A stretch of DNA of 64,000 nucleotides from a virus (Duplodnaviria > Caudoviricetes): positions 28,517-92,516 of the IMG/VR virus record IMGVR_UViG_3300033068_001265. One strand, 5' to 3'. The translations under genes and the position numbers were made by a program. Positions 1-64,000 of this stretch are shown here, piece after piece; within the stretch, counting starts at the first letter, position 1, and each line of letters starts with the position of its first letter. The notes below the pieces were generated by a model. That model did no database searches. It saw only the letters and a program-made list of their open reading frames with translations, and was not told where the DNA came from.

Positions 1-551
1 CCACCGAGTTCCTTGCCACGAATAGTGGTCGTGTTGCCCCACTCAATATATGGAATGGTTATCTTGGACTGAAAGAAATCGAATCCATGGAGATTAACTA
101 GACCAGTATCCTTAACCTCTTCAGGGGAGAAGCCTTTGTCCATGAGGTGTTTAAGGACCCCACCGTCCGCCCAACCGAAACGTAGTTTCTCGATTGTCTG
201 ATCCGACAGCCCTCGTTCGATCCTAAGGTACGTGTAAGCATCAGGGTTCTCTAGGAGTTGGTTAACATAGTAATCTGTGGCAGCATTTAATATGTGAAGA
301 ACCTTGTACGATGGCTTATCATCTAAGGGTGGGTCACCAAAATGTTTTCTGAGTGTGTTTACACTGCCTTTAGTGTCACACAAAAAACATTTGAACAATC
401 CCCACTTATCCGAGTCGGGGTCATTGTTGAAGTATAATCTACCTGGACGAGATGGATCCTCATCACAGAAAAAACAAGTCGTATGGATTTGTGACGTTCC
501 CCCAGATCTAACTTCTATACCCTTGGATTGAAGATACTCAATCAAATCCAT
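1..551 (-). CDS. DNA primase (DnaG-like, Zn-finger N-terminus), partial; runs off the window start
   Basis: Manual translation from ATG at 551 (TGATG overlap with the upstream ORF): MDLIEYLQSKG...CFFC...LFKCFLC...AYTYLRIERGLSDQTIEKLRFGWA...ITIPYIEWG. Not in the ORF track. Confidence 0.85.
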   Translation of the reverse strand, partial: MDLIEYLQSKGIEVRSGGTSQIHTTCFFCDEDPSRPGRLYFNNDPDSDKWGLFKCFLCDTKGSVNTLRKHFGDPPLDDKPSYKVLHILNAATDYYVNQLLENPDAYTYLRIERGLSDQTIEKLRFGWADGGVLKHLMDKGFSPEEVKDTGLVNLHGFDFFQSKITIPYIEWGNTTTIRGKELG

Positions 552-775
552 CAAAGTGGCTCCACGTCCCTACCATACTTCTCTGTAAATGCCACCAAAC
601 CCTCTTCTTTCGTCTCGAAATTTCCCTCTGGGACTGTCCTGCACCTACCGCAACGACCTACTGGACTCCAAGTTGCAATAGGCCACACATAACACTCGCA
701 ATGCATATAGACAATAGGACCTACCAAATCCATCATCGCCTTTGCCTTTATCTCGTGGAAAGAAACTTCAGACAA
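551..775 (-). CDS. small Cys-rich hypothetical protein
   Basis: HCEC...CGRC motifs; translationally coupled to the primase. Confidence 0.6.
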   Translation of the reverse strand: MSEVSFHEIKAKAMMDLVGPIVYMHCECYVWPIATWSPVGRCGRCRTVPEGNFETKEEGLVAFTEKYGRDVEPL

Positions 776-782
776 ACTCTCG

Positions 783-851
783 TACCCGGCCCTGAGTCGA
801 ACAGGGGTCGTCCCACTTACAAGGTGGGGCTCTGCCGTTGAGCTACCGGGT
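783..851 (-). tRNA. tRNA-Thr(UGU)-like, atypical
   Basis: ACCCGG-TA-GCTC-AACGGCA-GAGC-CCCAC-CTTGTAA-GTGGG-ACGAC-CCCTG-TTCGACT-CAGGG-CCGGGT-A. All four stems pair, but the acceptor is only 6 bp, there is no nt 26 and no encoded CCA. Confidence 0.75.
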
Positions 852-868
852 TTTATCAGATTCCTAGA

Positions 869-1342
869 TCAGAAGGACTCTTCGGTGAGGAAATTCTTGG
901 TCCCTGAGGCCCGGAGAACGTCTTTGACCGCATGAGCCTTCGTTCCGTCCTGCTTGGTCTTGTTCCGAACCAGCACACGACAACGTAGACCCGTCAGATC
1001 TGGAGCAACGTTGTTCTCGTCCAGACGGAGAGTGTAATCGTCGGGGAGCCGATCAAGGCCATAAATGGCCGTCAGCCAATGCCGAAGACGGCAGGTATCC
1101 GAATCATTCAAGTACGGCTTAGCAGAGCCGAAAATCCACTGATTCTTGAACTCACCCTCGGTGATCTTGAACGAGAAAGAGATCTCACTCTCATCAGTAA
1201 TGCCATACCGTGCTCGGAATTCGGGGCTGATCTCGCGAAGTTCAACCTTGACCACTTCCACATCGACTAGCTCGTTCTCTGGGATAACCGGCCACTTAGG
1301 CTCATCCTTTAGTGCCGTTCCAGAACTCATTGCAATTTCCAT
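869..1342 (-). CDS. putative ssDNA-binding protein (DUF669-like)
   Basis: beta-rich pattern (FSFKITEGEFKNQWIF), acidic end EESF, immediately downstream of the Sak4-like gene. Confidence 0.6.
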   Translation of the reverse strand: MEIAMSSGTALKDEPKWPVIPENELVDVEVVKVELREISPEFRARYGITDESEISFSFKITEGEFKNQWIFGSAKPYLNDSDTCRLRHWLTAIYGLDRLPDDYTLRLDENNVAPDLTGLRCRVLVRNKTKQDGTKAHAVKDVLRASGTKNFLTEESF

Positions 1343-1370
1343 TTACAGTTTCCTTTTCAGTTTCAAAGTC

Positions 1371-2327
1371 TCAATTTTTCTTCTTGAAACAGTCCTCACA
1401 ATGGACTGCCCCAAATCTTAACGTGGATAAATCGACCCACGTCTTGGGGACATCTGTCGCCCCACAAGATTCACAAATATCTCCCCCATTAACAGATTCT
1501 TGATTTACTGGGTTAGGATTGTTTTCTTCAGCTGCTATAGCTTCATCAATACTGATCTGACCGGGGATTTCTGTAGAAAGTTCCTCGGCTTCTTGAGGTT
1601 TGTCTTCAATCACCTCAGTCAAGGATGGTCGAACACTTCTAGAATCCAAGGCCTTGAATAGGGTCTCAAAATCCGAGACGAAGTTTACATCCTGATACCC
1701 AGATGTTGTTCTAGTAAAATCAGAACACCACTCAGCTTCAGCAACAGGTGCTGTGACTAGATAGAACTCTTGGGTGCTTGGGGCATCTCCCGATTCTGGG
1801 GTGGTGTTAGCCCTGAGCCAAAGCATGTGAGTAAAAAACTGAGCCATCTGATTCTGGAAAGCCCCCTGAACAGAGGGGAGCATAACCGATCTGTTCCCAA
1901 CCTGAACATCCTTGATACCCGTTGTCACCACCACATGAACGTCCAGAGTAGATAGTTTCGTGAAGATGGCTCGAAGGCGTTTCTCCAACCACTTCCAGTC
2001 ATCGAAATTCAACTCATTTCGATGCTCCCGCTTTAGGCGATTATCTAAAAGGATATTTTGAAACGAATCTAACCCGTCTAGGATAAGAGTCTCAAATTCG
2101 GACTCTTCAATGACTTGAGTTAGTTGAAATAAATCATCCTCGCTGCCAATATCAGTATACTTGTATTCCAGTACAGCCAACTCTGTTGAATTAGAGCCAG
2201 ACGCTGCAACGATGGGATTTGGGAATTGCCGAGCAAATTCCAGTTTCCGAACTCCAGCCCCACCAGCCAAAAGCATCTTCAGCTTCTGGGGGTACTCGTC
2301 CGTCCCGGCTTGCTTAACTTCGATCAT
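1371..2327 (-). CDS. Sak4/AAA_24-like recombination protein with degenerate Walker A and C-terminal Zn ribbon
   Basis: KLKMLLAGGAGVRKL (Walker A position), TLILDGLD (Walker B), HVVVTT, C-terminal CESC..CEDC; lies between an exonuclease and an SSB. Confidence 0.7.
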   Translation of the reverse strand: MIEVKQAGTDEYPQKLKMLLAGGAGVRKLEFARQFPNPIVAASGSNSTELAVLEYKYTDIGSEDDLFQLTQVIEESEFETLILDGLDSFQNILLDNRLKREHRNELNFDDWKWLEKRLRAIFTKLSTLDVHVVVTTGIKDVQVGNRSVMLPSVQGAFQNQMAQFFTHMLWLRANTTPESGDAPSTQEFYLVTAPVAEAEWCSDFTRTTSGYQDVNFVSDFETLFKALDSRSVRPSLTEVIEDKPQEAEELSTEIPGQISIDEAIAAEENNPNPVNQESVNGGDICESCGATDVPKTWVDLSTLRFGAVHCEDCFKKKN

Positions 2328-2336
2328 CTATTTCTC

Positions 2337-3149
2337 CTAGATCCCGACAAATGAAGGACATACGTCCTGGTATGCACAAAACTTGCAAGAATCGCCCGTA
2401 ATCGTCGGAACATACACATCCTCTCTGATGGCTCTCTCGATCGAGTCACACAAATAGATCATCCTGTCGATGTCACGCTGGTCACGCTGGCCGACATCAT
2501 ACTCCTTGTGCTTGCGAGCATCGTACCAGACAACTCGGATGTCTGAACCTATGAACTTCTTGAACAAGTTCTCGCCGTCAGAAACGCCTGCATACTTTTC
2601 GATTTCTGGCTCCCAGCCAACCCAGAACTCTCGTTGCTGGATGGCGTACCAGTAGGAGGTCATTTGAAGATCAGCGCGAAGATTGTCAAAGTTTGGACGT
2701 GATCCCGTCTTTAGGTCCTCGCAGATGAGGGTATTGGTATCCGGGTCAAACTGAACGTTGTCAACTATACCAGAAATGGTATGGTTTCCGAGGGGAACCT
2801 GAAATCGAATCTCTGTTCCTATGATTTCTCGGTTGAGCCACTTCTGGTTTTCGTGGTACCCTTCAATCGCTTCTATCCCACGTTTGCGATAGGCTTCATG
2901 ACTTGTTCTCTGCGGATAGTAATCCGGGAGGATGTCCATCGCAACAGGGTTATCCCAGACCATTTTAAAGAAATCAAGACAGTCCTCGATTGGTTTACCC
3001 AGTAGATACATCTCGATGCATTTATGCACCAAGGTTCCAAAGCTAGCCGCCGCTGATTTTAACTCGATAACATCAGGATATTCCTGGGCCAGCTTGTATT
3101 GCAAGTTGCAGGACTGGAACTTCTTCAGCATACTTGGATTAAATTTCAC
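2337..3149 (-). CDS. RecB/Cas4-like PD-(D/E)XK exonuclease
   Basis: FGTLVHKCIE, GIVD...EDLKTG, QMTSY; Cys pattern C...CKFC...C. Confidence 0.85.
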   Translation of the reverse strand: MKFNPSMLKKFQSCNLQYKLAQEYPDVIELKSAAASFGTLVHKCIEMYLLGKPIEDCLDFFKMVWDNPVAMDILPDYYPQRTSHEAYRKRGIEAIEGYHENQKWLNREIIGTEIRFQVPLGNHTISGIVDNVQFDPDTNTLICEDLKTGSRPNFDNLRADLQMTSYWYAIQQREFWVGWEPEIEKYAGVSDGENLFKKFIGSDIRVVWYDARKHKEYDVGQRDQRDIDRMIYLCDSIERAIREDVYVPTITGDSCKFCAYQDVCPSFVGI

Positions 3150-3376
3150 TTGCGCAACAACTCCAACAAAAACTGGACCTCTAAACTAGAACAATCCAAA
3201 GCATCCATTATTCGAACAAATTTATCAGCTGACGGGACCTGCCCACTCTCAATCTTCGAGACATACGATGATGATGCCCCGATTTCAGCAGCCAAAGCCC
3301 TAGAGGACATTTCTTTACGGCTACGTAGATACTTGATAACGGCACCCAAATCGTACGGTTCAGCGATGGTCTGCAA
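3146..3376 (-). CDS. XRE/Cro-C1 HTH regulator
   Basis: IKYLRSRKEMSSRALAAEIGASSSYVSKIESG; start placed at TTG 3376 rather than 3442. Confidence 0.8.
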   Translation of the reverse strand: MQTIAEPYDLGAVIKYLRSRKEMSSRALAAEIGASSSYVSKIESGQVPSADKFVRIMDALDCSSLEVQFLLELLRK

Positions 3377-3791
3377 AAACGATAGACTTTCCACAATTAA
3401 AACACGTCCAGTAGTCTTGATCTTGATCCAGCCAACCCCCATACTTTGACAGATGGGGGCAGGTTACAGCAAACTTGAAGATGCTAGGCATTGCCTCAAT
3501 TGCATTTTCCGGGGTAAGGTAGATGTCATCAGCCGAGATCATTTTCTCAGACTGTATCCAGCCTAGAATCGTCCCACGAGATTCGAACACGGTAACATCC
3601 GTATATGGTGGATCAGTGTACAGCATCTTCTCGCGTCGCTCAGCTGTTAAGATACTTACAGAGGTTCCTGCTATATCAAAAAACCTGACCCCTCTCGGGG
3701 TGTAATTTTTGGATACATCTAAATCTGGGTGATACTGATCACAGAAACCCTTCATGGCTTCTTTGGCCGAAGGTGAAAGCAGAACCGTCAT
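3360..3791 (-). CDS. hypothetical protein with C-terminal Zn-ribbon-like motif
   Basis: CPH...CFNC; ATGA overlap with the upstream gene. Confidence 0.55.
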   Translation of the reverse strand: MTVLLSPSAKEAMKGFCDQYHPDLDVSKNYTPRGVRFFDIAGTSVSILTAERREKMLYTDPPYTDVTVFESRGTILGWIQSEKMISADDIYLTPENAIEAMPSIFKFAVTCPHLSKYGGWLDQDQDYWTCFNCGKSIVFADHR

Positions 3792-4018
3792 CCGAAACTT
3801 GCCCCCTGCAACCTGTAATCATCGGGATAAGCTCTAGCTGCCGCTTGAGCTAGAACTCGCCACTGTAAATCATGGATGTGGCTGACGAACTCTGATAAGT
3901 CACGCTCGAAGTTGGGTCCCGGCTCAAGAATATCGTGTTTGTAAGTAGAGGCACACTCACCTAGTACCCTGATGACATCCTTCTCAGCCGGAGTTAAGAA
4001 TTCCTTCTTCTTACTCAC
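3788..4018 (-). CDS. hypothetical protein
   Basis: GTG start at 4018 after a GAGGAG RBS; fits the operon packing. Confidence 0.55.
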   Translation of the reverse strand: MSKKKEFLTPAEKDVIRVLGECASTYKHDILEPGPNFERDLSEFVSHIHDLQWRVLAQAAARAYPDDYRLQGASFG

Positions 4019-4406
4019 TATACATCTCCTCATAGGGATCAGATAGCCAGAATAAAATATCAACCCAGTTAGCAACAGAAACAGATCTACTGAAAACTAC
4101 CACTCCATGCAGCGGAAGGTCGCCAGTGTAGTTCTCTGCATATTCATCCATGGATGCGCCAGTTGTGTACACATCATCAACCACCAGATGATAAGCCCCA
4201 TCTGGACTCGTGTAATTTTCCAATTCTGTAGCTAATCGAGTACCCCCCGTGGGAATTCCTGACACGGAAGCGAAGGGCTTCTTTCGTGTAGCAATCAGAT
4301 AAGCTAAAGCTGTGATGTCTTCATTAGTAAAACCATCGCAATCAATTTTCCAACGTGAACGTTCTCCACTGTGCAGGGTGAACTCACCAAATCGGAATAA
4401 AGTCAT
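4011..4406 (-). CDS. orotate phosphoribosyltransferase-like type I PRTase
   Basis: FTLHSGERSRWKIDC (PyrE-like N-terminal motif), GIPTGG, PRPP loop LVVDDVYTTGAS. Confidence 0.8.
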   Translation of the reverse strand: MTLFRFGEFTLHSGERSRWKIDCDGFTNEDITALAYLIATRKKPFASVSGIPTGGTRLATELENYTSPDGAYHLVVDDVYTTGASMDEYAENYTGDLPLHGVVVFSRSVSVANWVDILFWLSDPYEEMYSE

Positions 4407-4705
4407 CCGGATTCCTTCCGTGAACGTCTTGTTGCCACCCTACCACCAACCAGACGCACCGGATCACATTGGCGAACCTTTTCTGGAAAAAAGAAATCGA
4501 ACAAGTGCAGAGTGAGAAGAGTCCACGCCACGATCAGGGGCCATCTATGAATCGGGTGAGCCAACCCCGATCGAAAGGCGGTGGACATGGTGTAAAATCC
4601 ATCTTTACCCCTCCGCTCAAATGAGATTAAAATTATATCAGCAGTTACGATGTAGGCCGTTAACCCAAGCCAAGCGTAATGAGGTGGCTGTAGGTTCATG
4701 ACCAA
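4403..4705 (-). CDS. small membrane protein
   Basis: two hydrophobic segments: AWLGLTAYIVTADIILI and WPLIVAWTLLTLHLF. Confidence 0.6.
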   Translation of the reverse strand: MVMNLQPPHYAWLGLTAYIVTADIILISFERRGKDGFYTMSTAFRSGLAHPIHRWPLIVAWTLLTLHLFDFFFPEKVRQCDPVRLVGGRVATRRSRKESG

Positions 4706-5073
4706 TCCAATGCAACCGCCTCAATCTGAAACGAATGATACCAAGGAGCTTGTCTCTTCAATTGCCTGGTTAAACTCAGGTCGGTAATATAGAACCAAAT
4801 ATCTTCACCCAAATCAGTAGTCATGCGAATTTGAGAGCGGGTATTTGTAAGAAACTTCAGTGTGTTCATCTGATTTTCTTCTAGGGTTACGCCTGACATA
4901 GAGTATTGAGTAGGGCCATGCCGACCTTCAAAAGAAACAACCTGACCAGCACAAGTCCTAGATGTTGAAATACTTTTTTTACTCAAAGAAACTTTAAAGG
5001 TACTCGGGTTAATTTCCAAACCTTGACTTAATCCTGAAACCGGGTCGTACCAAACCCATGGAATCCGTGACAT
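4696..5073 (-). CDS. minor tail protein (paralog of 5073-5465)
   Basis: LEINP...YSMSGVTL...MTTDLGED, shared with the neighbouring gene; tail operon position. Confidence 0.55.
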   Translation of the reverse strand: MSRIPWVWYDPVSGLSQGLEINPSTFKVSLSKKSISTSRTCAGQVVSFEGRHGPTQYSMSGVTLEENQMNTLKFLTNTRSQIRMTTDLGEDIWFYITDLSLTRQLKRQAPWYHSFQIEAVALDWS

Positions 5074-5465
5074 TACAGCACCTCCAGCACATAACCAGTG
5101 AAAGAGAATTCCATTCTATTCGGATGAGCACGCTTAGGTGCCCTAGTGAACTCCAGAGAATCTAAGTATACCAGAGAGGATTGGCCTAGGTCATCTGTGA
5201 GTATTAAAGGCTCCTCTTTAGAATACCACTCTGAGAGACTGGTATTCTGTCCGGCTGTTAACAATACCCCACTGTACTGAACCCTGGCTATTTCGTCGGT
5301 TGTTTCATGCACGACGGTTTTACCAGAATACCCTGCCGCAACGGCGTAGGTTGGAGATTTGCTTACTCCCAGCGACCCACCATCTGCTTTGGGGTTGACT
5401 TCGAAATAGTAGATCTCGGGAGTCGTCCCTGTGGTGGCCAATGACCAAGCTGCTCTTGACATCAT
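5073..5465 (-). CDS. minor tail protein (distal-tail-like fold suspected)
   Basis: FEVNP...YSGVLL...LTDDLGQ; tail operon position. Confidence 0.55.
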   Translation of the reverse strand: MMSRAAWSLATTGTTPEIYYFEVNPKADGGSLGVSKSPTYAVAAGYSGKTVVHETTDEIARVQYSGVLLTAGQNTSLSEWYSKEEPLILTDDLGQSSLVYLDSLEFTRAPKRAHPNRMEFSFTGYVLEVL

Positions 5466-5932
5466 ACAGCCTTCCCGTATATCTGGACAGCTATATCTTC
5501 GTGCTCAGACTCGCCAGAGAACGCTACAGCTATCCAATTATCCGATGTTATGATGGGGTAGTTCATGGTTCTATTTGGAAGCCCGACCACGCCAGAAACA
5601 CTTCTTTTGGAAGCCACCAAATCAATCGACGCCACGATGGATCCAGCTGTATTAAAAAGCTCATCTCCCAGGAGTAGGGCTATAGTTAAGGTCGATGTGC
5701 CAGTGGTTAAGGCTGTAACATACCACTGTTGAAGAAAGATTGAGTGAGGTGGAATCCATCGCTGGGTTGTAATTTGTAACGATGGGCCAGCTAAACTAAA
5801 TGGTGGAATGTAACTGGACTCGGGTCTTTCGCTGGATACAAAAACGTTTGAATCTGTATTTTGAACGAACCGCATTGTTTGACGAGCCATGATCACACCG
5901 GATTCGAGTAGGCTGTCCCGTCCATATGCCAA
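5462..5932 (-). CDS. minor tail protein, hypothetical
   Basis: beta-rich; in the tail-tip operon; true start may be downstream (MARQ). Confidence 0.45.
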   Translation of the reverse strand: MAYGRDSLLESGVIMARQTMRFVQNTDSNVFVSSERPESSYIPPFSLAGPSLQITTQRWIPPHSIFLQQWYVTALTTGTSTLTIALLLGDELFNTAGSIVASIDLVASKRSVSGVVGLPNRTMNYPIITSDNWIAVAFSGESEHEDIAVQIYGKAV

Positions 5933-6294
5933 ATAGCAAATAAACGAGAACCGGGAGGTCCCTTAGTTACAACACCCAAAGTTGCTCCTGTGTATAGATT
6001 AGAAAATGGGGGAATGTCCTCTATCCTCCACTTAAGCACCACCATTGAAATAGACGGCATTCTGGTCGGAATCAAAAGGTCTCCATCTCGCACTTCAGCC
6101 GCAAAGGACAGTAAGGGCTTTTCCGAGAACTTAACTGGAAAAATAACCTCAACCTCGACCTCTCCCATGCCATCAAGTAGGAATTGACCAGAAGCCCTAG
6201 TGGGACCAGCACTCATGTCGCTAAGCCCCCTGGTGTCAAACCTGTCTTGATTTAGTTTGCGTCTAAATCGCTCTAATTCGCTCATAATAATCAC
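5893..6294 (-). CDS. minor tail protein
   Basis: VEVIFPVKFSEKP motif typical of tail beta-sandwich domains. Confidence 0.5.
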   Translation of the reverse strand: MIIMSELERFRRKLNQDRFDTRGLSDMSAGPTRASGQFLLDGMGEVEVEVIFPVKFSEKPLLSFAAEVRDGDLLIPTRMPSISMVVLKWRIEDIPPFSNLYTGATLGVVTKGPPGSRLFAIWHMDGTAYSNPV

Positions 6295-8105
6295 AGGTAC
6301 TTGGTACTAGCCAAAGTTAAGGTATCGAAATTATCGCTATAGATACCAATACGAAGAATAGCCGTCCCTGACTCACCCCTATCACCGTAAATTGAAATCC
6401 TGTAAACTCCCTCCTCTAAGTTGCCTAACGACAACCGACCATTGCCCGTAGGTAACTCACTCGCCAAATAGAATGGCGTAGCACTATCATTTTGGATCAA
6501 AATGGATCCGTTTAACAGAATCTTCTCTGAGATAGAAGCTACTCGCAACTCCGCTCCAATCATTTCTGACGGAACTGTCAGTATCCCAGTAAAGGACCAC
6601 CCATAATTAGACGTGGATAACTGTGGTGAGTTGAAGAAAGGTGGAGTAGATCCACTCAAGTCAACGAAGGCATAATCTCCGCTATCCAGATTGTCATTCA
6701 TTAATTCCAGATAATCATTTGCGCCGTCTTGTGCTGCATACCCAAAACCGGTCCCATCCATAATAACCAAAGGGGTTGATCCCACCAAAGATTTTAAGTA
6801 CTGAATAACCAAAGGCCACTCACCACTATCAAATTCGCCCGAAATGGCTACACCATCAAAAGTGAACTCCGGTGTTGCTGCCTGCGATGAAGCCAGAAAT
6901 AGTTCCAAAAAATCTATATCCCTGGAGTCCAGGGATACACCATTGAACAAATCATCATACCCCTCACCCCTCGCCCCTAGATGAATGTTGGGGCCATACA
7001 ACCGCACCCCCGGTCGGACAGAACGAAATGTGGTATCAACGGCCTGGAACAACTCGGCGTACCGTCGATAATCCCAACTACCCATGGTGCAGCCAGGGGT
7101 AGCATCGTAATATGATGACCCACTATCTGATCCGCATAACATGCCTAAATTATCTTTCCAAACAATAAAATCGTTTACAGTCGGGTAATCAGACAGAATA
7201 TCTACCCAAGCATCGACAATACTAAGTTCAGGTGCCCCACTGGGGGTTGCATCATTTGACACGTATTCACTCGGAGCAAATGCTAGAGTGCAAAATGGAA
7301 TAAGGGATTGATTCTGCATCTCTGTTAAGAGGGAAACGAATTGGGTATCGTCGGATCCCAGAACCGGGAGATTCCCTAGGTCTGGCCAAGGAAACTCATC
7401 CCCATCATAAACCATGGTCTCGCTAAAATTCAACCCCCTTTCTGTGGCTATAACATCAAAGGTGGCTCCATCAGTAACTCCACCTACAAAATCACGTACC
7501 TTACAGTTCCTAAATCTGGTCAGCAGACTAAACCCGACAGGGTTATGAGTTCCATCCACAACAAACAATGTTGCATTGCCACAAACAGTCGTAAGCCCAC
7601 CAACACCATCCCACCTAAATTCGAAAAGTGACTCACCGGAAATGCTCACTGATGTAGTTTTTAAGACTGTCTCACTTCCGTTGACAACAGAGGAAATGGA
7701 GAGCACCCCATCACTACTTATTTTAGCAATGTACCCATCATCTGCATCCAAAATACAAAGAGCGGCTTCCCAAACCCCTGGCTCCGGAGTTACGTGAATA
7801 ACTACCCCTGACCCCCTGGTCCCTACTTTAAGATTGGTGAAAGTGAATGCAGCTAAATCTGTGCTGTTGAATGGGTGAGCAAAGGTCCCATCACAATAAA
7901 CCGGAGTATCACCAAGGTCAATAAAAGGTGATGGATCAAGAGCTAAAGAACCCGTGGATGCCGCTGGAGTTGCTGAGCCTGCGAGCTCCCCTGTAATTCC
8001 CATGTCAGCAAAAACACAATCGACCTGAGGGATTGCGGCCTTCAGGAGGGTGTTGGGGTGGGTTTGAATACCTAAGTTCGGATAGGAACCATCAAATCTA
8101 GGCAT
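6291..8105 (-). CDS. tail-associated protein with degenerate GH39-like domain
   Basis: PFCTLAFAP...FIVWKD...WDYRRYAELFQAV...RPGVRLYGP...LDSRDIDF resembles actinobacterial GH39. Confidence 0.6.
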   Translation of the reverse strand: MPRFDGSYPNLGIQTHPNTLLKAAIPQVDCVFADMGITGELAGSATPAASTGSLALDPSPFIDLGDTPVYCDGTFAHPFNSTDLAAFTFTNLKVGTRGSGVVIHVTPEPGVWEAALCILDADDGYIAKISSDGVLSISSVVNGSETVLKTTSVSISGESLFEFRWDGVGGLTTVCGNATLFVVDGTHNPVGFSLLTRFRNCKVRDFVGGVTDGATFDVIATERGLNFSETMVYDGDEFPWPDLGNLPVLGSDDTQFVSLLTEMQNQSLIPFCTLAFAPSEYVSNDATPSGAPELSIVDAWVDILSDYPTVNDFIVWKDNLGMLCGSDSGSSYYDATPGCTMGSWDYRRYAELFQAVDTTFRSVRPGVRLYGPNIHLGARGEGYDDLFNGVSLDSRDIDFLELFLASSQAATPEFTFDGVAISGEFDSGEWPLVIQYLKSLVGSTPLVIMDGTGFGYAAQDGANDYLELMNDNLDSGDYAFVDLSGSTPPFFNSPQLSTSNYGWSFTGILTVPSEMIGAELRVASISEKILLNGSILIQNDSATPFYLASELPTGNGRLSLGNLEEGVYRISIYGDRGESGTAILRIGIYSDNFDTLTLASTKYL

Positions 8106-11100
8106 CAGTCAAACCCTCCATTGAGGGTAGCCAAAGAAGACCCATCTCCATGGAACTGTAATCCCTTATTAAGGGCATACTGCCACCTATCAACTCGCTC
8201 CGAAACTCCGACGTGGGTAATTGGATTGTAGGTATTACTAGATGTGATGACCCAATCATCAGCGTCTCCTAGCCAATTAGTTTGAAGTTGCATCGTCCAG
8301 GTTCCTTGGTCTAAGTCAATGTTCGATGAAATCGCATTTATAATGTGATTATACACTTCACTCGTATTCCGTTCAATTAATCGGATTTGATCGTTGATCG
8401 AAAAACATGGATTACCAATTACAGTAGCCGAACCAGTCCTCTGAGCAAACCAAATACGAAGAGAGATTAATTCGGCCATCAATAAGTTTTCTGTATCATT
8501 TTCAAAATGAGAATTAACCCATGCAGCAGGTCGATTAATGCCCCTAAGTGCCGGTACACCGGGTCTGACCTCTTCAGTTGCTGCTGGAGGGACGAAGCGA
8601 ACGAACTTAGTTCGTGAAGGGTCATTGGGGTCCGGAAGATCTGACCCAATGATAATCTCCGATCTCAACGTATCACCATCTAGAGAGGCTTGGTATTCTA
8701 AAAGGTTCAACGCTTCATGTGCTACCGGAACATATGGTTCGGCTCCGGGAACCCCCTCTTCAACAAAATCCCAAGAACCATCCATTTCGTACTTCACGAA
8801 AAGTTTCGTTCCACTAGGCGAACGGTTACCTGACTCCCAAAAATTTGGAGACTCAAAACGAAAATGCCCCTCTTCATCTACTTGAGCGGTGTACGCAACA
8901 ATTTGTTTTAGTTCATTAATGCAATCAATCAATGTTCGTTTATCCCACTTCGATCCATCAAGCACTGAAGTAGTTGGTATTCCCATGGTTTCTATATTAC
9001 CTAGAATAGGAGGGCGTTCACCACTAGCCGAACCCACCCCGGTTGGATCTGCTGAATTGTAGTAAACAAACCCCGCCCAAGCTAAAAGATCCTTGATGAT
9101 ATCTGACATATCCTTTGTGTTGCCATCATGCCATCTATACCCTTGGCGATTCTTCCAACCCGGCTGCCCCCACCACTCAGCATTATACCCTAGAACAGAT
9201 CCATCAGCAATCAACACCCAAAACCCTGAACCATCCGGATCTCTTGAAATGCCCCAAACAAGCCCACGAAAAAAGCTCCAGTCTTGATTGTCGCCAGGGG
9301 TTGGAAGTTCTCCTATCTGACTATTATGTTCATAAACATATTGAGAACCTTGGTTTGTGGCGTCACCAAAGGCCGCTATATGTCCAGAAGGGAAAAGCAA
9401 CCAGTAACCATTGCCAGATTGAGTCGTCTCTATCTGAACGGTCCACTCAGAGGGGTTTAGTTGGAAATTATTTGCCGCCCCTTGATTGTACCAGCGATTT
9501 GTTAATTCACCATGAAATTCAGCCTCACCATAAGCAAAAACCTGACCACATCCGTCCGCTGCCCAAAATCCCATCTTCGTAGGATGACCAACTACGCTAG
9601 TGCAAGCACGGTGGAATGAGTAAGCAGAGGACGGTGCGTATCGCACCTCAAATCCATAAGGGTTCCCCGCTGGATAAAGGTACAAGTAGGTGGGACCATA
9701 ATTGACCATATAATTATATGCTGGAGTTATGGGTAGAGTTGTGTAGCTTGGAGTTGCATCACCAAAGCCGATAATGACACCATTTGAATAACAGACCCAA
9801 TACCCGTTGCCTGTGTAGGTTGGGGTTATATCCATGGCATTATGTCCATCCATATAAGGATGAACACCAATCACCGTTTCACCAAAATGAGTAGCTGCCC
9901 CATAGGCATAAACCTTGCCGGTATTATCTAGAACCCAATACCCCTTGCCGGATGGATGGGCAGCTATTGATATAACATGAATGTTGTTTGCGCCATTAAT
10001 CCCAGCAGAATACCCAATTGGAACAGCCCCATAGGTGGAGGAGTCATAATCTGCCGCATCACCAAATCCATAAATATTTCCATCATCATCTGCTACCCAA
10101 TATCCACGGACGGGGTGAGAAGCCATAGCGTATGTCCAAAGAACAGTATCAAATGGCGCATAATAATCCTCGACCTTCGCACCAGTTCTCTGAGCGATGC
10201 AAGTTCTTAAACCAGAACGATAATATGTTCCTCCACCATCAGTAACACCCGAGTAATAGAAGGAGGGTCCAAGGGTAATTCGAACTTGCGTAGCTGTTAC
10301 GGGGGCATCTAGCTGGATCACCAACTCAGGCTCAAACCCATCAGGTAGATGGTATGGTATCTGCATCTTCTTTAGATATGGAACATTCCCAACACCTATT
10401 TGTGGAACTGTATCACTACCCAACCAAGAAGATCCATCATAAACAGAAACATAAGCGGTATAACCTCCAGCCCATGCCCGAATATCTACGGCATCAATAA
10501 CCTGAGCACCACCAACGGTACTAAAACCCCACCAGTGATATGATGAACCAGATAAAGAATCTGATAGTGACGGTGACCAAGACCAGTTCGTTCGGTTCAT
10601 ATCAGCGGCCTCAGACCCATAATGTCCCGCTATTGCCCCATTTCCAAAGCTAGAATTCAAGTAATCCAATCGGACTTCAGCAATAGAAGCAAGACCCACT
10701 CCAGTAACTGGCTTAGCCCCGAACGAACTATCGAAAGCTGATTTTCCTGGGGGAAAATATTCCAATGGATACAGAGCGGTCGGAATAACCGGAGGAAATA
10801 CGATCTGTTCCAGTAGTAACCTGCCAACATCCCTACATTCAATGAGCAAAGTTCCACCAGAACCGCCTGAAATGCGGTCAATTAACCACACTCCTGTCAT
10901 CATGATATAGCCTTGGCTCTCGGCATCCTCAATGGACAGATTTAGCCCACCATAACCCGCCCTTGTACGAATCAGCGCATTAGGAATAAGAACATTACTC
11001 CACTCAAAAGCAGCATCCCAAGTTCCATCACTGTAGTAAGCGCCGGTGGCGACCGACTGATTCCAGAGCAAGTTAGCTTCAGATGAATCACCCCGTTTAG

Positions 11101-11437
11101 GCCAAAAGTATCCCGGTTTACCTAGTTGGGTTCCTAATTCAGGGGCGATGGTATTTCCATTATGGTACTGGTTGTAAAGAACGATCTTACACGTAGCTAT
11201 ATCTTGTGATGAAGACCTGTCTATTTGGATGGATTTAATGTGCGGAATTTCAACCTCGGTTCGGGTATCAGTAGCATCTACATAATACCTGTACGGTCCA
11301 CGTAAAGTGTTTGCGTAAGTCGTAGTAGTCGAATGTAACTGCCAGTCTGGTTCCACGGTAACACGAGCATGGACACGGTCAGAACCGATTAACCGACCGG
11401 CATCGATCTTATCCATTAAGAACTTGTTGGCTCTCAT
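8105..11437 (-). CDS. tail tip/hub protein with discoidin-like domain and six-repeat beta-propeller insertion
   Basis: directly follows the tape measure; hub-like termini (LLIECRDVGRLL; IGNPCFSINDQIRL); six G-[YF]-W...G...[FY]-G-x-A repeats. Confidence 0.75.
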   Translation of the reverse strand: MRANKFLMDKIDAGRLIGSDRVHARVTVEPDWQLHSTTTTYANTLRGPYRYYVDATDTRTEVEIPHIKSIQIDRSSSQDIATCKIVLYNQYHNGNTIAPELGTQLGKPGYFWPKRGDSSEANLLWNQSVATGAYYSDGTWDAAFEWSNVLIPNALIRTRAGYGGLNLSIEDAESQGYIMMTGVWLIDRISGGSGGTLLIECRDVGRLLLEQIVFPPVIPTALYPLEYFPPGKSAFDSSFGAKPVTGVGLASIAEVRLDYLNSSFGNGAIAGHYGSEAADMNRTNWSWSPSLSDSLSGSSYHWWGFSTVGGAQVIDAVDIRAWAGGYTAYVSVYDGSSWLGSDTVPQIGVGNVPYLKKMQIPYHLPDGFEPELVIQLDAPVTATQVRITLGPSFYYSGVTDGGGTYYRSGLRTCIAQRTGAKVEDYYAPFDTVLWTYAMASHPVRGYWVADDDGNIYGFGDAADYDSSTYGAVPIGYSAGINGANNIHVISIAAHPSGKGYWVLDNTGKVYAYGAATHFGETVIGVHPYMDGHNAMDITPTYTGNGYWVCYSNGVIIGFGDATPSYTTLPITPAYNYMVNYGPTYLYLYPAGNPYGFEVRYAPSSAYSFHRACTSVVGHPTKMGFWAADGCGQVFAYGEAEFHGELTNRWYNQGAANNFQLNPSEWTVQIETTQSGNGYWLLFPSGHIAAFGDATNQGSQYVYEHNSQIGELPTPGDNQDWSFFRGLVWGISRDPDGSGFWVLIADGSVLGYNAEWWGQPGWKNRQGYRWHDGNTKDMSDIIKDLLAWAGFVYYNSADPTGVGSASGERPPILGNIETMGIPTTSVLDGSKWDKRTLIDCINELKQIVAYTAQVDEEGHFRFESPNFWESGNRSPSGTKLFVKYEMDGSWDFVEEGVPGAEPYVPVAHEALNLLEYQASLDGDTLRSEIIIGSDLPDPNDPSRTKFVRFVPPAATEEVRPGVPALRGINRPAAWVNSHFENDTENLLMAELISLRIWFAQRTGSATVIGNPCFSINDQIRLIERNTSEVYNHIINAISSNIDLDQGTWTMQLQTNWLGDADDWVITSSNTYNPITHVGVSERVDRWQYALNKGLQFHGDGSSLATLNGGFD

Positions 11438-11446
11438 TTACTTACC

Positions 11447-14400
11447 TCAGTACAATCTCGGGTCACGACCCGAGGTCCCTGTTCCCAGTGCTTGATTAAG
11501 CACATTAATCATCTCTGCCTGATCAGCCCCATTGTTGATATTCAACGTAATAGTCACAACTCGGTTGTCATTGTAGCCTGCTGCTTGACCATCAGCACCT
11601 ACACTTTGATTCAGTCGTCTCACCTCATACAACGTCGGCAGGGCTAAGCTAGTAGGAAGATTCATCTGAAGGCCACCAGAGATGTCGTCCTTGAGTTGCT
11701 TGATCGTCAACTCCAGATCCTTAAACTGCTTAGTTCCAGGAATAAGAGTGGATTTCAATCCCTCAAGATAATTGACGTACTCCATCTTTGTTAGAGTACC
11801 CATCTCATACATGAATCGGTAATCATCCAACCTATCATTAAATGCTGCATCTGATGCTGACTTATCAGCACTTGCTACAGCAGCACGAAGTCGGTTTAGT
11901 TCAGCCTCTCCACCACCCTTACCTTGAGCAGCCAGGCCTAGAGCTTCCTGTAATTGTGCCCTAGCCTTCTGTGCCTGTACCTGAGCAGACCCAACATCAT
12001 CGCCCATTGCAGCAAGTTCAGCTGCTCGCAGGTCATACTTTGAATCACGGACATCTGACATGGCCTGTTGTAGGGCTCTCTCAGCTTCAATCAACTGCCG
12101 TTGAGCGTCGATCTTCTCATCTTCATTCTGAGCCGCCGAGAGTAACGTTTGAGCCGTCTGAAGATCAGTGTTGGCCCCAGCTACTGGATCGTTCTGTTTG
12201 GCCTTCTCAAGCTCTCTGAGGGCCTTGTAGCGGGCAATGAGAGAATCTCTTGCAGCTTTCTCTGCTGCCTGAAGATCCAGTAACGCTTGAGGCTTTTCGT
12301 CTCCGATAGCATTATTAGCCTTAAATCGAGCAATATCTAGATTAATTACAGCATCCTGAACACTATCGCCCTTTGAATTGAGTTTCTTCAATTGCATCGA
12401 ATCAACGATTTTAGCGATTTGGGCGTCTCGGATTGCTGCTAGAGCCGTAATCTTATTTGCCTGCGCTTGCTTTGCTTCAGGCGAATCAGCAGACCCGGTT
12501 GTTTCTATGGCTGTTTTGTAGTCGATGTCGGCTTGAGCAACATCGGCTAAGGCCGCTCCAACCGAGTCCTTTCTTGCCATAGCCTGAGCCTTAACAACCG
12601 CCATGGTTGCTTTGGTTTTTTCTGCAAGGATTTTCTTTAACTGATTTTCAGCGTCAACAACCCGAGCCTCAGCCTGAGTTTCTTCAGCGAACGAAGATCC
12701 CTCTGCATTTGCCCGCATCTGTCTCGCTACAGCTAGGTCTGCCAAGGCACCGGCAACTGAATTATTCCCAGCCCGCGCTTTAGCTAAGGCCCCCATCGCT
12801 TGAGCGTTAGCATCATTGATCTGCCTAGCTTGGGCTGCCTCAATCTTTGCTGGATCTAGATATCCGGGGAGCTTTCCACCATTAATTTCTGTAGCATCCA
12901 GAATATCTTGAATTCCAGCAGAAGCCCCTTTAAGATCCTGTGCTTGTTTGGTATCCCCCCTGCCCCTGCGCTCAAGATTTTTGCGTTCTGCATCAAATTC
13001 CCTTTGTTTGGCTTCCAACTGGGCAGTGACCTGCTCCGGTGTTAGTTGCCCTGCTTGTTGGCCACGAACAAGTCCACCGATAAAAGCCCCACCAGAGCTA
13101 CCAGTTGCTTGATTGAACTGTGAAGACCACCGATTCCAATTACCTGTTACGGAACCAATGGTCCCAATGACGTTTGAAACATTCGTATTGGGATCGATCT
13201 CTATCTGCTGAGCAAGGATTGCCCGAGCTGTCTCGGGATCAGCCTGCTTTGCCATCTCAATCTGAGCTTCCTTGCGAGCCTGAACAGCAGAGGTTACAAG
13301 CTGCCTACGAGACTCTGGATCCGTAACTTTCCCGCTCTTCAGAAGCTTTGTGTATGTTTCCAGCTTAGCCGTGGCCGCATCTAGGGGGGTATCAAATCCG
13401 GACAATTCAGCGTCAGCCAAGCTCATCTGAGCAAAGGCCATCGCCTTAGCTGAAACAGCTTTGTTGAACTCAGCCAGCCCAGAGAAGAACATTTGGAGAG
13501 TCTGATCTGAGGGGTCCTTTTGCTCCCTCAGCATTTCTCTCATGTTATTCAGGTTTCTAGTGGCAGCTTCTTCGTATTGGCTGAAACTTATGACCCCTGT
13601 ATCACGGTTCTTTGTGATCGTCTCTAGGGTTTGGCTCTTGCGGGCCACCTCAAGTTGGGTTCGAGCCTTCTGGGAAGCTTTAATAACCTCTGGATCTCTT
13701 TCAGCGGCCTCTAGTATTGACAAGGCCTGTCGCTTGTCATCCTCTGTATATTTGGTACTGTACGAAGTTGCTATTTCTTGGAGGTCTCCGTATGGATTCT
13801 TTCCCCCGAAGGCCTTAGAGACCTCTTCGGTAACATCCTTTATGTCATCGACACCAGCCATTTTAGCGACGCGCTTTTTCAGTGCATCTTCAGCTTTACC
13901 GGTTTGATTTCCACCAAACAACCCAGTGAAGGTTTTGAGTTGGGTGCGGACTGCTGTTATACCGGTCCCCCTACCAAAAATCTGAGCAGCCAGCGACCCC
14001 TTTCCGAACTCACCTTTTTGGAAATCTCCATTCGCCAGATTAGCAAGAGCTTCTCTCTGCGCCTCTCTGATATCCTGTCGAGCGCTCGCTGAAGCCTCAG
14101 CTTCTTCAGGAGTTCCCTTCTTGAACTTCGGCTTCTCGATGAGAGAATCCTGTAGCGCTTTGTTTACCGCCGAAGAATCCAGTGATCCAATAGCATCTAG
14201 GCGATCTTTACTTATGTTCTTAGTGAAAGCTACTGACCTATAGATATCAGCGTCACCAAGGAATCTTTCACCCGTGAAGAATGAACCAATCCTTGCTAGA
14301 TTTCCCGGACCGGAGTCTCTAGACTTTGCCAGAGCCTCAAGTTCTGTAGCGGAAACGTCAGTTTCTGAAGCCCACTTGAGGATCTCTTCAGCGTGTTTAC

Positions 14401-17400
14401 GCTGGTGGTTTACCCCGTTGCGGATCGCTAAGTAGGCAACAGCAAGACCAGCTAAAGCCACCGAACCAACACCTAATGCTGCTGTAGAAATACCCAGGAA
14501 CCCAGCAACTCCCGTTGCCATCCCCTTGGCTCCGGCTGTAAGGCCAGTAAGTCCTCCGGCAAACAATGTTCTGGCTCCAGCAGCAGCGCCACCTGTAGCG
14601 GCGGCTTGTTGCCCGAATGCCGCTGCACCAGTTCCGGCACCAGCTTGCTGTCCAAGAAATCCCAGGGACCCCATGCCAGCAGCCTGAGCGGCCTGAGTAG
14701 CTTGAGCCGCCCGAGTGGCTCGGATTCCTTCAAAGAGTCTTCCGAATGTCCCCAATCCAGCACCCTGAGCAGCGGCTGAACCAGCGGCCCATCTGCTTGC
14801 CATGAATCCGCCCAGTTTAGTGGGGGCAAGCTTACCAGCTAAAATAGGGAGGATGCTAGAACCAGAAGCGGTTGCTGCATTACCCCCAACAGCGATAGCT
14901 AAGTGCTTACCAGTGAATGCTGATGCTAGAGATAGGAGCTTAACAGCAGCAACTACGCCTAGAATCTTCCCGGGCAACCCACCAAAGAAATCGTTGATTC
15001 CACCACTGATCTTAAGAATACCCTCCAGAGCCCTTACGAAAAGACCGACGGTAGTAATTAGACCAGAGAATACTTCACCAAGACCACCCTCAAACAAAGA
15101 CGCAACCAAGAGGTTAAATTCCTGACGCAACCTCTGCATCTGGTTAGTCAGGGTCTTCTGAGCAGACTCAAATCGTGCCTGAAGAACTCCCTCGGAATTT
15201 TTTGCACCCTTTGTATACTCTTCGATCTGCCCCCGAGAATCTACTACCGAAAGCAATGTCTGGGCTTCGCGCCTACCACCTAAAAGATTGGTGATGAAGT
15301 CCTGAGACTCCTTGGTAAGTCCCTTGAAGTTCTTGAGCATTGCAAAGAGAACATCTTTGGTTGATCCATCACTCAATGCCTTGACGAATTCTGGAGTCCT
15401 CAAAGCATCATCAGCGGCAGCAAGTTGCAGCAACTGGGTCTTGGCCTGTGAGATGGCAGGAATGATCCTGCCAAAGGACTCAGCTAGAGCAGTACCAGAA
15501 CGACCAGACTTTTGCTGGGCAACAGCAGCTAATGCAGCAAACTCTTCGGCGGAGAACCCGGCTTCTTTACCAACAGGGGCAACGTCACCGATGAAACCAA
15601 TGGTTTCTTTAGCGGTCACACCCGATAGAGACTCTAACCTAAGAGCGATATTGCCGATCTCTTCATTTGTTTTGTCAAATCCAAATGAAGCAGCAGTCAG
15701 TCCATCGGTAAGTTCAGCTGCCGGAATCTTAGTTGCAACCGAAAGTTTTGCAGCAGCATCAAGCTGACTCTCGACCAAATCCTGCCCAGAAAGATTACCA
15801 ATAGTCTGATCACTAAAGGCCCCTTGGAACTGCATCCCGAGAGATGCCAGAACATCTGCCTGCACACCAGTCGTCTTGGAAAGATCAAGGATATTGTCCT
15901 TGAAGCTCTGGAAGATCGGATCAGCCCCAGACCCAAACGTATCCTCCATCTGGGCTTTGACTTTTTCCATCGTGAACTGGAACTCTTGAGCTTCCCGCAC
16001 ACCGGATGAGATTCCCCCCATGGCCCCATAAAGAGCCATGGATGGGAGTCCGTACCTCAGCGTGGATAAGGCACCAGTACCAAAGAATGACGCCGCCCCA
16101 CCAGCACCACGAACGCGAGCCAGAACCCGACTGAACCGTCCCAGTTGTTTAGGTGGTGGCTCACCAGAACCAAAACTGAACGGGTCATTAGGATCAATTG
16201 GCCCACCACCACCGCCACCACCGCTTCCACCGCTTCCGCCGCTCCCACCGCCACGACGAGAATCACTCGTTGTCATCCAATCCCAGAAACGCCTACCACC
16301 ACTTCTAGTGTCTTTGTATGTAGGTGAAGTTACAGGTTCCTGTGGGAACAGTTGAGCCCCCAGAGGAGAAATTCCACCCCTGAGTTTTTGGATGTCTTCC
16401 CTGGTTTGAGAGAGTCTTTTTAGTGAACCTGAATCAAGGCCTTTGACATCAATAGTTGCAGCTTCCTGCTCTAACTTCTCAAGAAGTGCTAGTAACTCCC
16501 TGAACTTAGCCTTGGCACCGGAAGTATCCGCTCCCACCCGGATGAGTTCAGTTGTTTGCATCCCCAGGGTGCTGAATTCACTTTTCAGAACCCCATGGTA
16601 ATCCTGAAGGGCCTTGACACCATCTTGGCGACGACCCATCTCTTCGGTCGTACGAACTTTTTGGGCCTTGGCAACATCTTCCCTTGACCCCGGACCGGGG
16701 GATTCCTTTCGAAACTCTAATTCTTCAGCTGCTTCACCAATCAGCCGCTGGGCAGTTAGCTTTCGTTCCCCGGAAAGGCCATCTGGGATAGCTACGCTAT
16801 CAGCGAATTTCCGAGCTTCTTCAGCTTCCTTAAGAAGCCCGGTAAGAGTTGTTTGACCTTCTGGCGTTCTAAAGTCGTGCAAACCAGAACGTCTAACTGC
16901 TGCGGACAACTCTTTCGCCCGCGCCTCTGCAACCTTAAGACTTTCTGCATCAGTTAAGGCTCCGGTGACTTCATCACCAATAGCATACTGCTTCCGACGA
17001 GCTAACGGAACAAGATCCAAGCGGCCACGACCAATAGCCTCTTCGTCCCTTAATCTCTGTCGATGAGCCTTAGCTTCAGCAGCATCGACGTCGGAGTGCA
17101 TCTGGCTAGCCGACAACTCCTCATCGTTCTCGATCTCTTTCTGGGTATCAGCATGAAACCGTCCCGCTGCAACTTGATCCTCAGCAGCCTTCCGCGGCGT
17201 GTAGACATCTTCATCTTCTAGATCTTCAAAGCTTTTAGCCCCAAGAGCACGTTCTGAGATGGTTCGATTGGCTCGGGCTTCGATCCTATTTGCCCGAGCG
17301 TCAGCAGCGTCCAGACCTTCAAGCATGTACTGCTGATCGGCCTTAGCACTTGCTGATGCCGTCTCTAAGAAATTCAGTCGCTCTGGTCTGGTTACCTGAG

Positions 17401-20400
17401 CCCTTAATTCTGCTAGCCTAATTTTTACTTCAGCGATTGAAGCTAGCGCTGAAGTCGGATCTATTAACAGTTCAGCTGTTTCTAGTTCTTTATCGAGAGA
17501 CCCTAGTCGACCTTTCTTGGCGTTTCCACGCAAAGATTTGGCATATTCAGACCGAGTAATTCCCTCACCCGTATCAAGGAAGGGCCAGTCTACATCCAAC
17601 CCCCTCCTAAAGTTACCAACATCAGCAGCGAATCGTGCTCGTGCAGCGGGAGTTTCCGAGCCACTGTTCTTAGTCAGATCCAATGAGCCTAAATTAAATG
17701 GATCCTTGCCCAGTAGGTATTTGGTGCGAGTAGACCCAGGTGGAATGATGTCCATGATGTTCTGCCGCCATCTAGCAGCAGCTTGGTCCGCCTCAAATTG
17801 CGCCTGTCCATTCTTACCCAGCAGGTATTTAGTCCTAAGAGCACCCGGAGGAACTGTGTTAATAACCCCCTGCCGCCACTTGTAAGCATTCATTTCCTCT
17901 TCGGAAACGTATCTCAATGCCTTAGGAGCAGGAGTATCTGGTCCCACTGGAGAACCAGACAGGAGCCTTCGTGTTCTTTCTGCCCCCGGAGGCGTATTAG
18001 CAATAACCCCTTGACGCCATTTGTAGGCGTTCATTTCTGTTTCAGAAACAGGTCTTAAGGTACGAGCGGCCTCGGCATCCAACCGACGACGCATTTGTTC
18101 ACGTTGCTGCCGAGCAATCTCACGACGACGGAATTCGTCGTCCCAATTACCCCCACCAAGAGCATTGGTCGGTGGTTTACGGGGAGGAGCACCAGCACCA
18201 CCAACACCCAAAGCAATCGGCCCCAGTGTAGACGGCAGTTCTAAAGTTGTTGCCGCCCTTAACTGTGCAGTAGCTTTACGATATTCCGAGGCATACTGGT
18301 TACGGGCTAATACAAGTGCTGTTGACGCCTTCGATTCAAGCCCCAACATCTCCCGAATCTGATGATTTTGGAGAAGGGAGTAATCCGTAGCTGGGTCACC
18401 TAGCCTTACTGGTGCGTTGTGAATAGGTAAGTATGGGGAGTAAGGAACTTCACCGCCAAGAGCCGCACGAATTGCATCCTTCAACTCTTGCGGTCTATTG
18501 GGTGATGCTAAAACATCTTCAAAATAAGAAGTCCCTACTGCTGTCTGTGGAACAACGATTGAATTTCCATACCCCTCACCTATGTTCTTGTAGGTGACAC
18601 CTTGCCCCCCTTCAAAGGCTGACATGGCCTGATCCACGGCGGGATTAGTTTGGCGGTAGGCTAGAAGCTCTTCCTCGGCTAAATCCATCCAAGAGTCTAG
18701 TTCCCCAGCAATCTCATCAGCGACCGAACTGACAGAGTCCCTAACGGATTTCCTAACTTCACCCAATTGACCCTTGTCAGCAGCAAAAAGTAAATGGGCA
18801 TCATTAGCCGCCTGATCTGAAATGCCTCCCGGAAATAAATTCCCACGAGCTATTCTTCTAGAATAAAGCCGAGGATTAGTGACACCAAAGCCGTCACTAA
18901 GTAATTCCCTTCTGGTAAGCCCGACGTCGGACGGCTTTCCAAACCGACCTCTAGTCAGAGCTAGTGATTGATCTACATTCCCGAAGTGTGTAAGGGGACC
19001 TTGGTCAAATCCCTCAACCATTGTTGCATGACTATATACATCGGGACGTTTCATCCACTCCTGGAATGAGTAATCTCCCGGATGCCTACCCGATCCAACC
19101 GCAATTGGTTTATCACCAGACGGCAACACAGAACGAGCTTCGGCTTCATGTGCTTTAGTTGCTCGCCTTACACCAGCGATATAATCTCTTTGTGCTGCAA
19201 CAATATCGGTGGTTGTTTTAGTAGTGGAGGCTGGGATACTCTTAACCTGGGCTTCTGTTTGAGCCCGAAGTTGTGACTGGATTTGTTCCCGTTGTGCTCT
19301 AGCTGCATCACGTCTACGGAACTCAGCCTCAAGAGGGGCAAGTGCTCTGCCTGTTGTTTCAATAACTGGTCTTGACTCAGAGAAATGCGGTCCATACTCA
19401 GGACCACGCACGGTCGGAGGAATAATCTCATCAGGCTTAAAGACGCCACTAGAGGCACCCGGCGTTGGGGACTTCTTCATATCTAGAGCAAACCGAAGAA
19501 CGGCAGCCTCTCGATCAGAAAGCCTTGACCAAAAATCCTTTCCGGCAGCAATAGGTTGCCCACTTGAAGGCAAGACCGACTGCATTTCGGCCTCGATAGC
19601 TCTCCTGGTCCTGCGAGCTTGACCATATCGCTCTATTTCATTTCTTGTATCTAAAGCAGATCCACCAGCACCAAGTTCCAGAATAGGTCGACCAAGACTC
19701 ATGGCCTGGACATTGCCGCTCAAAATGGCCTGAGCAGTAGGGCTTAGTATTCTACCAAGTGCCTCTCTTCGAAGATCGATCGCCTCAGACCATCCAGACT
19801 GAATCCCTGTCAGGCCACTAAATTTGTTCGCTTCCGCCGCTAGTACAGCACGACGCCGACTCGGATTAGATAACGATTCATTCATCACTGAGTAAATGGC
19901 CCGACCCAGGCCCGAAGGAGTGCCGGTCAGAGACTGAGTGAAGGATTCTGCAAACAGTTCTTGGGGATCGGTCGCTGCATAACTAGAAATAGTTTCGACA
20001 CTTCTATCTAAAAGCTCTTCAACTAACCCCGGATCCCGTTTCGTAAGATTCTCAGAAAAAAATTCTTCATTGAGGTCTTTAGATCTAACACGATCCACGG
20101 TGTGTCCGAATTCATGCACAGCAACACTTGTCGCCCCCAGATTTCCACTAACGCGTCCAGCGGAAGAGGCAAGATTAAAGTCCCTCAGGATACTACCGAA
20201 GGGTGTATTGTACCTATCACGGGGGTTTATAACAATCGATGACCCACCTGTTCCGGTGGGACCAAGATTAAATGCCACAACCCCCTCGTCAGAGAAGGCT
20301 GAATGGAGCCTGATAGCAGACTGCTGGGTTTTATTAATAGGGGCAGTCCTTGCACCCGTTGGGGTTCCTACGAAGGACAGATCTTGTGCGACCTCAGGAA

Positions 20401-21895
20401 ACCAACTAAACAGCCGTTTCATCGTCAAACGAATTTGTTCAACATACTTTCGTTCCATTCCAGCAAAGTTCTCTGGTGCCAATGCTGTCTTTATATTCGG
20501 CAATGCTGTGCGGTACTGATTACTTCTAGTAGCTAGTCGCTCTATCCTTTCCTGCAAAGAAAGTTGCTCTCTGATAAGAGCTAAATCTGAAAAAACCCTT
20601 CGACTGGAGGAAGCAAGATTTGTGGAAGTTAAGCCGCTGCCTGATTGGTTCGTGACGGATGGATTTAAGTCCACCCTTAGGGGAGTAGGCTTTGATTGTA
20701 CCGCCTGAACAACTGAACGTGGCTGGGTTAAGACCCTTTGCGCCGCAAGAAAATCCGCCAAAGGCATTTGCGACGGTGGTGTCTGAACAGGCCGAGGCAG
20801 CCCCAGTGGAGCCTGGGCCGGTCGTGGTGCTGGCTGGGCGGGTCGGGGTAGTTCCCGTGAGACGGGAGCAATCTGTGGCTGACTGAACCTACGAATCTCG
20901 TTTCTCAGAGCGTTTGCATACGCATTCTGCGTAGCTGCAAGTTCCCTGGAGGCCCTGGATTCAGTGAAGGCACCCCTCGAACTAAGTGGATTGATCGGCT
21001 CAGGAACCCTGACCCGAACAGGCTCAACCGGAGCACTCGGTGTGGGTGGGGGTGACGGGGCGATCGCCGTGGCGGGAACTCGATGTTCACGCTCAACAAA
21101 TACAACCGTACGATTTGCTTGAGTATTTTGTCTAGTGACTGCTACTAGTGTTTGTAAACTGTTGTTTAGCTTGCCAAACTCAGAGGAGTTATCTACCGTA
21201 ACACCCGGACGAGATCCAACAACTAGAGACTGAAGAGTCTTGTTGACTTGGTTTAATTCCTGAGAACTACCCGAACTAGTTGTGGTGTTGCCCTGGCCCT
21301 GCCTGGAAATAGCCAGAATCGAACGTAAAGAAGTGTCAATGCTTCTTAGTTCAGTGATCCCAGAATCACGATTCCCAGTGCCCTGATTCTGTCGAGATAG
21401 AGCCAGAATAGACTGAAGGGTGTTCCCGACACGGCTCAGTTCACGGGAGGAATCAAAGCCACTAGTTGTACTTTGGATACCACGACTAGAAACCCGAGTT
21501 TGCGTAACAAGAGTCTGGAGCGCAGTTGTGATACCCCGCAACTCCCGAGAGGCGTCCATTCCTCTAGCGTTCTGCCTAGAGACAGCCAAAATGGACTGCA
21601 AAGAGGTGTTGATCCCCTTTAATTCAGCGAGAACGGGGGTGGATTGGGTGTTCTGCCGGGTAACCGCCAAAAGGGACTGCAAAGAGGTGTTGATCCCCTT
21701 GAGTTCCCGTCCTAGGTCGGGGCCACCAGCAGCACCAACAGCTTGAGAACGGGAACCAGCCCCAACCTGCACCTGGGCAGCAGAGGTAAGGATCCTACGT
21801 AACTCTTGTTCAAACTGTCTTGTTTGAGCGATGGCAGCGGAATAATCGACACCAACCCTAATGACGACATCTTCACCTGCCATACGCCCTCGCAA
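11447..21895 (-). CDS. tape measure protein, 3482 aa, with N-terminal cargo domains
   Basis: follows the tail chaperones; TP901-type core (VAQQKSGRSGTALAESFGRI) at about 15300-15990; Ala/Gly-rich hydrophobic segment and Ala/Gln coiled coil; likely start MAGEDVV at 21883. Confidence 0.92.
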   Translation of the reverse strand: MRGRMAGEDVVIRVGVDYSAAIAQTRQFEQELRRILTSAAQVQVGAGSRSQAVGAAGGPDLGRELKGINTSLQSLLAVTRQNTQSTPVLAELKGINTSLQSILAVSRQNARGMDASRELRGITTALQTLVTQTRVSSRGIQSTTSGFDSSRELSRVGNTLQSILALSRQNQGTGNRDSGITELRSIDTSLRSILAISRQGQGNTTTSSGSSQELNQVNKTLQSLVVGSRPGVTVDNSSEFGKLNNSLQTLVAVTRQNTQANRTVVFVEREHRVPATAIAPSPPPTPSAPVEPVRVRVPEPINPLSSRGAFTESRASRELAATQNAYANALRNEIRRFSQPQIAPVSRELPRPAQPAPRPAQAPLGLPRPVQTPPSQMPLADFLAAQRVLTQPRSVVQAVQSKPTPLRVDLNPSVTNQSGSGLTSTNLASSSRRVFSDLALIREQLSLQERIERLATRSNQYRTALPNIKTALAPENFAGMERKYVEQIRLTMKRLFSWFPEVAQDLSFVGTPTGARTAPINKTQQSAIRLHSAFSDEGVVAFNLGPTGTGGSSIVINPRDRYNTPFGSILRDFNLASSAGRVSGNLGATSVAVHEFGHTVDRVRSKDLNEEFFSENLTKRDPGLVEELLDRSVETISSYAATDPQELFAESFTQSLTGTPSGLGRAIYSVMNESLSNPSRRRAVLAAEANKFSGLTGIQSGWSEAIDLRREALGRILSPTAQAILSGNVQAMSLGRPILELGAGGSALDTRNEIERYGQARRTRRAIEAEMQSVLPSSGQPIAAGKDFWSRLSDREAAVLRFALDMKKSPTPGASSGVFKPDEIIPPTVRGPEYGPHFSESRPVIETTGRALAPLEAEFRRRDAARAQREQIQSQLRAQTEAQVKSIPASTTKTTTDIVAAQRDYIAGVRRATKAHEAEARSVLPSGDKPIAVGSGRHPGDYSFQEWMKRPDVYSHATMVEGFDQGPLTHFGNVDQSLALTRGRFGKPSDVGLTRRELLSDGFGVTNPRLYSRRIARGNLFPGGISDQAANDAHLLFAADKGQLGEVRKSVRDSVSSVADEIAGELDSWMDLAEEELLAYRQTNPAVDQAMSAFEGGQGVTYKNIGEGYGNSIVVPQTAVGTSYFEDVLASPNRPQELKDAIRAALGGEVPYSPYLPIHNAPVRLGDPATDYSLLQNHQIREMLGLESKASTALVLARNQYASEYRKATAQLRAATTLELPSTLGPIALGVGGAGAPPRKPPTNALGGGNWDDEFRRREIARQQREQMRRRLDAEAARTLRPVSETEMNAYKWRQGVIANTPPGAERTRRLLSGSPVGPDTPAPKALRYVSEEEMNAYKWRQGVINTVPPGALRTKYLLGKNGQAQFEADQAAARWRQNIMDIIPPGSTRTKYLLGKDPFNLGSLDLTKNSGSETPAARARFAADVGNFRRGLDVDWPFLDTGEGITRSEYAKSLRGNAKKGRLGSLDKELETAELLIDPTSALASIAEVKIRLAELRAQVTRPERLNFLETASASAKADQQYMLEGLDAADARANRIEARANRTISERALGAKSFEDLEDEDVYTPRKAAEDQVAAGRFHADTQKEIENDEELSASQMHSDVDAAEAKAHRQRLRDEEAIGRGRLDLVPLARRKQYAIGDEVTGALTDAESLKVAEARAKELSAAVRRSGLHDFRTPEGQTTLTGLLKEAEEARKFADSVAIPDGLSGERKLTAQRLIGEAAEELEFRKESPGPGSREDVAKAQKVRTTEEMGRRQDGVKALQDYHGVLKSEFSTLGMQTTELIRVGADTSGAKAKFRELLALLEKLEQEAATIDVKGLDSGSLKRLSQTREDIQKLRGGISPLGAQLFPQEPVTSPTYKDTRSGGRRFWDWMTTSDSRRGGGSGGSGGSGGGGGGGPIDPNDPFSFGSGEPPPKQLGRFSRVLARVRGAGGAASFFGTGALSTLRYGLPSMALYGAMGGISSGVREAQEFQFTMEKVKAQMEDTFGSGADPIFQSFKDNILDLSKTTGVQADVLASLGMQFQGAFSDQTIGNLSGQDLVESQLDAAAKLSVATKIPAAELTDGLTAASFGFDKTNEEIGNIALRLESLSGVTAKETIGFIGDVAPVGKEAGFSAEEFAALAAVAQQKSGRSGTALAESFGRIIPAISQAKTQLLQLAAADDALRTPEFVKALSDGSTKDVLFAMLKNFKGLTKESQDFITNLLGGRREAQTLLSVVDSRGQIEEYTKGAKNSEGVLQARFESAQKTLTNQMQRLRQEFNLLVASLFEGGLGEVFSGLITTVGLFVRALEGILKISGGINDFFGGLPGKILGVVAAVKLLSLASAFTGKHLAIAVGGNAATASGSSILPILAGKLAPTKLGGFMASRWAAGSAAAQGAGLGTFGRLFEGIRATRAAQATQAAQAAGMGSLGFLGQQAGAGTGAAAFGQQAAATGGAAAGARTLFAGGLTGLTAGAKGMATGVAGFLGISTAALGVGSVALAGLAVAYLAIRNGVNHQRKHAEEILKWASETDVSATELEALAKSRDSGPGNLARIGSFFTGERFLGDADIYRSVAFTKNISKDRLDAIGSLDSSAVNKALQDSLIEKPKFKKGTPEEAEASASARQDIREAQREALANLANGDFQKGEFGKGSLAAQIFGRGTGITAVRTQLKTFTGLFGGNQTGKAEDALKKRVAKMAGVDDIKDVTEEVSKAFGGKNPYGDLQEIATSYSTKYTEDDKRQALSILEAAERDPEVIKASQKARTQLEVARKSQTLETITKNRDTGVISFSQYEEAATRNLNNMREMLREQKDPSDQTLQMFFSGLAEFNKAVSAKAMAFAQMSLADAELSGFDTPLDAATAKLETYTKLLKSGKVTDPESRRQLVTSAVQARKEAQIEMAKQADPETARAILAQQIEIDPNTNVSNVIGTIGSVTGNWNRWSSQFNQATGSSGGAFIGGLVRGQQAGQLTPEQVTAQLEAKQREFDAERKNLERRGRGDTKQAQDLKGASAGIQDILDATEINGGKLPGYLDPAKIEAAQARQINDANAQAMGALAKARAGNNSVAGALADLAVARQMRANAEGSSFAEETQAEARVVDAENQLKKILAEKTKATMAVVKAQAMARKDSVGAALADVAQADIDYKTAIETTGSADSPEAKQAQANKITALAAIRDAQIAKIVDSMQLKKLNSKGDSVQDAVINLDIARFKANNAIGDEKPQALLDLQAAEKAARDSLIARYKALRELEKAKQNDPVAGANTDLQTAQTLLSAAQNEDEKIDAQRQLIEAERALQQAMSDVRDSKYDLRAAELAAMGDDVGSAQVQAQKARAQLQEALGLAAQGKGGGEAELNRLRAAVASADKSASDAAFNDRLDDYRFMYEMGTLTKMEYVNYLEGLKSTLIPGTKQFKDLELTIKQLKDDISGGLQMNLPTSLALPTLYEVRRLNQSVGADGQAAGYNDNRVVTITLNINNGADQAEMINVLNQALGTGTSGRDPRLY
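17700..18050 (-). repeat. three imperfect repeats (EMNAYKWRQGVI..PPG..RTKYLLG) inside the tape measure
   Basis: visible in both translation and DNA. Confidence 0.85.
21120..21720 (-). repeat. seven imperfect protein repeats (ELxxIxTSLQS[IL]LA[VL]SRQN) at the tape measure N-terminus
   Basis: visible in the translation; the DNA string GGACTGCAAAGAGGTGTTGATCCCCTT occurs twice (about 21593 and 21674). Confidence 0.85.
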
Positions 21896-21951
21896 TCCTC
21901 AGAACCTCAAGGAAATAACGACTAAATGGCACTCTCGGGGGTGAGTGTTAT

Positions 21952-22293
21952 TTAGTCAAAAAATCTAGAGGCATAAGCATTATCTAAATTAGAAGAAGGA
22001 TCTGCATACTCCTCGTCATTCTCAAATTCAGAACTGCCATACTTCACTTCACGTTTAGACTTAATTATCTCGAAATGGGTTTCTAATTCCCAATCAAGAT
22101 GCCACATCCATTTAGGTGGCATCTCATCTTCTGTAAGATTTTCCTGCCAGTTGACTATTCTCAAAGCATGATCTATTGCAAAAAATAGATCGACGGGAAT
22201 ATCCTCTAAGGTGAATTCACCAAATAAATCCCCCCCCGATCTAGCAACGCTCACTCCTCTGAGGAATTGGGCGTCTCCTCCGAGTCTTTTCCC
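21952..22293 (-). CDS. tail assembly chaperone, -1 frameshift extension (GT part)
   Basis: -1 frame is open from the slippery site (GKRLGGDAQFLRGVSVARSGG...) into ORF 21952-22254. Confidence 0.85.
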   Translation of the reverse strand, partial: GKRLGGDAQFLRGVSVARSGGDLFGEFTLEDIPVDLFFAIDHALRIVNWQENLTEDEMPPKWMWHLDWELETHFEIIKSKREVKYGSSEFENDEEYADPSSNLDNAYASRFFD

Positions 22294-23069
22294 TCTGTCA
22301 CGTCGACAGAAAGATCTAAGAACTCCTGTAAGAGTCGAGCAAATACATCCGAGTCAACCATGTCAACTTCTTCACGGGACTCGAAATAACGCTCCTTGTG
22401 GTTATCGTCATAGCGCACGGCATAGAAAACCTGCCACTTACGAAACTCATTCATCCAAGCAAAATCAGCCTCGGTGGAGATCAGAAGATCCACAGCCTTG
22501 GTCTGCATTTCCTCAATGGACTCACCCTCATAACCAGAAGCAAGAGCTTCACGCTCCTCAGCAACGGCTTCCTCGACCTCTTCAGCAAACTTCTTCAGTT
22601 CATTGAAGGTCTGAAGAGCATCCTCGTCCTCTTCGTCTCGCAGGTAACGTTCTTGATGCTCCTTGTTCCAAAGATCTTGGAGGCCCTGAAGGTAATCATC
22701 CTTCGCCCAAGGATCCTCAGCAGCAAGACGAGCCTCAGCAGACTGTTCAGCCTCATACATCTTGGGGGAAATCAGGTAGTTAACCAGTGTTTCCCGGTCA
22801 TCTCCACCCATCTCGACAAGTTGATCAAACATCCGCATCTTCTCAGTGGAATCAGCAGGAAGATTGCGAGTTCTCAGAACCCGTGCCCGCTCAGCGGCAG
22901 CCTCATCAGCAGCATTCCGCTGTTCGATCGGGGAAATCTTTGAAACCCATACGGTGATCGGGTCCTCACCCTCAGCACCATCATCGAAAGTAAGTTCCTT
23001 ACCAACAACATACAAGTCAGAAAGCCGACGGCGCTTTGGTGCTCGAACGGCTGTGGTTGCTTTAGCCAT
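22251..23069 (-). CDS. tail assembly chaperone (G part)
   Basis: acidic helical protein between tail tube and tape measure; start MAKATT at 23069 after GGAG. Confidence 0.85.
   Translation of the reverse strand: MAKATTAVRAPKRRRLSDLYVVGKELTFDDGAEGEDPITVWVSKISPIEQRNAADEAAAERARVLRTRNLPADSTEKMRMFDQLVEMGGDDRETLVNYLISPKMYEAEQSAEARLAAEDPWAKDDYLQGLQDLWNKEHQERYLRDEEDEDALQTFNELKKFAEEVEEAVAEEREALASGYEGESIEEMQTKAVDLLISTEADFAWMNEFRKWQVFYAVRYDDNHKERYFESREEVDMVDSDVFARLLQEFLDLSVDVTEGKDSEETPNSSEE
22287..22293 (-). other. -1 ribosomal frameshift slippery site G GGA AAA
   Basis: X XXY YYZ heptamer near the chaperone 3' end, in the correct frame. Confidence 0.88.
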
Positions 23070-23145
23070 AATCTCATCTCCTAGAATCCATAATCCGATT
23101 TGCTCTGATACTAGCAAACCATCTTGTACCCAAAACCTATGAACT

Positions 23146-23180
23146 TGGGGGAGGGCTAATCCCTTGTAGCCCTCCCCCCA
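23146..23180 (-). terminator. hairpin after the major tail gene
   Basis: GGGGGAGGGCTA-loop-TAGCCCTCCCCC; weak U tract. Confidence 0.65.
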
Positions 23181-23193
23181 TATCCTAACTTGA

Positions 23194-24450
23194 TCAGGCG
23201 TTAGCACCGCCCGGACCATTACCGTTGTAAACCTTCATGACACCGGTATCAGAGGTGAAGTTGAAGGTGTTTTCCAGCTTCGTCTGAACCCGACCTTGGA
23301 GACCTGGGACCTGGAACCGAGCATCAGGAACGTAGATGGTCTTTAGGCGAGCACCGGTATCGGGATGATTGATTCGAACCTCCAGCGGCACTGGGGTGGT
23401 CAATTCTGGACCGATGACCTCAGTGCTGGGAACACCAGTGATCTGTGACAGCTTGTAGAACAGATCAGCAGGATCAAATGGCTTGATTCCAATCTGGCCG
23501 GTTACATCTGGAACGTCGTAGTCCGAAACCACGTAGTGGGGGTTGCCGAACTCTTCATCGTTTTCAAGAGTCACGGACCAATCAATCTGTGCTGACTGAA
23601 CAGAGTTCAGCCGACTCCAAACTGGGGTGGCTGCGGCGGTCCCAATGAACACGTCGATGTCCTTAGGACGAACAGCAGCGGGCTTGATCGACACGTTCTG
23701 ATGCACTGCATTCCCGTTGGGGTTATTTCCAGTTTGAGTGTAGGAACCCATCGTGGCGGACGAAGACCAAACAATCCGAACCTTGTCATAGGTAGCTGAC
23801 TCATCCACTGCCAGAGTTACAGTAGTCGCAGTATTGGTGTAGCCGGTCTGAGCATCGAAGAACAGCCGCTTGTAGGCTCCAGTGGTGGAGTCAACCAAGA
23901 CAACACAGAGGGCGTAAAGGTTATTCGAACCCTCGGTGTACACATCAGCAGTCATACCAAAAGCGTACGGACCAGTGCCGGTGTTAGTGAATTCCTTGTA
24001 GTAAGGCTGACCTTGGGTGTAATAGATTGAGTCACCCTTCAGGGTGAATTCCTGTGATGCATTCTGGCGCAGACCGTAAGTGTAGCTTGCCCGCTCAAGA
24101 GTCAAATAAGGAACGGCAACACCCTTGACGATGTCGAAATCGCCACGACGAGACTTGAACGGTGAAATGACGTCAATCGGCACATGCTGAGAGAAGTCGA
24201 TCATCTCATTGGCTACGAGAGAACCGGGGGCCTTGCCAACAAGTAGCGCCTCAAACTCACAGGAAACATCGAAGCTCTGAAGCGAGAAAGTTAGATCGGG
24301 GATATCCCGAACGGTCGCCAGAGTTTCGAAGTTACCAAGCTCGTAGACCTTTTCCTCTGGAATGTTCAGAGCGCCGGGACCGGCAGTCTGAATACGGTCT
24401 ACGACGTAACCGTTTACGTCATGTAGAATCTGTGAACCACGAATAGACAT
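23194..24450 (-). CDS. major tail (tube) protein
   Basis: strong RBS AGGAGG; EKVYELGN motif; upstream of the chaperones; downstream hairpin. Confidence 0.8.
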   Translation of the reverse strand: MSIRGSQILHDVNGYVVDRIQTAGPGALNIPEEKVYELGNFETLATVRDIPDLTFSLQSFDVSCEFEALLVGKAPGSLVANEMIDFSQHVPIDVISPFKSRRGDFDIVKGVAVPYLTLERASYTYGLRQNASQEFTLKGDSIYYTQGQPYYKEFTNTGTGPYAFGMTADVYTEGSNNLYALCVVLVDSTTGAYKRLFFDAQTGYTNTATTVTLAVDESATYDKVRIVWSSSATMGSYTQTGNNPNGNAVHQNVSIKPAAVRPKDIDVFIGTAAATPVWSRLNSVQSAQIDWSVTLENDEEFGNPHYVVSDYDVPDVTGQIGIKPFDPADLFYKLSQITGVPSTEVIGPELTTPVPLEVRINHPDTGARLKTIYVPDARFQVPGLQGRVQTKLENTFNFTSDTGVMKVYNGNGPGGANA

Positions 24451-24588
24451 ATGTGGTAATCCTCCTAGGTAGAGTAGTCAGTTGTATTCTCTTGCTTCCA
24501 ACTACCCGGAGGCAGTGTGTAAAATCCTATACACACCTATACCTGTGTGTATCCTACCAATACAACGGTAGAACACCCACTAAATCAA

Positions 24589-25407
24589 TTACTTCATCTT
24601 ACGAATAGCCTCGTCAAACCAATCCCTTGTTAGCTTGGTAACAGCAGGTCCATAATTCTCATTGATGTGGCGCGCTCCGGCCTCAAAGAATCGAGCACCC
24701 TTAATGCCCCTAGACTCTCTCCTTCCCCCGAAGATAGACGTAGGAGTATTTTTGGTAACACGCTTTAATTTAACACCTCTCCTCATAATATACATAGCGT
24801 CCGAACCCCTAGCTTCTTTACTAGGCATAACGCCCCTAAGTTTCCCGCCTATGCTGCTCTCTATAAAATCGCTAGAGAAGAAGGCCCCCTTAGGAATGAA
24901 AAAAGCTCCAGAGGGTGGATAATCTGAAAGATCAATCCTGAGAGGGATAGCTCGGTTGAAAAACTTCATCGACCCCTGAGCGGGTTTCCTTCCCTGTGGC
25001 CGAGGGTATGTACCGAAGTTCAGTCGGTACCACTGGGGGGCCGTTTTGTCAAGAAACTCCACATCACCAAAATAAATCCCATTATGGTCAGAATCCATAA
25101 ACTTTGAGGAGGCCAAGGCTTTCTTCATTCTTTCACCAGAATACCGCCTCCACTTTCCTCGGTCATTCTGTCGATAAGAGGGGCGTTTCCCTACCTTTTC
25201 AGCATAGACCCTCTGAACTTCCCTTTGAGCACCACGCCCAATTCGTTCGTTCACCTCAGCCATACCAGCACGACGAGTAGCTGATTGACGCCAGTTCTGG
25301 GAAAACCGCTTAAAAGCCTCAGAAACCTGAATGTTAGTTTGGTTCAATACCTGCTGGATGATGGCATCAGTATTTAGAATGAAGTTAAATTCATTACCCA
25401 TGCACAC
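24589..25407 (-). CDS. basic neck/tail-completion-like protein
   Basis: Arg/Lys-rich; C-terminal RGIKGARFFEAG resembles HK97 gp10-like proteins; position. Confidence 0.5.
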   Translation of the reverse strand: MCMGNEFNFILNTDAIIQQVLNQTNIQVSEAFKRFSQNWRQSATRRAGMAEVNERIGRGAQREVQRVYAEKVGKRPSYRQNDRGKWRRYSGERMKKALASSKFMDSDHNGIYFGDVEFLDKTAPQWYRLNFGTYPRPQGRKPAQGSMKFFNRAIPLRIDLSDYPPSGAFFIPKGAFFSSDFIESSIGGKLRGVMPSKEARGSDAMYIMRRGVKLKRVTKNTPTSIFGGRRESRGIKGARFFEAGARHINENYGPAVTKLTRDWFDEAIRKMK

Positions 25408-25426
25408 CCCCTAAGTGAATTACGCT

Positions 25427-25684
25427 TTATTCACTGTCCTCATCATAAGCTACAGCGTCATAGATTTCATCAAGTCTACGCATAAACTCTTCGTTATATA
25501 CAGATTCAGACCCAAGTAAATCAAACGCTAAATCTACAACGTCATTAAAATGATACAGAATCTGATCCCGGAGCTTGGCAGAAGTCTTCTCGTCCAAAAA
25601 TCTATCCACTTCACGTTCCTTGAAGCCCAGCAACGTAGCCAAAGCCCGATCCCGTCGCTTACCTAAAAAAGTCCTGTTATCCAT
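25427..25684 (-). CDS. hypothetical protein
   Basis: GAGGAG RBS; operon packing. Confidence 0.6.
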   Translation of the reverse strand: MDNRTFLGKRRDRALATLLGFKEREVDRFLDEKTSAKLRDQILYHFNDVVDLAFDLLGSESVYNEEFMRRLDEIYDAVAYDEDSE

Positions 25685-26840
25685 CTACGTACTCCTCGTA
25701 TCTCCTGTACTCCGAAACGCCCCTATCCCAATCAGAGTAAAACCCTTCATTCCATAAAGTGAACAATTGTTCGAAAAATGCTTGGAACTGCCATCTGACC
25801 CGGTCTGTGGAAAACCTTGATCTCGCCCGCTTGGCGATATTCGAGAAATCGAGATTTCCCACGTTCCTAGCAGCCCAAACAGCCTCACCAAGAGTATTAA
25901 ACCTGAACCCATCCACACCATGTTCAATGGTTGTAGGGAACACCCCAAAATCTGATGCAATAACAGGAGTCCCACACATCAGGGATTCAATGCTAACCCC
26001 CCCAAATGGCTCTAGGTAAGTCGTAGGGACAAAGGTTGCCCTAGCACGGCCCATTAATTCAGCACGCTCTACGGGGCCTACGGAGCCTATGTGAATGATG
26101 TGATCACCCTCATACACTGCCCCATCCTCTGCCACGATCCTCCCAAGCGACTGTTCTGCAACCCCCTGACCGGCCATGATCAGTTTGACCCCAATCCTAC
26201 GAGTTGCTTCTACCGCAATCTCTGGGCCTTTACGTTGGATCAATCTACCTATAAAGAAGAAGTAGTCATCCTTCTCCAACTGGACCGGGAACTCTACCGG
26301 ATCAAAGTAATTTGGAATCACTGAATCAAAAAAGTGACCGTTGTCATCATGCTGTAGCCCGTACACGTAATGCTGGTGAGGCACAGATTCAAACACTCGG
26401 TACTTAGTGCAAGTCCCTGTGTATCCAATAAATGGCTCCACTGAAAGATGCTCTGGGAAGGCGTCAGCTACCTCTTTCTGAGCAACACCCGCTGCGATCA
26501 GAATGAAATCTCTAGGTTGGATGCGCTTTCCAATCTCTTCAATGGTGCGGCGATTCGTTTCTTTCCAATGAATATCATTAGGGTCCCAGGTGATATTGAA
26601 AAAAGTTTTTCGCCAATCGTAATCACCAAACCACGCCGTTTGATCCTCTTTGGAGGCAACAACGATATGTTCGGTTACCTCGGCTTCGTTCTCAGGACCA
26701 GCGTACAGAAACACCTCGTGGCCCAAAGAGGTCATCATGTCAGCAAAGCGCCGAACCTTGGTAGTATAAGCGCACAGTGAAAACTCTTTAGTTGTAGACG
26801 TGTGCGGCAACGAGAGAAGATGGAACCTAAATTTCTCCAT
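25677..26840 (-). CDS. glycosyltransferase family 4 (GT-B)
   Basis: FIGRLIQRKG, EPFGGVSIESLMCGTPVIASD. Confidence 0.92.
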   Translation of the reverse strand: MEKFRFHLLSLPHTSTTKEFSLCAYTTKVRRFADMMTSLGHEVFLYAGPENEAEVTEHIVVASKEDQTAWFGDYDWRKTFFNITWDPNDIHWKETNRRTIEEIGKRIQPRDFILIAAGVAQKEVADAFPEHLSVEPFIGYTGTCTKYRVFESVPHQHYVYGLQHDDNGHFFDSVIPNYFDPVEFPVQLEKDDYFFFIGRLIQRKGPEIAVEATRRIGVKLIMAGQGVAEQSLGRIVAEDGAVYEGDHIIHIGSVGPVERAELMGRARATFVPTTYLEPFGGVSIESLMCGTPVIASDFGVFPTTIEHGVDGFRFNTLGEAVWAARNVGNLDFSNIAKRARSRFSTDRVRWQFQAFFEQLFTLWNEGFYSDWDRGVSEYRRYEEYVDG

Positions 26841-26866
26841 GTTCGATTAAGCTCTCTAGGTCTCTT

Positions 26867-27388
26867 CTAGTCTAAGTCAGATTGATATGCGTGAGTTAAA
26901 ACACACCCAACGCTATACCAGTACTTCTTGTATTCGTTAGAGAATTCTCGCTCTCTGCGTAATTCAACTTCATCAATCTGAACAGTGAAAAGTTCTATGG
27001 GGGTGGCTGACTGCACAGAAAGATCATAGACCTTAAAGGAAGGTGAGTCGCGATTTATCGCTGTCATTCGTCCTTCTAAAAGGTCTTTAATATCCCCAGC
27101 TAAATCAATTCCAACAGATCGAGACTCAGCATAGATGTCCACATACATCTGATATGAGTGTTCACTTAAATGCGAACCTAGCTCAATGTCCTCGCTGTTT
27201 ATGTTCTCATCAGACACAGCGATGGTATTTGGTGGAATAATCTGATTGTCCTCGATGGGCTCAGGGGTCATCTGAACTGGCTGATGTCTGCGCCCGGTAC
27301 CGAACCAACCCTTAGCATCTAAGGCGTCGTGAATCATGTTATAGAAATTATCATTCACCAGCCGATGGAGTTTACCGCCAGTATACAT
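26867..27388 (-). CDS. putative tail terminator
   Basis: IELG...YVDIYAES...LAGDIKDLL pattern; position. Confidence 0.6.
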   Translation of the reverse strand: MYTGGKLHRLVNDNFYNMIHDALDAKGWFGTGRRHQPVQMTPEPIEDNQIIPPNTIAVSDENINSEDIELGSHLSEHSYQMYVDIYAESRSVGIDLAGDIKDLLEGRMTAINRDSPSFKVYDLSVQSATPIELFTVQIDEVELRREREFSNEYKKYWYSVGCVLTHAYQSDLD

Positions 27389-27393
27389 TACGA

Positions 27394-27870
27394 TCAGCTT
27401 TCATCTAGCGATGTGCAAACAGCGCTATGAACCGTAACTTCAAACAACCCAACTGGGGCTTCCCAGTAGTCAATATTGTATAAAGCCCCTTCGATACGAA
27501 CCTTATCTGCTGTATCCACCTGATCATAGAACTCATCCATAACCGTGAGCCTAATCTTCAGGTGGTTGAAAGAACCCAAAGCCGTCCCATCCACTAGAGA
27601 CCCACGAGACAACTTTTCCACGGCCACAGGAATCTGCACCTCAGGCAGAGCCACTGTGGTTGTAGGTGTAGCTGTCCAATCATAGGGGTCCCCAGCAGGG
27701 TCTGGGACGGGAAAAGTATTGTCGACATCCCAGACAAAGGTCACCGCTTCAGTGGAATCTGAGGGCATACTCATCTGCATGGTGGACTTAATTGCTGAAC
27801 GAAACAGGTCAGCATTAAAATCAGTTCCGAAAGTGGTATCGGTGGGGGTAGCCATTAGTAAGCTACCCAA
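27394..27870 (-). CDS. putative head-tail stopper
   Basis: beta-rich (DKVRIEGALYNI); position. Confidence 0.55.
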   Translation of the reverse strand: MGSLLMATPTDTTFGTDFNADLFRSAIKSTMQMSMPSDSTEAVTFVWDVDNTFPVPDPAGDPYDWTATPTTTVALPEVQIPVAVEKLSRGSLVDGTALGSFNHLKIRLTVMDEFYDQVDTADKVRIEGALYNIDYWEAPVGLFEVTVHSAVCTSLDES

Positions 27871-28358
27871 TCAATAATACCATCTGCAATAGCATAATCC
27901 CTAGCCCTGAGGGTATCTATGTAATAAGAAGACACCATATTAGTCGAAGCCAAGTTAGCGAGAATTAGGTCCCGCTCCTTCATGTAAGCATCAAGCAGTC
28001 CCTTGAGGACCTGTGCTGATTGCTGGGTTTCATACTCAACAGGACCAGCTTTAGCTCTGAATACCGTCTTCATCTGCATCAGTTGATTCTTTACAACATC
28101 CATACAGGCATAAAGAACTACTAAATACTGCAACTCGAACGATAAATCGTCCCCGCCAGCATCAATGGGGGTAACCATTCCGTCCTCATCTGAGGTGTAC
28201 CCAGTAATCACCTGATCCAGAGTGGCGTGCCAAAAAGCATTCTTTAGCTTCCCAACCCACTCATCATCAGTGGCGTTAGCATATTGGGAGGCTGATCCGG
28301 GAATGCTAAGCGCCGCCTCAATGTTAGGCACTAAGTCATATAAATCAACAGCCATCAA
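27855..28358 (-). CDS. putative head-tail adaptor
   Basis: helical, KAGPVEYE motif; position after the capsid module. Confidence 0.6.
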   Translation of the reverse strand: MMAVDLYDLVPNIEAALSIPGSASQYANATDDEWVGKLKNAFWHATLDQVITGYTSDEDGMVTPIDAGGDDLSFELQYLVVLYACMDVVKNQLMQMKTVFRAKAGPVEYETQQSAQVLKGLLDAYMKERDLILANLASTNMVSSYYIDTLRARDYAIADGIIDWVAY

Positions 28359-28374
28359 CAGCCTCCCGAATCAA

Positions 28375-28866
28375 TCAACCAGGCGTAACTTTAACAGGCT
28401 CAGTCGGGAAAATTTGCTTTCCCACCTTGGATGGAACAACCTCTTCCAGGCGTGCCGCAGCAGCCTTCACCTGAGCCAGTGTCGCCTTCGTGTCATCCTC
28501 TTCAGAAATGGCAACAATTCGATCCAAGGCAGCTGGATTCACAATCTCACCTAGACGGGTCTTGAACTTGGCAGCGGAAAGATTAAAAAGATCCCGCATA
28601 TCCTGCTCCGACATGTTGTTCGGATTGTTGGCGTGCTCGGCATAATCCTCAGCAGATTCAATCAGCCTCACAGGAATAAGTGATCCGTTCTTAAACACAT
28701 CCACTTCCTCGCTCGTTGCTCGGTCTGAATTGATATGACGTTCTTCGACCGTTACCGAAACCTTGCCATCAGGACGAACCCGCTCTGATCGCAGCTGGTT
28801 GCGTGGATCATAGGTGAGAATCCAGATGGTTGACCGTGTGGCATTTGACCACGTTTCTTTTTCCAT
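28375..28866 (-). CDS. hypothetical head-module protein
   Basis: AGGAG RBS; position after MCP once the IS is removed. Confidence 0.6.
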   Translation of the reverse strand: MEKETWSNATRSTIWILTYDPRNQLRSERVRPDGKVSVTVEERHINSDRATSEEVDVFKNGSLIPVRLIESAEDYAEHANNPNNMSEQDMRDLFNLSAAKFKTRLGEIVNPAALDRIVAISEEDDTKATLAQVKAAAARLEEVVPSKVGKQIFPTEPVKVTPG

Positions 28867-28903
28867 ATCGTGCTCCTAAGCTAACTAAGGAATTAACGTC
28901 AGG

Positions 28904-30173
28904 TTGACTTCCTCCCCCACCTAAATGAGGGATTCCTACGCGGCACGGTCACGCGACCAGATCCGTTCGGCGGGTTCCTGCTTCACAGGGGTCTGCTTCA
29001 CTAAGGCGAAGTCTTACGTCCCCTCCACAGGCGTTTAGAGTCTCCGCTAGCCCAGCGGCGACCACAATGTTCACAGCGGCGTTGTAATCCCGATCCAACC
29101 GGGTGCCGCAACCACTACACGTCCATTCTCGAACCGACAGTGGTTTCTTTCCGTCAAGCGTTCCGCACACAGAACAAACCTGTGAAGTTGGTTCCCACTG
29201 CGAAACGACATAAACCTCTCGACCATACTCGGCCGTTTTCTCATGGACAAGGCGGAACAAAATGCCCCAACCTGCATCGTGAACGGATTTAGCCAAACGG
29301 GTGCGAGCCAGTCCTTTCACGTTCAGTCCCTCAATCGCTACCGCTTGGTTCTCACGGACAAGACGAAGGGCGAGCTTATGATGATGGTCGAGGCGGGCCT
29401 CCCGGACTTTCCGGTGGTGCGTAGCTACCCGTTTGCGCGCCTTGGCTCGGTTTTTTGATCCTTTCTGTTTGCGTGACAGGTCACGTTGTGCTCGGGCGAG
29501 GCGGCGTTCCGCTTTGCGGAAATGGCGAGCGTTTTCGATACGTTCACGGGTGCCGTCAGAACGAACAATGCAAGCCAGGTGGGTCAGCCCCACATCTACA
29601 CCGACAACCGTGTTTGCTGGCGGCGGCTCAACCGGGGCGACTTCCACTACGAACGACACGTAGTAACGCCCATCCGGTTCCTGTATTAGTGTCACACTCG
29701 ACGGTTCTGACGGTAACGGCCGCGACAAATTGAATCGGACGCGACCAATCTTGGACAACGCTACGTGGCCGACCCCGTGAGTTGTTTCAATTACCCTAAA
29801 AGCGTTGCGGGTGAACCGCGCTGACTGACGGTTCGATCGACGCCGGAGTCGTGGTGGACGTATCTTAGGACCTTTGCGTTTCCCGGTTAAAGAATCGAAG
29901 AAGTTTCGGTAGCCCTTGTTGAGGTCGGCTAGCGCCTGTTGAAGCGGTACAGCAGACACGTCAGCCAGCCACGCCCGTTCCGGTGTTCGCTTCGATTCGG
30001 TCAGCATGGCGGATAGTTCACCCCGGTTTGGGACCTTTTCTCCGTCACGTCGTGCGGTTTCGCGTGCCATCAATGCATCATTGAACACTACGCGACAACA
30101 TCCAAACAGGCGGGCTATCGGGTCTATTTGCCCTTTTGTTGGATAAGCCCTGTATCGGTACCGCTTCAACATT
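28904..30173 (-). mobile_element. IS200/IS605-family tnpB-only element (IS1341-like)
   Basis: tnpB followed by right end ...GGAATCCCTCATTTAGGTGGGGGAGGAAGTCAA ending at 28904; higher GC than the flanks; no tnpA; left boundary uncertain. Confidence 0.88.
28949..30172 (-). CDS. tnpB: RNA-guided endonuclease TnpB
   Basis: RYRAYPT HTH, RuvC GVDVG / IEGL / RDYNAA, Zn finger CSVC..CSGC; catalytic triad intact. Confidence 0.96.
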   Translation of the reverse strand: MLKRYRYRAYPTKGQIDPIARLFGCCRVVFNDALMARETARRDGEKVPNRGELSAMLTESKRTPERAWLADVSAVPLQQALADLNKGYRNFFDSLTGKRKGPKIRPPRLRRRSNRQSARFTRNAFRVIETTHGVGHVALSKIGRVRFNLSRPLPSEPSSVTLIQEPDGRYYVSFVVEVAPVEPPPANTVVGVDVGLTHLACIVRSDGTRERIENARHFRKAERRLARAQRDLSRKQKGSKNRAKARKRVATHHRKVREARLDHHHKLALRLVRENQAVAIEGLNVKGLARTRLAKSVHDAGWGILFRLVHEKTAEYGREVYVVSQWEPTSQVCSVCGTLDGKKPLSVREWTCSGCGTRLDRDYNAAVNIVVAAGLAETLNACGGDVRLRLSEADPCEAGTRRTDLVA

Positions 30174-30319
30174 TACGCCGATAGTGGTATAGATGTCATG
30201 GTTGATGAACCCCCATCAGGGTCACATGGAGTACGGCTGGCGGGGCACTCTCGCCAAAGATCGTAATGAGATTCTTACGCATAGCAACAACTCTACTTGA
30301 CGCCCCCCGTCCCAAAACC

Positions 30320-30348
30320 TATGGAAGCCGCCCGAAGGCGGCTTCCAT
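30320..30348 (-). terminator. hairpin terminator after the major capsid gene
   Basis: ATGGAAGCCGCC-TTCG-GGCGGCTTCCAT followed by AGGTTTT. Confidence 0.85.
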
Positions 30349-30371
30349 GAGGCAACGCTGATTTAGAGAAA

Positions 30372-31337
30372 TCAGGCAGCGATAGAAGTATCGACCACAC
30401 GAGCCAAACGAGACGAATCCCGCACAACCATGCCGACTTCACGCCGAACTCGGTAGTGCCAGAAGTCATTTTCTTGCTCGATCCAGTCAGCGCTTTTCAA
30501 TCCACCCCAGAAAACTGTAGTGGAAGAATCAGGTGCAACCACGAACAGTTCATTCGCAGGGAAGAACGCATCATTGTTCTCGTCCTTGTAGTTCTTGAGA
30601 GCAACGATGTTTGCACCCAGGAACGAACCGAGAACGCCACGCCGAACCATGTCTTCATTGGTTTCGGGGATGAACCCTGAACCGTTGTAAGAGGTGCCCA
30701 TCAGGTCATGCATGATCTGACGAGTCATGGTGGGGCGACCAACGATTGCGATTTGACCCGAATCGGACGCATCCTCAACAGCAGCGATCGCATCAGAGAC
30801 CGTTGCAATTGAAACGCCAGAACCCGAGTGGTAGTTCGGGTGACCCGAACCAACCGCAGCCTGAAGGACGGTCAGGAACCGCTGATTGATGGCAGCATCC
30901 ATGCGCTGAATGCCGAGGTCGATGAGGGTAGACGCAGTCTCACCGAAGTTTGCTTCCAGCTTATCCAGGAACTCATAAACATGGAACCCGAGAATGTCAC
31001 CCTCGATCTCAGCAGTCTCACGATGAACGGTCGATGCTTCGATGTAACCACCGCGTGCAAGCCAGAATGCCTTTAGACCACGCACCTCAGACCATGTGAC
31101 CCGCTCACCCATCGCAGCATTGACTACGTTAGAGAACAGCGAAATGATGTTCTCGTGAGTGAATCCCTTGTAAACCGTGTTGCTCATCTCCTGAGCACGG
31201 TCATGTAGCCACTGATCGTTGTCGATGTTGAGTCGAGCTTCCTCGTTCAGTGCCTGAAGTTTACGCCCCAGAGCCTCCTTCTCTTCAGAGGTTGCGGAGC
31301 TATTACCATGAATAGTGTAACGAGACATATCAGACAC
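30372..31337 (-). CDS. major capsid protein
   Basis: AGGAGG RBS; 321 aa; GVLGSFLGANIV (HK97-fold pattern); followed by a terminator. Confidence 0.85.
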   Translation of the reverse strand: MSDMSRYTIHGNSSATSEEKEALGRKLQALNEEARLNIDNDQWLHDRAQEMSNTVYKGFTHENIISLFSNVVNAAMGERVTWSEVRGLKAFWLARGGYIEASTVHRETAEIEGDILGFHVYEFLDKLEANFGETASTLIDLGIQRMDAAINQRFLTVLQAAVGSGHPNYHSGSGVSIATVSDAIAAVEDASDSGQIAIVGRPTMTRQIMHDLMGTSYNGSGFIPETNEDMVRRGVLGSFLGANIVALKNYKDENNDAFFPANELFVVAPDSSTTVFWGGLKSADWIEQENDFWHYRVRREVGMVVRDSSRLARVVDTSIAA

Positions 31338-31341
31338 CTCC

Positions 31342-31914
31342 TCAGAAGTTCAGACGGGCTTCAACCTCGCCCGTATCGTTGTTGACGGATGTAACAATCA
31401 GCCATGCTTCAGAGGCTGTTGAAGTCTCAGCCCAATAACCAGCAGAATCACTGCCAGTGCCGGGGGTTAGCATGTCTCCAGCGGCAACCGTAGGGGTTGC
31501 CTGACCAATCCCCGCCACCATCTTACGAGTTGCGGGATAGTCACTGCGGAAGAGGAATGTATCTTCGGTGGTGTTCTTGAGGACTACCTTGACATCTTCA
31601 CCACTGATAAGCTGGCAAGCCTTAGCTGCCGGTGCGGTGTCAACATCTGAGTAGGTGTTCTGGACGGGATCTAGCCCATTGACGTTCAGGTGCTCATAAA
31701 CAACAATGCCACCCTTGCCAGGCAAAGGCTTATCCTGAGCGCCGGTAGCTAGCTGAAGACCCTGACGACCTAGACCGTCATTGCCTCCCGAGAGAACGAC
31801 GGGTGCCCCGATTGGAATAGCAGTCGCACCAGCGTTGTAGTAACGCGCCTGACGCTGCCCACCCTTCGGAGTAACCCGAAAATCAAAGTTACGACCATAT
31901 GAGGACATATTCAA
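31342..31914 (-). CDS. capsid decoration/auxiliary head protein
   Basis: Gly/Ala/Thr-rich beta protein between scaffold and MCP. Confidence 0.65.
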   Translation of the reverse strand: MNMSSYGRNFDFRVTPKGGQRQARYYNAGATAIPIGAPVVLSGGNDGLGRQGLQLATGAQDKPLPGKGGIVVYEHLNVNGLDPVQNTYSDVDTAPAAKACQLISGEDVKVVLKNTTEDTFLFRSDYPATRKMVAGIGQATPTVAAGDMLTPGTGSDSAGYWAETSTASEAWLIVTSVNNDTGEVEARLNF

Positions 31915-31929
31915 CCCTCCTTTCTAAAA

Positions 31930-32646
31930 TCAGATGTGGATTTCACGGATATTGATGCCACGATTGCGGGCGTCAAAAACGTCCGATGCAACCGAAACAT
32001 TCGAACGCTCGGAACGAACGTTCTCGACAGCAGTCTCAGCGACCTTCTCAACCTCATCCTCGGTCGAAACCTCGGTCTCAGAAGCGGTTGCCGCAGGGAC
32101 GATTGCTCGAAGATCGTCTAGGAAAGAATCGAAGTCCTCATCGGACATCGCAACCCAACGATCGATCTTCTCATCGATCTTTTCGTCACTAAAGGACGCA
32201 GCATCCTTCACAGCATCACGCCGAGAGGCCTTCAGGCCCTCAAGACGCTCAGCCTCAAGACGTGCAGCCTCAAGCTCATCGAAATAACTCAAGGTGTCTG
32301 CAAGAGCCTTCTCCGCAGCAGCTACCTTGGCATCTGCGATATCAAGAGCACTCTGCATCTCAGCAATCTGACCATCAAGTTCAGCCTTCTCTGACTCGGT
32401 GGTCAGTTCATCAAGCTTCCCCTGAAGTTCAGCTACCTTGAGATTGGCAGCTTCCTGAATGGGAGTAACAGCCTCTTTGACAGCAGCAGTAAATTCATCT
32501 TCAGTATAGGTCTTCATGTCACCCCCTTCGGGATTTGTTTGAACGGTAACGGTTCCACTACAGAAGCTGCAATTAGCTTCATCATGGGCGACATCATCAG
32601 GTTTGATAGCCATTAGCTGGTCATGCTGCTCTTTGAGAGTAGTCAT
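31930..32646 (-). CDS. capsid scaffolding protein
   Basis: acidic Ala/Glu coiled coil; possible internal start MKTYTE after GGGGGTG. Confidence 0.75.
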   Translation of the reverse strand: MTTLKEQHDQLMAIKPDDVAHDEANCSFCSGTVTVQTNPEGGDMKTYTEDEFTAAVKEAVTPIQEAANLKVAELQGKLDELTTESEKAELDGQIAEMQSALDIADAKVAAAEKALADTLSYFDELEAARLEAERLEGLKASRRDAVKDAASFSDEKIDEKIDRWVAMSDEDFDSFLDDLRAIVPAATASETEVSTEDEVEKVAETAVENVRSERSNVSVASDVFDARNRGINIREIHI

Positions 32647-32716
32647 ACAAACACCTTTCAGACGCCTGCCAAATTAACGACACCACCTGTTAAAATTGTA
32701 GATTTCTGTCTTGGGC

Positions 32717-33562
32717 TTATTCCCAAGAAGTCGCTAGAAACTGATTAGCTACATACATAGAAATTAAGCTGGGTGGGGTCCGGTACTCTTCTTGCTCTTT
32801 TGCCGTAGCTAATTGATCCGCTAAAGCATCAAACTGTAAGGCCCACATAACAGTTTCCCATTGAGCGGGACTCTGATGGGGGGCCTCAATAGCGATAGAA
32901 GCAAGTAGTTCCTCTTTTTGTTCATCAGTGGTCAACTTGGACATATCTTTGATTTCAGCATTAGACCATCCAGGTCTATCGGGGGGAATAATCAACCCCG
33001 CCCCCAGAAAGTGTGGATTATCCATCTGTCGATAAGTTTGATGCTGTTGAATGTGCTGACAGTAGCTGTCGCTCATTGGTCCCTGGTACTGGAAACTTTC
33101 CCCACAGGAGCCCTCGCCAACACAAGTAATTGTATCTGAGATTGCTTCCATTGATTCCCAGAGGTTACCTGCTTTGTAGGCTGTTTCAATTTGCTCTAAC
33201 TCGTTTGGGAAATAGTATTTCCAAAAGGCTCCGACAGTCTCCACATATGGATTCCCCTCATCAGAGGGATAAATCATTTCAGAGGCTACAACTGTTCCAA
33301 CTACGTCATGTTGGCGATGACCCATATTCATAGGAGTATGGTGTACAGTATCGTGCTTTAGTTGGAGATCCTTGAGGGTCCAGTATTGACCGTTTCTATT
33401 GGCGTTGTCAGCTTCAACGTAGCGACCAATAACCCACTTAATGAACTTATTGGTCTTGATGTGCTTACCAGCCCAATCTGAAGCAACGTCACGATCATCA
33501 TCAACTAGTCGAGCTAGACTCGAAATGAACACAGCATCATCTGACTCAACCACAATTGACAT
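32717..33562 (-). CDS. putative prohead maturation protease
   Basis: NANRNG, PMNMGH, WESME motifs; between portal and scaffold. Confidence 0.65.
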   Translation of the reverse strand: MSIVVESDDAVFISSLARLVDDDRDVASDWAGKHIKTNKFIKWVIGRYVEADNANRNGQYWTLKDLQLKHDTVHHTPMNMGHRQHDVVGTVVASEMIYPSDEGNPYVETVGAFWKYYFPNELEQIETAYKAGNLWESMEAISDTITCVGEGSCGESFQYQGPMSDSYCQHIQQHQTYRQMDNPHFLGAGLIIPPDRPGWSNAEIKDMSKLTTDEQKEELLASIAIEAPHQSPAQWETVMWALQFDALADQLATAKEQEEYRTPPSLISMYVANQFLATSWE

Positions 33563-33591
33563 AATTGGACCTCCGAGAAATTAACGACTCA

Positions 33592-34155
33592 CTAACCCCA
33601 TTGATCAGCCATGGCATTTGCAATACCCATGTATGTGATAGACCTGAGCTTGGCTCTGTCTGGAGAAGGCCCCAGCTTGTTCTGTCCGGATGGGGTCTGG
33701 TTTGCGTACACTTTCTTCTGGATCACATCAGTTGAAACCAGTTTTGGTAAGTTCTTCAGCCACAAGCAGGTTTTCTTGGATGCGTCCTCACCGAATTGCC
33801 AAGGTTGAATGATTTGATCAGGTTTCCTGATCCGTGATGAAATGACTCCTACAGGGTTCTCTAAGGCTATTTTGGGTATTTCTGCGGTTAACAGCAGCGC
33901 CACGAACTCAAGGGCCTCTTGCTGCTCTATCTCTCTGTCCTTAAACCACCTAGCGCCAGAAACAGCCAAGAAGGTGCAGGGGGGATGGGCTATCATCAGG
34001 TCCCATCCGTCACCGAGAATATCCCTAACATCACCTTGGTAATGAGGGCCGGGTCTATCTGAATCCAAGAAATCGCAAGAAAGAGCGTCGTGTCCTCTTT
34101 CTATGAAGGCGTCCCTAACAACCCCACTGAACTCGCAAGCAACTAGAACCTTCAT
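33592..34155 (-). CDS. short DNA cytosine-C5 methyltransferase
   Basis: VLVACEFSG (motif I variant), AHPPC (catalytic), ENPV. Confidence 0.85.
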   Translation of the reverse strand: MKVLVACEFSGVVRDAFIERGHDALSCDFLDSDRPGPHYQGDVRDILGDGWDLMIAHPPCTFLAVSGARWFKDREIEQQEALEFVALLLTAEIPKIALENPVGVISSRIRKPDQIIQPWQFGEDASKKTCLWLKNLPKLVSTDVIQKKVYANQTPSGQNKLGPSPDRAKLRSITYMGIANAMADQWG

Positions 34156-35867
34156 TTTTCCCTAGGGGTCTTATCATCTCCCCGAGGTGGATTGGTACGC
34201 TGGGATTCCCTATTCATTCCCCCACCATTCTTTCGACCACCACCACGACGGCCAGCTACACGCTGAGATGTGGGAGCAGGACCGGAGGGGGCATTATCAG
34301 GGGAACCTTCACCCATTTGCTTCTCATCCAAAGACCGCTGTTCGGCTTCAATCTGCTCAGCTTGGAAAATCTCGTTGTAGAACTCATTCTCCCGCTGTAC
34401 TTTCACAGCCTCATCTGCTTCCAGAATGTCCAACTCAGCCAGCATCGTGTCCCTGGAAAGATCCCTGGCGTCTCTTAGATCCATCATGAATGTGGCGATG
34501 TTCGGATCGAAAGCAAGGGCAATCCGCCGTGGGTAGAACTGAAGTTTGGGTTCCTCGGTGAACACATCATTTTTATCGAAAATCTGCTTAAGAATATGTT
34601 TCGCAATGCTGTCTCGAATGGTGTCTCTGCGGGCCTCCATCGAAGCTGAAATAACTTGAAATAACTTAATAGAGTTGTCTGCTGCCGTCCCACTCGAATA
34701 ATTTCCGGAGGCCAAGATTTGGTACAACCTTGATGTAATACGAGAATCAAGAGCGTTATAACGTTCAGCAGCAAGAGTCTTATCTGTCTTAGGCGTAATA
34801 ATTTCCACCTCGACAGTATGGTCTGTTACCAAAATGGGCTGACGGGCAGTGCCACCCACTTGGGTGGCTAACCTCTGAAGGTCGGATTGCTTTGCTGGGT
34901 GATCATCAGAACCACGCTTGACCAAGATGATGGCGTTAGTGCTCCCGATCAGACTGGCTCGATCCATCTGGCGGAGTTGATTCTTCAAATCTAGTAACTC
35001 AAAAACGGATTCCATCCGAACGTCAGCAAATCGCTGATAATCCGGTCTTGTAGCTGTAATGCGCCACACATTGTCAGGGTCAAGTTCAAACGCGTTTACA
35101 CCCATCAAAACTGACTCACCAGTTATTTCTTGGATGAGTTCCTTTTCTGAAGGGCTCAAATCATATCGGCCCTTGAATAGGGTTTTAACAACCAGATCGG
35201 ATGAGTTCTTGTTCGCAAGGGATTCATCTAGATTTTTAGCTTCCCCTGGCCCAGCCAGGTAAATTAACTTCTCGTCCCCAAACATGAAGGACCCAACGGG
35301 AATGACCTTACAAGGGTCTAATAGTGTAATCCCACGCGGAACCTTGATGGTGAACTTCTTCTTGGATTTGGTCCCGTTGGGGGTCTTCCCACGAACTGTG
35401 TAAGTCTTGTTCTGCCACAAAATAGCTGGGTAGCACTGTGAGATTGTGAACAGTTCACGCCAAATTTCCCTCATCCGCTGAGCGATATCCATCTCTTCAA
35501 CGATCTGGTTCCAAATGTCCTCCTGTTGAAGATCATCGCACTCAACGGCCAATCGCTTAAATGCAAGCTGTTCGGTTGTTTCACAAACCCCAGCTACGAC
35601 ATCATCAACTCGGGCGGCGTCTGCTGCTGTGCGGAACTTGTCAAAAATCAACTCTGGGGTGGCGAACCGATCCCGGTCGAACAATGTTCCCTGTTTGCGT
35701 TGCCGATAACTCCCACCAGAATTAGACGAAACCCAGCGAGAAATGGCAGCAATCTCTGGTGCTCGAATCTGTTCCCGAATTGCAGGAATAACATCTGAAT
35801 CAGGTAGTCCCGACTCATTGATGACAACCACTTCACCAGTCGCAGTATCGTATTCTTCGATCTCCAT
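34152..35867 (-). CDS. portal protein
   Basis: 571 aa helical protein downstream of TerL with a disordered C-terminus. Confidence 0.8.
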   Translation of the reverse strand: MEIEEYDTATGEVVVINESGLPDSDVIPAIREQIRAPEIAAISRWVSSNSGGSYRQRKQGTLFDRDRFATPELIFDKFRTAADAARVDDVVAGVCETTEQLAFKRLAVECDDLQQEDIWNQIVEEMDIAQRMREIWRELFTISQCYPAILWQNKTYTVRGKTPNGTKSKKKFTIKVPRGITLLDPCKVIPVGSFMFGDEKLIYLAGPGEAKNLDESLANKNSSDLVVKTLFKGRYDLSPSEKELIQEITGESVLMGVNAFELDPDNVWRITATRPDYQRFADVRMESVFELLDLKNQLRQMDRASLIGSTNAIILVKRGSDDHPAKQSDLQRLATQVGGTARQPILVTDHTVEVEIITPKTDKTLAAERYNALDSRITSRLYQILASGNYSSGTAADNSIKLFQVISASMEARRDTIRDSIAKHILKQIFDKNDVFTEEPKLQFYPRRIALAFDPNIATFMMDLRDARDLSRDTMLAELDILEADEAVKVQRENEFYNEIFQAEQIEAEQRSLDEKQMGEGSPDNAPSGPAPTSQRVAGRRGGGRKNGGGMNRESQRTNPPRGDDKTPREK

Positions 35868-35868
35868 G

Positions 35869-36162
35869 TTAGCTCCTTGACATCTCCCATTCTTGGGTGC
35901 CGATAGCAGCTACTCTGGACCAGACCTTGAATTGAAACTCTGCTTCACGCAGGAAGGGGTCAACCTCTTCTAGCCTAAAAGCCGAAGCTTCCTTATTGTT
36001 GGACCGAATAGTGATATTGCGCATATATGAGGCTCTAGCACTGAAAGCGGAAAGCTTTCTCAGAATTTCTAACGGCTGATCCATCTCCCGGAAACCATAC
36101 ATTTCCTCCAAGTAACCTATAATTTCCGTGCGCCATTCATAAATAATCGATTGAGAACCCAA
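35869..36162 (-). CDS. hypothetical helical protein
   Basis: AGAGGTG RBS; directly upstream of the portal. Confidence 0.6.
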   Translation of the reverse strand: MGSQSIIYEWRTEIIGYLEEMYGFREMDQPLEILRKLSAFSARASYMRNITIRSNNKEASAFRLEEVDPFLREAEFQFKVWSRVAAIGTQEWEMSRS

Positions 36163-36434
36163 CGTTCAGCACCTCTTACATCTCTAACTACCCCAATATG
36201 GTGAAGTTCCATTGCTAAAGCAAGACACTCATAGTAGTTCAATGGGCCAAGATCAATAACTATAGGACCCTTTCTCAGCGTAGTATTGAATAAATCTGAT
36301 GACCCCTCCACATAGGACAATTCGACCCGAGAAATAAAACAGCACCATGAACACATATACAGCTGCACATGATGCCGCTGTATTGGATATGCGTTGCTTG
36401 ACCCACAGAAAAAACAGTCTATGTAGGGAACCAC
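36117..36434 (-). CDS. hypothetical Zn-binding protein
   Basis: CFFC...CSWC; GTG start just after the TerL stop. Confidence 0.45.
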   Translation of the reverse strand: MVPYIDCFFCGSSNAYPIQRHHVQLYMCSWCCFISRVELSYVEGSSDLFNTTLRKGPIVIDLGPLNYYECLALAMELHHIGVVRDVRGAERWVLNRLFMNGARKL

Positions 36435-36435
36435 C

Positions 36436-39400
36436 TCATCCGATGAAGATGGGGTCAGGAGCCTCCCAAGTCTTTTCCTGATTCTTGACAAGCTGTTCGA
36501 TAGCGTTCTGGCGATAAGCCAAAGCAGCCATTCGACACGCATCCAACGAGTGGAAGCTTCCGAGGGAGAAGATCTTGCGTCTACCATACTGATCAATCGC
36601 ACTTTTCGAATAGGTGAAGGATTGCCCCTGAAATTCAGCAATAAGGTCCCTGTCCCAAGGAAGACTTAGCCTGTGATCGTCAACAAGCTGCCTCAGGATG
36701 TCAGTACTATGTTCCAGTACTGACCTCCTAATCTCCGCTTTCTTGTACCCATCAGGGTCATCTTCGTCAATGGTTACTGTATCATCAAATTCAGCTATCA
36801 CTTTCTGGCTGAAGTTATACCCCTTGATCCTCTCAACCATCGTAGACAGATTAGGGTTCTCCCTTGCCTCTTCTTGGATCGTCTCAAACAAGGGTAACCC
36901 GACCCCGGTTGAGTCCATTGCAAAGGCCAGCGGTCGGTAGGTGTCAATGAGATGCAGGATCAACTTCGCCTGATCTTTGGTTTTGATTCTCTTCATCTCG
37001 ATGCGGCCCAACAGCTTAAGTATTGGAGGCTGATCTCTTTTTTCCGAGATTTCAGAGAAAATACAAATAGCAGACGGGGCTAACGTGTTCCCGGTGAAGT
37101 AGATCGACCCATTACGGCGAGCTAACCAATTATGTCCCTTTAATGTAGGACACCAAATTGTACCAAAGAAATTATTATCCCTCTGGATAGTCATTCCTTG
37201 GTCAGTCAGGGAAGGCATCCTGGCAGCTGCCACCGGATAACAGAATTGACTATGTAGTACACTAGTATGCCATCTGTCTCGCGCGTCGTTTGGCCCCTTG
37301 GACGTAGAGCAGGCTTTACCAGCAAGAGCACATGCCATCTCAAAATTCTTGATTCTAGGTAGAGACCGCTGTTCAATCTTACGATGGCCACCTCGGGTCA
37401 CCCACCCATCACCAAGGTTACAGACCTCTAGGAAAAGGTTGAGTTGATCTAGCGTGAGACTCACCAAAAATCGTGGATCCAATTCCTTCTCTCGAACATC
37501 AAGGAATACCTCACTCAAACCAATCTCCCGGGATGCCTTAGTTTGGACGGTGGCATATAAAGTCATATCCTCGAACCGCCAACTCTCCCTCCACTTTGCA
37601 CCATCTCTAGCAAATCCGGGTTCACCGAACAACCTAGAAAAGAGTGCTAAAATTCGTTCTGTATTTTCTGGGTTAGCTGTAACGGACTGGGACACATTGA
37701 AGGAATCATACCCCAAGTAGGTTCCTTCAGTAAAAATCCACGCAACCAATTCGACGAAATCGTCAGAATAGGTTTTAGTAAGAGGGGAATCGCCACGATC
37801 AACTGCTAGGGGGATGCTCTCTTTGCTATTCAGAGTTTCCGTGGTCTTCCATTTCCAGTTACCAGAACTATTCTGAACGAGCCAACGATGATGAGGGGTG
37901 GTGTAACTGTCGAACGATTGCCCCTTCATAGATACCATCGGGAAACGGCCAGTATCTACATATAGATCGGTGATTGTCTGCCATTCTGACTTATGAGTTT
38001 CCGGGTTAATGGCAAGGGATTCGTCCACGCCAATGATTATTTCGTGATATTTAAGCCACCCCCTCTTTGTTAAAATTTCTGTTTGTTCATCGACGCAGAA
38101 TCCTACGTCCATCCCAATCCAGAAGTTTCGATACTTAGCATGGCTACCGGGTGGATTGATCAGATTGAGAATTTCCCCATCAACAAACTTAACATCCGAA
38201 TCATCAAAAGAAATGTTCCAGTATTCATTCTCGTTGTAATTCGAAGACTGATCCGAGTCAACGCAAAGCATTAATCTGCTAAGAACAAATATGGCACTAT
38301 CTTGGTCGCCATGCAGTGACAAAACGTTCTTTCGGTACCCAGGGGAATCAGCTCGGCCATACTGCTTCTCCTTCAAAGCCCTTTCTTCATCTGTCCATGT
38401 AGGTCTGAGCATTGCTGGCAGCCTAAACACTGTCCAATTATCTGATGTTGAGTACTCGTAGAATTTATCCCTCACCCCACGGGTCACACCAAAAACCTTC
38501 CACTGAGCTCCCTCAACCCCCTGACGGACAGTTTCTACCAACTCCTCCCAGCCCTGTGCTGGGTAATCTTGCGAGTTACTACAAAAATTGCCCTCCACCA
38601 AAAAGGAGTGGTCATCTTCCACCTCTAAATCAAAGCAATCCATTTGCTCATCAAGCGATTTCACACTACGAATCTGTCGCCACCGCTTCTCGTCATAAAC
38701 ATATGTCTCGTCTGATGTCAGTGACATTATTACTGTGTAAAAAGGGTCATTGAAATGAATCTCAACGCCCTGAAAATCCGAGATATTGGCTAAGTGAGCC
38801 ACCTCAAATGCTAACTTCTTAGAGGTTGTGGTGTATCTCCCATCACCACAATTCAAACCCCTAAAGAGACCATGCCACGCCCCTTTCTCTAATTGAGAAC
38901 TGGAGAACAGCGAGGAATTTAGTCTCATGGGGGTAGCCCAATAATCCCCTGGCTCTAACTCGTTAGCTGGCTTCATGGATGGAGGATCCGTTTCAGACGT
39001 GACCCAGAATTTATGATTAGATGAACAGACCAACCCCGGGTGACCCATCCCCCTCACCATAACCATATCCTGAGGTCCACGGTCAAAGGTCTTACTGACC
39101 TTCCTCCATCGATTTTTATGAGTCCAAACTTCAGTGCCAACCTCTATTTTTTCAATTTCAAGGTAGCCTTGCTTAGTTAGAACTAGCGTCCCAGCAGGGA
39201 AACACTCATCCTGCATAAGAATAGTAGGGTGTGATCCCTTTACACCCTTACCATCTCGCTGAGGGATCTTCCCCATGATAACAGCGCCATTCTTGAAGTT
39301 CATGATGAATGGCTTGTGCTTGATGCCATGAGAACCACGCACCAGCAGTTCTCTAGGGATCCGATTGTTGACAAACAGGGTCTCGATCTTATCTGTCAGC

Positions 39401-39729
39401 GTAGTCAAGTGAATGGACTCAGGAGCGGTGATCATCATCTCTTGGCCGGGAAACACAAAAGGGAAAGCCAAGGCTGATGCCACAACAGACTGAGACTTCC
39501 CGCAGCTACGAGACCCTTGGGAAATCACAAGAGGATCACGGTTCCTCCACCAAGGAACCTGAAATGGCCACGCCCTGAATAAACCCCGTGTATGAGATCC
39601 ATCCTTCTCTTGCATCTCAAATGCCGGATCGTAGATACAAAATTCCATCTGATCTATACCAGACGCGTCCTGCATCAAAGCATAAAGATAACACTCTTCT
39701 TCAGTTAGAGCCGAAAAAACCTTGGACAT
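36436..39729 (-). CDS. terL: terminase large subunit with two inteins
   Basis: Walker A SRSCGKS, Walker B ILMQDE, nuclease GMDVG, MDSTGVG, HSLDA. Confidence 0.93.
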   Translation of the reverse strand: MSKVFSALTEEECYLYALMQDASGIDQMEFCIYDPAFEMQEKDGSHTRGLFRAWPFQVPWWRNRDPLVISQGSRSCGKSQSVVASALAFPFVFPGQEMMITAPESIHLTTLTDKIETLFVNNRIPRELLVRGSHGIKHKPFIMNFKNGAVIMGKIPQRDGKGVKGSHPTILMQDECFPAGTLVLTKQGYLEIEKIEVGTEVWTHKNRWRKVSKTFDRGPQDMVMVRGMGHPGLVCSSNHKFWVTSETDPPSMKPANELEPGDYWATPMRLNSSLFSSSQLEKGAWHGLFRGLNCGDGRYTTTSKKLAFEVAHLANISDFQGVEIHFNDPFYTVIMSLTSDETYVYDEKRWRQIRSVKSLDEQMDCFDLEVEDDHSFLVEGNFCSNSQDYPAQGWEELVETVRQGVEGAQWKVFGVTRGVRDKFYEYSTSDNWTVFRLPAMLRPTWTDEERALKEKQYGRADSPGYRKNVLSLHGDQDSAIFVLSRLMLCVDSDQSSNYNENEYWNISFDDSDVKFVDGEILNLINPPGSHAKYRNFWIGMDVGFCVDEQTEILTKRGWLKYHEIIIGVDESLAINPETHKSEWQTITDLYVDTGRFPMVSMKGQSFDSYTTPHHRWLVQNSSGNWKWKTTETLNSKESIPLAVDRGDSPLTKTYSDDFVELVAWIFTEGTYLGYDSFNVSQSVTANPENTERILALFSRLFGEPGFARDGAKWRESWRFEDMTLYATVQTKASREIGLSEVFLDVREKELDPRFLVSLTLDQLNLFLEVCNLGDGWVTRGGHRKIEQRSLPRIKNFEMACALAGKACSTSKGPNDARDRWHTSVLHSQFCYPVAAARMPSLTDQGMTIQRDNNFFGTIWCPTLKGHNWLARRNGSIYFTGNTLAPSAICIFSEISEKRDQPPILKLLGRIEMKRIKTKDQAKLILHLIDTYRPLAFAMDSTGVGLPLFETIQEEARENPNLSTMVERIKGYNFSQKVIAEFDDTVTIDEDDPDGYKKAEIRRSVLEHSTDILRQLVDDHRLSLPWDRDLIAEFQGQSFTYSKSAIDQYGRRKIFSLGSFHSLDACRMAALAYRQNAIEQLVKNQEKTWEAPDPIFIG
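37087..38097 (-). mobile_element. intein 2 in TerL (337 aa, LAGLIDADG type)
   Basis: GF|CVDEQTEILT...TTPHHRW...LVAWIFTEG...NLGDG...ARRNGSIYFTGN|T. Confidence 0.92.
38575..39204 (-). mobile_element. intein 1 in TerL (210 aa, reduced endonuclease)
   Basis: DE|CFPAGTLVLT...CSSNHKF...DLEVEDDHSFLVEGNFCSN|S. Confidence 0.92.
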
Positions 39730-39736
39730 GGCTTCC

Positions 39737-40267
39737 TTACTTAACCTTGATAAATTCCCGGTAAAAGTTCTTGAACCAAAGAGTGGCCGTATCAGGAGAG
39801 TTGTACAAAAACGTGTTCAGTTTACTGGTGACATACCCCACCCGGTATTCCAGAAAAAAGCTGGGGTCCTTCCCAAAGGAGGTGGCAATCTGCTCCATCA
39901 ACTTGAACGTTGGTTGTTTCTTTCCCCTCAGGAGGTCATACACAACGTTTCTATCTATCTCGCATTTACTTGCAGTATGGCGGATTGAACGAGCGCCCTT
40001 GAGTGCAGCGAATGCATCAGCAAAACACAGTTCGGTGAAATCTTCTCCAGCAAGTTGGTTTAGTCGCTCGGAAGCTTCCGAACGAGAAAGCTTTGGTCGC
40101 TTCCCCTGCTTACCTCCGGGCCGAGATGTCTTAATCACATCGTGAAGCAAATCAGTGAATAAATCCACATCCCCGCTCATGGCAGTTTCCCAATTAAAAT
40201 TCTCTATTTGGGGAAATTCACCAACGATAGCATCAAAGCGTTCATCCCAAGACTTTTTATCTGCCAT
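39737..40267 (-). CDS. HTH DNA-binding protein
   Basis: SIRHTASKCEIDRNVVYDLLRGKKQPT. Confidence 0.75.
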   Translation of the reverse strand: MADKKSWDERFDAIVGEFPQIENFNWETAMSGDVDLFTDLLHDVIKTSRPGGKQGKRPKLSRSEASERLNQLAGEDFTELCFADAFAALKGARSIRHTASKCEIDRNVVYDLLRGKKQPTFKLMEQIATSFGKDPSFFLEYRVGYVTSKLNTFLYNSPDTATLWFKNFYREFIKVK

Positions 40268-40268
40268 T

Positions 40269-42167
40269 TCAGACTTTCGCTATGTCGTGAATCCAGTACT
40301 TTTGATTTTCACGTAGAGCGGCGTCGATCTCTTCGAATTCATCAAATTTAGTCTCAAACCACGCTAAAATTTCTTCTGGACTGGAGTTAAACTCCCGTCT
40401 TTCTGCATCATTAGAATTACGATATAGGGTAATATATCCCTTTGCTTCCATAAGGATATTAATCGCACGGACAGCTTGCTCATTTCTCATTATGCCAAAC
40501 TCTTTAGCTCTAAGCCTCAAGTTTTCCAAATAGCCCGAAATAGAATTACCAGACCACAAAACGCATCCATTCCTGCGAGTTAACAGAGTTTCATTGGGTA
40601 CCGCCAGACAATAAACCTTTCCTTTGTATGGACTTACCCTAACATTCTGAGTATTATATGTTTGGGTTTCCGTAGTTCTAAAACTTAAACTCCACATGTC
40701 AAAATTACTAACCGCACCGTTGCCCGTAGGCTCCCCCGTATAAGCTATAATTTTAGCTTTACCAGCTACTCCCAGTTGAGCTGCCAGAGCCTGGACTTGA
40801 TTTATAAGCCTTAGACTAGAACTATAAAAGGCATGAAATTTGATACCGCACGGAGACTCCCACCCACAACCCGTAGTTAACCCTCCATCACCCACGCACA
40901 ATCCCTCCAAAAGAGCTTCTTTCTCTGCTATGGACCAAGTTGTCAACGCTTCTTCCGGGAAGTGGAGCCCCCCCTGCTGTAAGCTCACTAGATACTGAGC
41001 CAATTCACGGTTGAAAAGTGCCCACTCGACCTCATCTCCCTTTTCTTTTCGTCTATAAGACCATTCCAGGTCCATAAACATTTTATCGGCCCATCCGATC
41101 CCGATATCTTTCACCTGACTTACTTCGACTAGCACCTGATTGTCTGATGTAATTTTTGTACCCTCAGCCAACCAGAATCCAAGAAACTTCGCAAATTTTT
41201 CTCTCGGGATTTCTTGAAGAACGTTCTCTTTGGCAGCCTTCACACGATCAAATCTCTGCCTCTTGACGCCAAGCCTGCGCGCCCTCCTGCGTAGCTGTGT
41301 GACGGATCGACCAGATTCTCGACACATCGTTAGAGTGTTCGTGGTCGCATAGTGATTAAGTATATACTCATCCTCTGCGGGAGAAAACGGACCCGTAATG
41401 AGGTTTTTATCAATCTGATCAATCGACGTAGGAAATCCAATTAGGCCACCCGATCTATCTGCGACCTTAGCTCGTTTCACCAAACTGTACGACTTTTTGG
41501 CGGCATTTAACTCGCGAATTTCCGCAAACTTCTCACTCCCATCCAGGTTACGAAGAAGCATCCTATGATTTGGAGTGACGGCAAAATTATAATACTTAGT
41601 TTCATAAAAATAGATATCGCCATCGTAATCATACTCAAAGTATTCCAAAGGAAGCTGATACTCGAACTCTCCATCCTTAGATCGTGTAGCTACTCTTTCT
41701 GTGCCATTTAAGTCACTAAAAAACTTCCATCCTTGATCTGTTAAGACCTCTGTATCAGCCGTATGGCACTCCCCGCCATCACGATCTCTTGTCGACTTGT
41801 CCATCCCAAGATCCCTCTTGATCTCGCGAATCTCTTTTGAATAAGTCGCAATGGATCTTTGTAGTTCTTGGGCATTGACTTTCTTTCCGGAGTAATCCAT
41901 CTCTTGAATAAGCCAAGTCCCCCAACGGTACGTCATTAACTCCATCATCAAAATACGATCCAATTCCTGAATATCAGAAACATTCACAAAGATATTATCG
42001 CTCTGATACCGCTCGGAAAGGGATTCGTAGTGATGGGCTTCATGTTCATTGAACACGGGATACTTAGATCCAGATGGCCCAGTGACTAGGATTGCTTCAT
42101 CAAGGCTCTCATCTGGCTCATCATCTAGAATGTCAGCAATATCAAATTCTGTCTTTTTTGCAGCCAT
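40269..42167 (-). CDS. putative terminase small subunit containing an intein
   Basis: 224-aa helical extein with IKRDLGMDKSTR (like LG[LM]xPxSR of P27-type TerS); two genes upstream of TerL. Confidence 0.6.
   Translation of the reverse strand: MAAKKTEFDIADILDDEPDESLDEAILVTGPSGSKYPVFNEHEAHHYESLSERYQSDNIFVNVSDIQELDRILMMELMTYRWGTWLIQEMDYSGKKVNAQELQRSIATYSKEIREIKRDLGMDKSTRDRDGGECHTADTEVLTDQGWKFFSDLNGTERVATRSKDGEFEYQLPLEYFEYDYDGDIYFYETKYYNFAVTPNHRMLLRNLDGSEKFAEIRELNAAKKSYSLVKRAKVADRSGGLIGFPTSIDQIDKNLITGPFSPAEDEYILNHYATTNTLTMCRESGRSVTQLRRRARRLGVKRQRFDRVKAAKENVLQEIPREKFAKFLGFWLAEGTKITSDNQVLVEVSQVKDIGIGWADKMFMDLEWSYRRKEKGDEVEWALFNRELAQYLVSLQQGGLHFPEEALTTWSIAEKEALLEGLCVGDGGLTTGCGWESPCGIKFHAFYSSSLRLINQVQALAAQLGVAGKAKIIAYTGEPTGNGAVSNFDMWSLSFRTTETQTYNTQNVRVSPYKGKVYCLAVPNETLLTRRNGCVLWSGNSISGYLENLRLRAKEFGIMRNEQAVRAINILMEAKGYITLYRNSNDAERREFNSSPEEILAWFETKFDEFEEIDAALRENQKYWIHDIAKV
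40545..41768 (-). mobile_element. intein (408 aa, LAGLIDADG plus extra HTH) in the TerS-like gene
   Basis: E|CHTADTEVLTDQGW...VTPNHRM...FLGFWLAEG...LCVGDG...VYCLAVPN...RRNGCVLWSGN|S. Confidence 0.93.
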
Positions 42168-42205
42168 AGATCCTCTACAGTTCTAACGGATGTTGTTTGT
42201 TTAAT

Positions 42206-42946
42206 TCAGACAAGATCAGGATGTGGTCCGGTCCATTTTGCCAACTCCGGCTTCGTTAGAATGCTCTGGATATGCTGAGAACTGTGCCCGTTCTCTTCTA
42301 GAGAAGTGTAGCGATCGTATTTATCGGCCCTATCCTCAAACACCGCATAGCCATAATGAAGAAATGTTAAATCCTTGGAAGAGGATATGGTTGAACCATG
42401 AACTACGTACATGGGAACAGAGCCACAACCCATGGGGAGATCAGCAAACCGACCGTCCGGTTTGTAGGCGAAAAACCGAGAAGCTCGGATCTTCCCCCAG
42501 AACCCATCCGTCCGTACAAAAGGCTGACCGGATGCACTCACATCAAAGACTTCAGCAAAGGGGATTTCCTGGCTAATGTACCCACCCGACCGAGAGGTGA
42601 TGTTATCCAACACACCCCTAACCGCCTCGGGGTCGCTTGTGTGTCTTAGCGTCAAAAACTCATCCAAGTCAAAAGAGAGACAGAAGTCTCCTAATGAAGG
42701 TTTCATCGTGGCCTCGAACGACTCCCACGCAGCTTGACGGAAGCGACCTTCATGTTCCATGAACGATGGTTCATTCATAGACCTGACCGCAACAACCCCA
42801 TATTCTTCTGCGATCTCTACTGAATTGTCCGAAGATCGGTCATCGTAAATAAAAAGATCATCGATAAATCCAGAATTCCACTCTAAACAGGACTTGAGGT
42901 AACGACTCTCTTCATCTTTCATGACCGCTATTCCATGAATCTTCAT
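42206..42946 (-). CDS. glycosyltransferase family 2-like
   Basis: MKDE...YDDRSSD...FDLDE...LHYGY. Confidence 0.85.
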   Translation of the reverse strand: MKIHGIAVMKDEESRYLKSCLEWNSGFIDDLFIYDDRSSDNSVEIAEEYGVVAVRSMNEPSFMEHEGRFRQAAWESFEATMKPSLGDFCLSFDLDEFLTLRHTSDPEAVRGVLDNITSRSGGYISQEIPFAEVFDVSASGQPFVRTDGFWGKIRASRFFAYKPDGRFADLPMGCGSVPMYVVHGSTISSSKDLTFLHYGYAVFEDRADKYDRYTSLEENGHSSQHIQSILTKPELAKWTGPHPDLV

Positions 42947-43539
42947 CTAAAAATCCCCTGAACATATTGCACGGCCGCACGAGCTTGTTGTTGAGTGGGA
43001 TCATTCCGACTACCAGGGTGTACATTGACCCGGTAAATAGCCCTAGGACAGATTGCGGTCTTTGCCCCATTATGAATGCATTGCGCCCATAACGCCCAAT
43101 CCTCCCAGCAAGGAAGGTCGGGGAAGCCTCCAGCATCTAGGAACACATCACGTCTCACCGCTGTCCCAATGACCATCCAATTTCCCATGTGGATATCCTT
43201 GGATGGAATCAGAACTGGTTCGTCGTCCTCTACTCCATCCACGACCCCAAGCGTAGATGGCTGGATCAGATAATTTTCTCCACTTAATTCGACTATTCGA
43301 TCCTTCATTGCCTGAATGTAGCTGTAGTCCAACTGATCGTCGGCGTCCAAAAAAATCAACCAATCCCCCACGGCTCTCTCCGCTGGCCGATTGCGAGCCA
43401 AACTCAATGAAGGTTCGTGGGACATGATGATTTCATCAGGGCGGACGGATTGTTCCTCAGCAGACATCCGTGCTCGCTCAGCCAGTGTCCGCCAAGAGTC
43501 ATCTCCGAAAGTTCCGATGATCACCGAAATGGAATTCAT
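42943..43539 (-). CDS. glycosyltransferase family 2
   Basis: ARN...FLDADD...GGF..WEDW. Confidence 0.9.
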   Translation of the reverse strand: MNSISVIIGTFGDDSWRTLAERARMSAEEQSVRPDEIIMSHEPSLSLARNRPAERAVGDWLIFLDADDQLDYSYIQAMKDRIVELSGENYLIQPSTLGVVDGVEDDEPVLIPSKDIHMGNWMVIGTAVRRDVFLDAGGFPDLPCWEDWALWAQCIHNGAKTAICPRAIYRVNVHPGSRNDPTQQQARAAVQYVQGIFR

Positions 43540-43575
43540 TCTGGCTAAACTTTCCCAAATTTGGTAAAGTTGGGA

Positions 43576-44346
43576 TCAGTCATGAGCGATCCCGTGGGCA
43601 TCCATGAACTTCCTGAAGCCCATCCTACTTTCATTCATGCTTCTACTGAGATCAGACTCAGGACTCTTGGCGTGTTCATGGATCATCTCAGCCTCACCCA
43701 CATACCATACATCGTACCCGTGATCACGAACGTGATACGAATACGATGTTTCTTCATAATACATCTTAAAAGGAGGGAAGGCACCTAGTGCTGACGGGAA
43801 CTGCTCTCTGAAGATGTGGCAGTCATGCATTTCCTTCCAGACGACAGACTTAGTGAAGTATGCGGAACCAGAGACAGTTACTGCTGGTTGATTGTTTCTG
43901 TACTGGTCAGATGGAGGCTTTTGCCACCCGCGGAACACTACACTTGTGTTGTCTCCAAAAATTCCACCATGCGTTACCTTCCCTTGCGAAGAGTATTGCA
44001 GTGGTCCAACAGCAGCAACATTGTCATTTGAATCCAAGAAGTCCACACAATAGTCAACACAGTTGTTATCAACAAACCGTGTATCAGCATTAAAGAAGGC
44101 GAGGTTTCTTGCTCGATCTTGATTCAGGTATGCACCCCAATTACAGGCCCGAGCATAACCACAGTTATCCAAATCATTCACGACACTGAATCCGTGTGAC
44201 TCAAACTTATGGTGCCCATCAGCATCAACGTTTACGATAAGCAGATCAGATCTACAACTCGGGTAAAATTCTACATATGAATCGATAAATCGCTGTAGTA
44301 GATCGTCTGTGTGATAATTTACTACAATGAGTTGAATATCCAACAT
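43576..44346 (-). CDS. glycosyltransferase family 2
   Basis: IVVNY...NCGYARACN...FNAD...YYEE. Confidence 0.9.
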   Translation of the reverse strand: MLDIQLIVVNYHTDDLLQRFIDSYVEFYPSCRSDLLIVNVDADGHHKFESHGFSVVNDLDNCGYARACNWGAYLNQDRARNLAFFNADTRFVDNNCVDYCVDFLDSNDNVAAVGPLQYSSQGKVTHGGIFGDNTSVVFRGWQKPPSDQYRNNQPAVTVSGSAYFTKSVVWKEMHDCHIFREQFPSALGAFPPFKMYYEETSYSYHVRDHGYDVWYVGEAEMIHEHAKSPESDLSRSMNESRMGFRKFMDAHGIAHD

Positions 44347-45054
44347 TTAGAACCCCGCCCTCGGGTCTACACGAGACAACATCTCTGGTCTCATAACATG
44401 CTTATTCTTGACTCGACCATCCCAGCGGAACTTGCCCCCAGCCTGCTTCACGGCCCTAGACCACCCCAAGTCTTCCCCGCAGTGGTGATACTCATAATCC
44501 ACGTTGTAAGCCTTAGGTGACATCAGCTTCCCGGCCATGATGATATCACAGGTAATGATGTCATCGAAATTACGCCTAGTGTAGCGACCAAAATTGCCAT
44601 CACTCCAAGTACCATTAGATGGGTGGCCTGTCCCTATTTCTGTCATGTACAAAGCTAATCCAACGGCCCAAGTATCATCTTCAAAAGCGTCGATTGCACT
44701 ACTAATCGCATTGGGAGCCAGTAATACATCTGAGTCTAGGGATAGAAACAGGTCAGGCTGAATGTCTCGGACCTCAGCCAAAAGGTGGTTCCTCAGTGAG
44801 ACAAGATGCTCATACCTAGGCGGACCCCACTGCCTCTTTTCTGAGGACCTATCTTCGGTCAAAACCTTGATCCGAGTTTCTGTATCAAAGGACGCCAGCA
44901 TCTCAACTGTTTCGACATCCTCATCTGAGGCCACAAAAACATATGACAAATCGACCTCTTGATTCATCTCATAAACAGATGAAAGAACGCGCTGGTTCCA
45001 TTCTGGGAGGACCCACCCCCTCTTATAAACTGGGCACCCAATCGTCAGTTTCAT
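44347..45054 (-). CDS. glycosyltransferase family 2-like
   Basis: IGCPV...LRN...SLDSD...GEDLGW. Confidence 0.85.
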   Translation of the reverse strand: MKLTIGCPVYKRGWVLPEWNQRVLSSVYEMNQEVDLSYVFVASDEDVETVEMLASFDTETRIKVLTEDRSSEKRQWGPPRYEHLVSLRNHLLAEVRDIQPDLFLSLDSDVLLAPNAISSAIDAFEDDTWAVGLALYMTEIGTGHPSNGTWSDGNFGRYTRRNFDDIITCDIIMAGKLMSPKAYNVDYEYHHCGEDLGWSRAVKQAGGKFRWDGRVKNKHVMRPEMLSRVDPRAGF

Positions 45055-45275
45055 ACCTTGATCACCCTATGAGAAACACAAATACGCTTCTCGTCACCTA
45101 CTTGTGGAAAAGATTGTGTCTTCACATCATCGTGCAACTTATCCACCCTCACTGAAACACAGTTTCCCTGAAACCCCACTACAGTACCTCTGTATAGAGT
45201 CTGATTCGTCTTCGTGGTAGCAATAGCAATAACCTCGTCGCCCACCAACAAGGTCTCCCCTACTGCATCTATCAT
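45051..45275 (-). CDS. small SH3/KOW-like protein
   Basis: DAVGETLLVGDEV...GTVVGF. Confidence 0.55.
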   Translation of the reverse strand: MIDAVGETLLVGDEVIAIATTKTNQTLYRGTVVGFQGNCVSVRVDKLHDDVKTQSFPQVGDEKRICVSHRVIKV

Positions 45276-45637
45276 AGAATAAACCCTGCCTCGGCCATAA
45301 GATCAATGAACCCTGGTACATCCATGACCACAAACCAATCCACCGGATTTGGTTTACCTTTAGGTCTTACGACGATATGGCCCGTATTGGCATCATCGTT
45401 AGTTACCTCGGCATCCAACTCTCGCAACCATTCTGGAATCTTTAGGACCGCCCCGGACTTTACCTCCGAAACTACCCGCCAAGAATTATCTGGAGCAGCC
45501 CATCCAGCGATGTCCCCCCGGTCCTCCACCCCATTAAGACGCCGACGCTCAGCTAGGGGAACCCCATTTCCAATGAGGAAATCAACCCAAGCTTGCTCAG
45601 TTTCGCGACCCTTTGACTTAGCAGTGGAAGGCTTCAT
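45272..45637 (-). CDS. Holliday junction resolvase (Hjc-type PD-(D/E)XK)
   Basis: KSKGRETE...DRGDI...EVK. Confidence 0.8.
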   Translation of the reverse strand: MKPSTAKSKGRETEQAWVDFLIGNGVPLAERRRLNGVEDRGDIAGWAAPDNSWRVVSEVKSGAVLKIPEWLRELDAEVTNDDANTGHIVVRPKGKPNPVDWFVVMDVPGFIDLMAEAGFIL

Positions 45638-46035
45638 TAACCCTCCAACTCATTCAGGTCAGACTCTATAGACTCAGCAATCTCAGATAACCTCTTGGAG
45701 GTTAGAGTCTTGCGGTCATAAACCTCAGCCTCAACTTGGGCATTCAGTAGGTGTAACTCAACTACAATCTTTTGATCGTAGTCTGATTCTCTAAATGCAT
45801 CAGGAATCCACTCATCCACATGATCCGCCGCCAAATAGAGACTTCTTTGAACCATCGCAATGACGCTCTGCTTCTCTTCGGGGGAAAGCTGCTTGTAGGT
45901 TTTATTGGACTCCATTATTTCTTCGAACAATGCTTTCCTATCTTCAAAATGAAGCCTAGGGGTCCAAGGCTCCAAACGAGCCACAAGTTGCACGCCCTCT
46001 AATTCAAGATCCACACCTAGAGGATACAGTAGCAC
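45637..46035 (-). CDS. hypothetical protein
   Basis: open frame in operon with TAATG coupling. Confidence 0.55.
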   Translation of the reverse strand: MLLYPLGVDLELEGVQLVARLEPWTPRLHFEDRKALFEEIMESNKTYKQLSPEEKQSVIAMVQRSLYLAADHVDEWIPDAFRESDYDQKIVVELHLLNAQVEAEVYDRKTLTSKRLSEIAESIESDLNELEG

Positions 46036-46062
46036 CTAGCTCGAAAAACCTATAGTTCACTG

Positions 46063-46650
46063 TCACGCCTCCAAATCTCTACGCTCCTGGATCATATTAG
46101 AACGAGCTTGTTCTTCGTACCGTGCCCCCCACGAAGTATGAAACAATACCGGTTTGTTTAGGTAAGTTGTCAGAAAGGCCGACCGACCCCTCACCCACAA
46201 TTCTTCAGGGGGATTACCATACTCTGCTCGCACCCGATCTCTGTTATCTAAATACTCTGACCTAGTTGCACCCAAACCACGAAGATCTGCATCCAGAAGA
46301 CATGCACCCCAAAAGGTCAGAGGCTGCTCGTGCAGAGAGGTGGTCTTAACCGCATAAGAAATTGATGAATCTTTCGTCCGCTGTAAGGCAATTTGTGCGG
46401 ACCTCTCCTCATTATCGACGGACCCAATCTCGTAAACAAAATCATGGTACCAAGCTGCCAACTCTAAATCATCCTGCACCCACCGAGGAAACTTAAATAG
46501 ATTACTCATTTCGGTTATGGAGAGGAGGACATCATGTATATGATCAAGGTTATGATACACGCGATGTGGCTCATTGTATGCCTCAAGGAACCCATCAGTA
46601 CGGTGACCAGAGGACTCCAACCTCTCCAGAGATGCTTGAATTAACGTCAT
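46063..46650 (-). CDS. HD-domain metal-dependent phosphohydrolase
   Basis: PHRVYHNLDH...WYHD...NEERSA...LDADL...VRAEY. Confidence 0.88.
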   Translation of the reverse strand: MTLIQASLERLESSGHRTDGFLEAYNEPHRVYHNLDHIHDVLLSITEMSNLFKFPRWVQDDLELAAWYHDFVYEIGSVDNEERSAQIALQRTKDSSISYAVKTTSLHEQPLTFWGACLLDADLRGLGATRSEYLDNRDRVRAEYGNPPEELWVRGRSAFLTTYLNKPVLFHTSWGARYEEQARSNMIQERRDLEA

Positions 46651-46934
46651 CTTTCAAAGCCCCAACCAATCGCTTCGGCAATATCAGCTAGTAATAAGTT
46701 CGGAACGGTTACACTAACTTGACCGGGTGAATTAATATTCTTCCGGCACTGAATCGTTGTCGTCCCATCCATATGTGGGTCAGTATGACTCAAGAGAGTC
46801 ACCAACCTTTCACGCGCCCCGGTGTCGGGGGTTGACCAAACCTCTCCAGCTTGGAGAGCCAAAGATTGCCGCCTCCTTAGCGCTTTTACCTTCGGGTAAG
46901 TGGGGTATTTCTCGGGAGGGTTTTCCTCACTCAT
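46647..46934 (-). CDS. hypothetical protein
   Basis: overlap-coupled ORF. Confidence 0.55.
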   Translation of the reverse strand: MSEENPPEKYPTYPKVKALRRRQSLALQAGEVWSTPDTGARERLVTLLSHTDPHMDGTTTIQCRKNINSPGQVSVTVPNLLLADIAEAIGWGFER

Positions 46935-47268
46935 CCCAATCCTCTAAAGCCCTAGAGATCTCATCCTTGGTCATCTCAACCTCGGTATTGATGGTTAGCT
47001 TTTCGAAATCTTGCTTAATCTTATGATCCTCGGGATTTAGCACCCGGTCAGACCAAGCCACGTCACCAATCCGACAGCTGATGTAAAGTGAAAATTCTGC
47101 TACACCGCTCCTGATAGCATCCCTCTCAGAGATTTGCCCCGACTCAATCTGGTCAATAACATCCTCGTTAAGGGGTGTGCCCCCTACACCGGCTGCCTCT
47201 GTGTAAAGTCCGATCTTCTCCAGTCGCTTTGTTGTGTCTAGTAATAGTGTTTCAAATACTTCGCTCAT
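46927..47268 (-). CDS. hypothetical protein (probably leaderless)
   Basis: ATG lies 7 nt after a TATACT -10 box. Confidence 0.65.
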   Translation of the reverse strand: MSEVFETLLLDTTKRLEKIGLYTEAAGVGGTPLNEDVIDQIESGQISERDAIRSGVAEFSLYISCRIGDVAWSDRVLNPEDHKIKQDFEKLTINTEVEMTKDEISRALEDWDE

Positions 47269-47275
47269 GAGGGGA

Positions 47276-47304
47276 AGTATAGCTCAATCAGTCGGCTCGG
47301 TCAA
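47276..47304 (-). promoter_or_regulatory. sigma70/SigA-type promoter
   Basis: TTGACC-17-TATACT. Confidence 0.75.
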
Positions 47305-47309
47305 GGATC

Positions 47310-48062
47310 TCAAGCCCTTGAGAGCAAGGTGAAGTAGCGGTAGGGCATGGGGACGGGGCGTACGCTGCCATCAGCCCCCCGATTCGGGGTCGGTACCAGT
47401 CCAGAAATAACCAACCAATCAGGCTCCCCCGGAGCTAAGGGTCGGTATGAAATTCCATTTGTCCCAAACCAAGTATCAGGATTCACTAAATTAGGTGCGT
47501 CTGGCACATGAATGATCTGCATCGGATCCTCCAAAGGACGAGATGTTGGGGGCTTCAAAGGTGATGGCGTACCGGGAGGTACCGGGATGGGTCTATTCTG
47601 AACATGGGAGGCGGCTAACATTGCTACAAGTTGACGTACATGTGCTGGTGTTGATGTAACTTCAAAGTGCATGGGGTCTGGGTTGGACCAGCCCCCACCC
47701 CAAGACCAACCCCATTGACCAAACAAGTAAACAAGCCAATCTGGTGGCTTAAGTCGACGTTGGCCTTGGGGATATCTACTGGCATCAATGTCCACTGCCA
47801 GCCCCCAGCTGTGGTTACTGGGTGAGCGGGTCCCGGCGATAGGGCGGTTTGCATAACCCCAATCATCATCCGGATCTTTTGGTCCATAATCGAACAAGTA
47901 CCCTCGGCGCTCTGCTTCTGCAACGATATAAGCCAAGAGTGGAGCAACCTCATGGTGAACCTGCCATTTGGCCCCACTCAATGGGGCCTTAACCCAGATC
48001 ATATCATCTAGTCTATTTGTAGGCCATCCAGCCCCCCAGCCCCTTGACTGAGCACTAGCCAT
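47310..48062 (-). CDS. endolysin, M15-family peptidase
   Basis: SNHSWGLAVDID...DPMHFE. Confidence 0.9.
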   Translation of the reverse strand: MASAQSRGWGAGWPTNRLDDMIWVKAPLSGAKWQVHHEVAPLLAYIVAEAERRGYLFDYGPKDPDDDWGYANRPIAGTRSPSNHSWGLAVDIDASRYPQGQRRLKPPDWLVYLFGQWGWSWGGGWSNPDPMHFEVTSTPAHVRQLVAMLAASHVQNRPIPVPPGTPSPLKPPTSRPLEDPMQIIHVPDAPNLVNPDTWFGTNGISYRPLAPGEPDWLVISGLVPTPNRGADGSVRPVPMPYRYFTLLSRA

Positions 48063-48070
48063 TATGACTC

Positions 48071-48880
48071 CTAGGCTTTGCCATCCCGAATCTTATTCAA
48101 TGAAACAATCAGCCACCACTTAGTGGTGTTACCAATAGCCCCCGGAAAATCTGTTATTCCGGCACCCAAAGCATTCATCCACTTTTGGAACTTCGCTACA
48201 GCATCGGCGGTAGCCTGACCATAGTGACCATCCTCTTTGAGCTTCGTTCCTGAAACCAAATTAAGTGTTCTCTGGACTACCACCACATGCAACGACTTGG
48301 TGTTTAGTCCCATCGGCACCGGAACATCACCCATGCTACCACTCAGCTGAGCACCCAGCATCCGACGTAACCCTGCCCAATCCACGGGTTGATTAGGTTG
48401 ACGAACAGCACTGGACCCTGAACTATTGATGGATACGTAACCCAAAATCTTTGAGCGGCGGTACTGTTCAGCTACACCACCACCAGTGCGTGAACCTCTA
48501 ATATTAGTATTTCCCTCAAGGGTATGAATTCTTCCATCTGGAAGAACCCCCTGCACAATACCAACGTGATCAGCCCTACGACCACCAAACGAAAACAAAA
48601 CTAGATCACCACGTTTAGGGTTACTGGTTTTCCAAATCCCATGACGCTTGGCGTAATCCACTACGGCTGGACAATAAGAAAAGCCCTTGGTGGTAGAAAT
48701 CTTTAGAGGCGAACCAGCATGATAGAATACCCAAGAGACGAAGATCGCGCACCAAGGCGCACCATTTAAACCATAGAATTGACCATACTTGGTTCTGTTA
48801 GATCCACGCGGTGATTCGCTGTAGCCAAGCTGTGACCTACCTACAGCGATCACCTGTTCCACGTTAGCTGTTAAAGCCAT
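48071..48880 (-). CDS. endolysin, CHAP domain plus peptidoglycan-binding domain
   Basis: WCAIFVSW...HVGIV...EGN; DGHYGQATADAVAKFQ. Confidence 0.92.
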   Translation of the reverse strand: MALTANVEQVIAVGRSQLGYSESPRGSNRTKYGQFYGLNGAPWCAIFVSWVFYHAGSPLKISTTKGFSYCPAVVDYAKRHGIWKTSNPKRGDLVLFSFGGRRADHVGIVQGVLPDGRIHTLEGNTNIRGSRTGGGVAEQYRRSKILGYVSINSSGSSAVRQPNQPVDWAGLRRMLGAQLSGSMGDVPVPMGLNTKSLHVVVVQRTLNLVSGTKLKEDGHYGQATADAVAKFQKWMNALGAGITDFPGAIGNTTKWWLIVSLNKIRDGKA

Positions 48881-49023
48881 CAGGCCACCTCTTCTGGTTC
48901 ACCGCCATCGTCGTTCCACTCTGGGGGTGCTGGAGGCTGATCATCGCCATCCTCGGGTGAAAGTGATTTGTCTGTGTCCACCCAGATGATTGGTTTATCT
49001 GGTGCGGCCTCGCCGTCACCCCT
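48880..49023 (-). other. 47-codon acidic open frame in phase with the holin, after its UGA
   Basis: RGDGEAAPDKPIIWVDTDKSLSPEDGDDQPPAPPEWNDDGGEPEEVA*, ending in a TGATG overlap with the lysin ATG. Confidence 0.6.
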
Positions 49024-49344
49024 TCAATCGTTGGGCTTACCAACCCCGAAGTTAGGGAGAAGCTTGTCATTGGCCTCTACGGGCTTGTACAAGCCAAGGT
49101 AAGCGGCGATCGTCGCAACAATACTAATAGCCCAATAAGTCAGTGTCTCCGTTGAGAGCACCGCTGAGCCGGTATCAGTCACATTTGCATTGATGAGGGT
49201 CACAACACCCGTGGTAACGATCATTACCACATTCTTGATAGCAGTGGAAGCGTTTGCCTTAACCACAACACCAACCACAATGGGAATAAACAGTGATGTG
49301 ATTAAAGTAACCAAAAGCGGGTTAAGCTCCATAATTTGCTCCAT
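49024..49344 (-). CDS. holin (three predicted TM segments)
   Basis: three hydrophobic segments and AAYLGLYKP; directly upstream of the lysins. Confidence 0.85.
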   Translation of the reverse strand: MEQIMELNPLLVTLITSLFIPIVVGVVVKANASTAIKNVVMIVTTGVVTLINANVTDTGSAVLSTETLTYWAISIVATIAAYLGLYKPVEANDKLLPNFGVGKPND

Positions 49345-49633
49345 TTCGATAAAATTCTGATTTCACGTATGTGGCCCTAAGGGCCTTGTACTTACCATCC
49401 CATGGTATTTCATCCGGATCGTACATGATCTGGAATTTCCGACCAGATTTAGATATCATACCCATATCGATGAACTCAGAAAACACTTCAGACATCGCTT
49501 GATAGGACATGCCTACAATATTAGACATCTCTCTTTGAGTAACGGTCAAAAATCCGTTCCGGTCGGCATAATCATAGATTGTTCGATATATCGACTCTCT
49601 GTCTATGAGAGGTCGATATCCACCACGAGGCAT
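49322..49633 (-). CDS. winged-HTH DNA-binding protein
   Basis: VTQREMSNIVGMSYQAMSEVFSEFIDMGMI. Confidence 0.75.
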   Translation of the reverse strand: MPRGGYRPLIDRESIYRTIYDYADRNGFLTVTQREMSNIVGMSYQAMSEVFSEFIDMGMISKSGRKFQIMYDPDEIPWDGKYKALRATYVKSEFYRNGANYGA

Positions 49634-52600
49634 CTATCCTCCTATCTTCAACTCACACACATCTGTTGTGCAGAAGATCTCTCCTTCTGCTTCATTTGCT
49701 ACAGAGTACAATCTCTCCAAATCTAAGGGCTTGATTTTACTCATCAATTCAAGCCCCTCTTTCTCCCCCAACGGCTCATATGGAGCCTGCTTGTAAGTGG
49801 TACCCTCATCACTGATAGGTAGGAAAGAGATGGACTTTAATTGCCCAGCCAAAGATCGTAGCAGTGGTGCAATCTGGTCTTTCTCGCCTTCCTTGAAGGA
49901 AACTGTAACTGACACCATGTTGTCAGCCCAATACCTCTGGGTGAAGGCCGCTAACTGGGCCTTCTCCCAAATAGACACCTCCCGCTCTGAACGCATCTTA
50001 ATTCCCTCTGTCGGGAAGGAAACGACTACAGTAGCACTAGGGTCCATCACATCTGGCTCGCTATGATAGCCAGCCTTTTCCAGAACTTCAAGAAGTGGAT
50101 CAGTTTTGTGGAATCGGATCCGCCTAAGGTAATAGCCAGAGGTTGTTGGCCAGTGAACTCCGGGTGTAGTTCCGGAAATGAGACCCGTCGACCCTGAAGG
50201 TTTTAATGTTGTGAAACGAATTGAGTTTCGTATTCCCAGCCACTTGGAATACTTCTCATCCACAACCGCGAGGTATTTATAACCGTCATCCATCCAGTTA
50301 CGAAGTTCAGCCCAACCCCGAGTCTCGACAAACTCAGCCAACCCCGTCATGGATACACCGATCCGACGGTTTCTGGTGATCACTTCATTGGTCTCGGCCC
50401 AAGGTGAAGGCATTAACACAACAGCCTTAGCATACATGTAGGCGTGCTTTAATGTCTTCTTGAACTCCTCTAAGGAGCCATGTTTTGTAGGGTATGCCTC
50501 AACTAGGCAGCACATCTCATGAGATTCCAACGCTATTTCGGCGCATTGGAAGGTTAGTACACCACTACAAGCCTTACCATCAACTAAAGTTGCGATAGCA
50601 ACAGTATTGTTATCGTCTACTGTAAGATTGTATACATTATGCTCACCCTCAACCTCACACACATCCACAACCCGATGGTTCACCAAGGTTGCGCGATCCT
50701 TCAAATCAGCGAAGTTCTTGGGAATATTAGGGTTCTTGGTTTGTGGTTGGAATCTAAAGGAAACCCCCCGCTCCCGACACTCCCCCTCCCACTCTTTCTT
50801 CATGGGATCACGCCCAAGTTCCACCTGAAGTGACAGATAAATCTCAATTTGCCGAGCAAGGGTGTCAGCTGATCGCTTCTTGTTGGCCTCTCTGAGGCCG
50901 ACAACCTGTGCTGCCGTCACCTCCGCATCAGCGTTACTGCAACTTCCCGAACAAAAGACCCCTGCCCGCTTAGCCCACTTCAAGATCATTTCAGTGCCAC
51001 ACGTCTTGCATTTCTTGACTGCATACAGGCGGTCATCAATCCAAATCGTATCCAGATTCGTGTTGGCTTCTTGGTCAAGGTAGTATTCAAGCCAACTAGC
51101 GTGGCGTGCATCTGATATCTTCCGACGGGTTTCGTCTGTAACACCTTCTCTAATTCTCTGGGTGACCCACTCTTTATACCCTGGATCAGAATGACGCTCC
51201 CTGGTCTTCCTCCCAATCAGTTCTTTCGTTTCCTTAGATTGAGTTCGCCCAAACATGGGGTTCTTCTCTCCACTATTATCAGTGGACCTATGTAAAATGG
51301 CGTGATCACCATGTGTCATTATCTCTAGATTTTCTGGGGCATTATTAAGTGGGTCGTAATCCTTATGGTGGACTACGATTCCACCTTTAATCCACCCCGA
51401 AGCCTTGGCTTCATCGTAAAGATTATCCCATATTTCAGGTTCATTAAATCTAGCAACTAAACGATGCTCAAATGTCTTGGTGTTACTCTTGTGAATATCA
51501 GTGTGGACTTGGACATAATCTTTGCCCCCCTCTTTAATCTTAGCCAGTCGCTTATTAAAGGCAGGTAGGCGATCCCCCTTGGTAAGATCCTTGGCCTCTT
51601 TAACCTCTCCACCTAAAGTGATCATTTTATGATCAGGGGTCACCCTCAAGGAGGTACCATCATTGAGGGTGATTTCAACCAAAGAAGCGCCCTCTCTCGT
51701 CTTGCGAGGGTGACGAGCCATCTTGATTTCTACCTCACCAGATTCAATGTTTAAGGAGTAAACAGCAACATCATCCCCCGACTCCGCAAGTTCAGCGATT
51801 GGCACCGCCACACGTCCATCAGCAACAGCAATGAGTGTATCCCCCGAGAAACAAGGGTTGCACAGTATAGCTGAACCATCCTTATAGTCAGGCGGATCAA
51901 CTAGGCGACCATACTTCTGCATCACGTCAGTCCAGATAACACCCGGCTCACCATTCAACGCAATTCGGTCAATAATTGGATCTAGGGTATCATTCTCACT
52001 TACATCAACAGAGTTATTTGATGTGAAAGACCACCCATCAGGACCTGTACGTTCGGCGTTCTCCGGAAGTTCCCAGTTTTTAATGTCTACAAAATCCTCG
52101 TCTTCCATGCTGCCAAGACTAAGCAACGCTGAACGACGGGCACCACCACTCTGAATGATCTTTCCCAGCTTGTTCATAATATCAACAATGTCACGGGAAG
52201 TGATCTTTTCACCATTACGACCAGCAAATTGCTTCCTGATCGACTCATGATACCAAACCAGGGGGTCTTTCCCACTCGCAGTTCCGCCAAAAGTTTTTAA
52301 TGGAGCACCAGCAGGACGAATCTCGCTGTAATCAAATTCTACAGCTTGGCGATTCTTGAAAAAGTAAGACTCAAGCTGAATACCAACAGATTCAGCCCAA
52401 CCTTCTCTTGTGTCAGGAATGACAAACTTTACAGGCTGATCTTCACTGGGTTCCCAGATAGTTAATTTACCTGCACCCTTGGTGTCGTAGCCCACGCCGA
52501 CGCCCAACATGCACATTTCAGTTAACCTAACAAAGGGTAGGGTTGCTTCATAAGCTGAATGGGTGCTTAGTTTCTCGGTACTAACACAGGCGCAATTGAT

Positions 52601-52990
52601 AAGACTGGCATTAGACCTGTTGTTATGCACATGACTCGTACCCATGGCCCACATTCCCCGGCCAGGTGGTGTCCACTTGAAATGGAACATACGATCAAAG
52701 GCATCCTGTGCAGCCCTTTGAGCCTTAAACTCATTCCATGGTGTTCGCTGGTACTTCGCATGATCCTTAAGGATCGAATACATCCCCTCAATACAGCGAC
52801 GGCACACCTCATACCAGCGTTCCTTGGAGCCATCTTCTTTCTTTCGACTGTATTTTGTCAAGAAAGTTAACTCACTTAGAGAATTCCCTCCACCAATGGG
52901 AAATCCCCAATCGGGTGTTAGTTCGGTGTACTTTTCAACAAAATCATCAGACAAATGGAAAGAAAGAAAATCAGACACAGACACCTCCAA
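49634..52990 (-). CDS. nrdJ: class II (B12-dependent) ribonucleotide reductase with intein
   Basis: PPGRG, RRSA, SNNS, GEPG, NP|C AE, RRIGVS, TTLKPSG, QAPYE, C-terminal CTTDVC. Confidence 0.95.
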   Translation of the reverse strand: MEVSVSDFLSFHLSDDFVEKYTELTPDWGFPIGGGNSLSELTFLTKYSRKKEDGSKERWYEVCRRCIEGMYSILKDHAKYQRTPWNEFKAQRAAQDAFDRMFHFKWTPPGRGMWAMGTSHVHNNRSNASLINCACVSTEKLSTHSAYEATLPFVRLTEMCMLGVGVGYDTKGAGKLTIWEPSEDQPVKFVIPDTREGWAESVGIQLESYFFKNRQAVEFDYSEIRPAGAPLKTFGGTASGKDPLVWYHESIRKQFAGRNGEKITSRDIVDIMNKLGKIIQSGGARRSALLSLGSMEDEDFVDIKNWELPENAERTGPDGWSFTSNNSVDVSENDTLDPIIDRIALNGEPGVIWTDVMQKYGRLVDPPDYKDGSAILCNPCFSGDTLIAVADGRVAVPIAELAESGDDVAVYSLNIESGEVEIKMARHPRKTREGASLVEITLNDGTSLRVTPDHKMITLGGEVKEAKDLTKGDRLPAFNKRLAKIKEGGKDYVQVHTDIHKSNTKTFEHRLVARFNEPEIWDNLYDEAKASGWIKGGIVVHHKDYDPLNNAPENLEIMTHGDHAILHRSTDNSGEKNPMFGRTQSKETKELIGRKTRERHSDPGYKEWVTQRIREGVTDETRRKISDARHASWLEYYLDQEANTNLDTIWIDDRLYAVKKCKTCGTEMILKWAKRAGVFCSGSCSNADAEVTAAQVVGLREANKKRSADTLARQIEIYLSLQVELGRDPMKKEWEGECRERGVSFRFQPQTKNPNIPKNFADLKDRATLVNHRVVDVCEVEGEHNVYNLTVDDNNTVAIATLVDGKACSGVLTFQCAEIALESHEMCCLVEAYPTKHGSLEEFKKTLKHAYMYAKAVVLMPSPWAETNEVITRNRRIGVSMTGLAEFVETRGWAELRNWMDDGYKYLAVVDEKYSKWLGIRNSIRFTTLKPSGSTGLISGTTPGVHWPTTSGYYLRRIRFHKTDPLLEVLEKAGYHSEPDVMDPSATVVVSFPTEGIKMRSEREVSIWEKAQLAAFTQRYWADNMVSVTVSFKEGEKDQIAPLLRSLAGQLKSISFLPISDEGTTYKQAPYEPLGEKEGLELMSKIKPLDLERLYSVANEAEGEIFCTTDVCELKIGG
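50546..51853 (-). mobile_element. intein (436 aa) with HNH/NUMOD3 endonuclease and C-terminal Gln
   Basis: NP|CFSGDTLI...VTPDHKM...HHKDYDPLNN..ENL...VYNLTVDDN...VLTFQ|CAE. Confidence 0.92.
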
Positions 52991-53087
52991 GAGACAGTAC
53001 CCACCACAACGACAAAAGAGAGGTTTTATAAATTTCCTAGCTCTCTCCAGAGATTCCCACTGTACAGGACGTTTCGACCCACAGAAC

Positions 53088-53837
53088 CTATGAAATCTGA
53101 GCGCACCGTTTCGCCATCCGATCCAAGGCTCTCATGTGCATCTGGCTCACCCTTGACTCCGTGACACCCAGTGAGGCAGCTATCTCCTTCATGGAAATTC
53201 CATACACATAATGTAAGACAAATATTTTAGATTCCGAATCAGATAACTCACCAAGAGCACCAACCATCCGGTCTTTGATCGGGTCATAATCCTCATTGTC
53301 AATTTCTTGATTTGCATCAGCAATAAGGTCTGAGACCTTCACTGTCTCACCCTCAGAAGCAACAACTTCATCAAGATGACCTAACAGTACCCGATTTCCC
53401 CGGCCTCTGATTTCTGAAAGTTCTTCCAGATCTAAGTTTAACCTATCAGCAATCTCTGACTCTGTTGGTTCTCTTTGAAGTTCCCTTGTCAAAGCATCCT
53501 CAGCCGCATCAATTTCCTTAAGGGATGTTCTCAAAGACCTTGGTGCCCAATCAGATACACGTAGTTTATCGATGATCTGCCCACGTATCCTCAAACTAGC
53601 GTAAGTTTTGAACTTGAACCCTCTATCCTCGTATCTTTCGATTGCTGAGATCAAACCAAACTGACCTTCAGATATTAGATCATCAATATCAACATGGTTT
53701 GGAAGATTGAACCGCACTGCCTCAGCCACGGTACGCACATACGGTTGGTAGTGTTCAATTAGAGCATTGAGATTCTTTTGGGACTTGTTGCTCCGGTACG
53801 CCTCCCAGAGTTGATCCTCTGTCTGCTGTCGCCTCAT
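53088..53837 (-). CDS. RNA polymerase sigma factor, FliA/WhiG (sigma-28) family
   Basis: DDLISEGQFGL, FKTYASLRIRGQIIDKLR.DWAPRSLR, REPTESEIA, GVTESRVSQMH; start MRRQQ at 53837 after AGAGG. Confidence 0.93.
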   Translation of the reverse strand: MRRQQTEDQLWEAYRSNKSQKNLNALIEHYQPYVRTVAEAVRFNLPNHVDIDDLISEGQFGLISAIERYEDRGFKFKTYASLRIRGQIIDKLRVSDWAPRSLRTSLKEIDAAEDALTRELQREPTESEIADRLNLDLEELSEIRGRGNRVLLGHLDEVVASEGETVKVSDLIADANQEIDNEDYDPIKDRMVGALGELSDSESKIFVLHYVYGISMKEIAASLGVTESRVSQMHMRALDRMAKRCAQIS

Positions 53838-54252
53838 AGCTGCCTCTACTTGTTTTTGGGATCGCCAAATGATTTTACCCATTAGGCTGAGTAAGCCTAC
53901 CGTGGGCAACTCTCGTTATGCCGTACCCCCGAGAGTGGAAGGTTGTGATTTACCGGACAACGCGTTCAATGGTCCCAACAGGTATCTCTCGATCCCTGCC
54001 ACCCTCAGTCTTTTTCGGAGACCTAACCGGGCTGTCGTCACATTATATCCTTGACCTTAACTCTTCTAAGAGGTCGTAATATAAGGAGGTTACGCACGTC
54101 TGCAACTTCCTGCCCCGTGATTTCCGATTTGAAGAATTTCAGGTTCCTCACGGTACACAGCAGGAGTAACCAACGGTAGGATCAATCTAGTCGAATAGAT
54201 TGGATCTCAGCAATCTTTAGCGGGTGAACCCACAACCATTGACTCACGCTTT

Positions 54253-54648
54253 TTGATGTCATCGAGTTTTACTCGGTTAGGGTGTGTCAGTAATCCTCCT
54301 GGGATTGATCTGGAACCCATGGACTGGAACGAGGGCTTCGACACCTCCGTCCAGAACCATGGGTTCTTCCGGTTTGTGAACATGCTACGCTCCCGTTCAG
54401 TAGAGAAAACCTATGAAACGGGGATTTCATGGGAAATGAGACGAGGTGATGAGGTGCAAGGGTTTGGGTTGGTTCGGGTCGCCCCATTCTGCACTAGAAA
54501 ACACCACCTAATAATAACCAGGAGCACCTGTCACTGTTTCAATTGCGGATACAACTTTAATTCCTTTACTGCGTTCACTTCGATGATCCACCTCGAATTA
54601 AGAAAGCATTTTGAAGACCCGAAATGGAAGTGGTGGGCTGATGAGTGA
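54253..54648 (+). CDS. hypothetical protein, possible Zn finger
   Basis: CFNC...H...H; start uncertain. Confidence 0.45.
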   Translation: MMSSSFTRLGCVSNPPGIDLEPMDWNEGFDTSVQNHGFFRFVNMLRSRSVEKTYETGISWEMRRGDEVQGFGLVRVAPFCTRKHHLIITRSTCHCFNCGYNFNSFTAFTSMIHLELRKHFEDPKWKWWADE

Positions 54649-54880
54649 TCTTTCATCTCTAACCTCTAAGGAACTACGTAGATGGTACAGGTTTCATGTA
54701 GAGTTCCCTGATTCCTGCGCTCAGATGATATTTATCCTGTCTCTTGTTTTCTGCGGTACTGCCATTAGTTTTGCTTTCTTGGTTCCCCACATAGCCATTA
54801 TTTTATTTGGTTGTCAGATCCTTTTTTGGTGTCTAGGGGAAATCCTCCAGTGGAGAGCAGATAGAAATTCTCAGTTGTGA
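54641..54880 (+). CDS. small membrane protein (two TM segments)
   Basis: hydrophobic hairpin; overlap-coupled start. Confidence 0.5.
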   Translation: MSDLSSLTSKELRRWYRFHVEFPDSCAQMIFILSLVFCGTAISFAFLVPHIAIILFGCQILFWCLGEILQWRADRNSQL

Positions 54881-55088
54881 GTTGATGAATTTTGGAGGAG
54901 AGTGTTTTCCTTCTCGTAGCAACCACCAAGAATGATCTCTTGGCTGGTGCTCTTATAGGTTTTTCTCTCCGTTGAGGTCCTATACTTGATGGCGACGGAC
55001 CCCTCAGGATAAGAAACGACACTACTGAGCCCCAGGCTTATCTTCTCCTAACTCTTAGCGAGGAGGTCCGTCAAATTCGCTTGGAGAT

Positions 55089-57449
55089 TTGATGACCAAA
55101 AGAACCCCTCAGCCTAAGACCCCCCAACCTAAGGGCGTTGGCGACCATCCAGCCAAGGATGAAATGCGTGCTCTCTGGGAATCCGGGCTGCGAGGAAAGG
55201 CTATTGCTGAATGGCTAGTGGATAATGGACATCCACCTGTAGCACAAAAGATTATTGCTCGCTATGGTCAAAGGTTCTGGTCAGAGAAAGAAGTTCTAGA
55301 GTTTTCTGGTCCAGAAAAGGATCTAGCCGAAATCATGGAACAGGTCCAAGATTCGGGCGTCGGACGCGTTACCAAGTTCACGATTCGTAAGCAAACAGCA
55401 CCACGCTTAGAACAGGGTGTCCTAGTTGATAAAGAAACAACCACTATCGCAGCAGAGGTTGTTCCTTCAGTTGCACTGAATCAAGCCTCCATAGCGCCGA
55501 TTTCAATCCAGATCCCCTCAGAGCCCCCTAAAGGGCTTTCTAAGCCTAGTGGAACCAAGTTAGGGGTCTTCCTACCAGATATGCAGATAGGCTACCACAG
55601 GGGCACAGAGGGGGGTTTGACGACACTCCATGATGAGACTGCACTAGATGTAGCTTTTCAGATTGTTTCTTATCTGAATACCACCTACGCTGATGAGGGT
55701 GGAATCGATCTAGTTGTCTACGCTGGTGATAACTTAGACTTTGCTGAGTTCAGTTCTCATAGATCAGCCCCCGGGTACGTACAAACAACACAACTAGCTA
55801 TTGATAGAGCGGGGACACTCTGTGCTACAGGTAGGGCAGTTGCGCCAAAGGCGAAGCAAGTTTGGCTGGGGGGGAACCATGAGTGTTTAAGTGAGAACAC
55901 TCGTGCCATGACTAAATCTGGTCTGAAGTATTGGTGGGAACTAAAAAAGGGTGACTTGGTTCTATCCTGCGATGATCAGCAAAATGAACTCTGGGAACCT
56001 ATCCAAGCAGTTCATTTATATGATTATAATGGTGAACTCTGCACGTTTCCCGGCAGAACCGGGATGCAACTTACTCCAAACCATAGGATAGTTGGGTATA
56101 CCCCCAGTTCCATAGCTAAAGGAAATCCGAAGTGGAAAGAAGTGCTAGCTGGAGAGTTTACTGGTACAAGTGTTCCTACAGCAGTAAACAATCCCAAACC
56201 AGACTTTGATGGAATCTCTGATGATGAAATTCGACTTATGGCTTGGTGCCTTACTGATTCTCATATGACTAAACATGGTTATTGGAGATTTTTCCAAGCA
56301 GCAACTAAATCGCATAGGATTAAGAGTCTTTTGGATAGACTCGATATCTCCTATAAGGAGACGACCAAGAATAAACAGACTACTGAGATTTGTGGGAAAA
56401 GGCTCCGAAATCCACCTCAGGATGAAGACACCTTTTTTGTCCACGCCGAGTCCTCTAAATATATCACAACAATTATTTCATCTAAAGACTACCTACCAGA
56501 CAGTGTTTGGCAGTTCTCTCGTCGTCAGATGGAGATCTTCTATGAAGAATTGCAATACACTGACGGAACTCAACCCACCGGTGGGATTACATCTGGTGTA
56601 ATTTATCACTCTCGTGAAACTCGATATGATCTTCAAAGATTATTCATCCTCAATGGATACTGCTGCACTCTCACTGAATATCGACCAGGACACTGGAGAT
56701 TAAATATAGTAGATCGAAATACTACAAGAGTTGACCACAAAGAAAGCACCGAATACACTGGCAAGGTTTGGTGCTTGACTGTTGAAAATGGTCGATTCTT
56801 CGCTTGTGCTCAAGAAAAGGACGAGAATGACCTTCTAAAAGAGAAGCCATTTCTGACAGGGAACTCAAGATTTGTCAATAGCCTAACTGATAAGCTCCCC
56901 GGATTGGTCGGTCTTTCCACTGAAAATGACCTAACAAGAACCCCCGTGGTTTCAGTTCCATATTTGTTGAATATGTCCAAATATGGGATAGAATATATGG
57001 AAGGTTATCCAGATGGTGAGTACTGGGCGAATGACTTTCTCAGATTTGAACATGGATCTGTAGCTAGATCTGCTCCAGGTGCAACAGCAGCCAAGCAACT
57101 AGATACTGGAGTTTCCACTCTTCATGGACACATTCATAGGCGAGAGATCTTACATAAAAGAGTAAGCACAAAAACTGGTTCACGGATGATCTTTGCTGGT
57201 TCGCCTGGATGCCTCTGTAGGATAGACGGAACTGTTCCTAGTGCAAAAACTGGAATAAGAAGTGATGGTACTCAGGGCTCCTCAAGAGCAGAGAACTGGC
57301 ATCAAGGTATGTCGGTGTTCTGGTACGAAACCTCAGGCCGACAGCATTCTTGGGTAGAGCCCGTTGAGATTGAAGACGGTAAAGCATTTTTCCGTGGCGT
57401 CACATTTACCGCAACAGTAGATGAGAATGGGGCTTCCCTACATGGCTGA
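55089..57449 (+). CDS. calcineurin-like metallophosphoesterase with intein
   Basis: PDMQ, GDNLD, GNHE, EHG, GHIH. Confidence 0.9.
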   Translation: MMTKRTPQPKTPQPKGVGDHPAKDEMRALWESGLRGKAIAEWLVDNGHPPVAQKIIARYGQRFWSEKEVLEFSGPEKDLAEIMEQVQDSGVGRVTKFTIRKQTAPRLEQGVLVDKETTTIAAEVVPSVALNQASIAPISIQIPSEPPKGLSKPSGTKLGVFLPDMQIGYHRGTEGGLTTLHDETALDVAFQIVSYLNTTYADEGGIDLVVYAGDNLDFAEFSSHRSAPGYVQTTQLAIDRAGTLCATGRAVAPKAKQVWLGGNHECLSENTRAMTKSGLKYWWELKKGDLVLSCDDQQNELWEPIQAVHLYDYNGELCTFPGRTGMQLTPNHRIVGYTPSSIAKGNPKWKEVLAGEFTGTSVPTAVNNPKPDFDGISDDEIRLMAWCLTDSHMTKHGYWRFFQAATKSHRIKSLLDRLDISYKETTKNKQTTEICGKRLRNPPQDEDTFFVHAESSKYITTIISSKDYLPDSVWQFSRRQMEIFYEELQYTDGTQPTGGITSGVIYHSRETRYDLQRLFILNGYCCTLTEYRPGHWRLNIVDRNTTRVDHKESTEYTGKVWCLTVENGRFFACAQEKDENDLLKEKPFLTGNSRFVNSLTDKLPGLVGLSTENDLTRTPVVSVPYLLNMSKYGIEYMEGYPDGEYWANDFLRFEHGSVARSAPGATAAKQLDTGVSTLHGHIHRREILHKRVSTKTGSRMIFAGSPGCLCRIDGTVPSAKTGIRSDGTQGSSRAENWHQGMSVFWYETSGRQHSWVEPVEIEDGKAFFRGVTFTATVDENGASLHG
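55884..56864 (+). mobile_element. intein (327 aa, LAGLIDADG type)
   Basis: GNHE|CLSENTRAMTKSG...LTPNHRI...LMAWCLTDS...YTDG...VWCLTVENG...FLTGN|S. Confidence 0.92.
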
Positions 57450-57786
57450 TGACTTCTACCCAGAACCAGACTCAGAAGAAATCGACGTTCTGGAGATGGC
57501 TAAGTTTCTGAATGAGGATCTTATTCCACCTAAAGATGATGATGATGACCGTGATGATGATGAAATGCCTAATACTGGCGTTTATATCATTACAATAACA
57601 CTGGATCATGATAAGTTCGAACCCATCATCGATTTTGGAGGAGCCCCCATGTACATGGTCAAATCCCTCCTGAGTGATGCCATGGAGACATTACAAATGC
57701 TTTCCCCACCAGTTACGGTGCAATCGAATGGTGATGTTATTTTCTCAGCTAATTTTGATTTTGACCCAGACGAGGACGATGATTGA
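57442..57786 (+). CDS. acidic hypothetical protein
   Basis: Asp/Glu-rich; overlaps the phosphoesterase stop. Confidence 0.65.
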   Translation: MADDFYPEPDSEEIDVLEMAKFLNEDLIPPKDDDDDRDDDEMPNTGVYIITITLDHDKFEPIIDFGGAPMYMVKSLLSDAMETLQMLSPPVTVQSNGDVIFSANFDFDPDEDDD

Positions 57787-57805
57787 TTCCTACTAGGGCG
57801 GCGAC

Positions 57806-57920
57806 AATGTTGAAGCGGTACCGATACAGAGCTTATCCAACAAAAGGGCAAATAGACCCGAAACGGGTCGCGTGACCGTGCCGCGTAGGAATCCCTCATT
57901 TAGGTGGGGGAGGAAGTCAA
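57806..57920 (+). mobile_element. miniature internally deleted copy of the tnpB element
   Basis: 57806-57861 matches the tnpB 5' end with one mismatch; 57866-57920 matches the element right end through GTCAA. Confidence 0.92.
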
Positions 57921-57951
57921 AGTGCGCTGCGATCGCTCAGATCGAATCGGC

Positions 57952-57980
57952 TTGACTGGCGGCTCTGAACCGTCTAATAT
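57952..57980 (+). promoter_or_regulatory. sigma70/SigA-type promoter
   Basis: TTGACT-17-TAATAT. Confidence 0.7.
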
Positions 57981-57985
57981 GGGGA

Positions 57986-58138
57986 ATCTAGACTTGAAAA
58001 GCGACGAGGACGCCTAGTCTCATCTTACCCACCTAAAGATAGGATGGAAATGGTGAGGCCATCAGCATAATCGGTCATATATTATGATTTGTAATAGTTG
58101 CAGAAGGGCCTCCGAGTTGGGGGTCTTTCTGTATTTTT
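57986..58138 (+). ncRNA. candidate structured small RNA
   Basis: lies between a promoter and a terminator, has no credible ORF, and forms serial hairpins. Confidence 0.45.
58100..58138 (+). terminator. intrinsic terminator
   Basis: GCAGAAGGGCCTCC-GAGTT-GGGGGTCTTTCTGT followed by ATTTTT. Confidence 0.8.
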
Positions 58139-58178
58139 GGTGAAGAGTCCAGCCACCAAGCTCGGCTACCCCAAATCG

Positions 58179-58208
58179 TTGACAGAGGATCGCCGGACGA
58201 TGTACCGT
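58179..58208 (+). promoter_or_regulatory. sigma70/SigA-type promoter
   Basis: TTGACA-18-TACCGT. Confidence 0.55.
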
Positions 58209-58264
58209 CCTGTGACAACCCGGTCCTGCATCCTGGTTTCGAGTAGCCCATCTGAGAGGAATTC

Positions 58265-58465
58265 ATGACAACCAAGTATCCGGAAATAGAAGTTGAGTTA
58301 ATCGGCAGAGATGGTAACGCCTTCAGCATTATTGCCGCTGTTACACGTTCCTTACGAAGGAATAAGGTCTCTGAAGAAGAGATCTCTAGCTACAAGACTG
58401 AAGCAATGAATGGTGACTATAACCATCTGCTTGCGACAACGATGGATTGGGTGACTGTTCTATGA
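58265..58465 (+). CDS. conserved small phage protein
   Basis: LIGRDGNAFSII...GDYNHLL; AGAGG RBS. Confidence 0.75.
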   Translation: MTTKYPEIEVELIGRDGNAFSIIAAVTRSLRRNKVSEEEISSYKTEAMNGDYNHLLATTMDWVTVL

Positions 58466-58695
58466 GTGCCCTTGATTGGCACGACAAAGCTCTGTGTAGG
58501 GGTAAGACGAGCCTCATGTATCCGGTTAATCCAGTAGGTGGTAACTCGGACCAGTACGCTCAGGTCAGAAAAGCCGCTTTGAAACTCTGTTCTGAATGTC
58601 CTGTCAAAACTCCTTGTGCTAAGGCTGCTGAAAAGGAACGGTTTGGAATCTGGGCAGGGATCCCCAGGGATTCCCGAAATCGAGGGAGACTCTAA
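58462..58695 (+). CDS. WhiB-family transcription factor
   Basis: WHDKALC...CSECPVKTPC...GIWAG (four Cys plus G[IV]WxG). Confidence 0.9.
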   Translation: MSALDWHDKALCRGKTSLMYPVNPVGGNSDQYAQVRKAALKLCSECPVKTPCAKAAEKERFGIWAGIPRDSRNRGRL

Positions 58696-58943
58696 TGGGA
58701 GCAAAAAGCGAAAAATTAGAAAATGAAATAACGATCCTCAAGATGAGAATCAAGGGTCAAGAAATGGAATTAGTCGACTTGAAAGAGAAAAACTCTCTTC
58801 TTGAAGAAAGGCTCTTGTCTGTCATTAGACAACTAGATGAAGCCGAATTAGAGTTACTTAAACCCAAGATCCCCCTCCCAGACTATCGGTCTATGATGAG
58901 AGAAACCAAACAGACGATCTCTGAGTGGTTCCGGGTCTACTAG
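58695..58943 (+). CDS. coiled-coil hypothetical protein
   Basis: heptad Leu pattern; TAATG coupling. Confidence 0.6.
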   Translation: MGAKSEKLENEITILKMRIKGQEMELVDLKEKNSLLEERLLSVIRQLDEAELELLKPKIPLPDYRSMMRETKQTISEWFRVY

Positions 58944-59247
58944 TTAGATTATTGGCTCTTTGCCAAGCGATCCAATTAGGAGCTAATGATTGGGGAGCAA
59001 AAACTACACCCATAACCTCGTCGTAACGATCACAGATTCGGTTTTGGAGATCAGGTGATATCGGCAATCTGTGAGAAATGGTGTCTATTGTTCGCCAGAA
59101 GTTCTTAACGAACTCCGGACGATTCCAAAATAGAAACTTCTGAAACTTTCTGGTAAAAAAATTCATCAGCACACTCCTGACATATTCCCAGTGTTTTAGA
59201 TTGATGAAATGGTACACTGCCACAATTAAGGCACGCTTCATCTTCAT
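58891..59247 (-). CDS. hypothetical protein
   Basis: open frame; weak support. Confidence 0.35.
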   Translation of the reverse strand: MKMKRALIVAVYHFINLKHWEYVRSVLMNFFTRKFQKFLFWNRPEFVKNFWRTIDTISHRLPISPDLQNRICDRYDEVMGVVFAPQSLAPNWIAWQRANNLTSRPGTTQRSSVWFLSS

Positions 59248-59274
59248 CCAAATAATCTTCCCACTGACTACCCA

Positions 59275-59691
59275 TTAATACCTGACCTTAAGGTTGGCCT
59301 CTGGAAGGTTTCCAGAGGTAGTTTCTAATACATACGAAAAAGCTGACGGAGAGAACAGTGCCGTCCGATCACCAGCTGTTACACTCAAATGACGAAGGAC
59401 TGTACCTGTGTGATCATACCAAGCAATGTCCATATCAAACCGCATATCAACAGCTGTGAAAGGAACGTAAGACGGGGTCTCGTAAACAAACAGCATTCCA
59501 TCTACGGCTAGTTCTGATTGATGGGATAGTCCCGTTGACCTAGATTCCGGGGTTGCTGCAACAAACACCTCACGACGTTCACCGTTGATAAACTCAATGT
59601 CGAGAACGTTTGCACAGGCCAAGGAGCGAACAGCGGTTTGAATATCGGTCATAGCTTGAACCCATGACTCTGAACTCATTGAATCAACCAT
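59275..59691 (-). CDS. DUF192-family protein
   Basis: VAATPESRSTGL...GMLFVY...DMDIAW...YVLE. Confidence 0.8.
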   Translation of the reverse strand: MVDSMSSESWVQAMTDIQTAVRSLACANVLDIEFINGERREVFVAATPESRSTGLSHQSELAVDGMLFVYETPSYVPFTAVDMRFDMDIAWYDHTGTVLRHLSVTAGDRTALFSPSAFSYVLETTSGNLPEANLKVRY

Positions 59692-59914
59692 GGTAACTCA
59701 ACGACTCTTCACACATCACAATGCTTCTGTTCTGGTCAAAAAAAACCGTTCGGTCCCCGTGCATTCTGAATGTGTTGCTGGGGTGAAAGAGGGTCCATTC
59801 GTTATCATCCCAAATAGACCATCTAGTTATTTCCTTGCAATCGCACATTTTAATTTTGCCGGTAGGATCCGAAACATCCGAACCACATCCGAAGCAAAAA
59901 ATGCTAGTCATCAC
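59684..59914 (-). CDS. small Cys-rich hypothetical protein
   Basis: CFGC...CDC; overlap packing. Confidence 0.5.
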   Translation of the reverse strand: MMTSIFCFGCGSDVSDPTGKIKMCDCKEITRWSIWDDNEWTLFHPSNTFRMHGDRTVFFDQNRSIVMCEESLSYHG

Positions 59915-60287
59915 CTAACCCCCAATAAGATTTAATAGAAGTCAATGGAGTAAGATCCCTATTATACACTTGATGGGTTTTACTACTTAGAATCATGGAA
60001 TCTAAGGTAAAGAAAAAGGAGGGTAGCGGGATTTCGTACCATGTAAAAAAGGGTGGATCTTTCATTTGTTGGATTGCCATAAGACCACCATCAGTCATTT
60101 GGCTGACAAAGCCAAACAAGGTACTCTCATCTCTAACAGTATGAGAGGTCGCTAATCCACTAACCCCATTGCACTGAATGCAAGATGAGGGTTGGTTAAA
60201 TTCAGCCCAACCGGTGCCGCAGGAGAAGCAAAAGCAATGAACTCCGTACTCAACCGTCTTGCTGGATGTCTTGGCCACGTTCACCAA
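59904..60287 (-). CDS. hypothetical Zn-ribbon protein
   Basis: CFSC...CIQC. Confidence 0.5.
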   Translation of the reverse strand: MVNVAKTSSKTVEYGVHCFCFSCGTGWAEFNQPSSCIQCNGVSGLATSHTVRDESTLFGFVSQMTDGGLMAIQQMKDPPFFTWYEIPLPSFFFTLDSMILSSKTHQVYNRDLTPLTSIKSYWGLGDD

Positions 60288-60361
60288 CCAAACTTAGTCG
60301 CTGTGGGACGCTCAGAAACCTATAAGCTGGGCATCCTTGATGCTTTAACGTCTGGATTTGT

Positions 60362-60751
60362 ATGCTAAATTGGGGATGTGAATTTTTGGAGGATGGAAAT
60401 TTTGGGAGGCTCCACAACACAGAACCTCGTCACCTGACTTATCTTCCCATTGATTTGCTGTTAAGGATCGCTGATCCAAGGTTAATTCAAGAAGCACGAC
60501 TCCGTACTGAAAAAATAACAAAGTTAACAAGCGAAATTCAAGCTCAGGGACTATTGGTCCCCGGAACCTGTTACATGGATTCAACAACTCTGAGGTATCA
60601 AGACGGATACCATCGGTTAACCGCCTGTTTGAATTTAGGTTACCAAGAATTTCCCGTGGAGATCATTCCAGCCACATCAAAAATAAACGCTCGTGGATTA
60701 CCCCTGAATGAACTGGCGACACTCCTGATTCAGGAGCAGTTCGCTGCTTGA
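60362..60751 (+). CDS. ParB/Srx-like N-terminal domain protein
   Basis: LTSEIQAQGLLVP...DGYHRLTACLNLG. Confidence 0.75.
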   Translation: MLNWGCEFLEDGNFGRLHNTEPRHLTYLPIDLLLRIADPRLIQEARLRTEKITKLTSEIQAQGLLVPGTCYMDSTTLRYQDGYHRLTACLNLGYQEFPVEIIPATSKINARGLPLNELATLLIQEQFAA

Positions 60752-60776
60752 CACCCTTCCTCGACCTCTGTAACGT
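60748..60776 (+). promoter_or_regulatory. sigma70/SigA-type promoter
   Basis: TTGACA-17-TAACGT. Confidence 0.65.
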
Positions 60777-60802
60777 GCCACAACATCAAGAATTGGAGAA
60801 AG

Positions 60803-61069
60803 ATGGCAGCACCAAAGAATCGCAAGAAAGAAGTGTTTCAGCCTTCAAGGGCTGTTAAGAGAATTATTCCCTGCCAAGCTGGGTGGGCATATATCACTGA
60901 TGAATTAGAAAAGACTCATTACCTGAAGGTGGACTCTGATGAGTTCAGTGAGATTTGTTTGAAGGCGGATGAATTTTTTGATGGATTGATTTCGAGGGAA
61001 TTACAGAATCTGGGATGGTCTCACGTCACACAAAGAATGACGGACCTCTCATCAGAAGCTCTTCCATGA
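60803..61069 (+). CDS. hypothetical protein
   Basis: GGAG RBS; upstream promoter. Confidence 0.6.
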   Translation: MAAPKNRKKEVFQPSRAVKRIIPCQAGWAYITDELEKTHYLKVDSDEFSEICLKADEFFDGLISRELQNLGWSHVTQRMTDLSSEALP

Positions 61070-61693
61070 ACCATTTATGTACGCTTGGCGTGACCCAATG
61101 GTCTTCCATTGACCGTTCATAAAAACTTTCTGCATAGCGTTACTGGTCGCAACGCTGGCTGTCAGGACTGCTCCGGTAGCGTTGACCGGACTCATTGGAA
61201 TCGTGGAGTCAATTCGTACAATGACCGAAGGGACGGTCGCTGTGGCGGTGACGCTCTCAGCTGAGAGGGCGCTCCCCGCCCCCACCGTAGGAGACTGAAC
61301 CTGAATAGCCGCTCCCACCGCCGAAACCGAAATGTCTTTATCGGTTCGGATCGCAACCCCGGGAACGGCAACAACCGCGTTGATGGCGTCAGTGTCCACA
61401 GAAACGCTGGTTGTGGTAACAACACTGGGCGCTGGGATGGACGCTACGGCAGTCACGACAGGTGGACCTATCGCACTGTCAATAGACAGACTTGGTGCGC
61501 CAACTGAGATGGTCGACCCCACGGGAGAGGGGGTTACCGTGGCCGCTGTTGATACATCTACTGTCGCAGAAGGGACCCCAATGACCGCAGAAACATTGCT
61601 TGGTTCAACTATTGTCCCTGTAACAAGGTTCAGCCAGGTGATGACCTCATCCGGATCTGAGTTGAACACCGTCTGAGCCTCTCTGTCGGCCAC
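61052..61693 (-). CDS. tail-fibre-like protein or fragment with Val/Thr/Ser repeats
   Basis: about seven repeats of about 23 aa (e.g. VTPSPVGSTISVGAPSL); C-terminal VFMNGQWK..AYINGSWK. Confidence 0.55.
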   Translation of the reverse strand: MADREAQTVFNSDPDEVITWLNLVTGTIVEPSNVSAVIGVPSATVDVSTAATVTPSPVGSTISVGAPSLSIDSAIGPPVVTAVASIPAPSVVTTTSVSVDTDAINAVVAVPGVAIRTDKDISVSAVGAAIQVQSPTVGAGSALSAESVTATATVPSVIVRIDSTIPMSPVNATGAVLTASVATSNAMQKVFMNGQWKTIGSRQAYINGSWKSF

Positions 61694-61911
61694 CCCGACC
61701 CGGCGTCAGCCGATGAACTCGCCGACGAGACGCTGACGGTGCACGGATGCGACGGGTGCTGCCAGTCCGCCGTGTGGGGTGAGGCTGTCGGCGTGTGGTG
61801 GGACGTGTCGTAGACGCGGGAAAGCCCCGCACCCTGACCGTCGAAGGCAGGCGACGGGGGTGCGGGGCTGGCCTGCGGGGAGAGGCGGGCAACTCGATCC
61901 CCGGAGGCGTC

Positions 61912-62097
61912 CTATCGGGTGACGGCGACGAGGCCGAGATTAGCGCGGGGTCGGCGGGCAGGCAGCAGCAGCACCTTGGAGGCGAACTCGCCGAAGATGT
62001 CGGCAGGGAGGACCGAGTAGGCCGTGAAGGTCTCGCCGTCGACGTCGAAGACGACGGGAGGCTTCTTGGAGGTGAAGGACTTGACCGATTCCGTCAT
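61912..62097 (-). pseudogene. truncated tail-assembly-chaperone-like fragment
   Basis: MTESVKSFTSKKPPVVFDVDGETFTAYSVLPADIFGEF with high-GC codon usage, then abrupt loss of coding character. Confidence 0.45.
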
Positions 62098-62336
62098 GGG
62101 CCGGACCCTAGACCCCGACCCCCGACAAGCAGCATCCCGACGGCGGCCTTGTTGCGCCACCCGGTGAACAGATCCAGTCGGAGCCATGTCCCAGCATCGG
62201 GCTGCGGTGTCCATGTCCCGGTGAACAGATCCAGTCGGAGCCATGTCCCAGCATCGGGCTGCGGTGTCCATGTCCCGGAGAACAGGCTCAGTTCGAGCCA
62301 CGATCCAGCATCGGGAGTGGGGATGTTCTGCGCCAT
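62094..62336 (-). CDS. small repeat protein or fragment
   Basis: (TPQPDAGTWLRLDLFTG) three times; TAAATG coupling. Confidence 0.5.
   Translation of the reverse strand: MAQNIPTPDAGSWLELSLFSGTWTPQPDAGTWLRLDLFTGTWTPQPDAGTWLRLDLFTGWRNKAAVGMLLVGGRGLGSGP
62161..62316. repeat. 57-bp tandem repeat: two perfect copies and one diverged copy
   Basis: unit starts at 62161 and 62218. Confidence 0.92.
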
Positions 62337-63215
62337 TTAGAAGAACGTCTCCCCTGACGGAATCCATATCTTCCCGGACGCTGCGAACACCCGGTAGCGG
62401 TTCGTCCGCGCCGTCGGCAGCGAATCTGTCGCCCAACGGCCGCTCACCGGATCGAGCACGACCAACGCCCCCGTACTGGAGAGGAAGTAGATGTAGCCAT
62501 CAGGTCCCGGCGTCCACGACATCGCCGACATGGGGGCCGGGATCCCACTCGGGGAAGGCGCAGTCGCACCGATCGTCCCGGCCGAGATGTTGTGCCAACA
62601 GCACCCTGATGCGGTCAACCAGTAGACCCGTGACCCGATCGCCTGCCCCACCTGAGTCGTGAGCGGGGCGGCGGGCAGCGTCCAGGTGCCGATCGTGGCG
62701 CCCGAAGCAGCATCTATTGTCGTCAACGTCGACCCGGACACATGGCAGTACACACCCGCCTCGGCGGCGTTGACGGTGTTGACGTTCCACGACACAAAGA
62801 CGTTGGTGGAGATCCGGTACTTGAATCCCCATGAGCCGTTCGTGCCGAACACGTAGTCGCCGGTCGCCGACATGAGATTCGAGAACCACAACCCAGTTGC
62901 GATGATGGCAGTCGATCCACCTACCGGTTCGATGCGTTCGATCCGCGTCGGGTTGTTCGAGTCCGCCGTCCAGGCGTGCCCGTTGGCAGCCGCCATGCCC
63001 ACGGCGGCACTCCAGCCGCCCGAACCGCTCCCCGGGCTCAGTCCGCCGAACGAGCGGGCCGTCCCGTTGTCGGCATCGAAGATGGCGAAGTCCCCCGCGC
63101 CGTAGCTTCCCGAAACAGCGGTCGAACGGACGACGATCCACCGGTCGTCAATCACGCACCCCGAGTACGGGTTGCGGACCGAGAACTCGTCCAGTTCGAG
63201 ACCCGGCCATGTCAT
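62337..63215 (-). CDS. beta-propeller-like putative virion/adhesin protein
   Basis: Gly/Ser/Thr/Trp-rich blades (PGPDGYIYF, ASGKIWI); high GC3. Confidence 0.6.
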   Translation of the reverse strand: MTWPGLELDEFSVRNPYSGCVIDDRWIVVRSTAVSGSYGAGDFAIFDADNGTARSFGGLSPGSGSGGWSAAVGMAAANGHAWTADSNNPTRIERIEPVGGSTAIIATGLWFSNLMSATGDYVFGTNGSWGFKYRISTNVFVSWNVNTVNAAEAGVYCHVSGSTLTTIDAASGATIGTWTLPAAPLTTQVGQAIGSRVYWLTASGCCWHNISAGTIGATAPSPSGIPAPMSAMSWTPGPDGYIYFLSSTGALVVLDPVSGRWATDSLPTARTNRYRVFAASGKIWIPSGETFF

Positions 63216-63227
63216 GGAGTCAGTCTC

Positions 63228-63850
63228 TCATGCGAGTGGATAGCGGATGACCACGATGCCAGACCCGCCCGCTGCACCAGCGACGTTGCCACCAGTGTTG
63301 TTGCCAGACCTCGCTCCAGCCCCGCCGCCGAGCCCGTTCGTTCCGGCGACCGGGCTGCTCTGGCTACCGGCGCCTCCACCGCCAGCACCACCAGTGGAGG
63401 TCTGGGTGTACCAGCCACCACCACCACCACCACCCGCGTAGGTAACAGAAGAACCGGTGATACTGGACGCGGCACCAGCACCGCCGTTCGTGCCCGTCGG
63501 CGAGTCAGCGTTGTTGGCCGCCGCAGCTCCTGCTCCACCTCCACCAGCAGCACCACCGTCGCACCGAACGTCACAGACTGTGTGGCACCCGAAGTGGAGA
63601 TAGACCCGAATGCATATTTGCCGTAGTTGCCGGTGGCGTACATCCACCAGGCGACCCCGGACTGGCAACCGATGGACGTAGATATTTTCAGGCTTCCAGG
63701 ACTTGTGTAGATCAGTGCTCCACCCGTCGACGTGTTCAAGATGGACGTTTGGTAGCCGCCAACGCAGAACACGTACGCGCCACTCTGACCGACTCCAAGC
63801 GGACCTGCCGTCGGCGTGACCTCCAGCACCTCCGTCCCAGGGAAAGCCAC
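63228..63850 (-). pseudogene. chimeric or frameshifted tail-fibre gene: propeller-like N-terminus joined out of frame to a glycine-rich C-terminus
   Basis: frame A MAFPGTEV...SVTFGA switches near 63560 to frame B GGAAGGGG...YAGGGGGG...GGSGIVVIRY. Confidence 0.65.
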
Positions 63851-63851
63851 G

Positions 63852-64000
63852 TCAGAGCTTCTTCCACCCGGCCGGATACGCGGCGGGACTCCACGTGTTC
63901 GCGTCGATCACCGACTCCCACACGGCACCCTCGAACGTCACCCGGTCACCGACGCTGTACGCGTCAGCGGCACCTGTCGGCTGGACGAACGGGTCCGGGG
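63852..64000 (-). CDS. C-terminal CBM5/12-like carbohydrate-binding module, partial
   Basis: manual translation PDPFVQPTGAADAYSVGDRVTFEGAVWESVIDANTWSPAAYPAGWKKL*. Confidence 0.8.
   Translation of the reverse strand, partial: PDPFVQPTGAADAYSVGDRVTFEGAVWESVIDANTWSPAAYPAGWKKL

Follow-up and report, generated by a model that had tools for sequence, protein, structure and literature searches.

The DNA analysed here, referred to as the window, is a stretch of 64,000 nucleotides from a virus record of the Caudoviricetes. All of its lysis genes lie on the minus strand, as do all features described below. A putative class-I-type holin (49024..49344; 106 aa when counted from the ATG at 49344) ends with TGA at 49026-49024. 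It is followed by 47 codons (48883..49023), here called the tail, which have no start codon at their head and end with TGA at 48882-48880. This stop shares its A with the ATG (48880-48878) of a 269-aa endolysin with CHAP and PG_binding_1 domains (48071..48880; Pfam PF05257 at 1.7e-13 and PF01471; PHROG endolysin families), creating a TGATG overlap. The CHAP lysin carries no signal sequence, and its Shine-Dalgarno sequence is found within the last codons of the tail (48885..48891), where the duplex of -11.5 kcal/mol ranks in the top 2% of random positions. Next to it lies a second lysin of 250 aa with a Peptidase_M15_4 domain (47310..48062; PF13539, 8.9e-13). Neither a promoter nor a terminator was found in the spacer between holin and lysin. 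Among cultured phage records, blastn gave no DNA match to the window, and the best protein matches of the CHAP lysin are Streptomyces phage endolysins at about 30%. Scanning genome contigs with a profile of the lysin gave a best match of 40% identity, with no tail ORFs and no host assignment.

Two nearby ATG codons are available to the holin. The Shine-Dalgarno duplex amounts to -8.3 kcal/mol at the second (49332) and -2.3 kcal/mol at the first (49344). Because a Shine-Dalgarno sequence is present only at ATG 49332 and homologs align from there, this codon is more likely the start, which would give a protein of 102 aa. The hydropathy profile has three hydrophobic segments (8-24, 35-51, and 64-80) with Lys and Arg in the first loop and at the C-terminus, which suggests an N-out/C-in topology. 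From the position of the gene and the shape of the protein we infer a class I holin function: the protein is small, with three membrane helices and a charged C-terminus, and its gene adjoins two lysins. Searches of Pfam and PHROG gave no match to a known holin family. Homologs of the holin (n = 20, 98-175 aa) all terminate at nearly the same position, differing by a few residues at most. In the lineages inspected as DNA the stop is TGA in 8/8, whatever gene comes next and even where that gene is unrelated, so that the sense codon which would have marked the window's stop as an error was not found there. Moreover, a fused holin-tail protein is absent from the 21 clusters of the family (56-181 aa).

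The initial annotation had noticed an open frame of protein-like, acidic and proline-containing sequence after the holin UGA, and had taken the UGA to be leaky, such that one gene would yield a short holin and a long form with an acidic tail. The first part of this description was confirmed. The tail continues the holin frame, is open for exactly 47 codons up to the overlap with the lysin, and encodes 15 Asp/Glu and 8 Pro with a net charge of -12. The openness by itself is weak evidence, because a frame of this length is open in 19% of shuffles of the T-poor composition and a second forward frame is likewise open over the whole spacer. On comparative grounds, the tail is real protein-coding DNA, because homologs occur in at least 12 lineages and the small acidic gene is under purifying selection with a dN/dS of about 0.1-0.15. 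Depending on the alignment, the window tail is 46-61% identical at the amino acid level to the tails of the lineages L038, L123, and L207. Between lineages, a pN of 0.21-0.26 compares with a pS of 0.67-0.87, which is saturated; comparisons that involve the window tail give a pN of 0.23-0.26.

In the lineages that carry the family (L038, L039, L041, L042, L043, L045, L122, L123, L126, L127, L207, and L227), small ORFs with the tail core overlap the starts of CHAP lysins that are 41-70% identical. Nine of these lineages have an ATG of their own for the small gene, most with a GGAGG-like site, and the gene upstream of it differs from the window-type holin; in L045 no ATG was seen. The core consists of Thr-Asp-Lys, then Asp-Gly-x-Gln-Pro and, in most members, Trp-x-Asp-Asp, with the Lys, Asp-Gly, and Gln-Pro forming the invariant columns of the protein alignment (A5). 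The overlap between stop and lysin start takes the form of TGATG, ATGA, GTGA, or TAATG in all members. The window tail has the core and this overlap. It lacks a start of its own and the N-terminal segment that precedes the core in all other members (roughly 7-80 residues, about 20-30 in most). In L038, one protein combines an N-terminal membrane helix with the acidic domain as its C-terminal part; a membrane-tethered form of the domain thus exists in nature. The family had previously not been named. It has no match in Pfam or PHROG, and neither tblastn of the tail against 50,697 phage records nor a scan of viral contigs for motifs taken from the tail alignment gave a confirmed match. With the 47-aa tail as query, HMMER returned one spurious match to a repeat protein from among 1.84 billion representatives, the query being too short and of too low complexity, and the ESM Atlas yielded only unnamed small viral clusters. 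The phages that carry the family are uncultured and probably actinobacterial.

Two of these lineages, L123 and L207, share the layout of the window, namely holin, TGA-A, in-frame tail, and lysin, and the holins of the three are 54-78% identical. The TGA-A with its in-frame tail is probably one ancestral arrangement. In L123 and L207, however, the tail begins with a GTG, which follows the holin stop at a distance of 15 nt and has a Shine-Dalgarno sequence at the proper spacing (-8.5 kcal/mol, 10 nt before the GTG), and in L207 the gene caller predicts a 70-aa tail gene. Compared with them, the window has a 3-nt deletion (GAC GTG GCC to GAG GCC) that takes out exactly this GTG. Its tail is shorter by about 18 N-terminal codons, while the conserved core is retained together with hydrophobic residues upstream of a later, internal GTG at 48981. 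At least three indels separate the window tail from those of L123 and L207, and all of them keep the frame. What corresponds to the Shine-Dalgarno sequence of L123 and L207 is an orphan in the window: the homologous element (49016..49025) overlaps the holin stop and pairs with the 16S 3' tail at -13.1 kcal/mol, with no start codon in range. The next 20 nt contain no U and hence no near-cognate start. A pattern scan for the DNA of the junction recovered only the contig of L123 and three chance matches. The alignment of homologs to which the initial annotation had looked for support thus reveals a conserved stop followed by an in-frame tail under purifying selection in the window, L123, and L207. 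It also reveals what was to speak against readthrough, a separate start for the tail in every relative for which a start can be assigned.

We consider it highly probable from these comparisons that the 47 codons are a shortened homolog of a separate small acidic gene that has lost its start; they did not evolve as an extension of the holin. The ancestor shared by the window phage, L123, and L207 would have had a tail gene that began at a GTG 15 nt past the holin TGA, served by a Shine-Dalgarno sequence overlapping the holin stop. As 15 is a multiple of three, the holin and tail ORFs would therefore have happened to share a frame. In the window lineage, the 3-nt deletion would have removed the GTG and further in-frame deletions about 18 N-terminal codons, leaving behind an orphan Shine-Dalgarno sequence, a new hairpin, and an intact frame without a start. 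This remnant would be made at background level at most, either by ordinary low-level leakage at the UGA or by ribosomes that initiate weakly at GTG 48981 right after terminating on the holin, and the lysin would be translated from its own Shine-Dalgarno sequence. For the account as a whole, a homolog that lost its start and is now expressed at most at background, the chances appear evenly balanced. Taken separately, the proposal that the tail is at present a relic with background expression is a tentative one, and expression by some other route is improbable.

Variation within the window lineage was also considered. Of the variable sites in the tail, 3 are synonymous and 5 non-synonymous; for the flanking genes the corresponding counts are 82 and 7 (Fisher p = 5.6e-4). 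This contrast vanishes against the adjacent 300 nt of the lysin, where the ratio of diversity at positions 1+2 to that at position 3 is 0.4, as opposed to 0.5 in the tail, and for this reason the population data do not prove relaxed selection on the tail. In the L207 group, polymorphism is too low for a population comparison. Against the account as a whole, the window lineage is abundant, with more than 250 contigs, and a loss of the small protein would therefore be harmless or compensated. That the frame has remained open and in register with the holin through at least three indels, with its core intact, speaks against a long-dead relic. So do the intact hydrophobic residues upstream of GTG 48981, which belong to a stretch of 14 codons that can be translated only by readthrough of the UGA.

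This last point is one of several that argue for functional readthrough, in which a fraction of ribosomes would decode the holin UGA and produce a holin with a cytoplasmic, acidic tail of 47 residues. Such readthrough could have arisen after the start was lost or could already operate in the whole clade of L123, L207, and the window; its product could act as an antiholin or as a lysin-docking form, with ribosomes being carried on to the lysin start. It is favored by the retention of TGA-A and of the in-frame relation in three lineages whose holins have diverged considerably, by the preservation of frame in every indel, and by the natural fusion of a membrane helix to the acidic domain in L038. 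In addition, the positive-inside rule places the C-terminus of the holin in the cytoplasm, where the signal-less lysin waits. However, the in-frame relation is effectively a single ancestral event with a 1-in-3 chance, and relatives with an assignable start, including the two with the same holin, provide the tail with a start of its own. L123 and L207 do not differ over a block of 29 nt around the stop, despite the saturation of their synonymous sites elsewhere, which could be taken as support for readthrough, but this block fits a translation-initiation region centered on the GTG equally well. The hairpin that had been put forward as a stimulator is indeed present (49001..49020), beginning 3 nt after the holin stop, with 8 bp, one bulged A, a GAG loop, and a dG of -12.3 kcal/mol. 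From the alignment, it originated through the 3-nt loop deletion, a deletion creating the 3' arm, and one A-to-G change, and all three of these lineage-specific changes strengthen it. Its proposed role fared less well. The hairpin occurs in the window lineage alone and its stability is unremarkable given its composition (z -1.4; 21/200 shuffles fold equally well), L123 and L207 can pair no more than the inner 4 bp around a 6-nt loop that contains the GTG start, and two population variants break the closing pair at 49001 without compensation. The RNA structure of the whole spacer is not significant either (z -1.26), and a search for SECIS elements, riboswitches, or other Rfam families in 48700-49500 gave nothing near threshold. 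A search for suppressor tRNAs found none; the 92.5-kb record of the window contains a single tRNA, a tRNA-Thr, and the 79.6-kb record of L123 contains no tRNA, although both records are about 67% complete and the absence is not absolute. TGA is, moreover, the majority stop of this genome as well as the stop of all holin homologs inspected as DNA, no family cluster contains the fused protein, and the literature searched offered no precedent for readthrough of a holin. Together this leaves the leaky UGA with its two holin forms an unlikely reading, of which the conserved stop and the in-frame tail are the parts that stood.

The frame offers one other entry point. The only canonical in-frame start with any coding length is the internal GTG (48979..48981), with a possible product of 33 aa, and, as had been noted initially, it has no Shine-Dalgarno sequence; the duplex of -1.5 kcal/mol is matched or bettered by 87% of random positions. 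A new, shorter protein could still be translated from it, by re-initiation after the holin UGA 42 nt upstream or by initiation independent of a Shine-Dalgarno sequence on an A/U-rich leader, and would retain the conserved core while staying coupled to the start of the lysin. This codon is GAA or GTA in relatives; as GTG it is unique to the window lineage, where it is invariant in 26 sequences and placed exactly where the conserved core begins. Of the four variable sites upstream of it, three would change the amino acid in the tail frame, which is what a part no longer translated should show, but the sites downstream are divided into 2 synonymous and 2 non-synonymous. A predicted long-range pairing of the holin stop region with the bases just before the GTG has a geometry typical of translational coupling, yet this 66-nt fold (z -1.85) only marginally beats shuffles (11/200 as good) and is disrupted by one variant. 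The product would also miss the conserved hydrophobic residues that precede the Thr-Asp-Lys motif, along with the N-terminal segment of all other members, and we regard its synthesis as somewhat unlikely. The remaining suggestion, that the stop reflects a nonsense mutation, an assembly error, or an alternative code and that the holin really has 154 residues, could appeal to a protein-like frame running on without a stop. Its probability is negligible. The TGA at 49024-49026 is genuine, being invariant in 25 other assemblies of the lineage from many samples, and together with the 20/20 homologs that end near the same position, none with a tail, this rules out an assembly error or nonsense mutation. 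Recoding of TGA is ruled out by its being the commonest stop, at the end of 64/112 long ORFs (57%), and by the dense packing of genes under table 11.

Several known systems invite comparison with this arrangement. In phage Q-beta, readthrough of the coat UGA, which is followed by an A, yields A1, an extended protein essential to the virion; no relative is known in which the extension is translated from a start of its own. The window resembles this in that a phage UGA stop is followed by an in-frame extension, but here relatives carry the extension as a gene in its own right, and the extended holin is hypothetical. Lysis timing decides the burst size of a phage, and in lambda the holin-antiholin pair S105/S107 arises from dual starts and differs at the N-terminus. 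We know of no holin/antiholin pair that is made other than from dual starts or separate genes. Readthrough in the window would similarly let a single gene make two forms of holin with different terminal charges, which would set the time of lysis. The window holin also has two nearby ATGs like that of lambda, but only the second has a Shine-Dalgarno sequence and homologs begin there, and the proposed difference would be C-terminal and arise through a leaky stop. Borges and colleagues are said to have described, in 2022, phages that carry suppressor tRNAs and recode stop codons, with an enrichment of such recoding in late and lysis genes. An in-frame stop in the lysis region is common to both situations; in the window, however, TGA is the main true stop, the one tRNA present is a tRNA-Thr, and the case is a single one. 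The notion that a lysin-partner domain, once deprived of its start, is now delivered by readthrough of the holin UGA, on a minority form of holin with a cytoplasmic acidic tail, is one we think improbable. If true, the tail could adjust the formation of holes or keep the lysin at the membrane, and recoding would arrive at what L038 encodes outright, a membrane helix fused to the acidic domain. Such a device would be the first in a dsDNA phage to employ translational readthrough within the lysis cassette, and a new regulatory principle.

Apart from its expression in the window, the small acidic protein, whose gene is locked to the start of one CHAP endolysin clade, is a candidate chaperone, inhibitor, or membrane adaptor of the lysin. 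Its position is comparable to that of Gp1 of the mycobacteriophage Ms6, a chaperone-like partner of the endolysin LysA that is encoded directly upstream of the endolysin, is not found in all relatives, and is dispensable for plaques (PMC6116114). The family is likewise small, always lies against the start of a lysin, and is found beside a lysin that lacks a signal; all of its members share the synteny upstream of the endolysin with the Ms6 cassette. The likeness is one of position, for a family without matches in Pfam, PHROG, or the phage records searched by tblastn. The lysin is a CHAP enzyme here and an amidase in Ms6, and the copy in the window has lost its start. The window phage represents a natural start-loss allele, in which the need for the small protein, and its rescue by an in-frame stop, could be tested directly.

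The lysis cassette of the window, whose source is a 92.5-kb IMG/VR virus record, lies on the minus strand. A holin-like ORF of 106 codons (49344..49024) terminates in TGA (49026-49024) and is followed in the same frame by 47 sense codons (49023..48883), the tail, which end in a second TGA (48882-48880). The final A of that codon doubles as the A of the start codon (ATG) of a CHAP/PG_binding_1 endolysin (48880..48071, 269 aa), after which comes a Peptidase_M15_4 lysin (48062..47310). Neither a promoter nor a terminator was found in the spacer between holin and lysin. A Crp-like helix-turn-helix protein gene lies upstream (49633..49322, minus strand) and shares 23 nt (49322-49344) with the holin ORF; the placement of this DNA-binding protein gene directly ahead of the cassette is kept in the related loci L001, L014, L123 and L207. 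GC content is about 65% at the window's right end (62000-64000) versus 44-53% elsewhere.

The holin-like ORF encodes three hydrophobic segments, with basic residues in loop 1 and at the C-terminus, a shape that points to a putative class I holin whose C-terminus would be cytoplasmic. No Pfam or PHROG family matched it. Gene callers are divided on its length (106 vs 102 aa), as two ATGs stand four codons apart (49332-49344). The second (49332) is the likely start, being the only one of the two behind a Shine-Dalgarno site and the point from which homologs align; a lambda-like dual start seems unlikely. The holin cluster is present on several hundred contigs, and homologs at 28-64% identity range from 98 to 175 aa, the longer ones being extended N-terminally rather than C-terminally. 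Their C-termini coincide to within a few residues, and each one read at the DNA level stops at TGA, whatever feature comes next: an M15 lysin (L002, L215), an HNH gene (L001), or a hairpin and then an unrelated gene (L014, L205, L206). None of the family carries a fused acidic tail. The holin thus ends naturally at this stop, which, together with the invariance of the TGA in 25 loci of the window lineage, disposes of a sense codon or assembly error at this position. TGA also ends 64 of the 112 long ORFs and is simply the usual stop of this genome.

The initial annotation proposed that a leaky holin UGA, stimulated by a 3' hairpin, yields two holin forms and couples them to the endolysin. Its description of the locus (the UGA, the 47-codon open frame, the TGATG overlap, a GTG without a ribosome-binding site and the hairpin) was accurate. 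The tail is Pro-rich and very acidic (net charge -12), and its only useful in-frame start, GTG 48981, lacks a Shine-Dalgarno site (-1.5 kcal/mol). The openness of the frame, taken alone, is weak evidence, since 19% of composition-matched shuffles leave it open and a second frame is open too. The hairpin exists (49020..49001, dG -12.3) but is no better than shuffles (z -1.4) and is specific to the window lineage. No SECIS element or other Rfam family was matched; the only tRNA of the record is a tRNA-Thr, with none in the record of L123 (both records about 67% complete), and no suppressor tRNA was found in either. In the literature searched, no precedent for translational readthrough of a holin was found.

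The nature of the tail became apparent from contigs carrying CHAP lysin homologs at 41-70% identity. Wherever the sequence reaches far enough upstream of the lysin, a small ORF of 45-115 residues runs up to the lysin start and overlaps it (TGATG, ATGA, GTGA or TAATG). The products align with the window tail through a short hydrophobic stretch, Thr-Asp-Lys and Asp-Gly-x-Gln-Pro, followed in most by Pro-Pro-x-Trp-x-Asp-Asp. Where this holin is missing, L045 aside, the small ORF starts at an ATG, in most cases with a GGAGG-like site. In L038 (1-585), which carries the closest lysin (70%), the acidic domain makes up the C-terminal portion of a larger protein (115 aa), fused there to a membrane helix at the N-terminus and a Pro-rich linker; this cassette adjoins an apparent tRNA gene on the opposite strand (bases ~20-95), and the locus may be a prophage or island edge. 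In L231, some 180 nt separate the gene for a 63-aa protein with one hydrophobic segment (957-1148) from the small acidic gene and lysin that lie downstream of it, and thus the order holin, small acidic protein, CHAP lysin recurs with an unrelated putative holin. Between lineages, tail pN is 0.21-0.26 with pS saturated, like the neighbouring genes or slightly looser. Homology and this pattern together show that the tail is real coding sequence of an unnamed family. Neither Pfam nor PHROGs nor 50,697 phage records contained a match to this family, and the ESM Atlas offered no named cluster for it; querying HMMER directly with the 47 tail residues, a short and low-complexity sequence, found nothing.

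Two divergent lineages, the 79.6-kb viral contig L123 and the L207 group of loci, share with the window the order ribonucleotide reductase, helix-turn-helix protein, holin (54% and 63% identity, respectively), tail and CHAP lysin. Each holin stops at TGA-A and is followed by an in-frame tail of 75 codons, which is the conserved stop and downstream frame that the initial annotation had sought in homologs. Both lineages also have a GTG five codons past the holin stop, with GAAAGGG upstream at proper spacing (-8.5 kcal/mol, top 10% of random positions), from which a gene caller predicts a 70-aa gene in L207. A block of 29-31 identical nt (L123 2266-2298, L207 2806-2838) begins shortly before the stop and extends 11 nt beyond the GTG, spanning stop, Shine-Dalgarno site and start, while synonymous sites outside it are saturated. 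It fits a translation-initiation region and would equally suit a readthrough context. When the three junctions are aligned, the window differs by a 3-nt deletion (GAC GTG GCC to GAG GCC) which removes exactly the GTG. The Shine-Dalgarno-like element persists and is even stronger (-13.1 kcal/mol), with no ATG, GTG, TTG or near-cognate start in range because the next 20 nt hold no U. About 18 further codons between junction and core are absent from the window, again in frame. Very probably, then, the tail is homologous to a free-standing small gene and has lost its ancestral start by deletion. Its in-frame relation to the holin follows from the ancestral spacing of 15 nt and need not reflect selection. 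In this alignment the hairpin arose through three changes: the 3-nt deletion cut a 6-nt loop to 3 nt, another small deletion created the 3' arm, and one A-to-G change completed the 5' arm. L123 and L207 can pair only the 4 bp at its inner end, and their GTG then sits within the loop.

For whether and how the remnant is expressed, three readings are weighed. That it is a start-less relic is possible and is put forward tentatively: the Shine-Dalgarno site is orphaned, the N-terminal segment of all other members is missing, polymorphisms are mostly radical, the cassette has decayed further in some populations, and the lysin has a strong Shine-Dalgarno site of its own (-11.5 kcal/mol). Initiation at GTG 48981 is somewhat less probable. 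This codon is invariant and lineage-specific (GAA or GTA in relatives) and borders the core; in a marginal fold (z -1.85), the bases just ahead of it pair with the region of the holin stop. It has no Shine-Dalgarno site, however, and conserved hydrophobic residues would be lost.

Functional readthrough of the holin stop is less probable still. The frame has been kept through several indels, residues upstream of GTG 48981 have no other route to synthesis, three changes converge on the hairpin beside the stop, the context is TGA-A, and membrane helix and tail are naturally fused in L038. Against this stand the tail gene's own starts in relatives, a hairpin neither conserved nor significant, and a low prior. 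Of the programmed readthrough first proposed, what survives is a coding frame tied to the lysin; this frame, however, belongs to a gene of its own from which the start has been lost. Ordinary UGA leak, a fraction of a percent, would give a trace of extended holin in any case; the issue is whether such a trace has any consequence. With its start gone but its frame shared with the holin, this allele makes an attractive candidate that readthrough might rescue.

What can be carried over to other work is the family of small acidic proteins. In position and size it is closest to Ms6 Gp1, a chaperone-like partner encoded just upstream of lysA which binds the lysin N-terminus and improves lysis without being essential (PMC6116114). 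The likeness is one of analogy only; no homology to Gp1 emerged from Pfam, PHROGs or the phage records. The readthrough idea resembles Q-beta A1, an extension without its own start in relatives, but relatives of the tail do have starts. The lambda S105/S107 holin/antiholin pair, made from dual starts, is analogous in purpose only.

Variation was assessed in 25 loci at least 97.5% identical to the window locus. None of them departs from the TGA, the 143-nt spacing or the frame. Eight sites vary in the spacer (three synonymous and five non-synonymous in the tail frame), compared with 24 and 1 in the holin and about 58 and 6 in the lysin (Fisher p = 5.6e-4 for spacer vs flanking genes). No weight is placed on this contrast, because diversity is patchy and the neighbouring lysin stretch is much like the spacer: the diversity ratio of codon positions 1+2 to position 3 is 0.4 in the adjacent 300 nt of lysin and 0.5 in the spacer. 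Some same-lineage assemblies (samples 3300045330-3300045372; seen in L020 2545/2542 and L027 665/662) carry a 1.39-kb deletion (window 47408-48800) that fuses codon 27 of the CHAP lysin to the final codons of the M15 lysin in a different frame. It costs both endolysin genes, and the holin and 47-codon spacer stay 100% identical. In L028 and L035, the M15 lysin gene has some 260 nt (window 47636-47898) swapped for shorter, unrelated sequence, and gene calling yields no M15 gene there. The ribonucleotide reductase gene (window 49634-52990) is likewise variable: among the loci compared (L032, L034, L036, L207), intein content is polymorphic within one lineage, with an HNH-type intein in the window and, in near-identical phages, a LAGLIDADG-type intein (L032, L034) or none (L036, 679-aa product).
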